Shown here in pieces: positions 1 to 64,000 of a stretch of DNA of 64,000 nucleotides (positions within the stretch are counted from its first letter, which is position 1; every line of letters begins with the position of its first letter). The notes beneath the pieces were generated by a model, which saw only the letters and a list, made by a program, of their open reading frames with translations, was not told where the DNA came from and ran no database searches. The DNA lies in contig NEEC01000021.1 in NCBI GenBank assembly GCA_002189035.1, positions 1,302,001 to 1,366,000 of the forward strand. The letters are read 5' to 3'. A program made the translations under genes and the position numbers. The DNA is from Utricularia gibba. Taxonomy: Eukaryota > Plantae > Magnoliophyta.

Positions 1-63
1 CTAACCATATGTGTTCCCTCACTTGTGCAAAGTAAATTCTGAACTCAATCGAGAGATACTTAC

Positions 64-1263
64 TTGCTCTTGAAGTCCAATAGCTACTGTTCTTGAACTG
101 CACCTGACCATCAGCACTGCTGATTTGAAGCTAATAACCTTAACATACTTGTTTGAATTCATCGAATAAAACCGAACTGTTTTTGGGGAGTGAAAACTTT
201 TTCCACAAGGTGACTCGGCTGAAACATGCTGAGCATGCCCCGAGCCAGCTTGGTGAAATGGAGTGATCTTATCTTCACCATAGACCCCGGCAATAACAAC
301 CATGGGATGTGCTGATTCATACTTTCCAGTAACAGTGCCGATCCCTGGATACGGAAGCATCTGTAAGAATGTAGCTGGTCCATCACGTAGGGAAACCAAC
401 TCACTCAAAGTAGATGCATCGTCCACATCAAAGATCTGAAAACCGGTCAGATACCCAAGGAGTAGCACATGCCGGAAAGATGTTGGACAAAGCGCCAATT
501 TATCAAATCCAGCCCACAAGACCTGATTAGCACATTAGTTGGGGAACATGAGCGCCAAATCGCTAAGTCTAGATGAAAGCAATCGTCAATACTTGATCAT
601 TGCTTGAATATTGTCTAGTTCATAGATAACAATGTTTACAAGGATATATCAATACTAAAATCCTGCATACACATCAAACAGGAAACTAGTCATAACATGA
701 TGATAGTGGGACTCAACATTGCTAAAGGAAAGATTGAGAACAATGCACTCTACGCTGCATTTCATGCATAAGAAAACAAGATGATGAGAAGGGACAGAAA
801 ATATAACTGATTCAAATTAACTTTTATTATACAAGGTACACTGAAAAAAAGAATTACGTAATTTCTCCAAAGTTAGGATTTTACCTTGGCCTCCATATCC
901 CACTTCCAGAAAGATCAAATTTTTAAATACCCTCATCTCTATATGTATAGTATATCATATAACCCAACACGGCTCAGAGAATTGTGCTCATGAAATATGA
1001 TCAACTCAAAGACATAAAAGAATTCCACGAACAAGTGATTAACCATGTGCACTGCCAGAAAGAAATTAAAAAAATAAGATCAGCAAACAGAAGTACGGAA
1101 CCTGCTCCTTCCGCTCATCTCCATTTGAAATCGAAGCAGCGACAGTTGCGCTAGCCGATCGTACAGCCGTGCCCGCATTCGTGGATATCGTCTTGATACT
1201 AGACGAAATGACCTTCAAAGAACTCGGCAACAGTTTGCCGTTTCTCCCCTTGGCCTTTTTCAT
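64..1263 (-). CDS. ATG18: Autophagy-related protein 18 (ATG18g/h-type WD40 propeller), 5' part; gene continues off the left end
   Basis: Exon 1 is 1263-1102 (MKKAKGRNGKLLPSSLKVISSSIKTIS...ERKEQ, donor CAG|GT). Exon 2 is 522-64 (VLWAGFDKL...VLLLGYLTGFQIFDV...VRFYS...MVRCSSRTVAIGLQEQ, donor |GTAAGT). Matches the N-terminus of plant ATG18f/g/h as recalled. Confidence 0.9.
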
Positions 1264-1649
1264 CACGAACAATTCTTCTCTCACCTTTCCCCTCGATTAC
1301 ATCCTCTCTCAGCCCTTCACCACCGCCTCCGACACAAAAAACACTTCCTCATCCACTCCAGCGCCTCCACGCACCGACGCGCGCACCGCTACTCCCCTGA
1401 CCATCGAATAAAAAGATCGTCCAAAAAACAGCAACAATCTCAAGCTTTCCTCAAATCAATTCGAACGAATCGTTAAAGAATTTGGGACTTCGACTTGAAG
1501 CGAAAATGGATATCTGCAGTAACTTGCAACAACGGTCACAAGCATATATCCATCGAAGCTCTGTTTCTTCTCCAAGTTGCGTACGCAGTTAAAAAAAAGA
1601 AATTAATTACAAAAAGGAAATAAAGCGTCAGCGTTTCCGTACACGCCAC

Positions 1650-1700
1650 ATAGGTGTGTTTTGGGCCCATTTGGGCCTGATATTCTCGGCCCAATAAACC
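1650..1700. promoter_or_regulatory. Site II (TGGGCY/GGCCCA) cluster upstream of ATG18
   Basis: ttgggcccatttgggcctga and ggcccaat lie about 400 bp upstream of the ATG18 start. Confidence 0.45.
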
Positions 1701-2662
1701 GAACCCAACGAGCCTGGAGTGTTCAAATCCGTTCGTGAAGGATTTTGAATAAAAAATAATATTTAAACAATACTACTAAGTTATATTCATATTCTTTCAA
1801 CTAGAAAAAAATATACATTTAAAAAATCATTCGAAATAGATATATCAAAAGATTGAACCTGACGAGCCCTAAAGTCTTCACATTCCTTGGTTAAGGGATT
1901 TGTATATATTCGAATGAAAAATAGTATTAAATAATCTACATTAAGTATGTGTTTGATAATATAGTATAATTAATAATGTATTTGAGTTATTTGTATTTAA
2001 ATAAATATGTATTATATAATTGCGATTAAAGCTGATAGCTTTACTTCTAATTATTCAAAGAATGGAGTTGTAAATTCATAATATTTTAAATTTATGAAAT
2101 CAATTCATATTTGATAAAATAATTTCCTACAAAATTGTTTTTTTGGTTCTATTAATAATTTATTTGGATTTAAAATATTATAGAATGAAGCTTTAGTTTG
2201 GAAGCCTAGAATCTCATCATTTCAATTGTCATCAGTCAATTTGTGCAACTATTGAAAATTAACATAAAGTCAAGTCATTTTTCAAGTACTAAACCTTTGT
2301 TGAACGACTCGTTTTTCACAGTTCAATACGATCATTTCAAAACGAGATTCAAAACGATATATTGTAAGTGGCCAATGCGATCGACTTGAAACAAGTTAAA
2401 AACACAGTATGTTGTGTGGATTGATAATAATTGAAATATTTATATTATAACCAAATAAATACATGTTTCTATATGTCAGAAAAAACAAATATGAAATTAT
2501 AATATTATGCAGATCCGTGTTTCAGGGACACCTGTCCGATCGTGACACGTGAAGCTCGTGAGCAACACCCACTATAGCAAGTGCCCCTGCGAACCCTATC
2601 GTCTTATTTGGATAAGGTGATCTGAGTAAATTGGGGAACTAGGCCTCTGCAAAAAAAAAATT

Positions 2663-3842
2663 GAGTTAATTGGCTATGTAGGCCTCTGCAAAAAACTTCT
2701 TTGCTAAATGGCCCTATTTGGTATATTTTAGTTAAATGGCCCTATTTTATGTAGGTATTAGGTAAATAGCCCTATTTTTATCATAAATTAAAAAATAAAA
2801 TAATTATTATTTACGAAAAATATAATTAATGTATATATAATTCTATATTAATTAATGTTATGATTTTATATTTTTATTTCTACTCAAATTATATATATTT
2901 AATGATTTAATTTTAAAAATATAACATAAATATCAATATGAATATTTAGTAGTTATATTAAAATGTTTTCATAATAAATTAATATAAAAAAGATATGAAA
3001 GTATTTATACAAAATTATTATAGTAAATTTTTTAACTTAATTTATTTAACCCAAAAATATGTTATGGTACGTCGCCTAATGATATAATTAATACAAAATA
3101 GTATTTCTCAATATTTTTTTAAAAAATTAAATGTGAAAAATCTATTAATCAATATTTTTATCTATTTAGTATAATATTCGATTTTATACCTAATTTATTA
3201 AGTTATTTGACTAATATATTTTCATATTTAGTTTTTTTAAAAAAATTAAAAAAAATTATTATGTATTAATACATTATTAGATGATGTATCAAAACATATT
3301 TTTGGATTAAATAAATTCAATTGAAACATTTGATGCAATAATTTTTTATAAATATTTCCATTCTTTTTGAAATACTAATGAAACTAAGAATACTAAAAAA
3401 ACTAATATTATCATGAAATTACCTAAAATATAAAAAAAATTCATGATAATTATGCAAATTAATCAGTGAATTATAACAACAATCAATATCACAAAAAAGT
3501 TTCATTAGATTATGAAAACATTTTTAGTATAATCACAAAATAGTCATATTGATATATATGTTATATTTTTACAATTAAATAATTAAATATATCTAATTTT
3601 AATAGAAATAAAAATATAAATCGAAATATTAATTATAAAAAATTATATATATACACATGTAATGTATATTTAATATTATTTTATTATTTTTCGTAATAAC
3701 AATTATTTTATTCTTTATTTATGATAAAAGTAGAGCTATTTACCTAATACCTACAAAAAATAGGAATATTTAGCTAATGTCTACCAAATAGGGCCATTTA
3801 GCCAAGAGTTTTTTTGGAGAGGGCTATATAGCCAATTCACCC
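2663..3842. mobile_element. Non-autonomous Mutator-like/foldback DNA element with long terminal inverted repeats
   Basis: Left end gagttaattggctatgtaggcctctgcaaaaaacttctttgctaaatggccctatttggta matches the reverse complement of the right end (gggtgaattggctatatagccctctccaaaaaaactcttggctaaatggccctatttggta). Inverted homology continues about 300 bp and resumes internally (2997-3140 vs 3220-3360). G-starting long TIRs are typical of MULEs. No TSD found. Confidence 0.75.
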
Positions 3843-4050
3843 CAAAAACTGTATATTTTCTGCGAGTTTGCACATGTTTTTTGAGCTGTTCATCTCAAAC
3901 AATCTTGTTATTACATCCTCCAAACAAGCCACACAGGCACAACACAATGCACTCGAAGCAGACGATGCCTTCATTATTACAGCAAGCAGACAAGCACTGA
4001 AGCATGACAGATTGAAGGAGGTGGAGCGCTTCCTTCTTCTTTTGTGTCCC

Positions 4051-4682
4051 TCATTCCTGCAGATGATACGCCTCCACATCTTTCGTCAACTCGATGAAGA
4101 AGTTGATGAGGTAAAAAGGGTGTGGATTGTCGGGTTTCAGCAGCTCGTATTCAACGGACCAGGAGATGTAATCGATGCCGTCCTTCGTCTCCACGTCGAA
4201 TATTACTGTGACGTCTCTGTAGAGCTCCAAGTCATCTCCTTCCAGGATCTTGTACCTGACATGTCGCTTCTCGTCGTCTATCTCTTCCACCACCTGCTTC
4301 GCCCTTTGCTCCTTCCCTCTGATTCATCAAACCAGCATGAAAAAGGACAGATCAGTTGGAAGAAAGAGAAAGCAATTGAAGTTTATTAGAACAACTAATC
4401 AATAGTAATTGGTTAGATTTAATCTGTGTGTTCGTCCGATTCATATAATTCTTAATTTCAAGAGGTTAAATTCTGGGTACCGAGTGTGTACTTCCACTCG
4501 ATGATAGATCCAACTTCGCCGTAGTTCCCCTCATGGAGAAGGCAGGCTTGGCATTTGGAGGGGACTGTGTTGGCCAGATGATGCTGCCTCTTCGACATGA
4601 TGTCGTGGAATATGTCGCCCTCTGCTTTGTAGGCGACTACAGCAGTAAGCTTGTAGGAGATGGCATTCACAGCAGCAGCCAT
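4051..4682 (-). CDS. Major latex protein-like (Bet v1/MLP family), 2 exons
   Basis: Exon 1 is 4682-4481 (MAAAVNAISYKL...HEGNYGEVGSIIEWKYTL G|GT). Exon 2 is about 4318-4051 (GKEQRAKQVVEEIDDEK...YKILEGD...WSVEYE). TATAAA sits at 4735-4730, so the ORF-track ATG at 4730 is not the start. There is an apparent 1-nt loss in the G run just after the acceptor. Confidence 0.88.
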
Positions 4683-6455
4683 TGGAATCTGAGTGGTGTG
4701 CTGGACGAAAACCGTCGAGGTGCTGCGCATTTATAGAGGGAAAAAAAATGGAGTTTCTGGATCCAGAAACCCTTTGGATGGATGGGGGAGGGTGGGTACG
4801 GATACGGGATGACTCGACACCTACTATTTCAACTCGGATGCACAACTTGGTAAAATTACATTAACTGGATTTTGGAAAACTCATTTCCATTTTTAACTAT
4901 TTTTGTCTTTTAGTGAAAATAATGTTTTTAGATAATTATTTTTTTATCTTAAATTTATTAATATCTCTCATAATAACTTATATTTTTACATTTTTATTAA
5001 AATTTATCATACTTATTATTTTATTATTTTATCTCATATACTTTTTTATTTTATTCTTTCTTATCTTATCCGATCCCGATTTTTTTGGATTTTCCCTCTT
5101 TCTTTTTAAAATTGATAATATTATATTTTAACATTATATTATAATATATTATAATTATTAATATATTAATTAACACATGCAACTACTAATTATTAATAAT
5201 TACATAATTACTTGAAAATAATAATGTTGTAATAGCACCTATGTAAAGAATAATTTATTAATTATTATTTTTTTTGGAAAATAAGATAATAAATGGAGTT
5301 TCAAATTTTAAAATTTATTATATAATATTAAAACTCATGTAATCATATTTACAATAGAATATATAAAACATTATATTATCAAAACCAAATAATTTTGAAC
5401 GCAACCAATATTAGGGTAAACAAATTATTAGAACTTCTAATAGTCAATAATAGAATCCACAAAGTAAACTCTTCAATATAATATAAACTTCAAGATCAAT
5501 TTTCAACAAACAAATGTTAAATTAGCATGCATAATAACAGATCTCAATTAAAAAAACACTGCCCTAATTCTATGAAGGAAGCGCGGCCGAGAGGGATTGG
5601 GTAAGGTAATAAAGAATAAAATAAAAGAAATATCTGAGATAAAATAATAAAATAATGAGTATGGTAATTTTTGGTAAAAATATAAAAATATGGATTATTA
5701 TGAGAGATATTAATAAATTTGAGATAGAAAAAGAATTAATTAAAAATATTATTTGTACTAAAAGACAAAAATAGTTATAAGTAGGAATGAATTACACAAA
5801 ACACAGTTAATTATGGAATTTTTTCTGCATAACTCGGATTGATTTTTTAATAAAAAAAACATATAAATATGATATAAAAATAAAATTTGAAATAAATGCA
5901 ACATAAAATTAATGAACATGAAATACTAAAAGAAAATGATATAATGGTATCAAAGTCAAATAAAACAAATAATAAGAATGATTTGATAATTTTATGTATT
6001 ATTCGACCTGTTTTTTTTTTCTGAATATGAGTTATTGATGGATTGAAAACTTAGCTAGATAATAGCGACAGCTCCAATCAATCAATATTATGTGTATAGT
6101 GAGGTATGTTATGATAGGATACCAATCTATCATATTAGTAAGATTTTGTTTGATTTTACACTTAATTTTGACATTGGATATCAATTTGTTAAAAAAAACT
6201 ATGTTTTGGGGTAATATGCACGTCACGTTATAAAAATAAAAGTGAGATGCTTAGTATTTTATTATAGATAATAATACCCCAAATTAATTGTCAAATTATC
6301 TTCGATTTTGTCATCAATTTAGGGTTTTGAAAGAGAATGGGGAAGTTATTTTCTAAAATAGTTACTATTTTCATTAATTATACAATTTTATACACAATAT
6401 TAAAACAAGAAATGGCTACTCAGCCCCACGTCACAAACCAGATAACATGGGAATC

Positions 6456-6999
6456 TCAGAGGGACGAGTGCCTGAGCATGGCCTTCCTTCTTCTCTCAAT
6501 ATACGCATCAGACTTCTCGTTAATGTTCGACGGCACCCGCAGCCGCAGCCGAGGATTGCCGGGGTTCTTCTCCGGCGAGGGGAGCTCGATTTTAATCCCG
6601 ATGGCATCCTCTTCCCTCCTCGCAGGGTTTCCCTTCTTCCCGATGCGCTTCAGGCTCGATCCCTGCGTGTGCTTGAAATCGACAGAAACTTGGGAATCCA
6701 CGGCGGAATCGGAGCCGTGGATGGGGACGTCGATCGGCTGGGACGGCATCTTCATGCTTAAAAAGATCTTCCTGAGCATCTTGGAGAGGAGATGAGGACT
6801 GGGTGGAGGATGGCCGCCCATTTTGTAGGCAGGCTTCCCGTGTTGGATTCCATGGAAAGGAAAACTTCAAAGATTCTTTCCTTTGATTGAGGGCAACAAA
6901 AAGGGGCATCTTGGTGCCTGCTTTTCGTATGTTCAGATGGAGTTTACTGGTTCTCCATGGAAAAGATAGAGCTGACCTGGTAATTGATAGATATTCCAT
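6456..6999 (-). CDS. Intronless uncharacterised protein with DUF761-like C-terminal motif; apparent frameshift
   Basis: The C-terminus NINEKSDAYIERRRKAMLR resembles the DUF761 motif. The N-terminal frame (MEYLSITRS...LKFSF) and C-terminal frame (HPPPSPHLLSKMLRKIF...) overlap at about 6800-6870 in different frames. Confidence 0.5.
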
Positions 7000-7866
7000 T
7001 TTTATTCTCCTCACGTGTTTCTTAATATGGCCAACCTTCTATATTTAATGCAAAAAAACCTAAACAATGGAAGGTTGTGTTTTGTATAAGTTATTATTTA
7101 AGAAAGTATTCATTATAATACATATGGCATAACGTTTTGTAATTAAATTTATATATAAATTATTGAAATACTCATGTTAACAATAATATTTTTTTAAATA
7201 AATAGAACATGTTCTATAATTTGAAGTTATACTTTACATTATTTATAATATAATTAATTTTAATATTATGTGAATATAATCAATTTTTGTTGAGTTTAGC
7301 CAACAAAAATTAAAACAATGTATTACACAAACACTATTTACAATTACAAACAAATTTAATCGGATCAAAGACTAGTTTTAATTTAGAATGAGTATAAAAA
7401 TAATACTACATTATAAAATGAATGTGAAATAATTAAATATATAATATATTACATATCATCGATAATCGATTAAGTATAATCTTATTTAATGTGATTTCTG
7501 TTTTTTTTTTTTTTGCATATTTAGATTTCATGTTTGCTCATCCAATTTATTGAATCTTTAGTTTTAACATGTTATTTTTATTGTATTATGATATATTGTG
7601 AGAATTAAAGCTAAATAAAAGTAATGATTAGTTTATTTGACAAAGAAATAGAGAGTTTCATAACATATTTCACCAGCGCGGGCGACGTTTCGTGTTCCGT
7701 ACATGGGCATGGAGCGCATCGAGGTTGTAATAATATTATCAACCTCGTTTGCGAGGTGTGCAGCTCTGTCGAAATGCATTGATGCATCTGACCTTTCGAG
7801 TTCCGATGGTGTGAGTCTACATAGTACCCTGAAGCTGCATCGTGATTCATACTGAGAGTTGCTGCG

Positions 7867-9475
7867 ATGGTAGACTCCGTGGGCAAGGAGCCATCTTGGC
7901 CAGGCGCATCGTCTTCTTTATGGTCAATGAATAAGGTTGTCGGATCCCACGTTTTTACGGTCAGGAATTTCTCCTTGGCCAGAGGAATCGGTGCTGGGGA
8001 ATGCATATGCTCCGATGAGATTCGTGTTGGTGGCTGCACGTGGAAGATTGAACTCTATCCTGATTCTCGAATTACACACCCTGCTGATAGTGTCTCAGTT
8101 TATCTCAGATTTGTCGCAGGGGAGATCGGCACAAGGGCAACTTGTAGGATGATTTTTTCAGATCAAAGAGGAGAGAAAGACCACCTGGTTATAGAGTGGG
8201 AGATACCTTTTAAATTTGGTTACTTAGTCACTTAGTTGTGAGAGCATCTGTTTCCACGCAATTCTACGTGACACTTCCATTTTGTTTATTAAATTTTCGG
8301 AAATCATTGTGTAGATGTAGTTTTGTTTCCAGATTTCCATTGAATATAATTTTCATTTTCATTATGAAAATCCATTAAAATGAACATAGAAAAGATGACA
8401 TCTCAAATTTCCAGAAATAATTTATATTATGTAAATAATTGTAAATAAAATAGAAATTTAGTAACTAAATTTCCGGAAACATATTAAATCTGACATTACA
8501 CTCCAAATTTCCGGAAATGTTGTGAGTCTCTTCTGCTCATCCCCTGGTCACATTTTTTGAACTTTTCTTTTGATCTAATTCATAATATGTAGTTATAAAC
8601 GCAAATATTGTTGATCGTAGTCCATGTTCCAAATAATTTAAATGGGATGATGTGTCGACTGGATCCTTCTTCAAAGGCGACTGTTTCCAGATCCGTTGCA
8701 CAGTCACTGTGTTGAAGCCGGCAAAGATACTGAACCCCATTGCGTTACCTCCTCCGGTTATAAATCTTCATCTACAGAATCTACTGGAAACTGGGATTGC
8801 AGGAGATGTAACCTTTCATGTTGCCGGAGAACTGCTCTCAGCTCACAAGGTGATTCTCGCTGCTCGCTCCCCGTTTTCAAACAACAGTTCTTCGGATCAC
8901 TGAAAGCCGGAGCCGGCAGCGTCGGCCCCATCAAGATTCAAGAAACGGATCCGCATGTCTTTAAGGTTCGACAGGAGATGCAAACTTTACACCAGTCATT
9001 GTCCTCATAGATTTCCTGTTCTTCACATTTTCATTCTCGCAGGCTGTGCTTCATTTCATATATAGCGACGCCTTACCCTCCTCGGATCCGCGCAAACCGG
9101 CCGAAATGCACAGAGATCTACTCGCCGTTGCGGATCGATACGATATCTAACCTCTGAAATCACTCTGTGCGGCGCATCTCAGCGAGAGCGTCTCAGCCGA
9201 CACAGTTACTTCGACATGGGCACTTGCAGAGCGGCACCATTGTGCTTCTCTGAAGTCATACTGCACAGAATAGGTCGCTGCACTTCAAAATCTTCAAGGT
9301 ATAACGGTACCCATAAACGTTTTTCTGGTTTTCAATCAACACCTTGAATTCTTTCTCCTTTGCAGATGTGGTGAAGTCCAGTGATTTCAAGGAGATTCAC
9401 GCAAGCGAACCATCAGTGTGCGTCGATTTTCTTGTCTCGGTCATCTGCTTCGAAAGGAACTCCTCTACTAATTAG
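7867..9475 (+). pseudogene. MATH-BTB (BPM-like) pseudogene, copy 1
   Basis: MATH (HVFTVRNFS...VGGCTWKIELYP), BTB (DVTFHVAGELLSAHKVILAARSP) and BACK-like exons are collinear with copy 2. In-frame substitution stops occur at TAG 8233, TAA 8634, TAA 9148 and TAG 9271, with a frameshift at about 8870. Confidence 0.88.
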
Positions 9476-10158
9476 AGAACTGCCGAGTTGGAGACTTCTT
9501 TGAAGTATGAAATACAGTAAAATAAATGAATGCTATAATTTTTTTTCTTCAAAATTTTGTTTTTGTGAATCCCTTATTAATTATCTGAGAAAAATGATTA
9601 TTTTAACTAAAATTTTTTGATTAATTGTATGATAGAGAATGGACAGATGGTAAAATGTCACGTTCTACGCCCATTATTCATTTTGAAAACTATAAAATAT
9701 ATTTGATCTTAAATCATATAATTAGAATCTTAATTTAATTACCAATCACCATTAAGATTTAAAATTTTAAAATTAGGTTTGAAGGATTTTGATTTTGTAT
9801 GGGGTATTTTGTAAATAAAATTTAAAACTTTTAAACAGAGAAATAGAGCTTGATGACTTATTGAATGGGGTGTATTATAAATTTGGGCATTCTCTTAGCA
9901 TTTCACGAGAAAAGAAATCATTTATACTATACGTCTGGCCACTTTTGTAATATTTAGACAGAGTGGTCGACTTTTCGAATTCCGTACACTGGAATGTAGG
10001 GCATCGAGATTGCAGTAATATTATCAGCCTCGTTTGCGAGGTGTGCATCCATCTCTGCCAACTATCACCGCATTGATGTATCCGACCTTTCGAGTTCCGA
10101 TGGTGTGCGTCTACATAGTACCGTTAAGCTGCATGGGGATTCATACTGCGCTGCTGTG

Positions 10159-11496
10159 ATGGTAGACTGTGTGGGCAAGGAGCCATCTCGGCCAGGCGCA
10201 TCGTCTTCCGTATGGTCATTGAATAAGGTGGTCGGATCCCACGTTTTTACGGTCAGGAATTTCTCCTTGGCCAGAGGAATCGGTGTTGGGAAGTCCATAT
10301 CTTCCGATGAGTTTGCTGTTGGTGGCTGCACGTGGAAGATTCAACTCTATCCTGACGGCGATGCTACAGACCGCTGATTATATCTCAGTTTATCTCAGGT
10401 TTGTCGCAGGGGAGATCGGCACAAGGGCAACTTTTGAGATGATTTTTTCGGATCAAAGAGGAGAGAAAGAGCACCTGGTTCCGAAGGAAAAGGATCCTTT
10501 CGAATTTAAACACTTAACCATTGGACGGTGTCTCTAATGCTCCTTGCACAGTCGCATTTTTAAAATTTTTATAGAGTTTCTTTTGATCTACTTGAGAAGG
10601 TGTTGATGTTATACTGTTGATCATAGGGATGGCCCAAATGCTTTCAATGGGATGATGAATCCTTCCTGAAAGGCGACTGTTTCCAGATCTGCTGCACAGT
10701 CACCGTCTTGAAGCCGGAAAAGATACCCAAGCCAATTGCGTTACCTCCTTCTGATATCAATCTTCATGTACAAAATCTGCTGGAAACTGGGATTGGAGGA
10801 GATGTAACTTTTGATGTTGACGGAGAATTGCTTTCAGCTCACAAGCTGATTCTCGCTGCTCGCTCCCCGGTTTTCAAACAACAGTTTTTCGGATCACTCA
10901 AAGACGGAGCCGACAGCGTTGGCCCCATCAAAATTCAAGAAACGGAAGCGCAGGTTTTCAAGGTTGGGAAAAAGATGCAAACTTTAACAGTCATTCTCCT
11001 CACAGGTTTCATATTCTTTTGGTCCTCGCAGGCTCTGCTTCATTACATATATTGCGATGACTTACCCCACTCCGACACCTCCTGGACTCACACTCCGACC
11101 GACATGCATCGACGCCTACTCTGCGTGGCGGATCGATACGATATCGAGCGTTTGAAATCACTCTGTGCAGCGCATCTTAGCGAGAACGTCTCAGTCGACA
11201 CAGTTACTTCGACTTTTGCACTTGCAGAGCGACACCATTGTCCTTCGTTGAAGTCATACTGCATTGAATACGTTGCTGCGCTTCAAAATCTCCAAGGCAA
11301 ACCCCTGTTCTTAAAAGGTTTTCAGGTTTCGGCGTTTTCAATCAACATGCAAAATTCTTCCTACTTTGCAGATGTGGCGAATTCAAGTGATTTCAAGGAG
11401 ATTGAAGCAAGTGAACCTTCGGTGTGCTTCGGTTTTGTTATGTCGGTCTTCTCCTTCGAAAGGAACACCTCTGCTAAATCCAATGCCTTCAAATAA
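10159..11496 (+). CDS. MATH-BTB (BPM-like CUL3 adaptor), copy 2, 4 exons
   Basis: Exons are about 10159-10527, 10627-10962, 11032-11296 and 11372-11496. MATH, BTB (DVTFDVDGELLSAHKLILAARSPVF) and ALLHYIYCD...ADRYDIERLKSLC motifs are present. Two -1 shifts (about 10372 and at the acceptor 10627) may be artefacts. Confidence 0.8.
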
Positions 11497-11939
11497 AATA
11501 ACTGCCGAGTTGGAAACTTTCTCTGAAGGCATGATCTACTTTGCTGGTTGCATCTTCATTCATTCTGCAATCCCCTTCATCGATTCATCAGTTAAAACAC
11601 TTGCTTATCGGCGACTTCCGGCAACCCCATATACCATAATCTATTAAAAACAAAGTAACAGTGAGGATTAGAACCACCCAAACAAGATCGGAATTCATTG
11701 ATCTTCAAAACCGCTGGTTGGTAAGAAGCAGCAACTGCAGAAATGGTTTCTTCCACTTGGGAGCTGAAGGGGTTAATATAGAAATTTAAGGTTTTCGAGG
11801 AGTGTCCTTGCAAATCAAGCAAAAGTTCGAATACTAACGAGTTAATATAGAAATTAAAATATTTCTTATATATATAAATATATCTCTTGGGATTTGAAAA
11901 AAGTTATCGAGTTACGGTTGTTTCTGCTTCACAAGGAAG

Positions 11940-13510
11940 ATGGAGGCGCAAGCTTTGTGCCATCGGACACTAACGTGCGCGGCTCTCCCTTCATCGGCTA
12001 GTCCTTTAGTGTTGAAATCCTCTACTCTTACAGTATCTTCTTCTCACAGTGGTAAGTGGCGTTTCTGGTAATCTTTTTGTGCTTTTACCTGTATTGAGAT
12101 AAGCGGAATGAGGTACATGTTTTTGTTTTCTCATTTCCAGTGTCGTGCAGAGGGAAATTAAACGAAAAGGACATCTTTCAGGATCTACCGAAGGAGTTTC
12201 ACGACGATGTAAGCTATTCAATGTTCGAATACTGTTTTTATTCTCATGTATACGCTTCAGTTTTGATGGATTTTTAGATGAAGGTGAGTTTACAGTGATA
12301 ATTATTGGTCTTTTAGGAGTGGCAAGCGAGGCAGAGGGAGAAAACGAAGGAATTCAACAAAAGGGTGAAGGAGGAAGAAGAGGAAGAGGAAAGAAAGGTA
12401 GATGAGTACCGTGAAATTGGATTAAGATTGCGAAATTATCCGGAAGAAGATCTTGTAAAAGCCAGGAAGTTGGTCTCCAGCTTCATTAGATCAGCTGAAG
12501 AGGTTGAAGAGGCAAGTGGCTTTTGCTTATATAGAGCTTGATTTTTGTGACCTCTGTTTTACCTGAACCAATCTGATATGGTGCAGAAAATAGAAGAGGC
12601 TGCTGAGAAAGGTGAACTGAATGAACTAGTCCTCCTTGTCATATATAATCGGCTGGATCTTGCACGGCGTGATGTTAGTTTCGACCTTATTTCATGTTTG
12701 ATGAGTGTGCCTTAGTATATGAATACTGATCCTGATTTTGCTGATGATAAAAATAGATTTTTGAACCATATACATGTTACAGTAAAATGTATCTGGGTGT
12801 GCATACAGGCATTTACTCTTTTTTTAAGACAGAATGGTGATCTAGATGTTTGGAATTTGTACCAGGAAGAAAGGGATGCCATCAGAAGTCTTGATCTGTT
12901 GTACAGGAGGGTTGAGGTTTGTTGCCGTTTTTCTTGATCTCGTATATGGTAGCTTTGAACCACTGAACCCATGGCTAAACTCTCTGTGCTTTAGGCTGAG
13001 ATTCTCAGACGGGAGGCAACTCCAGCAATGCAATTACTCAACAATCTGTTGAATCTACACGATGGATATGATGATGAAGGCTGGCTCAAGGCTTGCAAGA
13101 AGACAATGGTTGAAACTTTTCCCCGAGAAGATCCATTCAGTCTTCTTGTACCTCATGGATTTGACATTGACAAGGTACACCGATTTGGGGTTTCTGTAAT
13201 TCACTCGACTTAATCTCTTACGCCCGCCCTTTAAGTTGCTTCGCCGTATTCAAATGCCATTTTGTTATGTCAGCATGAAGGTCCAATGAGGCGAATCATC
13301 AAGGATGATGATATAATTTTTAGAGTGGATTTTGTCCGAGAGGTAGATCAACTCTTGCAAGAAGTTAAAAAATCAGAGCAAGAAAATGTTTCAAATACTC
13401 GAGCCTCGGATCCGGAATCGATTGCTAACAAGTTAAAACAACAGGAGAAACTGCGAGCCATTCACCAAGTTGAAACTCTTTTAGATCTTGCCATCAATTT
13501 GACTTGGTAG
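11940..13510 (+). CDS. PAC: PALE CRESS chloroplast protein
   Basis: Spliced peptides EWQARQREKTKE..., RKVDEYREIGLRL, EEAAEKGELNELVL, DAIRSLDLLYRRVE, FPREDPFS, RVDFVREVD and LDLAINLTW* are collinear with Arabidopsis PAC as recalled. Confidence 0.93.
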
Positions 13511-13666
13511 TCTTATGCTTCTTGAATTCTGTACTGGGCATGATTTGCTGTAATGGTTGAATGATATCTATGGTTTAGAAGACTTTGTGACTATGAACAG
13601 AAGTTTCATTAATCTTTGAAACCAAGCTGAAGTTTTAAATACATCTGACCATTTTCAAAAAGCTCC

Positions 13667-16600
13667 TTATGCTAGTAGTTCATTTTCAGAGGTGATGGCT
13701 GCAGAAGAATGCCTGCTGCTCTTGCGGGAGCTTCTCTTGGTAGAGACAAGCACACCCTCCTCCTCATCCATGGCTGCCGAATTCTGAGAATCTGATGAAT
13801 CGAATACCGGGTGGAGATAAGTATCCTTGAGGTAAGCCTTCAGGTCTAAATATGGCTCAGTAGCTCTTTCCAGTGTGTCCTTGACTACTGCATCCTGTTG
13901 GACGAAACCAATGTTACTTCCTTGAATATGTTTGTCGAAACAGAGTTACCTTTGAAATACCTGGAGAGGGTACTTGACGAATGCCGACTCGAAACGCCCT
14001 TTCAGAAATATATGAAACCAGATGGTGAGGATGGGAAGTACTATGAGCAGTGGAGTTGATTGAGCTGCACCCTTGGTGCTGAGGAGACCCAGAAGTAGTA
14101 ACTGTGAGATTATCATGCCAATGATTATTCGTCGAAGTACATCCGGCCAAAATGCAGCTCCGCTTTCGTATGTCTGATCATAGACATTGATGATCTGAGA
14201 AGCAAGAGCAGAATGTGGTAAGATTTCACAGCTGAAATACTAGAAGAGTCTCTCTGGTGCGTATGCCAACACAAGGTTACCTGATGGCGGAAGATGACAT
14301 ATCCGAATGCGAAGAATACGAGGATGAAGGGCAGAATAAGGGGTGTGACCGCTGAGTAGACAAATCCAAGCAAGAAGTATAGTTGTAAACGAGGTTCATA
14401 TGCAGCGAAATTTATGCTTCCTGGTTCCATGGCTTGCTCTCTATCCAGTTCAGTCTTGACAAGAAATGTGTTCTTAAATTGGAAGAGAATCAGTGGAACT
14501 AGTCGAAGCACCTCAGAAGCAACTCCAGCCCAGCCATCAACCATGATGTATGTAATGAAAAATGTTGCCTTCAGAGGAATTGCGAAACCGACAGTCTTCG
14601 GAATCCTGGACATTGGCAAGGTTGTAAGAATCAAGAAGCTTCTTAAAAAGATGTTCAATCAAGAGAAAGGCAACGTGAATTTACTCAGATGGGGCCTGGT
14701 TGAGAAACTTCTGAAGCTGTTCAAATGCAGCTCCTGTAAGTACACTTCCAAAGAAGATGTTTACAAGTATAAACAAGTGATATTTTCCAGCTGCTCGTCT
14801 TTCAAGGAGTGAAAGGGCTGTGAAGCCTTCTATTTTGGACATTGCCATGAGAATTGTTGGAAGAAAAATGAGGAATATCTTCAGAACAATGCCTGGAAGA
14901 AAGCCCTGAACCACAGCCTTGACCTTTCGTCTGTAGGAGAAGAAGAAAAGGCAATTTAGAAAACGAGCCAATAAAACCAAGATCAACAATTGGCAAGAAC
15001 TAAGTACTTACGCTTCAATCAACGGTTTCAGGAACGGAAAAACCCTCTCAATGCCCTCTACACTTGCCAAGGATTGGACAAATGCAATGGGAATCATGAA
15101 AAAGAATGTAAGAAAGAAAGTTACAATAGCTATGAGTAATCTTTTAACAGCAAGTTCCACGTATGGTATTGCAAGATTGTCCCAGTAAACATCCCGGGGT
15201 TCAGGAGCCCATTCTGTGAGCCAGAGAGTGGGATTGCTTGTTTGTTGAGTTTGAGCACAAACAGCTGCTCCCCATCGTGTTCGGAACGAAACAAATGCAG
15301 CTGGTATAATGGACTTCGGATCATTCATTACCTTCTCCCTTTCAAGATCTTCCTGCATTCAAAGAGTGTTACAGTCATGAATGCAGAAACTAGCATCTTT
15401 TACAGTTCTTTTTTCGGGGCTTACTTCTCTGGAGATCTTTTCGATTTCATCTGTGTAGTAATCAATGGCGTCCACAGTCTTACCCCAGAGACCACAGCAA
15501 GCTGTCTGTAAGTATCAAAAGAGATTACCACTGGATTCTGAGTGATGCAGAAGCACATCAAATGAGAGGAATCCTGGAAGAAAGCAGCAAACCTTTGTTT
15601 TTGGTTTCGTTTTTGGATCCCGTTCATAACGTGTTTGATAGTAAGTTCTCCAGTTCATTAAGCTCTTCTTCTTTTCCACCAATTTCGCAAGCCTGTTTGC
15701 ATTATATACTAGCTGCAACACATCAGTTGGAAAGCATTGTACCTCAGTTCGTGTTGCGGAGTCATCATTTCAATTTAATGACGGATGAATAAAATCAAAC
15801 CTGATGCATAAGATAATGATCAGAGTGATTGACACAGAAGAAGTGATCCACATGTTCACCAACCGATTCGTCAGGGTCAGCAGGTACATTCCTGACCAGG
15901 ACCTGAAGTGAAGCATGAATCAGTATCACTCACAGTTCGGTAGAAATGCCAAATTCGTGTTCATCGGCTCACTGTAAACTGATTCGGCCTTCGATTTTCA
16001 GATGCCAGGAACTGTAGCCTCTTGTCTGTCACAATTTTGTATTCTTTGTGAAGGACATAAAATGTCCAAAATGTGAATACATAGGCCATTACAATGTGAG
16101 CTATAAACCTGAATGATGATCAGGATTAACTTTTCACGTACAAATGTTGGAAAACGAGAATTAACAATGTATTCAAGAATTAACACTAAACAGTTACCTT
16201 TTTGATTTTGGAGGAACATTTGATATGGAGAGCTTGTCAATGTCACTGAAAGTTATATCTTTAGCATGAACAAGTGTTCCTCCAGTCCAGTTGACTGGAA
16301 CAAGAACTCCGAAAGCAAGAACAGCTATAGGAACAAAGATTTTCAAACTGCAGTGATGAATCTTGGTTCAGGCATCATGGAGTATGAAGAACAAGAAGAG
16401 ATTGAACACAATACTAGATGCAGATATTATAGCCAACTCACCCTAGAAGGTATATCCTTATGTATATAGCAGAATCAAGGCCTGCATGCTCTATTAGCTC
16501 TGGTTCAGGCATCCTGAGTGCTGCAGGCATCCATGCCCAGAACTTCAAATATGACATGCAATCCACGTTTATGAACCTCTTCACCGAATGACTCGATTTT

Positions 16601-16755
16601 CTGGGGCTTGATCTTATACCCTTCTTGTACCATTTTGGGAAATACACCCGATCGTTAAACGGTTGGAGTCGCAAGAATGCAAAAGCCAGGAGAAAGGCCA
16701 ATGCAGATAACAGGTTTATGGAAGCTGATGCACCAATATCTTGAATACTAGCCAT
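13667..16755 (-). CDS. OSCA1: OSCA1/CSC1-like mechanosensitive Ca2+-permeable channel (OSCA1.7-like)
   Basis: MASIQDIGASASINLLSALAFLLAFAFLRLQPFNDRVYFPKWY...AGLDSAIYIRIYLLG, AAFVSFRTRWGAAVCAQTQQ, WAPEPRDVYWDNL, QGFLPGIVLKIF and YEPRLQLYFLLG are seen in GT-AG exons. The stop is TAA at 13669-13667. Confidence 0.95.
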
Positions 16756-19155
16756 TCTCCTATATGGAAAAGATCACTTTCCAGCCTGAAGAAAAGCAAA
16801 CAACTACATGTCACCTCTCAAAAACAAAAAACCGGAGTCGGCTGAAGATCTTTAATTAGTCTCACTTACAGTGGTAGAAAGATGTATAAGAAGGATCAAT
16901 CTCTTTTCCCTATGTGTACCTTTGTAATCCCAATCAACAACAGCGAATCGCCCGGAAATATGCAAAACGCCGTAACTCAACTAAATGATCTGAAAAGTTT
17001 CAATAATAAAAACCAGAGTTTTCAGCACTCCTAACTACTCACTTAACAACAAAGCCGTTTATATTCAGTGAAGTCACACATCAAACACCTTCAGATCATT
17101 TCCAAAAACAGAAAAAACTGAAAGAATAGACACACGATTCCAACAATCCTTACACTAAGAATCAATTGCAACTCAAAAGCAAACAAATAAACAGGGGAAT
17201 CTCAGAAAATCACAGAAAAACGGAACCAAAAAAAAGAAAATCACAAGAAAAAGCATAAATAATAACAAGGTTTCACATAACATCAACGATTTGAATCACC
17301 GGCCAATGAGTACCATGTCGACAAAACCACGAAACAGGAAGATTCCAATTTTCCAGAAAAAGAAACCTTCGCAAACTCCCCCAGCCAAATTCCGATCAAA
17401 ACCACCGATGAATCAGGCTAAATCGTGGCGCTTCCAGATGTATCAGAGGATCCACGCGGGAGACGAGGCGGCAAGAAACTCGAGGTGGCGAGCGAGTTTC
17501 TTGTCTTCCCCTCATGACAGTTTGTAAACGTTAAACTATAAAATCTCGTTGGGTTATTTTTTTTCAAAAAGAAAAACGTGATGTGACGATAATACCCCTA
17601 CCCCGTTCCTTCAATTACCCGGGACCGTTGGATTGGGCACCCCCCACAATTTCGAAAAAGGCCTTCGATGTGAGGGGATTCCTTCTAAAACCTTCTCCAT
17701 GTTTATATAACAGTAATATATTATTAATTAAATAATAATATTAATTATTTAAAAATAATTATGATGTTTATGTCGACACGTAAGACAAAATCCAAAGTAT
17801 ATAATATGAAAGAATATCCTTCAAATTATTGAAATAATAAAATATTCTCTGTGCCGCATTTGGCTTTAATAAAATAATGTATATATTCTACAAACATTTT
17901 ATGATTTTATTTTCATTTCCTTGAAGTATACCTTTTTTCAATTCTTATTCTCATGTTTTATTTTATTAATTCTTATTCTTTTGAATAAAATATTAAAATA
18001 ATCACTTTTGAACACTCGAATATCACTTATCTAATCAATTCCCCAATGATCAATCAATAATATCTACTTAAGAACATATTATGTTTTTCATATGGTCACT
18101 TATCTTAAAAATCTAGAATCAAGCATTCTCTTAATTTTGGAGTTACTATCATAGATTTTTTGTCGTATTTTGAAAAAGAGTTTGTATAAGATTAGAATAA
18201 TTATTTTATTAAAGCACATTACTTATCCCGTTCATAATGTAGTATATAATCACTGGCTCATAGCATACATTATAAAAAATATCGCAATTCACTATATTCA
18301 TATATGATATTATTTGTTTTGAACAATCAATTCTTATAGTTTTATATTTTTTTTCTTTTTATGGAAAGATTTTTGTATAAAATTAAGAAGATCTATCTAT
18401 TTAAACACGTATAATTTTTCATTCATAATGAATATAGAATAATGTAACTAAAAGTGTGTTTTTTTTTCAATTCGATTATGGAATACGTAATGCTCACCCC
18501 TAAATACGTATGTCGACTTGATGCACATGGGATGTGGGATATGTAATTGTCGTGGCACCCACAGGCTAAAAAGGACGCATATCGACTCAAACACCAATCG
18601 CCATTTTTAAGCCCACATTGAATAATAAAAAGCATTATTTTTCTCGACAAGGGGCTTTATTTCAAGAAGAATTAATTTAAAATAAATATTATTATTAATT
18701 GTCATCCGTCCCCACCGGGTAAAAGTTTGAAGACTTACAGTGACCTACATTGACCGCAGTCCACTTTTTTTAACCTTAATTACCACCCAACCGCCAAAAT
18801 AATAAATAAATCTCAAAAAAATATAAAATATGGTCCATTTTATATTATTTTGTGTTTAAAATAAATTTTCTTTTTAATTTAAAAGGGAAAGGAAATAATC
18901 CCTTGGGCCACCAAAAATTTGGATCCGGCCCATTTTGGGCCCACCAATCATACCATCAAAGTTAGATTTTCAATACTCAATCATGTTCTTAATAAGTAAA
19001 TTTATCATTTCGTATCATTTTTTATGTTATATTGATATGATATTTATTTATTATCTTAAAAAAATTTACATTACTCTAAAATCGGATCGGTTTTTGACCG
19101 GTTTGCGGGTTATCGCCCGTACGATTTGGTTTATTACTCGATCTGGATTCCCAGT

Positions 19156-20791
19156 TCATCCTCCCTGAATAGTGATATCCACATCAGGAGATTCCATTGA
19201 GGCGTCTTCTTCCTTTTTGGGAAGATCCATTTTTGGAGGATCGCCTTCCTTGTTAGGAAAATCTGCACCCGTTTTAGGAGCCTGCATTTTCGGAGGATCT
19301 TCTTCCTTTTTAGGAAGCTCTGCATAAGAAGCTTCCGTTGCATCGTGCACTTCTTCCTGTTTAGGAGCTTCTGCATCAGATGCTTCTGTCGGGGGATCTT
19401 CTTCTTCCTTTTCTGCCGGAAGATCTTTCCAGCCAACTAGGGATTGTAGAAATTCTGCAATCAAGGGATCAGTTTCCTTGACACGTGCGAAATCGCTCGT
19501 TCTTACAAGATCTGCATGACAAACAAGCCTTCATCAACACAGAAACTGTAATCTTGTCCGAAGGGAAACATCCCTGCTACCTTCAGGCCTTTGAAGTGAA
19601 GCAACGAACTTGAGACAGCATAATTTCAGCTCCGAGGAACGGCACCGCTCGGCCAACGCCCAGGTCGAAGCAATAGTATCGATCGATATGCTTTCTCTGA
19701 CATGAGAAGTACAGAACACCTTGAGCCGATTCAAGTCATATCGGTAAGCTAAAGAGAGCAGATTTCGAGTCATTGCGATGGAGAAATCCTCCAAATTTGG
19801 AAGAAGGTCACAGTATATGAAGTCAAGCAGAGCCTGCAAAGTGCAAAGGGAGACATTCAATGCACATGCACGAACCAAACAAACCAAGAGGACTCTACCT
19901 TGAGCACAGCGGTTTCAATTCCATGGAGTTTTATCTGATTTGGGGACTCATCCTTCGCTGAATCGAAAAACTGGGCTCTGAGTACTGACGAACGGGCGGC
20001 TAGAACTGATTTGTGAGCTGGGAATTGCTCTCCGTCCACATCGAAGCTCATGTCTGCTCCCTTCCCAGTTCTTAACAAGCGCCGTAAGTCATGAGTGATT
20101 TCTGGTAGGGGCACGGTCACTGAACTGTCTGGAGACGGCGGGTGAACCACTGTCATCGTGCAATGAATGAGCAGACAATCATCTTTCAAGAAACCAGAGC
20201 TCTCCACCTCGCCCCGTTTTATGAAGCCGAACCAGCCCCTATCACCAAAATCAGAACTTGCATTTATAAACTATTCTTGATCATACAAAATGAGGCCCGT
20301 GGAAATGTATTAGTGGGCATTGAGGCTGCGATCGCCTGCATGAAGCCGGAATCGCTAGTAGCAAAGATGAAGTATGATGGTTTCAAACCCTATGCAGAAA
20401 GAAAGCACACCCACCTCTCAGTCCCTGATCTTGAAAACTCAAAAGGGAGCCGGTTTTCGTTAACCTTGTGCTTGTTCCCTCCGCTCTGGTCGAGAATAAG
20501 CAAGCTGAAGCTCACGATGGCAGGTTTCGAAGAAGCTAATGCCAAGAAAATTGAGATGTAGCCAGCAGAGGAAAAGGAATCGTTTTTCGCGTAGGGGTAC
20601 ATATTTATCTTCCACGCGGAATCGCCGACCTGAAACTCATCCGAAGAGACACAGTTTCCGGCACCGACACACAGCCCTTTGAGCAACGAATAGTTCCTTA
20701 TGGTGAAAAGGTGAGACCCTGCGACCTGCTTCGGTGCCCATGTCGACGTTGTCTCCCCCGGCGGAGGCTGCTCCTTGTCCTCGTGCTCCAT
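19156..20791 (-). CDS. MATH-BTB (BPM-like), copy 3, intact, with acidic repetitive C-terminal tail
   Basis: Exons 20791-20415, 20238-19899, 19833-19581 and 19511-19156 have consistent phases (2,0,1) and GT-AG sites. MATH, BTB (DMSFDVDGEQFPAHKSVLAARSSV) and ALLDFIYCD motifs are present. Confidence 0.9.
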
Positions 20792-22689
20792 CCCCGGAAG
20801 GCTGCCGTCGGACCTCAGCTTCCCTTTATTCTTGGCTTGGATACAATGAAGAGATGAGACGACTCATTGGATTTGGAATGCATCGATCGGCACCCAAAGT
20901 TGAAAGCAAGATAAGTATATCCCAATCCTCATTTAGAGTTCATTTTGCAATGGTTTGATATGAGTAAATTGTATCACATTAAGTATTATTTATGTCAAAA
21001 TAATAATTATTAAATTATTAAAAAATTAATTTTATAAACCAATTTAAATATTGTTCTGAATAATCATGATTATTAAATGTATCTATGTCACTCATTCTGA
21101 ATCTATCATATTGAACCATGAAAGTGATTATCCAATAAAGCTTTGGTATTCTCACTATCCAACTCTTCGTTGAACGATCGTCTTTCACAGTTCAACACGA
21201 CTAACTCGAATCAAGTGTCGAAATGATTTGCTAAGGATATTGAGAATCATCACGTTTTGTGATTTAAGATTTAGGGTTTATAATTTTTACCAACAATAAG
21301 GATCAATACAAAGTAAATTTTGTATGTTTAAAACATAATTTATATAGTTTAAAATAAAACGAGTTTCGTAGATTTGGAATTAAAATGTGTTTACTAGATG
21401 CCCTTAGTTGTATTATAGTTATTTTAAAATGTTTTAGTTCATGATTTTAAAACATGAGACTTAACTCTCATTATTAGTGCATTTAGTAGAGGATAATCAT
21501 AGGGATTTGAGTGAAGTGTGAATTGAAATTTGGAGGATATTATTTATTAAAAATTAAAACTACTATGAATATCTAATCTGATTATCCTATCTCTCCCCTC
21601 CATTGGAATATTATCAAAAAATATTTCAAAAAATTAATTTATATAGGGTGTTAAATATTACATTTTAATTTATATTTATTGAAAAAATTAGTTAGGTTTT
21701 GATTGACTCCGACCATGGTATTAAAATGGTCGCGCCTCCACGTGATCACGGCCACCCTTGTCCCCGGCCACTTCGTTCACCGCCATGACCAGTACTATGT
21801 TCACATTGCCAGCACGTGTTGAAAGTTGAAACTCGATAGTAAAATACAACTTTGACTTGAATTAATTTATAACACGGGTTATCTAAAAAAAAAGGTTTCA
21901 GTATAATAACAACATACAGTATGATCTATAACATTGATAATTTAACAAAAAACCGAGCCAAAGTGTACTACACTGATAAATGATCTGTATTGTTCCAAAA
22001 TATGTGTTTTCATCAATTTTGATGATTGTTTTTATTTATTTTATAGTATATTTTTTTATTATTTTTAATTGATTTTACATATATTACATTAATTTTATAT
22101 TTTTAAAGAAAAATTCTATTTCGTTGATTTTTAGAATATTTTTCAAGTCAATTTAAAAAAAATTACAACTAAACCTCCAATTTTACTATGAAGTCATCCG
22201 AGTTTTAGGTTCAAGATTCTCATTGTCCAATATATTTATTATTTTTAAAATGTTACAAATTTTCAAAAAAAATGATAATGTTAATTAGAAGAACCATTTT
22301 AGCACGAATCCTTCATTACAAAAGTTGATTGTGTAAGTTTCGATACTTGATTATAGTATCTTATATTAATTATAAATTGAAGACGAAATGTATTTAAATA
22401 GATGTATCATTTTAATTTTATATAAAAAATTGTTTTTCTAAAAATATAGAATATAAAATCATAATAATTAGATGTATAAAACCAACAATATAGTAGCATC
22501 ATCACACCAGTTTGTCACCGTCCAAGAATGCGACACATATTCGAGTTCTTTCTTTGTCTTTTTTCTCTCTTTTTATGTGTTTTGTGTGTTCCAGATGTCT
22601 GTGTGTCTTCACACCTTTGCCCACCCTCCATTCCTATATAAACATCAGCACATTCTCCCCTACTGAAAACTTCCCATTTCGCAGAGAAA

Positions 22690-22827
22690 ATGGCAGCAGC
22701 AGCGAGCTCAGGTCTGCCGATCAGAAGATTGAAGAACAGTTCCATGAAGCAGCAGGTTAGAGAGCAGAAGGGGCGTCTGTATATTGCTTGGAGATGCGTT
22801 CTTCTTCTTCTTTGCTGCAACGACTGA
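22690..22827 (+). CDS. RTFL: DEVIL/ROTUNDIFOLIA4-like (DVL/RTFL) 45-aa micropeptide
   Basis: Manual translation gives MAAAASSGLPIRRLKNSSMKQQVREQKGRLYIAWRCVLLLLCCND*, matching the RTF-domain consensus (REQR.RLYI.RRC..MLLCW.D). A TATA box (ctatataaa) is at about 22634. Confidence 0.9.
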   Translation: MAAAASSGLPIRRLKNSSMKQQVREQKGRLYIAWRCVLLLLCCND

Positions 22828-23455
22828 GGAACAAGATGGAAAAAAAGCTGTAGTGTCATTAGTTTTTTGTGTTGCCGACACAGAGAGATTCATGATCATC
22901 ATATCTTGTTCTTCTTTTTCTAGAATGTTCTGAACACATGGTTTATAACCTTTAGTCAATTAGAATGCAAGCAAATACTAATTTGAAGTTGCTTATTTGA
23001 CTCAATTCCAATTTAAAAATATTTAAAGTTGATATTTATTCGGATTTCGGGTTGTGTTCTATTAAAGTAATATCACGTTCATATCATTGAACCCAAACTC
23101 AATCCATTTGGAGTTAAATTTGAATTTTGAATCTATTTTCACCATCATTTGCATGTTTTAAAAAATAATTATTATTATTTATGGCTTTAAATATTAAAAA
23201 AATTAAGAATAAGGGTCTGTTGTATAAAAAAATATCATTATTTTAATAATTATATTGAAAATATGGATAATTGTAGAATGGACTTCATGCTCTAGAAAGA
23301 TAAAATAAAATGTAGTAATTTGGGTCTAAAAATGCAAGTTTAAGGTGATTACTGGGCTGAGCTATTATTGGATTTTTTGGGCCTATGGCCCAAAGGGAGC
23401 TGTGCTTCCGTTTACGGGAAGAAGCCCTAGGTGCCGAATTGCAGCGGCTTCCCGA

Positions 23456-24646
23456 ATGCGGGCACGATGGAGATTGTTGTCCCTCTCTCGGATCTCAAAT
23501 GCGGATGCTCATGCTCCATACTTCATGTTACGATTTACCGCCGGAATTTCGAGTTTGAAAGTAGTGTGGAAAAAGGATCCAAAACTCGATCAAGCAATAG
23601 AGAACGACAAGAAATGGCGGCTGTGCGCTCGTGTCGTGAGAGAAGTGTTGAACGAGCCGGGCCAGGTAATTGCGCTCCGTTACTTGGATAAACGCCGCGA
23701 GCGGCTTCGATTGCCGGTAAAAATCGAAACTTTTCTTGCGCAAAACCCTGGACTGTTTGATAGGTACAAGGATAGGATCAGGCCTAAATCTGATCTGGTT
23801 ACTTTCCTCCGGCCTAGTGATAGGTTGAACAAGTTTTTGGAGGAGGAGAAACTTATTTATCAGGAAAATGAGGATTTGGCTGTGCAGAAGTTATGTAAAC
23901 TGTTGATGATGGCTGGGAATAAGGTCCTTTCTGCTGATAAACTAGTCGAGGTGAAAAGGGACTTTGGATTTCCGAATGATTTTATGGTAAATTTGGTGCC
24001 GAAGTATCCAGAATACTTTAGAATTGTCGGGGAACCTGGCGAGGGAAAGTCATTTCTTGAGTTAGTTTCGTGGAATGAGGAATTTGCCAAGTCGGTTATT
24101 CAGAAAAGAGCAGACGAGGAGTCTGTTTTGACAGGGATAAAGGCTAGGCCAGCGTTCACTTGGAAGCTCCCTGCAGGGTTTTTCCTCAAGAAGGAAATGA
24201 GGGAGTGGATTATGGATTGGATGGAGTTACCTTACATTTCACCATACGAAGATATTTCGCATTTAGAATCAGCTTCTCCGGAAATGGAAAAGAGAATGGT
24301 AGGTGTATTCCATGAGCTACTTTCACTTTCGATATACAAGAGGATCCCAGTGCCAATCCTTGGAAAGTTCTGTGAAGATTTTAAATTTAGCAATGCATTT
24401 TCAAGTGTGTTCACAAGACATTCAGGTATTTTCTATATGTCCCTCAAGGGTGGGATTCGTACAGCAATGCTGAGAGAAGCATACAAAGGCGACCAAATTA
24501 TTGACCGTGATCCTCTTCTCACTATAAATGATAAGTTCATCGAGTTGCTGCAGGAGGGATGGCAACAGAGGCAAGAGGAGTTGAGAAAACGTGGTGAAAA
24601 TGTTCATAGGGAGATTTTACTGATGGCCTTGGGGCAGAACGGCTGA
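23456..24646 (+). CDS. Plant organelle RNA recognition (PORR) domain protein, intronless
   Basis: A 396-codon ORF contains SSLKVVWKKDPKLDQAIE, LCKLLMM, DFGFPNDF...LVPKYPEYF, LPYISPY, EKRMVGVFHELLSL and HSGIFYMSLKG, all PORR-family hallmarks, with a transit-peptide-like N-terminus. Confidence 0.9.
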   Translation: MRARWRLLSLSRISNADAHAPYFMLRFTAGISSLKVVWKKDPKLDQAIENDKKWRLCARVVREVLNEPGQVIALRYLDKRRERLRLPVKIETFLAQNPGLFDRYKDRIRPKSDLVTFLRPSDRLNKFLEEEKLIYQENEDLAVQKLCKLLMMAGNKVLSADKLVEVKRDFGFPNDFMVNLVPKYPEYFRIVGEPGEGKSFLELVSWNEEFAKSVIQKRADEESVLTGIKARPAFTWKLPAGFFLKKEMREWIMDWMELPYISPYEDISHLESASPEMEKRMVGVFHELLSLSIYKRIPVPILGKFCEDFKFSNAFSSVFTRHSGIFYMSLKGGIRTAMLREAYKGDQIIDRDPLLTINDKFIELLQEGWQQRQEELRKRGENVHREILLMALGQNG

Positions 24647-26912
24647 ATCCATCTTACAAGACTCAACATTAGGAGATGGGTATCGGAACATCGAATTCAG
24701 CATAGAGAAGTTTGCTCGTGTACAAACAATTAGCTTTGCATCTGTGGAGATCAGCTTGGAGTTTGTTGTGAAATTGAGAAAGCAACTATTCTCCAGCTAT
24801 TACTGGCATTGATGCTCCTCCCATTGTCCTCAAGCTTGTTTTTGCCAACTTACCACAATTATCCACACTCATCATGGTGGATGATTCCTTTAGAATTTGA
24901 CAAAGTTGCAATTCAGGTCAACACATGTAGTGCTTCACACCAACCCTTTCTTCCAAAGGGGGCTATTCATATTCCTTCTCCATCAACTCCCCCTCATAGT
25001 GAATCCGTATTCTAGTATCAGTTTTGATGCATCCTTTTCGCTTTTTCCCCATGCTGTCTTTATTCTATTCTGTCCATGTTTTTCCTCCCTGTCTAAAAAG
25101 CATCAGCACAGAGAGAGAGGGGGGAATCTGTTATAGCAGGCGCTCACTACTTCCCTGAGTTCAGCGTCTAGAATATGAAGCCATTGAGGGAATCTCACAT
25201 TGTTTTAGAACTCCTCATCATGGAACCAGAAGGGCAGACATTTTGGAGAGGGAATGATTGAGACCATTGTTCTGATTCCCATCTTATCTCTTTCCAGGGA
25301 TCCATCCATAGTTTGCCGTGTCCACCATGGTATTCTCTGTTTGAACTAATGTGCCCTGGTGATTATCTGCTTCCCCATATGCACTATTGGAGTTGATCTC
25401 ATCAAAACTCACATCAACACATGCCTTGAGACTGGTACGAACTGATATTTTGAAGAGTTGGATAAAGTAAATATTTACTCTCTTTAATTTTTTTAATTGT
25501 AAAAAAATAAACAAAATTGCCTCCAATACGAAGGATTTGCACATCTAAAGTATTATTATGGAAAATTTTTAAATTTTATTTTATTTTTTAAAATAAAAAT
25601 AATTTTATTTTAGAATACTTTTAATTATAAAAATAATTATATAAAAAACATTTTTAAAATTATATTATAAAAGTTATTTTTGAAAAAATAATAAGTTGTT
25701 TATTTTTATTTTTCTAAAATAATTTTAAAAAATAAAAACATATTTTAAAAAGTTTCCAAAACATTAATTAATTATTTGAATGATTGTCATTCTTGAAGTA
25801 TTGTTATTCACAAATTGTGTTTGATTTTTTTAGAAAATTAATTCTTATAAAATTAAATGATTTGTTTGCATAGTTTCTTAAAAAACACTGCTGAAAAAGT
25901 AGAATCTAATTTTTTTTCTCCTAAATTTTTGAGTTTTTTAAAATAAAATTTGATTCTATTGGATAATAAAATTAATTCTGAATTGATTTTTGAGAATCAA
26001 AACTCATTATTACACTTCTTTAATTTCTTCAAAATATGAAATATTGTATATTTTTGCTATTTATAAAACAGAAATTATTTATATTTTATTATTTTATCAT
26101 AGTTTTAAAGCATCAAGTAAATCTTCAACAAAAAACATTAAAAAAAGATTAATAATACCAAAAAAAGGAAAATTGAAGTGGGGCCCTTATCCGGGTCGGG
26201 TCGGGCTATGGGGGATCCCAATCCGAGAGGAAGTCACGTACGGATCAGGCAACACCGCGCGTCGTTGTCGCGTAGTCCTCCACCTTGGCCCGTATTGCTG
26301 GTCATGGTTTGTCGGTAATGCAACACTAATCGTCCATTCATCTTTACTCCAAAATTGATTATTCGGTTGACGGAAGGCTTTTTTTGTAAGATATTCGTCC
26401 TCAACATACCATAATAAAACGAGTGATTTAATCACAATATTTCGTCGTTTAGTTTTTAAATATCTAAAAGAAATTATATTGATGCTCTTGTATTAAATTT
26501 TTTTTAATATTCGATTCCAAACTTGAATTTTAAGTTCAATCAGTTCTACTTAAATTAGTTAATTTCTGGATTGGATTTAAAAATTAAATTTTATTAAAAA
26601 TAGGCTTTATCTTTGGTTAATTTTATATTAAATTGTTGCAGAATTTCTAAATATATCTTTTATTTTATGAGAAAAATCAGTGGGATAAGTATCGTGAAAT
26701 TTGGAATTATTATCTAAAAGTGCACTTTATTCTTGTACGGATAATGTATTCAATATGTAATTAAAATAATTTTCCATTAAATAACATAAAAGAGGGAAAC
26801 TGTACCCTAAATTTCATGAGTACCCCTGGATGGGGGATAAAATATCGTAAACGCCATGGGAATTGAGGGCAAAAAGGTAATTTACGCTACTCGACAAATC
26901 TAAATTGGTAAA

Positions 26913-27859
26913 TTAAACGCGGGAACAAGCTAAGAGTTGGAGAGGGGAAGATCTTCCAGCAGCCACGACGCCGTCGGGAACCGCCGGGTGGTGGCTATTG
27001 AGGAACGTGGTGACTATCGCTGCGGCGGGGCCGGACACTTTGTTATCCCAAGCCACGTCCGCGTCGGGGCTGGGCTTCCCCAGCACATCCGACACGTCGA
27101 GGCGGTGGAGCCGCCACCCTTTTACGTTCCTGAGTCGCCGGATTTTCTCCACCTGGCGGCTAGAGAGTTTTCCGGTGTTCAATTTGACGGCAGAGATAGC
27201 CTGTGAGAGCATTTTTTCCCGAGTCTCATCGTCGTAGTGCGACTCGAATCGGAAAAACTCGTGGAATTCAGGGACTCCGATGGATTTCAAAATCCCCTTG
27301 GAATAATCGCCGCTGGGTTGGTAAAACTCCCTCACTTCTTCCACCATTCCTCTCTGAACCATCTTATCCACACGATCGGAAAGCGAGTTGTGCAGAGACG
27401 GCACGGCGGCATCAACCCAGAGAAAGCAGCATTCATACTTCGAACGGAAATTGTAATCAATCAGCGCTTCAACGTACGAATTAGACCCCCGACGATGATC
27501 GGAAGATTCCCACGTCTCAAAATCGATCTCACGGAGGCCGCCGCCATTCCCCTGAAGTTTCCAGCCGAGAATTCCGACACCGGATCCGCGATTCCGAGGA
27601 GATGATGCGGCATCCCACATCTTTCCTCTTCAGTAGCTTTGTTTGTCGTGACCTCCAAGCCACGAAAGACTTGCATTTTATCTGAATTGATGACCTCCGC
27701 GCCGAAGTAGTTAGCAAGTTCTATCGAGAGGCGGGTTTTCCCGGTGCCGGTGGCGCCCATGACGACGACCACCTTGTCCTCCGTAGGCGGCGAAGAATGG
27801 CGGATGAAGAAGTTGGCTAGGGGGAGAGATGGACGGGGAAGAGGAACTGCGAGTTTCAT
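26913..27859 (-). CDS. IPT: Adenylate isopentenyltransferase (cytokinin synthase, IPT3/5/7-type), intronless; one apparent frameshift
   Basis: P-loop GATGTGKT, INSDKMQV, HHLLG, GG|SNSY (-1 shift at about 27486-27490), FLWVD, KSIGVPE and GWRLHRLD are present. TATA is at about 27905. Confidence 0.9.
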
Positions 27860-28721
27860 CGTATCTTCTTGTTGAGTGATGGGTTTTTAGGGTAATCAGT
27901 CTATTTATAGAGAAATCTGCTTTCCGCATCTTCCAGCGACGCGGCGACGCAAAAACGCCGGCGCCACCGTGTCATTCCAGCAGCGGCAGTGAGGACTGGT
28001 ATGCACCAATCTTACCGTTAAATAAACAACTATTTCTTCTGGAAAAAAATAAATTAAAATTTCAATTTAACCCTAAAAAAGGAGATAAAAAGTTTATTAG
28101 TTTTATTCTAAATTAATATGAAAAATTTTGATCGTTGTTTATATTCGAGAATATTGAAATTTTGAAATACCCTCTCTAGAATATAGACTGAATTTCTTGG
28201 TGGCGCTTGCCATGTTTATATTCCATTGCAAAAATTCCAAAAATTCCTTTTTCAACCATCATTTTTTAGTATAATATTCAATTAATTAGGGTTTATATGA
28301 TTACACCCATTATTTTAAATAATTATAAAAACGATTCATAGTTCAAAACAGTTTAATCAGGATTATGTAGAATTTAATTCATCCCTATCAAGAATAATTT
28401 GTGATTTAAAATAATTCAATCATAATTTTTTAAATATTAGTTATACACCTTCACAAATATTTTTAAAGAATTACTTTTAATAAAATGGAGGTTCTAAATA
28501 TATAAGTTTTTAAATTAAATAATTCAAAAATAAATATTTATAAAATATATATATTTTTTAAAACAGATTGCCTCCATTTTTCCATCTCAAGCTCAGCACG
28601 AGATACTTATAGACACACCTTCCATGGATTATATACACACAAAGGTGTTGGGTCGAGCATGAGAGAAACAAGTGAAGCAGGAAGGGCAAGTTCAGCTTAC
28701 GCACCTGAACTGGCTTTGGAA

Positions 28722-30171
28722 TCAGTCTTCAGGAGGAGGGATATAGAAAGATAAGCCCTTGATGATATGGCGGCACTGGAACCTGCAAAGTGATGCTTTC
28801 TTGCTTAGTTTCTGTATCTGGATGGGCATGGAGGAGGAGGATAAGCTACGCATTGCGGCAAAAGAAACGGAATTGCAGTTCGTTTGAATCCTTCAGTACC
28901 AGATCAAATCTCTTGATGAGCTCTGCTTACAGTTCTCCGTCTGTGTATTCATATCCCTGGCTCTGGACTGGAATCTCAGCCTATCCGGCATGGTCTGCAT
29001 CAAAAGATGATGATGTAGAAGATGGTAGAAAAAGTGTGAGCATTGTCATTGGTTTGAAGCTTGGATTTCATCTTTCTAATGAATTGAAATGCATAATTGA
29101 TTGATTCACTATGGTGGGAATCCTCTTACTGCTTATAATGCATTGGTGCAACAATCAAATGACATTTTTCTGCATTTTCCAAGAAATATGTAAAATCATA
29201 TCTACGTGATCACTTGAAAACAGGCAAAAAAGGTGCACCTTTTTGTTATAGCGAAGCCCACGCTTGGGGAGGAAGTGCAACCGTAGATTAAGGGAGGATG
29301 GAGCTTTCACAAACAGGAGCAATTTTGCAGGGCCTATAGGAACATAAAGCAAGAATCAAACAAAACGAACTACCCTCTTGTCATTCGAGAATGAGAGATG
29401 ACTACCAGGACATGAGTTTGATCCTGCACCTCTGGATATCATGGTTCGAATCACCTAACCAGAAAAGGAGATAACTGATAGCAACATATCCATAAAAGGA
29501 AACATGCATTGCACCTAAATGAAACTAACCTTTCTAGACAGAGATTCAGCAAGTTTAGACCTATTGAAATTCCCTGAAACTGATCTTCCTATTGAAAAAT
29601 TCAACTCATATACATGCAATGGCCTCAGTGGGCTAGATCCTAGAACCAAAGAAATCTTTTCAATTTCAGGAACTTCAGAAATCAACAACTGAAGCGATTC
29701 CCTGACATTAGAAACAGATCCCATAAAGTTCTCTTGTCTTCTCATCCTCATTTTCACTTCCCTTCTTCTAGAAGCTTGTTTTCTCCTCGTGGATAGAGGT
29801 CTAGGTTCACTGCTCGCGAGCTCCACTTCCTGATCAACGCTAAGTTTCAGAGCCCTAAACATTAGAAGCGAATTCGCGAAAAAGTTTGAAAATTTTGGGC
29901 TACCAAATCCGCATACTCCGTTCGCAATTCATTAAATTCCTGAGCTATTTCGTCGATAACTCTGCAACATCGTAAGAAAACAACAATAAGAATTGCGGAA
30001 TGCAGATAAAGCTTCGTATATGCTACGGCCGGATTACGAGGGGATTTGCTGGTGCATGAACAGTATGAAGCCGATGAAGTCATTCACGACATGGAATACA
30101 ACGGAGCTGTCGACTGGCTCCGCCGGGAGAGTAATGTCGATGAAGTCGGAGTTTTCATCACCTCTTTCCAT
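28722..30171 (-). CDS. COMET: p31comet / MAD2L1-binding protein
   Basis: Manual translation gives MERGDENSDFIDITLPAEPVDSSVVFHVVNDFIGFILFMHQQIP; ...KISLVLGSSPLRPLHVYELNF; ...WFQCRHIIKGL...* (TGA 28724-28722). Confidence 0.85.
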
Positions 30172-30566
30172 CGCCTCCGCGAAGTTCCCCGGAGTAACGG
30201 CCTTGTTCAAAAGATGCTTCGGGGCTTTATGATTTCAAAAATTTCCATGGAGTTTATTTAAATAAAAATTGGCATTATCTTATTTTCCTTAATACGTTAC
30301 TGGTCCCAGATTTTGTTTTAAATTACACTTCACACCGTCCCTTCAAATGAAGACACAACGTTTGTTTATTTTCAGATACGCCCCTGAAGAGTTCCAATAT
30401 TAGTATCAGTCAATATGCACATGCAGTGCAGCTACCGGTATCACCAAAAAAAAGTTGGTTTGAATGTCGGGTATCTAATTTACACCCAATTTTGCTGCCT
30501 CTACTTTTCTGGCTTGTCAAACTTACTTGTTGACTTTGGTTCAGAGGATTCAGCTGCAGAGGGGGA

Positions 30567-33500
30567 ATGGGGAAGAAGATTGAGGAACTGGGTCTTGAGG
30601 ATTTGATTGGATGTGGGCTTTCTGTGAAAGAAGCCACTGCTCTCTCTCGAGAGCTTCTAGATGCAATCAAACGAGGAACTGGGCGCGAGGATTTATGGCG
30701 TCGGATCACTTCTCAGAATCTGCTGAAACCGTCACATCCACATTCTTTGCATCAGCTTGTCTATAATGCGGTGTACAGTGATTATGATGAGTCCGTTTAT
30801 GGGCTTCCTCCTTACTGGTTTCCTTCTTTGTGAGTGTTGAATTCAGTTTTCGAGACCAATATTTCATCTTTTTCTGGTGCAAACGGAGCTTTATTGTGCG
30901 TATTTGGGATTCTGGTAGAATCTTTGTTAGTAAAACAGGAACTACTTGTAGGCCTTATTCTGTGAGACTGTTGAAATTTATTCTAGCATCAATTACAGGC
31001 AGGAATCGAAATTAACGAACTTGGGCCGCGTTATGGAAGCTCATTGTCCAAGGTTGTTGGGTGGATCATACAAGGACCCCATAACAAGTTTCAAGCTTTT
31101 CCAGAAATTCTCTGTGGATCATCCCGAGGCAAGCACAAGTTTGCGAAAATTTTATGATGGGTTTTTGCTGTGTCATTAAAAACAATTTACTGTTGTGGTT
31201 TTCCAGTTGTATTGGCCTCTCGTAGTGAAGGAACTTGCTGTTCAGTTTTCTGTACCCCAAAGTTTGTATTGGATACTTCAGGCAATTCCAAACACCATGG
31301 GAAATGGTTTACGGGTGCTGTCCTAAACATTGCTGATTGCTGTCTGCGTGTGTCTGAGAATCCAAAGAAGCAAGACGATAGCCTAGCAATTGTCTGGAGG
31401 GATGAAGGATTTGACCATCAAGATGTCAAACATATGACGTTGAAGGAGCTTAGAGAGCAAGCAATGTATGAATCTGCTGACCTGATATTTTCCTTTTAGA
31501 ACTGTTTCACAGTTTGCTAAGGTCATATATCCAGTTTTTAGGATGTATAGCTAATTTTAAAAGAACAGTGATGAACTGCTCAGTTTTAATCCTGTTAAAT
31601 ATTGGAGCATTTTGCATTCAGGTTGGTGGCAAATGCAATTGACTTCACATTCTGCAAAGGAGATGCCATTGCTATTGACATGCCCATGACAGCTACTGCT
31701 GTTGTCATATACTTGGGAATTATTCTTGCTGGATGTATCGTTGTGTCGATTGCTGATAGCTTTGCTCCCAAAGAAATCGCAACTCGATTGCGTGTTTCTA
31801 AGTCGAAAGCGATTTTCACTCAGGTAGTGTCAAAATTTTTGTTGCCTGGAGCTATTTCACCTCCAAGTCTTGCTCATAAGATGATGTTTACTTGAGGAGT
31901 ATTCAGGATTTTATTCTTCGAGGAGGACAAAGACATCCTTTGTACAGGTACTGCCACAGTTCAGCAACATCTGAATGTTTGTAACAAATGAGTGTTATAA
32001 GGAAGAACTGCTCTAACAACTACTTTCTGTAAAGCAATCCTTGCTCATTTTTTTTCCCTTTTTTTTACACAGTCGGGTCGTAGAAGCTGCTCCACTTAAA
32101 GCTATAGTCATTCCTGCAACAAGCAAAGATGTAGGTGTTGAGTTAAGGAGCCAGGATTTGTCATGGGAGGCTTTTGTTTCAGTTGCCTATCGACTTCCAA
32201 GGTATTCCATCTCTCCGTGTATTACTACGTCAGAATCTCTTGCAGCAATTGTAATCTCCGATTTTCGGCAGGCCGCACCATTATTTACCTGTTTACGAGT
32301 CGATAGACTCCATTACAAACATCCTATTTTCATCTGGTACCACAGGTGAGAAGAGAGTGACAACATTAATGTGTGAGTTTCTTTGATGATTGATCTCTTG
32401 AGCCTTCTTTCTCTCATTCAACAGGAGATCCAAAAGCCATTCCGTGGACTCATCTTTCTCCGATACGCGCTGCAGCCGATTCATGGACACACGTTGATGT
32501 TGGAGCAGGAGATGTTTTTTGCTGGCCAACAAACTTAGGATGGGTTATGGGTCCAATATTGCTATACTCATGCTTTCTAGCTGGTGCTACTCTTGCTCTT
32601 TATCATGGTTCTCCTCTCACTCGTTCTTTCGGAAAATTTGTCCAGGTATCTTCCAACTTTTTCCTGTCTATGAACTCCCATATGATTGATACATTATAGT
32701 TGATTGCATTTCCAGGATGCAAGGGTTACCATTTTAGGTACAGTTCCTAGTTTGGTGAAGAACTGGAAGACTACCTCCTGTATGGATGGTCTGGATTGGA
32801 CCAAAATAAAGTAAGACCCTACTCTTCCTTCTGAGAAGGAGATTTTGCTTTGCTTCTGTAGTTGTTTACTGAATGATGGGAATCTTTACATATAAAGAGC
32901 TGGTAGAAAATGCGAAAATCGGATTGAAGATGATCTTTGATCTGCAGGTCATTTTGCTCAACAGGGGAAGCATCAAATGTTGATGATGACCTCTGGCTCT
33001 CCTCCAGAGCATATTACCGGCCGGTCCTGGAGTGTTGTGGAGGCACAGAGCTCTCGTCTTCATACATCGCCGGAAACGTGTTGCAGCCGCAGGCATTTGG
33101 TGCATTTAGCTCTGCAACTATGGGAACAGGCTTTGTTATCTTTGATGAGAATGGTGCTCCTTACGTAAGAACTGAGAACACCCTCCTATGTTCCGATGTT
33201 GGCATCATCTTTTCTTACTGTAAAACCGATCATGTTGTTTGGAATTCGTCGGTCGGAACAGGAAGATGATCAGCCGTGTGCCGGCGAAGTCGGCTTGTTT
33301 CCGCATTACTTGGGTTCAACTGATAGATTGCTGAATGCTGATCACCATGAGGTCTACTTCAAGGGAATGCCAATCTACAAAGGAATGGTAACATCTAGTA
33401 GCAACTAGAGTTTTTCAAAAAGAGAGTTTTAATGGCGACTGTCTTCATGCAGCAATTAAGAAGACATGGTGACATCTTGAAGAGGACTGTGGGTGGGTAT

Positions 33501-34012
33501 CTGATAGTGCAAGGCCGTGCCGACGACACCATGAACCTCGGCGGCATCAAGGTACACCTCTTCTTCTTCTTCAGACAACATGAGCCGCAGCACAGGCCAT
33601 AGAATCCATTCACTCCCTCTTGATGTGCAGACAAGCTCTGTGGAAATAGAGCGCATATGCAACCGAGCCGACGACGGCATCGTTGAGACGGCGGCGATCA
33701 GCGCAGCTCAACCCAACGGTGGACCTGAGATGCTATGCGTCTTCGTGGCCTTGAAGAAAGGCTCCAGTCTCAAACCAGAGGAGCTCAGGATCAAATTCTC
33801 CAAAGCCATTCAGTCCAATCTCAACCCACTGTTCAAGGTAACCTACAGCAGCACATACAGTTCACAAACGAGTCTACAATTCTTGCACCTTGTTGCAGGT
33901 AAGCTTTGTTAGAATCGTCCCCGAGTTCCCTCGAACTGCCTCCAACAAGCTGCTGCGAAGAGTTTTGAGGGATCAGTTGAAAAGGGAGCTTCAAATCCAC
34001 AGTAAAATGTAG
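30567..34012 (+). CDS. AAE18: Peroxisomal acyl-activating enzyme 17/18
   Basis: [13 protein letters not shown]...[12 protein letters not shown]...[51 protein letters not shown] and a C-terminal SKM* PTS1-type signal are present across about 14 exons. Confidence 0.92.
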
Positions 34013-34845
34013 ATCAAGATTGTTGTTTCTCAGGGAACTCTGCTGTCAACTGGATACAAAACCCCTGCTTTGAAGGAAAAGGATGAGGCTTTTGCTGCTC
34101 TCTCTTTCTATAGTGAAAACACAACTCTTCTACTCCACAGTGAGAGGACTGATGCAACGATGTAAGCATCAATAAATTGATTTTCACAAAAAAGTGAATC
34201 GATATTTTAATTGAAATGAGTTTTTGGTAAGAAGTTTTATTTTGAATATACAATTTAAATATGAATCGGTTTTAGAAATATAAAAAGATTAGCGTAGTGT
34301 TTTAAACTACAAAGTACGGGTACAGATGCGTTAGTAGTACGGATACATGTATAACGATACAAATACGATAAATTCAAATGTATCTTATTAAGATATGATT
34401 AAGATATGTTTATTTAAATTTATTATTTTATTAATATAAAAAATTTCTAAAAATCAATAACTGATAAATTAGATAAAACATACTTAATCAAAATAAAAAT
34501 ATTATTAAATTAGTGATAATTGATAATAATCCAAAAAGTATTATTGGAAAAAGATTAGTATTCCAATCACCATAAGATGACAAAACCAAATGATATATGG
34601 TAATCAGTAGAGTCACGAAAACAATAGAAACAATTTAATTTTTTTTTTAATTTTTTTTGACAATAGTGATGTATCTGAATGCAATCATGTACCTAAGTAT
34701 CAAGTATGTACTCAATAAGTTCAAAGCAGAAAATACACGTAACAGTGTTTTGTAGGTTTTAAATCTCATATATATGTTTAAATTATCTTATAATGGATGG
34801 GTTAAGACGATAATTAACGATTAATCATCCCCCTTGGTATTGGAT

Positions 34846-35883
34846 TCAGCTATTAGATGCACATTCAGGTGGAGTATTGGGGTGCCTTCCTGCATCGCTG
34901 CAATAGTCATACGTCACATGATCTTCCCTGACTCTTTCGTACTTCCTCTGCTGAGCCTTCCCTAGTTTCCAGTACTTGGCCTGATTCCACCAGTAGCCAG
35001 GCCCGTAGCACCCTCGCCGGACTCCGTGGGGCACCCCCGATCTGGAAATCCATGTACTGGCCGCTGAAGGGCGCATAAGACCAGTTAACTTTGGTGCGGC
35101 CGCCGTCGGTGGCCCAGTCGCTGCCGTCCCATATGCTCCCCGTCACCTTCATCGGCTGCGCCGGGAATGCGACCCCGATGGGGGTGTTGTTCTTGAACAC
35201 CCTGATCGGCGTGTCGTCCACGTAGAATCTGGAATCGGGATTGGGGTTAGAGCCGGAAAGTGTAACTGAGAGATGAGATTTTTCTGTGTTTCTGGTTACA
35301 CGATTTGGTGTTGGTTCCAAAGGATTTTGTACGAGTGGAAATCTTGTTTTGGGTCGAACCAGAGGTTCAGTCGTTGCTCTCGGTCGCCTTCCCCATCGGC
35401 GAAGACGTTTGTTTGCAGGGTTACCGGTTTGCCTTCGACGTCGCCCAGGAACTCCATGTCCAGTTCATCGTGGCTCCGGCCCTTCGACGTCAGCTGCCAA
35501 AAGGAGCATCTAATCTACTCATGTTCTGGTTTTGAATCCTGTCGACGATGATACATACGTAGAAGGCGGTGACTACGCCGGCGGTGCTCTTGTTCTCCAG
35601 CTTGATCCTCATATGGAAGAACCCCGAGCTGTAACTCAGCTTCGATTCGAACCCAGAACCTGCACGCAGAGAGAATGAAGACGTCGACAACCAACAGCAA
35701 CACATGTCTCTGTCAGAGAAGCCAACCGGAGAGCGAGTCGAGGGAGAGCTGCAGCCTTTCTCCCTGATCCAGCACAGCTACATGATCCCATCCCCAGGAA
35801 ACGGCGTACGTTTCATCAAAACGGCAACTCGAACCCGCTGCGAACAGCACCAGAAGCAGCGTTGAGAAGCGCACGGAATCCAT
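34846..35883 (-). CDS. XTH: Xyloglucan endotransglucosylase/hydrolase (GH16), 4 exons
   Basis: Signal peptide [23 protein letters not shown]...GVVTAFY, catalytic [16 protein letters not shown] and YDYCSD...PPEC are present. There are two -1 G-run losses at about 35036 and 35012. Confidence 0.93.
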
Positions 35884-36221
35884 TGAAAAACACGTTAGGC
35901 GACGCCCCAACCCAATTCTGCCTCTGTCTGTATATCCACTTATTTATTTGCCTTTTCTTCCTCCGGTGGTGTGAAGAAGAAGGGAGGCTATTCTCCATAC
36001 ATTATAATACAATACTAATCTTTTTAGTATATAAAAAATTGTAGACTAATAATAATGGATTGAATGTAATATTTTTTTAATATAATTCATATTTATTGAA
36101 TATTTTTCAAATATTATGATCCGATCCATGAAATACTTAATTTCAATAAAATTACTATCTATTGTGAAGCGTCACAGTGACTATCCAAACTGTAAAAGAG
36201 TTTTACAAACCTACGTCATCT

Positions 36222-36773
36222 TTCGATTTGGAATATGTTGTAAGAAGACACGTTACAAGCCATCGAAGTATGCGATGAAAAGGGATTACGTGCGATGAGA
36301 CGAAGAAGAAGGAGAAGAAGGCGCTGCGCGTGACGAAGGCGATGCACCACACGGCATTGCAATTAGGTTCAAAAAATTAATTATATTGTAAAATAATAAT
36401 CATCATTTTTTAAATGGATTAAATTTATTTATGAATTTGAATTAAATTTAATCTCAAATTGAACCTATGATTTATACAATAAAATTTTCCAAATGTTGGA
36501 TAAATTTCAAAACTTCTGTTGTAGATCTATATATGCCCCAAATAAAAAAAATTGATACCATAAAATCTTTCAAACCCTAATCAAATTTCAAAATTTTTAT
36601 TACGTATGTGTATGTATGCATACCCCAAATCAAAAAATTGACACGATCAATCCTGACAACCTTACTCAAGTTTAGGGATTTGCATTATGAAAGGCAACAA
36701 TAGATATGATTCAAAGCAAATAACCTTTTTAATTGCTTATTTCAAGTCTGACATTTGCCTTCTTTCAGTAGCA
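36222..36773 (+). repeat. Left direct repeat (LTR-like) flanking the satellite
   Basis: Homologous to 39079-39713 from atttggaatatgttgtaagaagacacg to catttgccttct..cagtagca. Confidence 0.9.
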
Positions 36774-39079
36774 TCTGGACCGGGCCCCATGCTGGCCCGG
36801 GCTTAATTGAGTGCTCAGGCTGGGCCGTATTTTAGCATCTGGGCAGGCAGCATCCACTTTGTGGGCTGAGCTGAATCCGTTTATTGAGTTGAGTAGCAAA
36901 TTTCCTGAGCCGAGCCGCAATATAATCTGGGCCGGGCTCAATGGAGTGCACGGGCTGGGTCGTATTTTAACATCTGGGCGGGCTGTATCCACTGCGGGCA
37001 GGGCGGAATCCTTTGTTGGGTCGAAAAATTACTGGGCTAGGCCTCATTAGAATCTGGACCGGGACCCATTATAGGCCGGTCTCAATGGAGTGCACGGGCT
37101 GGGTCGTATTTTAACATCTGGGCGGGCTGCATCCTCTATGCGGGCTGGGCGGAATCCTTTGTTAGAGTTTGTCGCCAAATTACTGGGCAGGGCCTCATTA
37201 GAATGTGGACATTATGGGCCGGTCTCAATGGAGTGCTCGGGCTGGGTCGTTTTTTAACATCTGGGCGGGCTGCATTCACTATGCAGGCTGCGCGGAATCC
37301 TTTTTTTGGGTTGGGTCGCCAAATTCATGGGCCGGACCTCGTTAGAATCTGGAACGGCCCATTATGGGCCGGGCTCAATGGAGTGTTCGGGCTGGGTCAT
37401 ATGTTAACATCTGACCAGTCTGCATCCACTATGCGGGCTGGGCGGAATCCTTTGTTTGAGTTGGGTCGCCAAATGCCTGGGCCGGACCTCGTAAGAATCT
37501 GGACCGGGCCCCATTATGGGCCGGGATTAATGGAGTGCTCGGCCTGGGTCGTTTTTAACATCTGGGCGGGCTGCATCCACTATGCGGGCTGGGCGGAATC
37601 TTTTGTTTAGGTTGGGTCGCGGTAGTACCCGGACCGGACCACCGTCTGGGCCGGGCTCAATAGAGAGCTCGGGCTGGGTCGTATGTTAACATCTGACCGG
37701 GCTGCATCCACTATGCGGGCTGGGCGCAATCCACTGTTTGAGTTGGGTCGCCAAATTACTGGGCCGGGCCTCATTGGAATCTGAACCGGGCCCCATTATG
37801 GGCCGGGCTGAATGGAGTGCTCGTACTGGGTCGTTTTTTAACATCTGGGCGGGCTGCATTCACTATGCGGGCTGGGCGGAATCCTTTGTTTAGGTTGGGT
37901 CTCCGCATTCCTGGGCCGGACCGCATTTGTACCTGGACCACGCACGTTCTGGGCCGGGCTCAATGGAGTGCTCGGGCTGGGTGGTATGTTAACATCTGGC
38001 CGGGCTGCATCCACTTTTCGGGCTGGGTGCAATCCACTATTTGGGTTGGGTCGTCAAATTCCTGGGCCGGTTCTCATTAGACTCTGGACCGGGCCGCATT
38101 ATGGGCCAGTGTTAATGGAGTGCACGGGCTGGGTCGTATTTTAACATCTGAGCGGGCTGCAATCACTATGCGGGCTGAGCGGAATCCTTTGTTTGGGTTG
38201 GGTCTCCGAATTCCTGGGCCGCGCCTCATTAGAATCTGGACCGCGCCCCATTATGGGCCGGTGTCAATGGAGTTCACGGGCTGGGTCGTATTTATCATCT
38301 GGGCGGGCTGCTTTCACTATGCGGGCTGGGCGGAATCCTTTGTTTGGGTTGGGTCGCCTAATTCATGGGCCGATCCTCAGTAGAATCTGGACCGGGCTCC
38401 ATTTGGGGCCGGGCTCAGTGGAGTGCTCGGGCTGGGTCGTATGCTTACATCTGACTGGGCTGCATGCACTATGCGGGCTGGGCGGAATCCTTTTTTGGGT
38501 TGTGTCGCCAAATTCCTGGGCCGTGCCTCATTAGTATCTTGACCGGGCTCAATGGAGTGCTGGGACTGGGTCGTATTTTAACATCTGGGCGGGCTGCGTC
38601 GACTATGAGGGCTGGGCGGAATCCACTGCTTGGGTTAGGTCGCCAAATTCCTGGGTGGGGCGGCATTAGTATCTGGATCGGGCCCCATTCTGGGCCGAGC
38701 TCAATGGAGTGCTCGGACTGGTTCGTATTTTAACATCTGGGCGGGCTGCATCCACTATTCGGGCTGGGCGGAATCCTTTGTTTGGGTTGGGTCGCCAAAT
38801 TCATGGTCTGGGCCTCATTGGAATCTGGACCGGGCTCAATGGAGTGCTCGGACTGGGTCGTATTTTAACATCTGGGCGGGCTGTATCCATTATGCGGGCT
38901 GGGCGGAATCCACTCCTTGGGTTGGGTCGCCAAATTCCTGGGCGGGGCGGCATTAGTGTCTGGACCGGGCCCCATTCTGGGCCGAGCTCAGTGGAGTGGT
39001 CGGGCTGGGTCGTAGTTTAACATCTGGGCTGGCTGCATCCACTATGCGTGCTGGGCGGAATCCGCTGTTTGGGTTGGGT
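36774..39079 (+). repeat. GC-rich tandem satellite, about 15.5 monomers of ~152 bp (variants 130-135 and 143-151 bp)
   Basis: The anchor (c)aatggagtg recurs at about 36806, 36941, 37085, 37228, 37378, 37530, 37660, 37812, 37963, 38115, 38267, 38418, 38552, 38704, 38839 and 38991. Confidence 0.97.
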
Positions 39080-39713
39080 GCTATTTGGAATATGTTGTAA
39101 GAAGACACGTTTCACGGCATGGAAGTATGTGATGAAAAGAGATTACGTGCGCTGAGACGAAGAAGAAGAAGTTGGCGCTGCGCGTGGCGAAGGCGATGCA
39201 CCACACGGCATTGCAATTAGGTTCAGTTCAATAAATTTAATTATATTTGAAAATATTTTTTAAAAAATAATTATTCTTTAAATGAATTAAATTCATTTTT
39301 AATTTATTTTTTGAATTTAAATAAAAATCTCAAATTAAACCTATGATTATACAATATTTCAAAACTTTTGTTGTAGATAGATGTACACATACTACAAATC
39401 AAAAATTGATTCGATAAGATCTTCCAAATCCTAATCAAGTTTTGAAATTTTTATTACGTCCGTGTACGTATGCATACCCCCAAATCAAAAAATTGACACA
39501 ATCAGTCTTCCAAACTCTAATCAAATTTCAAAATTTTTGTTACGTATCTGTATGTATGCATACCTCTAAATCAAAAAAATTGATACGATCAATCTTCCAA
39601 ACACTAATCAAGTATAGGGGTTTTCAGAAAGGCAACAATAGATATGATTCAAAGCGCATAAGACCTTTTTATTTGCTTATTTGAAGTTTGACATTTGCCT
39701 TCTTGCAGTAGCA
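39079..39713 (+). repeat. Right direct repeat (LTR-like), TGCTA...TAGCA termini
   Basis: Paralogue of 36222-36773. It is about 80 bp longer because of one extra 86-87 bp internal unit. Confidence 0.9.
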
Positions 39714-40019
39714 ACTTCCTAAGAATGGTTTCATGGCTTGTAGAAACTAAGAAGAGAAAGGTGTTTCTTGACTTCCATAAGCATTTGTTGATGTATATTT
39801 AGAACATCAAGATGCATTGTAGCGAATAACTCGAAAACACTCATGGTAAACATTTTATAGGAACTTAAGAGGAAGGCAGACATATATGAACATCATCAGG
39901 GAAGCTATGCTAATGCCAGAAATGCAATTCATGTGCAGCCAGAGGTGGAAAACAGCATGTTGAGAGTAAGGGGGAATGGAGAAACCTGGTGATGAGCATT
40001 TGAGGAGAGGTGGGGAGGT

Positions 40020-42186
40020 TTATAGACCGAAGTTGCAGGCCTGCACATACTCGTTCTCGTAGTCGACGAACTTGGTCCAAAGACTGCGGAACTGAGGGAT
40101 GGCTATGTCGAGCCATGGTTTCATATTTCCGTTGAAATGGATGACGGCTGCGTTGTTGATCTCGTCCATGTTGATACTTGGGTTGTAGCCAAGCCCCAGG
40201 ACATGCCAAGATTTGTCTAGTGGTTTTGTAGTGGAGTAGTATGTGATCAAGCCAGGAGGCAGTGTCCCTAGCTTCCATAGTGTTCTATTCTCATTCTGAA
40301 AAAGAGAGAGAAGCACTTATATAAAGGAAGCAGACATACTGCAAAATCAGATCCTAAAGAATCACGGTAACCATGCAAGTCAAAGGAACAAGATGCTATA
40401 CATCAGCGATGCAGAGATAGGGTTATAAAGATGCCATTTGGATGATGGGTGAGTTTCGAATCATGCAAGTTCAAGAAAGACAAATCTAATGAAAAAGTTG
40501 AAGGCTAGAAAAAAAGCAAGCAAAGAAAGACATGCAAATTTCCAGGAGGATGGTATTAAGAAACTTAAACCACAAGTATTAAGTCTCACCAGATTCTGCC
40601 AATAGTGGTACTCTTCAGTGCACTTCTCGCGTCTCCAGGCATCCAAATCAAAGAAGTTCATCCCATAAGCCCAAGCGCATGCTTTGGGACTGAATTTCGC
40701 CTTGATCAAAGGATGGGAGAAGTTCATGTACTGTGCATAACGATGGAAGGACCAAAACATGTCTCAACGGCTCCGTTTACCTTCCCATCCATATCAATTT
40801 TCCAGAGCCCGTCAAATCTTTCTGAACCACTATATCATCATCAAGAAACAAAATCTTGTGCAACTTCGGATACATTTCAGGCAAATAGAACCTCAGATGA
40901 TTTAGTATCGAGAGATACTTTGGATTCCTGAATTTCATGTTGGTTGTGTCCTTTGTTGCATTTTCAATCCTATTGTCGAAGTAAAATTGCTGCAACTTGG
41001 CTGATTCCAGCTGTTTCAGCACAGGGACATAAGATGAGTTCAAAAAGCTATAATCCTCCACAGCCTTTACTTCTATATGAGCACCACCATAATCCCTCAT
41101 CTTAAACATCACCTGCATGGCTCCTAGATTCATCTTGTCTGTAACAACATGGAAGACATGCTTCCTTGGCTCTTCAGTGTTTTTAACAGCTGAGTTTACA
41201 ACAACTGATGCAGCAATCACATTGTCAGAAAAATTGCATAGTGATAAAGCTTTGGATCCTCAATCTCTGCCTTAGGAGGATTCCCTTCATCTGAATACTT
41301 GTCAGGATGAGCAATCCTTTCTTCCATCAACCTCAAAGCTAAGCAATGCAAACTCTTCGGAATTGACTTGGCAGCAATCAAATTCGAAAAGGCACCTTGC
41401 TTTTTAGCCTTGGTTAACTGCTCATTCAAAGCAAAAATGGTATCTTTCAACTTATGAATTTTCAACTGATTATCAAAGGATTCTTTTGCATCGGCTATCA
41501 CTTGCCTAGTGTACTTAATTTTCTCCTTCACCTCCTTCTCCAAAATCTTCAGTACTGGTTCATCAATCGAATTTGCATCCGACTCAAAAAGTGATCTATA
41601 TACTGGCTTTGTAAGAAACTCGGTGAAATCCCGTGATAGTTCAGCAAACACCCGGACGAGTTTTGAGTTCTCAAGTTTAAGTTTCCTCGCATAGGAAGCA
41701 TAAGCTAAAACCAAACTTTTATGATCGTCAGCTTGCTTCCAGATCTGGTCTAGCCTAGGCTTCAACGGATCTGACTTCGACACTAAAATCGATCTTCTAT
41801 GATAATTTAACCCGGATCCAATAGAGTTACTAGGATGAACCTAAATTGCGGGTAACCGAGTCAATCATAGGTACATTTCACATGCTCAAGAAACCAAATT
41901 TCCAAGAAAAAAACACGATCTAAAGCTTGCTTTAAACAAACAGTCGCTGAAATAATTCAATTAAAAAAAGGACCAAAATGCAGCAGAGAAAAAATAGGAA
42001 AAAAAGCACAAAGCTCACCGGTTCAAGGTCGGCCGGATCTGCAGATGTTGAAGGGAATGAAAGAGCGAGAAAGACGAAAATGGCAACCGGCAAGAAGGCG
42101 GCGAATCTGAAACCAATTGAACCTCTGAAACGGCGGCGGCGAAGGCAATCCGTCCAGATATTCATCCGGAACAGACTCCAATTCAT
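40020..42186 (-). CDS. GAUT8: Galacturonosyltransferase 8 / QUASIMODO1 (GT8), 3 exons; three apparent homopolymer frameshifts
   Basis: [49 protein letters not shown] and WHVLGLGY...QACNFGL* are collinear with QUA1. Exons are 42186-42019, 41840-40590 and 40295-40020. Confidence 0.95.
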
Positions 42187-42688
42187 GGCGATCGCCGACA
42201 CGGTGGAGATAGTGAGAGCCTTAGGACCACCTGAGCAACGTACAGTCTCTCTTCTTCGTTCGTTCAGCAAACTAACATATATAATAGCTACATCATGGGC
42301 TGGGCCCACCCCACCATTTGGGCTTTTATCAGCTTGTTTTCCAGACAGTGATGTGGCCCAGATAGCAAGATTCAAGGCTCAAAACAATTTACTAACAAAA
42401 AAAAAAAAAAAAAAAAATCATAGTAGCAAATTTCTTTTTTATTTTGTAGAAGAAAATCACTGCATCTAAGTCAGTTTTGCAAGGACAGCATATGCCCAAA
42501 GTAAAGGGCACAGCTTCTTTTTCAACTAAACTAGTTGTTCAGTGATGGTCAGGAATGAGCCAGAAGGGAATGAATGAACAGGCTGAATCAGAGAAATCTT
42601 CCTCCACTGCATTCTCCTTGCAGAAATGATAGTAAGCATGTTCATGTTGAAAATCCCACCATTATTTGGCTTTCTTTCATTCAAACAT

Positions 42689-44711
42689 CTAGAGGCTAAC
42701 CACACCAGATACCCATGGAACTATTTCAGGTGCATTGGGATGCGCCTGTCGATATGAATCCGAGTATTTGTCCTTGAAGTTCAACTTGGGTGTCTCCGAC
42801 TGCAGGCAGAAGAGAAACTATGATGAAGAAAACAAAAGCCAACTAGTGTGACTTCAGGGAGGTGAACTTACAAATTTTAGCCAGCATTCTTGGTTTTTGT
42901 GTTCATACATATCTGGGGAGTGGCAGCCACCCTCTAATGGGCAGTAAACCCAGATGTTGCACTTTTTTTCACCTGGTTTGGCACGTTTTGCTTGCTCAAA
43001 GCATGCCATACAGCACTCGTATGCTGAGTCTTTGGGGTGTGTAAGCCCCATCGGACGGCTACTCCATCATAGTCAGTGTGAAGCTCAGCATGGCATTCCA
43101 GGGGTAGCTGCATTCCCGGTAAGATTTCTTTTTCTGGTCAAGAGAAGTTGGAAATATATGTCATCCAAAGCAGAGGCAAGCACCATGATTTACATTCTGA
43201 AATAAATACATGCTATTACCAATCTCCTCTTCACCCTCTGGTTTATCATCATGCTCCCTGTTAATGACTTCATCAGGTATCCAAAGGCCAATTAATTCCT
43301 GAAAGTTGGCCCAACTGGAACTCAAAACTTGAACAACAATTCCTGCACAAAAATTGCGCTGAAATGGCTAAACATTGTAAAGGTATAATGCGTCCAGGTG
43401 AAGAATGTATTTATACTGGCATCCTCGGGCAAAATTGTTGAATTCAAGGTGTTTCCTTGAAGAAGTTGCCTAGCTTCTCTTAGTTTTTCCAGCCGCCAGG
43501 TTTCAACTGCTTCTGTTCGAGAGAACATATACCAGCATTTAGACTAGAAAACCAGTTCATTTTTAAGAATTTCATGGCTCAAGAAAACCATTAGACACGC
43601 AACCAGTAGAGACAAAATTTGAATAACTTGAAGCCCCTAATGGAAATGAAAGACTGCATAACACAGTTCCATCCGCTATTCAATTCAAGCAACTCAATAT
43701 TATTGTTTTGATTCAAATAAAAGGTAAACAAAGAGCATGTCTAGTACACTACTGTTAACCGAATCAGCAGCTTCCCTTTTCACCAGTGTAAACAGTCAAG
43801 ATAGGACAAGCTCATTTCAACTCTTATCTAATTTGTCACCTATCAATCTTGTAAAAAGGTAAACGTCGGAGCAGGTATTGTTAGCAAAGATGAAAGCCCT
43901 CACTCTCACCTCGTTGCTCTGTTGTATTTGCAGCAGCATCCAAGCGTCTCAACCGACTCAAAATTTCATCCATCATGCTAAGTTTCAAATTTTGTGGAAA
44001 CATGATCAACCTTTCTTCTCCTGCAAGCTTTTCGTGTAGTTTTCCTGCCTTAGGACCAGAAATAGACACCGTTGGCGGAGCTCTTGAAAAAAACGAGAAA
44101 AAAATAAGCAATACCAGTTTAATAAGCTCTGTAGGTTCTAAGGCTTTCCTTATTTCAGTTGACTCTTCCCGTCTCCTCGTTTGGGCTGACATGTACCTAA
44201 ATGCTGCTGAAAAAAAAATTAACATTAACTACATTCACGTGCATGGAACATTAACTATTTTCACATGTACATGGAATTGTAGTATAGAAAAGAAGCTTGT
44301 AGATAGTCAAGTTCCATGTTTTTCCTCTAAGATTTTCTTGAGTTCGTTCATATTCTACTACCAAGGTGCGTAGAAAAAAAAAAACCTATTGGGCAGATAA
44401 AGGGAAAAACGAAACCTAGGATAATAAGCAAACACAAAACTACATTTACCAATGATGAACTCTGAATCAGTCCAATGCATACCAAGCAACAAAATAGAAA
44501 CTCTTAATCTACAGAAAACATCAAAAGAAAAAAAGAAAAGGAAAACTCAAAAAACGCCTTACAGGTGCGAGCATCGCCAAAGGAGCGGACGCATAGAGAA
44601 GTGTAAATGGAGTAAAGCACATAAAGAGCAACTACAATGTTAATGGAACACAGAGCGAGAGTGGTCCTCTTGCAGGAACACCTCCCGTTACTCCCCAGTC
44701 CCCCTCGTCAT
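42689..44711 (-). CDS. Uncharacterised conserved plant protein with N-terminal TM helix and C-terminal Cys-rich PAN/Apple-like domain (At4g33380-like)
   Basis: The N-terminus reads GRCSCKRTTLALCSINIVVALYVL. The C-terminus reads WGLTHPKDSAYECCMAC...CNIWVYCP...ECWLK|...PWVSGVVSL*. There are two G-run losses right after the ATG. Confidence 0.75.
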
Positions 44712-45159
44712 TTTCTTCAGCTTCTCCTCCATTTCTTTATTACAATCTCTTCTCTTCTAATTTCTGGAAACATCATACCAACAAAAGTCAATCTTTTGAT
44801 CCAGGTTCACACCGAAAGCTTACAGTGTAGCAAATAAAAAAAAACCCCAATTCAATATACGGCTTCCTCTTTGTCAATTACACCCTGAAGCCATTCACAA
44901 AAACAGTAAAAAAAGAAAACGTAAGTTGAGTACCTGAATGAAAAGGCTTCTCCCCATTCGCCCACGAATCCTTTCCGTCGCGCCCTCGATCTCCTTCCCT
45001 GAGCTGGAAAATCCTCAAATACCCTGTTTCTTCCGTTCCAGTTACAACAACAAAACTTGCATTGAACGAAAACTCTCCCCTCAAAGTATCAAGGAACAGA
45101 GAAGACTCGATCGCAAGAACATTTTTTAATTATATTCTTCGTCAAATGATCTTATTCGG

Positions 45160-45340
45160 TTGGGCCTATGACTATTTTCAAAATGAGCCCACGAGCCCAC
45201 ATTAGTTATTCGGTGCGATGGTCCATGAACACCATTTAATTGAATTATATGGGCCGGGTCCCATGCTCCGATTCAGTTCAAATTGGGCTAACAACACACT
45301 GTAAGGCCCAAACATGATATAAAACATTGGAACCCTAATT
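45160..45340. promoter_or_regulatory. Bidirectional promoter with site II elements and telo-box between the Cys-rich gene and RPL32
   Basis: ttgggcct, gagcccac, atgggccg, ttgggcta, aggcccaa and aaccctaa (about 45331) are present. The site II plus telo-box combination is typical of plant ribosomal-protein promoters. Confidence 0.65.
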
Positions 45341-45701
45341 CATCAAAGTTCCTTTGGAGGGCGAAGCTTCCGCAACTGCTGCTGTCCCCAGGTGAGCGAG
45401 TCTCGAGATCTTTGCGGAGCGTGATTTGTTTGTCGATCTTGTTTTGAAATCTTAAACTTGAACAGACTTCTTCTTGATTTGGTATAGCTTTCTGGTTTGA
45501 GAAGATTATGAAAAGGTGTTTCCATAATGAGTTTGGAGCATCTAGGCGTCCTCATTCTGCGGAAATTTGACTTGTTTCCGGAGTCTGTGTGTTCTGATTG
45601 TGTTGATTGATCGGAATTGATTGTGTATATTCTGTGCCGCTTGGGTTGCTGGACGTAAACTGATTGACGACCTTATTGATTCTATTTGGAATGCAGAAAC
45701 C

Positions 45702-46437
45702 ATGGCTGTTCCTTTGCTGACCAAGAAGATTGTGAAGAAGCGTGTGAAGAAGTTCAAGAGGCACCAAAGTGACAGATTTGTTTCTGTGAAGGTTGTTGCT
45801 CTCAGTAATCTGTATGATCTTCATATTAGCACTTTCCTGTTGTGTATATGCCTTCAACTGTTGTGAGATATCTTATTTTGCGTACGAGTTCTTGCAGGAT
45901 TAGTAAGGATAATACGTACGATGTCTGATGTTTTTTGTAGTTTTCCAGCATACAAGATCATTTTTTTTTTTTGGTTCTTGATGCTTGTTTTTCATCTGAC
46001 AACACAATGCTTCTTTGCTGTGCGGTGATTCTCATTTGTCATTGTGTCGTTTGGCAGCCCAACTGGCGCAGGCCGAAGGGTATCGATTCCCGTGTTAGGA
46101 GAAAGTTCAAGGGATGCACATTGATGCCAAATATCGGTTATGGCTCAGACAAGAAAACTCGCCATTATCTCCCCAATGGATTCAAGAAGTTTGTTGTCCA
46201 CAATGTGAAGGAGCTCGAAGTTCTGATGATGCACAACAGGTCATTTTCCAATGCCCTTCATTACCACAATGGGATCTTCTTTTTGACTCTGATCCATTGC
46301 ATTGCAGGACATACTGTGCTGAGATTGCTCATAATGTTTCGACAAAGAAACGAAAGGACATCGTTGAACGAGCTGCTCAGCTCGATATTGTTGTCACCAA
46401 CAAGTTGGCCAGGCTACGCAGCCAGGAAGACGAGTAA
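45702..46437 (+). CDS. RPL32: 60S ribosomal protein L32 (eL32), 3 coding exons
   Basis: Exons 45702-45791, 46058-46239 and 46308-46437 give [25 protein letters not shown]...[19 protein letters not shown]...[11 protein letters not shown]...RLRSQEDE*. Confidence 0.97.
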
Positions 46438-46763
46438 TCAGCAATGCGGCTTCTCCCTTTTCCCTTGGTTTTTATTATTGATTTGAGGTTCAGGAGCTCC
46501 TTTCTAATCTCTTCTGTGTTCAAGATACATTCGAGTCTGGAATTCGGTTAGTCTTTCCATATGAAATTCAATGACATTATCCATTTTCCGTCACATGTTT
46601 CTTGTCTGAGAAACACAGAATGCTACAGATTAAATTCTATTTGGACAAAAATCATTGAAACATGGAACAGGAACCATCCTTCCACTGAACCAAAAACATC
46701 GGAGAGACCTTAATCTAAAGTATAAAACTCACGTCTGGATGGAGCAAGCCATCCCCGCCGTCC

Positions 46764-48987
46764 TCAGTAAGATGGCAATGTCGGATCAACCTCGCGCACC
46801 CACGCCTCGAGGCCTCCGATGATATCCTTCGCCATCGGAAGTCCCATCTTGTGAAGAATCTGAACAGCCAACTGGGAATCATTCCCCCTCCGGCAGATCA
46901 CATACAGAGAAGCATCTGCGCCATCATCGCCATTTTTGCAGGCGGCCAATGCTGCAGATATCTCAGGCAGCCTTCTCTCCAACGCAGACAGAGGTATGTT
47001 CAAGGATTTGGGAAGAGACACGATCTTGTACTGATGAGCAGGGCGGACGTCGAGGAACACATGAGGCTCGTTGATCAGGTTCCTCTCGTTGTATTCCTTG
47101 CTGGTTATTCTGGCCTCCGGTGGAAGCAGTTCCAGCTTCAAAGCAGACTGCAGCAGTTGAGGAAACATATTGATGGCCAGCTTCAGTGAACAAGGATAGA
47201 GTAAAAAGAAAAGCTGAGGATAGATAAGCACCGTGAACAAGGGAGTTTGAGTAAAGTTCTCGTAATCAAAATTTCGAAACTGCTGTTCTGAGATTGTTGC
47301 ATTTTCCCCACAGGCCTCACATTGTGAGGCTTTCCCTCTAAGTTTCACCTGAAACATGCAGATTGGGTGAGTCAAGTGCATGATCGGAGAGTTCATGGAG
47401 AGGAAGTAAGCACACACCACACGAATTCTAGAGGAGAGTGCATCGAACAGAAGCATTTTCCCTGAGAGTGGCTCCCCGAATGCACCAGAAACCTTGATCG
47501 CTTCAAGCGCCTGAAGGCAGCCAATAACTCCAGGAACTGAATGCAAAACAAAAAGGGTGACCATATATCAAGCTTTCAAGCAACAGTTTCCATGCAGGAT
47601 GTCAATGAGATGAATGCAAAATGGTTTGTACCCACTCCAAGAACCCCACTGTCTGCGCATCTCTGGCATGCTGTTGTTGGTGGCGGGGTAGGAAACAAAC
47701 ATCTGTAGCAAGGACCCCCATTATGATTGTACACTGTGAGCTGCATGGAATACTGATGGATTAACAACACAAAACTGACAGAAGAAACTCAGTTCATGTT
47801 GAAACTTCTTCATGTCCTGAAAATGAGAAAAATAGGACATCAAAATTTACCTGCCCTTCTAGTCCAAGTGCAGCCCCGGAGACAAGAGGCTGCGGACATT
47901 GAAAGGGAAAACAGTTAATGGAAAGAGAAGCAGGGTGAGAATAAGAAGAAAGCAGAAGAAGGTCACCTTTCCTAAGACTACACAGCAATCACTGATCATG
48001 TAACGACTAGGAACGTTATCGGTGGCATCCACAACAACATCATACCTTCAAGAGACTAAAGCATGAGATAAGAACAGATAATTGGCCGAAAATTTTGTAC
48101 ATGTAATGTTAGGAACATACTTTCTCATTATTTCCAGTGCATTTGAGGTACAAAAGGCTTCTTTGTGTTCTTCTATTTTGACAGAGGAGTTGATACTGCA
48201 CAAACAGCATAGCCACAGTTCAAAGATAATCTAATGATCATGGCTTTTTAAGAAAACAAATAGTATTAGAACATACGCACGGCATGCAGCAGAAGCAGAC
48301 TCCACTTTTGATCTTCCAATGTATGCTTCAGTATGAATCACCTACAAAACAAGGCCATAATTGCTTTATGAATGAATAAGGAGATTCAGTCCAATGCAGA
48401 CTCAAAGAACAGCACTGAAATAACCGAGATTTTGAGGAAAAAGATCGCATATTCATATGATTGTGCTTACTTTAACTGATCACAAGCGAACTATACGAAA
48501 ATAACAACCATTACCTGCCGGTGCAGATTGTTAAGCTCAACTACATCGTGATCAACAATGCCAATACGCCCTGAAAGCATTGATCAAACTAAAGCCAACT
48601 ACATCGGTAAAGAATGAATTTTTCTAAGAAAAGAAAAGCTTTATACAGACCAACACCACACGCGGCCAGGTAAAGCAACGCCGGGGCGCCCAAGCCGCCG
48701 GCTCCGATGACCAACACCGAAGACTTCAGCAAATTCGCCTGCGCTTCAACCCCAAATGAAGGAAGCAGGAGATGGCGGCTGTATCTATGTATCATATCAG
48801 GCGATAATAGGTTCCCAGGAATGGCAACAGATGAACTGAAATCATCGTCGCCATTTCCCGCGCAAAGACTATCCAAACGAGCTTGTAGGGTTTTTATACG
48901 TTTCTCGATTTCGGCCTTCTCCTCCATCAACGACGCGATCTCCCGTCGAATTTCCGACGCCGTATCAGGAGAACCGCTGGCTGCCAT
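46764..48987 (-). CDS. CNX5: Adenylyltransferase/sulfurtransferase MOCS3/UBA4
   Basis: [12 protein letters not shown]...[46 protein letters not shown] and a rhodanese domain (DVRP...[11 protein letters not shown]...DIIGGLEAW) are present. Confidence 0.95.
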
Positions 48988-49090
48988 GGAGGAAACCCCT
49001 TGGAGGAATTGCCGAATAGGGTTTTAGTTTAGTACCCACGGCCGGCGAAAAAAAGAAACGATTTTTTTCCGAATGCTAGGTAGTAAATAT

Positions 49091-49372
49091 ATGGAGGAAA
49101 CCCCTTGTTCCGTGATCTCCTCGCGTCTCCGTCGGTGGACCTACTCCGGCCGTGGCAGCCAGCGGCCGGTGAAGCAATCGAGAAGCCCAATTTACCCGAT
49201 GCGCTCCAAGAAATGGCAGGCTTTATACTCGAGTGTGATTCCGTGGCGGGTTTGAAGCAGAAAACCGGCTTATCTCAAGTGCGCCGCGGAATGTTCCCAA
49301 GTTCTCCAATTCGCCTTCGGCTCATTTTCGAGTAACGGCTCCATGCTTACTGCGTCATCATCTTCTTCTTCA
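49091..49372 (+). other. Unidentified coding-like GC-rich segment, head-to-head with CNX5
   Basis: An ATG at 49091 is followed by overlapping 60-76 aa frames and a donor-like ATG|GTAAGC at about 49372. No family recognised. Confidence 0.2.
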
Positions 49373-49650
49373 TGGTAAGCAATTCTAAGCTGGTTTGCCT
49401 GCTCGAATAAATGAGCTAAAAAATGTGAATTTGGCGGGTATCAAATCTGCTGGCAACAGCACATACAAATGAGTCTGTGATAACATTTCCGGTGAACGGG
49501 ATTCAGAAGAACCCTTTGCGGCGGCCTCCATGAACAGCCGCAGGCAGTCAGAAATTCCGTCCATCAGGGCGTAATTGGATTGCTTAGGATGAAATCACAC
49601 CTATGGTAAGCAGCAGCGGTTTCGCAACCACAAACATCACGGAAAAGTGA

Positions 49651-52338
49651 TCATGGGCCAGTAAGAAAGTCCGTTTCTCCAGCATCTGCGCGAGGTGACC
49701 TCCTTCTCTCTGTCAATTCCGCATCCACCGCACCTCCTCCCCGTGGAGAAGTCTCTGGTGAATCTCCAGGGCTCCCCAGCCTCCTTGTCTGCTGTTGAGG
49801 CTTGTCTTTCTTCTTTGCCTTATTGTGCCAACTCTTTAATGCCTTGGAAGTTTGCTCGTCGAAAATGGATTTCTTCATGTGGGATCCCATCTAAAGATAC
49901 CCAAACCAGCAAAATGAGAAGATTTGCATATGGAAGGTAAATCAAAACATGATGCTTGAAGAAGATGAGGCACCTGAGTAACAAGAGCATACAGTGGAAG
50001 TGTAATATAACTGCACAAAACTTGTATTCCCACCCTGTTGTCAAATAGTACAGGTTCTTAGCATATGTCAAATGCTAGAGCAATATGAGAAGTCGCAAGA
50101 GAGCTGTGGAGCTTTACCCTATACAGATTCTCACAACAACCAGAGCGAAATTTCGATGGAAGCATGAATGCAGCCCGAATTCGTACTGCAAGTGTTAAAA
50201 AGACAATTTTTTTCATACTTGTATGGGAAAAGACTCCATCAGCAAGCTAAAGATAAGTACCCAGATCCATAGGAAGAATGTAATCTCAAAGGCATTCTGC
50301 AAATCATTGACAGGAACACAAAGTGAGTGACTTCAAAACTGTGGATAAGTAGGCAGATTAGCACTGAACCTGAAAGAGGGTAAGATGGATGAGATGCAGA
50401 ACCAATGTAGGCTTGCCAAACCAAAAATGTTCATCTGAGACTTGAACGAGGGGAATCCCTTGGATCACAGCATGCTTTTCTTGGATTTCGATGGCCATCC
50501 GTGTTATGATTGATTGAAGCTTCGTCCCAACTGCTAGAATCAGCTTTAGCCAAGCAAAGCTACTCAGCATTTCTACTACATTCTTACAGTACATGTTGCA
50601 GAGGTAGTAGGCCTTACAACTAGTGGAAGCACTGACAACCAAAACATTGCCACTCCATCTGAAATTAAACTGATATTGGTTACTACTTAGGAGGCTCACA
50701 GATCTAGTAGAGATTATTAGCATCACCCTTGACATTTAGAAGCAGGTAGATCACCGTAACCATCCACAGATGAGGCCTGTGGTGATACATCTGTGTTATC
50801 ATTCAATCAGAAAACACAAGATATATGGATGAAGAACATGATCTTACGGAATCCCCACAACGACTTTGAAGTCATCTTCGAGGGATCTTTTGATGTACTT
50901 TTGGAAGTCGAACTTGGTTCCAGTTGACAAATGCACCTATGCAGAGGATAATTGTGAATGAGTTAGAGATTCGAGAGAGTTTGGTAGCATAAAAGAAGTA
51001 CTCACCGAGACAAATCCATGCCTCAAGGTCAGGTAATCAGCCCTTTGCACTGAGTACAACATATGTCTGAAGAAGGAAGCCTTCACAAATGCTAGTTAAA
51101 CAAGTGAAATGAAGATACTCGTGCAGATAATGAATGGTCAAGGTGATGCTCCTTACTGTGTAGAACACAATAGCATTTTGCATCCATGAACTTGAGTGGC
51201 TTCTCACAAAGGAAGTCTCGTGTGTAAGTCTGAACCTTGATGGATCTGTTAAGAAAGGTTGTCATTCTCTCTAGTTTTGAGCATTTATGCCAAGATGGTC
51301 TCACCATTTGTAGCTTCAGTTTCTTGGAGAGTCTGTCTCTCCCATTCCTTCCATCCTCGAATCTGCACATTTGCATCAAAGAATGTACTCAATGAAGCAG
51401 GATTCTAAACATGGGGTGTTTGGAGGAGCATCTCAAGAGTTTCTTACTTTCAACCTCCCAAGAGTCATTGTTAAAGCACCATAGAAGACATGGAACACAG
51501 CCAAAAAGAAAATGAAGATGTGGAGTTGGTGAAGTCCATGTAGAGATATAAGAGGCTCGAACCCCTGTAACTCCAAAATGTTGACGATAGATTTGATCAA
51601 CTACTACAAAACATTGCAAACACAACAGGAAATGGTCTTGCCTCCTTGCAGCTGAAGGCAGAATCGGGGCTAGACAATATACGTCGTGTATGCAACAGCA
51701 GCAGAAGCAGCCTATGATGTGGTTCAGTGGCATGCTCTTCTCCTGCACCATGGCCAGTTTCATGGCCGCCACCATGACCAGCTTCATGGCCTCCAACATG
51801 ACCAGCATCATGGCCTCCACCATGTCCAGCACCATGGATATCTTCAAAAAAATCACATGGAAGCATAGTGTTGGCAATATCCTCGGGATGCAGATCCGGG
51901 CGATGTAGTTCTGTCCGAACGTCAGAAGCAAGGAAATGAATCCCAGAACCATAAGCTCTATGACATTAAAAAAAAACAAGAAAAAGTCAGCAATGTCTAC
52001 AGCATATAAATAGTACGTAAGATAAACACACCTGCTTTTATTTTCTCAAGAGCTTCCACCAAAGAAAACTTCTTTCTCCTATGAAAAGTCTGAGAAGACA
52101 GGGAAACAGTCCCAACAATGCAATATTAAACATGAGACAACAATTTTGAACGATGATTTCATTGAAGCAACAAACAAACACTACGAAAAAATGCAGCAAA
52201 TTGACATACCTCCCCAACTTTGTGGAGAGTTTTCTCCAGTAGTATAGAAATCACAATGATGACTGCACAGACCAGTGCCACGGCCCATGTTGCTGTATGG
52301 TTTAGCTCTCTCGACCCTGACCTTCCTTCCCCACCCAT
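49651..52338 (-). CDS. MLO: MLO family 7-TM protein (clade III, MLO8/10-like)
   Basis: [75 protein letters not shown] and [13 protein letters not shown]...DFLTGP* are present. Confidence 0.95.
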
Positions 52339-52685
52339 CTTATAAAATATCAAAAATTGATGGCAAGCTACGCTTTGACATACAATGGAACAGTGCTCTT
52401 CTCCCCGTTTCAGAGAAAACAAATGAGAAATTCTGTGTTTCGTTTTGTGGGTAATGGCCGGTAAGTTAGTTAGGCAATGAGTGAATCACTTTGTCTTCTG
52501 TCAAGTTTTGGCGGTCGGCCTGGGCAGAATTAGTGCGAAAAAAAAGGTGAGGCTGATCTGTTTCCCTATTTTTAGTAGCAGTGAAGCCCGTCAAGAAGAA
52601 AACCAAAGTGGTCTGCGCTAGCTTAGGCCTGATCCCTTGAGCTGTAAGCAGATGATTACCATTTTGCAGTTGCACAACGACCGGG

Positions 52686-52886
52686 AGGAAAGACAAGCAG
52701 CTGCCTCCGGGCCCGACGCCGTTGCCCATCACCGGAAGCATCCCAATGAATACCCACATTGTGATTAACGCTTGGGCCATGGGCAGAGACCTGGATACAT
52801 GGCCGGACCTAGAGAAGATCAAGCCAGGGAATTTCTTCGAATCGAATGTTGATCCCAAACTAGGACGCTGCATCTCAAGAAAATAA
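52686..52886 (+). pseudogene. Internally deleted cytochrome P450 (CYP71-clan, CYP76-like) remnant
   Basis: Manual translation: RKDKQLPPGPTPLPITG fused in frame to SIPMNTHIVINAWAMGRDLDTWPDLEKIKPGNFFESNVDPK. This joins the proline-rich hinge directly to the post-K-helix/PERF-like region. Confidence 0.8.
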
Positions 52887-53810
52887 ATGTGCTGTGCTTT
52901 CTGCCATGAGTTACTTGTGAAGCCAATGATTTATGAACAATGATATGAATATAACCAAAAATCAAATGAATACGAACACAAATACATGAATGTAAAAAGG
53001 CATATAAGATGTGGCAATTGGGAATGAGGGTTATGGTTCAGAAGGCGATGTGATGTTCAAAGAGGGCGGCAAAGAAACCCACTTGGGGAATTTGCAAAGA
53101 GAGAGTCGAACTGATACAGAAGCTGCTGATCATGTTTCAAAACGAGGTTCCAAACAAGACACGCATTTAGGAAAATGCATATGGTTTCAGGAAAAAAAAA
53201 AAAAAAACTCATCATCCTCCACTCAAAGTTCCCTCCATGGGTTTCAAACAAACTCCCTCTTATGATTCAGATGAAACTGCATATGATGCGTTTCTGGAGA
53301 TGGAACAGAGTGACTTGAGGTGTCTGATAGGATTTCTAGGGAGTGTAATAAGTCCATATTCCATAAAAAGAGCTACCCGCTCACATCAGCTACACCAAAA
53401 CATATAATCCTAAATGAAAGAGATGGAGAAACACGCAGCATCAATCCAACCATTCAGCAGCCAAGGAGGTACAAGAGCAGTCTTTTCCTGTTTTATGGTG
53501 GATCACATAATAGATTCCACTACACTGAAGCAGACAATGGACAGAAGCCAAAAAAGTTTCAAGAATATTTCCAAATGCTTAATCGAATGGTGCATTCACA
53601 ATATCTCCAGGTACCATAGCCTGCTCGGTATAGATCGCTTCTGGCAAATACTCGTGCTTTTATAACATGAGCAACACTAAGTCGCATTGCGAGTCAAAAC
53701 CAAATCACATGTCATAGAGAACGTACTCATGAGGTACACTTATTCAGAATGAGGCAACAAGTCGTAGTTCATATGCTCAAAGCAATCAATTCACAAAACA
53801 TGTCTATTCA

Positions 53811-54284
53811 TCAAGGAGTATCCCACGGCTTGGCCTCAGGAACAGCTACCACCATACCCTGCAATTCATGGTTCAGGATTACCTGACATCCGAGCCTCGC
53901 GTGCTTGTTCAGCTCCCTTTCCCGAGAGAACTTCGTCAGTATATACTTCTCATCATGCGTTCGCGGCGGGATCTTCTCCAGCCACTCCTCCGCGATGTGG
54001 ACCTCGCACTCAGCAGAGCAAGCTTCAATATCCTCCAGACGATGCGATGCCGGCTCGATCAAGCCCTTATTGGCCAAGGCCCTGAGGAGAGTCTGGCCCG
54101 TGAGCCCCAAAACTTCCTGCTTTTGGCCGTCGGGATCAATGGCGAAAAGCTTGACAATTCGATCGGAGACTTTTGCGGAAGTGGATGAGGCGGAATATCG
54201 GCAGATTACCCCGCGCGAGGCCACAGAAAGGGTACGAGCCCTGGAAATTCCAGACGCGACTCTTTGAATTGCAGAGATCGCCAT
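53811..54284 (-). CDS. C1-FDX: Mitochondrial complex I-associated ferredoxin-like protein (At3g07480-like), intronless
   Basis: KVSDRIVKLFAIDPDG...GLTGQTLLRAL...HRLEDIEACSAECEVHIA...RLGCQV...VAVPEAKPWDTP*, with a mitochondrial-type presequence. Confidence 0.85.
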   Translation of the reverse strand: MAISAIQRVASGISRARTLSVASRGVICRYSASSTSAKVSDRIVKLFAIDPDGQKQEVLGLTGQTLLRALANKGLIEPASHRLEDIEACSAECEVHIAEEWLEKIPPRTHDEKYILTKFSRERELNKHARLGCQVILNHELQGMVVAVPEAKPWDTP

Positions 54285-54549
54285 TGTTGTTCCGTCCAAT
54301 AGCTTACCGTCGCCGTGCCCTAGCAGTTCCTCGTAATTTCAGTTACATTTTATTATTATTATTTTTTTACACCCATTTTCTTGTAATAGATTCGCGTCTG
54401 CTATTAATGAACTCAAAACGAAATTGGGCTTGTCACTGGAGGCTCAAAGTGGTAACGTGTAGCCCAAAGAGAAGCTCAACACAGGAAGCCTTTGGCCCAA
54501 TAGAATATGATGCAGGCGTGAGAACGCCGCACCGGATTCCGACGGCAAC

Positions 54550-56299
54550 ATGGCGGCGAAGAGTATGGCTCGGTGTATCGGGCGCTCTCTCTTCATCGCC
54601 CATCGCTCATCTCTTTCACTTCTTTCGGAACCATCCCATTTCGTGATTCAATATCCCAGGTTAATTATCATCGCTCTTCTTCGTCTTGTTCTTTTTTGTT
54701 CGCTTAGATTTCGGGAATTGGGTTTTTTGTGTTTGTCTGATGCAAGCTTGTATCGTGCAGTTCTTCATGCAGGAGTTGTAGTAGCTTCTCCCTTAACTCA
54801 ATCGCCAAGTGCTTAAACAGCGGGAATGGAGTGGGGAGAAGAGGTAACGTTGCTTGGATTCATTCGGGTCGGATCTTGAGCAATGTGGAATTGGAGAAGG
54901 AGCAGAATGGGAAGGAAGATGGCGAGTCGAATGAACCTTTGCCTAAGAAAAGGAAGAAACTTAAGGGGAAGAGAGCGGTTGTGCGGTGGCTGAAATTTTT
55001 CCGTTGGAAGAAGAAGAGGGATTTCCAAAGAATGACACCGGAAGAAAAGATTCTGTTCAAATTGACCAAGGTAACGTTCTGCTGCTGCGTGAGATTCGAA
55101 CTTCAAACGCTTTGATCATGAAAAGCACAGATTTTGGAAGGAAGACTGTATTGCATTTGCTTAAAACCGGAATGGGCTCAGACTATACATTGTTGCTCTG
55201 TCACTTTTCCATTCCTTTCATCTTTGTCCGGATTCTAGATAGATTTAGGTGTGAGCGGCTGTTGATCTTGTGTTTCACCAAGGCTCGTAGGAAAGAGCAA
55301 AGATTGGTTGAAGCCCTGAAGAAAATTGAGCCCAAGGAAACATCAGAAACTACACATGATCCAGAGATCTTAACCCCAGAAGAGCATTTCTACTATTTGA
55401 GAATGGGGAGAAGAGCAAGAACTACGTGCCTGTGGGGCGACGAGGGATATACAAGGGTGTGATACTGAACATGCACTTGCACTGGAAGAAGCACGAGACG
55501 TTGAAGGTGATCGTGAAGACGTTTTCCAGCGAGGAAGTCAGGGAGATTGCAGTGGAGCTTGCAAGGTTGAGTGGCGGAATTGTGCTTGATATTCAGGAGG
55601 AAGACACTATCATCATGTACAGAGGGAAGAACTACTGTCAGCCACCAACGGAGATCATGTCGCCACGGACAACTCTCTCAAGGAAAAAGGTACTGTTAGA
55701 ATTCAGTCAGAGGATCACGTTCCCTGACAAACATGAACCTTGGTTTCTGTTTATCGTTGCAGGCTTTAGATAAGTCAAAGTACAGAGACGCTCTGAGAGC
55801 CGTGAGAAGATACATACCAAGACTTGAGCAGGACCTGGAGCTCCTCAAAGCTCAAGCTGAAACTGAACCCACTCTCACTACAAACGAAGAATTGCAGCCC
55901 AGTGATCCCTCTGGCAGTCAGAACTCCACAGTCCCCGATCGGCTGCGGGAGCTTCTGGCCAGAGGTGCTCTTGATGAAGGCTCTGATCCCGATGATTCAA
56001 TGCCACCCGACATGGAATCAGATTCGGAATCCTTGTCAGATATCTTCGAGACAGACTCAGGCGGCGAGGACGAGGATGGAGAGCAGAGATCATCTCCTCT
56101 GCTGGCTGCATTGGACAGAATCCCAGTACGCGAGGAGGGCGATGACGACGAAGAGGAAGATTTTGAGGAACACCTCCGTAGAGTATCTGCTGCTTCAAGG
56201 AAAGAGAAGATGCCCTGCCAGGAGGAGAACGCACAGGTTGATGAATTTGGCAAAGTGATTCTAGAAGCGGCTTCCCTTTTAAGAAGGAAGAAACGTTGA
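54550..56299 (+). CDS. CRM (CRS1/YhbY) domain organellar RNA splicing factor
   Basis: KLKGKRAVVRWLKFFRWKKK, THDPEILTPEEHFYYL, VPVGRRGIYKGVILNMHLHWKKH, IIMYRGKNY and an acidic C-terminus are present, with a -1 shift at about 55411. Confidence 0.9.
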
Positions 56300-58216
56300 C
56301 TTCGAATCAGCTTCTGTGTGCACGTGTTTTGTCGTGGGATTATTGATATAAATTAAGTAAAAATTCCTATAAATCCAATTTTAAAATTTATAATACAATT
56401 TTAAATGTAATTAAAAAATTCATTATTTTTTAAATACCCCTATAAAACGGCGGACACGGCAAAAAGGGTTGTGGTTGAGGTGGGCCCAGAATAATATAAC
56501 AAAATTATGGGAAAAATTGAAAAATACTATTGTCGGCGGTAATTCCTTTTATCAAACAATTGAAATTGATTAAATGAATTTAGTTGCATAATAATATTAT
56601 TAATTTCATAATATTAATGGAAAAAGTCGAATATGAACGTTCATGTACACTAATCTTTTAGAAATAAATTAAACCTGTTTTAAATTTAATCATATATTTG
56701 AATTGAATCTTTTTTATGATAAATTGAATCGAATTTATTAATTTTTAATAATATTTATTACAAATTATTTTTAAAAAATCAACTTATTTTTTTAAGATGT
56801 AATCATGAATTTGATTATAGATCAAATAAAGTGTATATTCTAAAAAAAGTTATATTAATCTTATACTAGATTTTTTTATAAATAAAAAACATAAAATTAT
56901 GAATATTGAATGAAATGTATAAAAGGTTAAATATGGTACAATCAGAGAAATAATATTAATTTTGCACAAGATTTTCTTATGAAATGAAAAAACGTAAAAT
57001 CATGAGTAATGAATATATAAAACGTATAATATGTATTAATCAAATTTAAACTTGAGTAACAATTATGATTCTAAAACGTATCTTTTTTTTTCACCGCAGA
57101 ATAATGAAGAGAGGGAATGAGAAGATCTTGGAACCACATGAAACAACATTACAATAAAACAGCCTCGCTGGGAATTCCAGCTGTTCATGTCCGGGTGTCT
57201 ACTCACAATTTTGCTTTGTTTTCCTTCATTTTTGTTGGTGTGGGTCTTCGTTTGTGTCATCAGGGTATCTCCTAAGGGGCGGAGGAGGCCCCTATGCTAT
57301 ATACACATGTATAGGTAGATCTGAGGGGGGGAGGATAGCATTACTACTTCCGGTGTTTTCTGCTTTCCTTTGACTGGATCAAACTTGCTCCAGACTTTTG
57401 TTTGAATTTTCCCACTGCTTTGTGCTTGCAAATTTGTGGGGTTTTCTGTTTAAGATATTTGATACAAACTTTGATTTGGGGTGTCACGAAAGCTGGGTCT
57501 TGGGAGCCGTCGGTTTTGGGTTCTGTGGATTTAGGGAATTGGGCGGGTGGGTGCCTGTGTTTATTACGTCTAGGTGGATTTTTTGGGGTTAATGCTTCGG
57601 AAAAGGGAACGGGTTATTGTGTGTCGTAAGTAGGAAGTTGGAAAAGCGTTAGGATTCTGAAGAGTTTTTCACTCGCGGTTGAATCTTTGCTGAGGGTAAA
57701 GTGGGAATCCCCTTTACTGATTTTACTCCTGCTTGTTCTTGTTGTCGATTGTATGAAACGGGTCACTTTTTGTTTCGTAACATCCGAAAGCCTTGTTACG
57801 GTCGGTCAAAACTTTGTCTTCCACTATCTTTCCATCAGTTATAGTTTTTTTTTTACAGTAACGAATTTGTTCTTGATATAATGATGTTGGTGCAAAAAGA
57901 TCACTGATAAATGTGGGTTTCTTGGTCGATTTCTAACTTTTCGATATAACTAAGCTGTTGAACTAGTTGGGATTGTATCAGGGAAAAGACCTTAGCATAT
58001 GGTTGCTTTGCGAAAAAAAGTTTGATTCCTAAACAGTTGTGTGAAAGCGGAGGTTCTTTTTATGTCAATAATTTTAAGATGGGTGTTTTTTTATGTTGGA
58101 AAAGCACCGTTTTTAGTTTAGTTTAATTGTTCGGATTCAGGTGGATAGCCTTTGTGAGAAGACAGTAGCTGTTATCTGGCAGATAATTATTGTTGGACAA
58201 AACTTTATTTGCTGGA

Positions 58217-61078
<2,862 letters not shown>

Positions 61079-62083
61079 TCCATGTCTTGATGGGGGTCTC
61101 ATCCGACCAACAGCAGCATGACTGCTAAAATTTGAACGGTTTTTTGGATGGTATTTAGGGGCAATTACAAAGATCTCTGAGAAACAAGTAAGAAGTGGTT
61201 TACTATGGTAATTCATTGTGGTTAAAATGCCTATTCTTTTGGGGGATGGGAATGGGGTCTGTTGTTTTGTTGGCTTTCTTATCTCTTGTGGTTCAAACAG
61301 AAGCCCATGTCATGTTATTGGAGAAGCCACTCATGCTATGCCATAGTTGCTGTATTTAAGTGGAGTTTTTGTATAGAGTGTTTCCTCATCTGCAGTCATT
61401 TGTATGGGAAGACATTGGATATCTTAACCAATTAAATTTGCTCTTCGCTCTGCTATCAAAAGAAAGTTGCACCCTACCAAAGAGGAAGGAACCCTTTCTT
61501 CTTTGATCTCATAAATTGCCATGAAAAGCACTTATATCGTTCTACTGTCAAGATAGTTCTAGCCTTTACAAAGTTAATGTACCTCGTACCTGCTCTTTGA
61601 TTTTTCATGTACAGTCATGAAAAATAGTTTAGTTATGCCATCCAAGAGATGATCCCATTCTCGTTCTTTGAGCTGATAAACTGTGATGAAAATAGTTGCA
61701 TCATCCCAGGAAAGACCTATGGCTCTCCTGTGCTGTCTTTTGATTGTGCTGTGTGGTAATAAAATACAGAATGAGCCATGCATTCTCCTTTGATTGTGCA
61801 TTTAACAAAGGAATGCACACAATTCAAGGCATTGTCTTCCATAGTTACATCAGAACAAGCCCCCTGTCATGCATACAACAACAAGGGAGGTGCTAGGACA
61901 TAGCCCAACTCAAAAACGACACATATAACATCATCATCTATCATGCAAAATGTTGGAAACCAACACCAACTCTACAAATCTTACATTATCCTTATATATT
62001 TGTCCGGAATGATGTCCAACTTTCATGCTCCCTGGTTAGCAGCTGTCTAACTAGCAGTCGAATGAATTGGAGAGGGCATTGCG

Positions 62084-63943
62084 TTAAATACCAACTTCAG
62101 GATTTGCAGCTTGAAATGATGCTGAGGAATGAGACATCAGTATTGTTTTTAAAAGCAGTCATTGGGCAAGTATCAATGAAAAGAAATGGGATTCGAACCT
62201 TTCCAAGCATCAAAGTTTTTCTGGTTGACAGGGGAACCAGTTGAATTTTGAATTGCTTCAAAGAGCTTTTCTGCTGGAGTGTTCTTCAGTTCTTGAACAA
62301 CAGCGTAGATGGTCTTTCCGTTTTCAAAGTAAATATGGTTGTTTGGATGTTTGGTTTTGCAACCAGCATGACACTCAAACTCGTAGGCATTCACAACCTG
62401 GAAAAACAGGGGTCAGTGTGAAAAGAAAAGAAAAAGCAGCACAAGAATACAAGATCACGGAAGCTCACACGGGATACTGAGCATTTGACCTTGGAAATCT
62501 TGCATTCCTCGCAGCTACAAAGATAACCAGTCCCTTTAATGACTCCACGCAGATTTTTCTGCAACGGTTAACCGAATGTCTTAACCTTCAGGGAGAATAA
62601 AGAAGGGAAATATAAAGGGTGTGGCTTTACTTTACCTCCCTCGACCAAGAAACGTATTTTACAGGAACACCATCCAGGATGCCAGTGGATAATAAGCTCT
62701 TTACGTTTGTAGGAAAGGCACTGGATGACCCTTTTTTGGATCTCACATCCTTATTCATTTGAGCCCCATCGGTTGCTGTCGTTGCTGCAGTCACTGCTAG
62801 CTGCTCTAAAGAATCTTTCCATCTCAATAAGCATCCAGATGGATGAATAGATGGTACCCCATCAGTTCTCAAGAATCTGTCTGAGTATTTTGCCTCGTCA
62901 ATTTTACAAGGGAAACCTCCATAGGATGTTTCCTGAGGCTTATCAAAAGTTTCCAAACTTGATGCATTTGTATCCTGCTTGTAAAGACCACCTACTGAAG
63001 CAATGATTGCATTATTCGGATTCCGAAGAGTACCATCAATGGCATTTCCCTTGGTATAATTCAAAAGACTGGACATGAAAGTTTCGTTTATTTTGCTGAA
63101 GACAGGATCCACACAGAAAAAATTCTCAGAAGCAGTTACCCGTGACATGTAATCCTTGTCATATTGCTCAACTAAGGAATTTGAATTGCCAGATCCGCTA
63201 TTCGAGGTTTGCACAATGGACAGGGCATCCTTGTCTACATCACTATAATATTGATTTGCAAACATGAAGTTTTCATATCTGTTGCCTGAACAGTGCTCAA
63301 ACGGGATAAAACTTTTATCATCTACCTTGCCGAATGTAGGATCCACAAAATCAGCACTATGAGCAGAGTTGTAAATAGATCTTCCATGCAAGTTATTAGT
63401 GCCACATTGTAAAGCAGAACCGATTAATTCTTCTCCAAGGTATAAAGAACTCCTGGGAAAATGAGGCAAGCAGTTTTCAGAGATACTCAACTCATCAGGC
63501 TGCACTTTCCCAAGACCAGCATTAAGAAATGAAGGATCTTTCTCCTCGGGCAACTGCATTGGAAAATCATCTGGCAAAATACTGCTGAACTGGTTCTGTA
63601 GACACTTATTTTTCATATCTACAGTTGCAGACCGAATGGATGCTTCACCCTTGTCAAGAACATCAAAATGGTGGTTGAGACCACGGACATTTCTTTCACT
63701 GGCATAATGAGAACTGAAAGCATCAGGCCATAAGGGAGTAGTTATCATTACAGGGCCAGCAGCACCATTCACAATATCAACTGCTTGCTTCTTGTTAAAC
63801 AGTAAATTTTGCTCGGTGGTATCCATCAGCCACTGATGCCCACGTTTCAGTTCAGTTCTTGCTAAAGCATCGAGGCTAAACTCTTCATTGGCCAAAGAAC
63901 CAGATCCATCAGGAAACCACATGTTCTTTGGAAAAGACTGCAT
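62084..63943 (-). CDS. Tify-domain-binding-domain (TDBD) protein (At5g59830/At5g13660-like)
   Basis: Long first exon MQSF...ELKRGHQWLMD...FNKKQAV...FPTNVKSLLSTGILDGVPVKY, then MNAYEFECHAGCKTKHPNNHIYFENGKTIYAVVQEL. The 3' end is inferred. Confidence 0.8.
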
Positions 63944-64000
63944 GAAGCAAATACTTCACAAAATGGTAGCTATAAAAGATCACAGCATGTACATAAGCAT

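Follow-up and report, generated by a model that had tools for sequence, protein, structure and literature searches.

A G-rich tandem array enclosed by diverged direct repeats between XTH and GAUT8-like genes of Utricularia gibba: anatomy and possible origins

Introduction

Most of the spacer between the 3′ end of a GAUT8-like gene and the promoter of an XTH gene of Utricularia gibba is occupied by a non-coding block in which a segment of 0.55 kb occurs twice, once on each side of a 2.3 kb tandem repeat. Did this block enter the locus as a mobile element, or was it built in place? The original prediction left two answers side by side, an undescribed non-autonomous LTR-type element and a structure born of recombination. 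We analysed the block together with the whole 64 kb stretch of DNA in which it lies (hereafter, the window).

Structure and position of the block

Repeat finders and sequence reading define a left direct repeat (DR-L, 36226–36776; 551 bp, AT-rich, 31% GC) that is homologous to a right direct repeat (DR-R, 39083–39716; 634 bp), and the two enclose a G-rich tandem array (36777–39082). The repeated segment is called A below, the block is written A-array-A, and all of its features are given on the plus strand. The predicted order of direct repeat, satellite and direct repeat was reproduced by Tandem Repeats Finder, by a repeat finder and by sequence reading. Its left limit at 36222 requires a small correction: a repeat is present there, but the first 4 nt (TTCG on the left versus TGCT on the right) fall outside the homology of the two copies, and DR-L starts at 36226. 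The shared homology has sharp ends and extends from ATTTGG (36226/39083) to GTAGCA(T/A)CT (36776/39716). Repeat periods of 22–23, 86, 152, 287/303 and 2857 bp were found in the block, and the repeat finder detected no inverted repeats in the region.

Pairwise alignment of DR-L and DR-R yielded 84% identity over the aligned columns and ~99 gap columns, which derive mainly from the AT-rich middle and from an internal tandem repeat of 86 bp. This tandem is present in ~2.4 copies in DR-L (36470–36673) and ~3 copies in DR-R (39356–39615); the additional 86 bp copy and extra AT-rich sequence account for the greater length of DR-R. The heads and tails of the repeats are 91–93% identical between the copies. 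The best-conserved part is the GC-richer head of DR-L (36226–36371), which shows 93% identity to 39083–39225 and contains a minus-strand ORF of 23 codons at 36286–36357. The GC content of the direct repeats is 30%, versus 57% for the array.

Both neighbours are cell-wall genes encoded on the minus strand. In the XTH gene (glycosyl hydrolase 16; 34846–35882, with a Glyco_hydro_16 match), the ATG is located at 35882, 344 bp from DR-L, and the block lies upstream of XTH. On the other side, the GAUT8-like gene (glycosyl transferase 8; its 3′ part at 40020–41798, with a Glyco_transf_8 match) ends in a stop codon (40020–40022) 304 bp from DR-R. These coordinates agree with the predicted distances of ~340 bp to the XTH ATG and ~300 bp to the GAUT8 stop. 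Genes are densely packed in the window, where BTB/BACK, OSCA-type channel, PORR, IPT, ThiF/rhodanese and MLO proteins were matched, and none of the ten long ORFs scanned in the window matched a transposon protein.

The G-rich tandem array

A unit profile built from three clean units was searched over the 64 kb window. It detected 16 head-to-tail units of ~152 bp at 36777–39079, as in satellite DNA and in good agreement with the predicted ~15.5 × 152 bp, and no further units elsewhere in the window. Fifteen of the 16 units are 130–152 bp long and the last is truncated; three lack the first ~17–20 nt, and some variants measure 130–135 bp. The mean identity among units is 83%, and a partial dimer order of 287/303 bp is discernible within the array. 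Each unit is in turn composed of seven GGGYNGGG sub-units of ~22–23 nt with a doublet spacing of 17–24 nt, and at lag 23 the circular autocorrelation of the unit (0.42) exceeds the 99th percentile of shuffled sequences.

The G-runs of the array lie on the plus strand, and approximately 145 G-runs are present on one strand of the block. No G-quadruplex with loops of up to 12 nt was found in the array; raising the permitted loop length to 20 nt yields 30, a weak result. Relative to the unit consensus, the most frequent substitutions are G>A (41) and C>T (23), and the observed/expected ratio of CpG in the array is 0.74. This pattern would fit some methylation-driven decay without proving it.

The two edges of the array differ. 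Alignment to the unit model begins immediately after DR-L, without a spare base, and stops 0–4 nt short of DR-R. The first unit (m01, 36777–36928) is the most decayed, with ~76% identity to the other units, and this left edge resembles an old array edge. The last unit (m16, 38959–39082) is not decayed; DR-R begins where this unit stops, at position 118 of the 152 in the model, so that on the right the array breaks off cleanly within a unit. Local alignment revealed no likeness of the unit to the repeats, the flanks or XTH beyond shuffled controls (in 10 tests, the best score, z = 2.9 with p = 0.02, fell on one strand of a flank). The end of the direct repeat, CAGTAGCATCT, matches the sequence CATTAGAATCT of the unit at 9 of 11 positions, and this may represent a microhomology junction.

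Independent support and copy number

Sequencing run X1 was obtained from a different individual of the same species, which shows 12 differences in 797 bp of flank (~1.5% SNPs). Contigs of this run span all four junctions, namely flank to DR-L (36068–36363), DR-L to array (36342–36982), array to DR-R (39005–39217) and DR-R to flank (39196–40300). Because contigs of an independent individual cross every junction, we rejected an assembly artefact. Contigs of another run, X6, are identical to the window across both inner junctions.

A repeat that is abundant elsewhere in a genome would give contig depths in the hundreds or thousands. The word depth in X1, an approximately 40× run, is 39 for the flank contig and 24–31 for the junction contigs. 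For contigs of ≥80% likeness, the summed depth is 24–47 in the repeats and does not exceed 75 in the array, compared with 39 for the single-copy flank. One AT-rich bin in DR-R reaches a depth of 110, which we put down to low-complexity matches. An unrelated AT-rich stretch at 36026–36105 does behave like an abundant repeat, with a depth of 359 in X1 and many loose ends.

Neither the X1 assembly (~730 Mb) nor the 64 kb window nor either of two metagenome scans yielded another copy of the repeat or of the array at ≥80% likeness; the copy-number test was based on contigs rather than raw reads, and its 80% floor misses more diverged copies. The X1 contigs also contain no solo LTR-like copy of the direct repeat at ≥80% likeness. 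The metagenome scan with the repeat probe returned 0 matches, and that with the unit probe returned one chance match, a contig of 37% GC with no further similarity to the unit. A full-text search of papers with four strings of 16–18 nt from the repeat and the unit gave no match either. Within the 80% likeness limit, therefore, neither the repeat nor the array occurs outside this locus. The original prediction had named, as the outcome that would speak against it, a direct repeat and satellite that are single-copy; the nearly single-copy depth in X1 and the blank window and metagenome scans correspond to this outcome at ≥80% likeness. The long arrays and high genomic copy number of classical satellites are likewise not found here, as the array measures 2.3 kb, occupies one locus and has a depth of at most ~2× single-copy.

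Loop-out between the two direct repeats would be expected to produce alleles that retain only one repeat copy. No joint skipping ~2857 bp, as expected of such an allele, was seen in the X1 contigs, which cannot show its absence. Joints within the array that skip 859, 133 and 636 bp, and one going back 1627 bp, do occur in X1; we did not accept these as real variants, since they rest on short contig sides at 80% likeness.

Tests for mobile-element hallmarks

Two long direct terminal repeats (36226–36776 and 39083–39716) are what one would look for in an LTR retrotransposon, and the block could be read as a decayed, single-copy, non-autonomous element of the TRIM/LARD type with the direct repeats as LTRs and a satellite-like core, placed upstream of XTH by one insertion. 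The length of the terminal repeats is typical of LTRs, they surround a non-coding core that fills the gap exactly, and a one-step insertion would account for the whole A-array-A order. Precedents also exist: for sugar beet, non-autonomous LTR families, some of them single-copy, are reported whose internal regions hold satellite-like arrays (PMC13570524), and arrays are common in LTR elements, such as those between pol and the 3′ LTR of Retand/Ogre elements, which seed satellites (PMC11963269; PMC7004042).

The finer features of the termini give a mixed picture. DR-R is bounded by TGCTA...TAGCA, as an LTR would be, and DR-L by TTCGA...TAGCA. Both termini read as predicted; since the first 4 nt lie outside the homology, however, the TG start rests on the right copy only and is not common to the left one. 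Target site duplications were scanned for at start and end offsets within approximately ±12 nt and lengths of 4–8 (3250 boundary/length combinations). None was above chance: the immediate flanks read CATCT versus ACTTC, and the yield of the scan, two perfect 4-mers plus two 6-mers that each carry one mismatch, is close to the number expected by chance.

Priming sites are missing as well. No iMet primer-binding site was found inside DR-L. The sequence that follows DR-L is TC TGGACCGGGCC, in which TGGACCGGGCC is how every array unit begins; if it served as a primer-binding site, the matching tRNA would have the acceptor stem 5′-CCGGGCC, and we know of no plant tRNA that begins in this way. The bases preceding DR-R (GTTTGGGTTGGGTGCT) do not form a polypurine tract, and no purine run of ≥9 occurs in the array. 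Moreover, the array abuts both repeats with only 0–4 nt to spare, and there is therefore no room for a primer-binding site or a polypurine tract. Together with the lack of any other copy or solo LTR at ≥80% likeness, these findings make the LTR interpretation unlikely, although it retains some weight. The original prediction had itself seen no convincing primer-binding site, polypurine tract or target site duplication, and our motif and target-site scans concur. Its proposal of an undescribed LTR-type element is not supported: the block is single-copy at ≥80% likeness and lacks the hallmarks, and if it were such an element, it would belong to a kind already described in sugar beet (PMC13570524).

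Signatures of other mobile elements were equally absent. No hammerhead ribozyme was found: neither repeat contains a CUGANGA core, and no Rfam ribozyme was detected at E values of up to 1. At the same threshold, Rfam gave one weak and irrelevant match in the left flank. The window contains no tRNA gene, none of the boundaries of the block carries a Helitron end of the CTAG type, and the geminivirus nonanucleotide motif does not occur in the block. ORFs derived from the repeats matched no Pfam family, in line with the predicted lack of coding capacity.

The sharp ends of the homology between DR-L and DR-R might alternatively reflect two separate insertions of one small transposon family on either side of an older array. 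Neither copy has terminal inverted repeats or a target duplication of its own, no further copies were found in the genome run X1, and both insertions would have had to strike the exact edges of the array. We regard this as highly improbable.

The order of an AT-rich block, a GC-rich sub-repeat array and a second AT-rich block also recalls rDNA spacers, in which a GC-rich sub-repeat lies between two promoter copies. The 2.86 kb unit of A plus array might accordingly have been imported, either as a fragment of an old rDNA spacer or as an extrachromosomal circle that re-integrated with terminal redundancy. DR-R contains at 39613 the sequence TATAGGGG, which resembles a Pol I start site, and the two direct repeats are natural substrates for loop-out. 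At the matching position, however, DR-L has TTTAGGGA, and the Pol I-like motif, searched as a loose pattern, occurs 3 times in the window. Depths in the thousands would be expected if the block were ≥80% alike to a high-copy rDNA spacer; the nearly single-copy depth thus excludes such likeness for the block. The formation of a circle, moreover, presupposes an earlier A-array-A. An imported origin therefore appears improbable. We give similarly little credence to the idea that the block is, or once was, a mobile carrier of satellite seeds that entered genic DNA without the usual retrotransposon machinery, whether by loop-out and re-integration of a 2.86 kb circle or as a degenerate LTR-like carrier with a core made up entirely of the array.

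Relative ages of the array and the direct repeats

The K2P distance between the two direct repeats is 0.073 in the head (143 sites) and 0.097 in the tail (99 sites). The corresponding value over all columns, 0.19, is inflated by the badly aligned AT-rich middle. Array units differ by a K of 0.18 on average. Since this exceeds the divergence of the repeat ends (K of approximately 0.07–0.10), the array, or at least the diversity of its units, looks older than the duplication of A. The closest pairs of units, m13/m15 and m02/m03, are 92% identical and hence about as different as the repeat ends, so that the last duplications inside the array would be about as old as the duplication of A. At substitution rates of 7e-9 to 1.3e-8 per site per year, a K of ~0.083 would date the duplication of A to roughly 3–6 million years ago.

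Origin of the block

We consider it reasonably probable that the block is a non-mobile repeat complex, private to this locus, that was generated by errors of local replication or recombination. A G-rich motif of ~22 nt would have expanded into the 152 bp unit, and this unit would have been amplified to a short array beside the AT-rich segment A. Later, A may have been copied to the far side of the array to give A-array-A, probably by an error of replication or repair, e.g. by template switching at microhomology or by a duplication with inserted junction sequence. All parts would since have decayed without homogenization. The anatomy, the confinement to one locus at ≥80% likeness, the missing transposon hallmarks and the relative ages come from the analysis itself; this order of events and the mechanism of repair are what we infer from them.

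Several lines of evidence favour local origin: the block occupies a single locus, has no transposon hallmarks and no room for priming sites, and displays duplication at many scales. Elsewhere in the window, at 7660–11480, there is a second tandem duplication of similar divergence. In addition, microhomology is present at one junction, the relative ages fit, and the setting is gene-dense without a transposon protein. The alternative of a recombination-born structure, which the original prediction had kept beside the LTR-type element, is therefore the one that we favour, because the block is single-copy at ≥80% likeness and bears no hallmarks.

The shape of the block argues in the opposite direction, since A-array-A with an array that exactly fills the gap is what the insertion of a single element with terminal repeats is expected to produce. 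If A and the array had simply been duplicated in tandem, array units would also follow the second A. The unit profile found none there, and a local model therefore has to invoke template switching or a succession of steps. The shape is better accounted for by an element with terminal repeats inserted in one step, but each sequence hallmark of such an element that could be tested is missing. Two further points count against local origin: the unit has no detectable similarity to A, the flanks or XTH, and the copy-number test, being based on contigs with an 80% floor, misses diverged members of an old family. As for related species, a search with the last exon of GAUT8 recovered only distant relatives (best protein identity, 92%); ten contigs from such relatives (L001–L010) are 74–78% identical in the GAUT8 exon (up to 92% over one short stretch) and have nothing in common with the locus in the flanks.

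Comparison with known systems

Template switching of the FoSTeS/MMBIR type gives tandem duplications with inserted junction sequence. The block is similar in its duplicated segment around foreign sequence, its junction microhomology, its single locus and its lack of a target duplication; it differs in that the insert, a 2.3 kb array, looks older than the duplication itself. Short satellite arrays that occur at low copy number in euchromatin (reviewed in PMC10048060 and PMC12692304) resemble our array in their ~150 bp units, their location in gene-rich DNA and a decayed edge unit, whereas the array described here is found at one locus and is bracketed by a 0.55 kb duplication.

Among retrotransposons, the sugar beet elements TRIM-03, -04, -11 and others (PMC13570524), as well as LARDs, come close to the block in their direct repeats of a few hundred bp, tandem non-coding core, total length of ~3.5 kb and location near genes. 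Unlike these elements, the block has no primer-binding site, polypurine tract, target site duplication or shared TG start, no other family member was found at ≥80% likeness, and its array touches both repeats. Ogre/Retand elements likewise hold a short array of private repeats between long direct repeats, in their 3′ untranslated region (PMC7004042; PMC11963269), but they possess gag-pol, unique sequence around the array and many copies, whereas the block has no coding content. Plant retrozymes are similar in that direct repeats of a few hundred bp enclose a core without coding capacity, and they are reported to carry ribozymes in their repeats (PMC4918200); the block has neither a hammerhead ribozyme nor a primer-binding site or polypurine tract. 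Whether read as a local product or as an LTR element, the block is not a new kind of structure, and its relevance beyond the XTH–GAUT8 locus is small.

The block nevertheless looks LTR-like to structure-based finders while occupying a single locus without any hallmark of transposition, which calls for caution in transposon annotation. The original prediction raised the possibility that the block may impose methylation on the two cell-wall genes. At the locus itself, 3.5 kb of repeat DNA spans the interval from 340 bp to 3.8 kb upstream of XTH and, judging from this position, could affect the regulation of XTH or the local chromatin.

Short ORF and Pol I start-like motif in the direct repeats

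The heads of the two direct repeats that bracket the G-rich array (36226-36371 in the left repeat and 39083-39225 in the right repeat) are the most strongly conserved portion of these repeats. Each head contains a short ORF on the minus strand (MPCGASPS...), consisting of 23 codons in the left repeat (36286-36357) and 22 codons in the right repeat (39143-39211), and the sole length difference between the two ORFs is an in-frame indel of 3 nt. The preservation of this ORF in both heads may be due to chance, to a role as a small upstream ORF, or to the presence of a regulatory block. The right repeat also contains the sequence TATAGGGG at 39613, which resembles a plant Pol I start site. The corresponding position of the left repeat reads TTTAGGGA, and a loose pattern of the motif occurs three times in the window.

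Sequence features of the flanking genes

An AT-rich stretch of ~80 bp located immediately upstream of XTH (36026-36105) is multi-copy in X1, a sequencing run from another individual of the same species. Its summed contig depth at ≥80% likeness is 359 versus 39 for the single-copy flank, and dozens of contigs continue from it into dissimilar sequence. The high depth could be explained by a small dispersed repeat or by low-complexity matches.

On the other side, the large exon of the GAUT8-like gene (40527-41753, minus strand) contains two to three frame changes, near 41230 and at 40780-40810. The matching region in distant relatives is a single 417-aa exon without interruption. Either the gene is a pseudogene, or the frame changes stem from small erroneous indels in the assembly. 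In the 3' untranslated region of this gene, X1 and another run, X4, both carry ~17 additional letters at 39927-39943 and a further GAG at 40001 relative to the window. This difference is due either to a polymorphic indel or to a gap in the assembly. X4 appears to be a target-capture library, because its depth (200-245) is confined to the GAUT8 end and an adapter was found at one contig end.

Other repeats in the window

A tandem duplication with a period of ~2.0-2.3 kb and 82-91% identity is present at 7660-11480, and its age is similar to that of the direct repeats beside XTH. An ORF containing BTB and BPM/SPOP BACK domains was identified at 10708-11493. In addition, the regions 2665-3840 and 4860-5811 contain three inverted-repeat pairs (arms of 99-193 nt, 83-89% complementary, with a spacing of 560-900 nt), which may be foldback or MITE-like structures.
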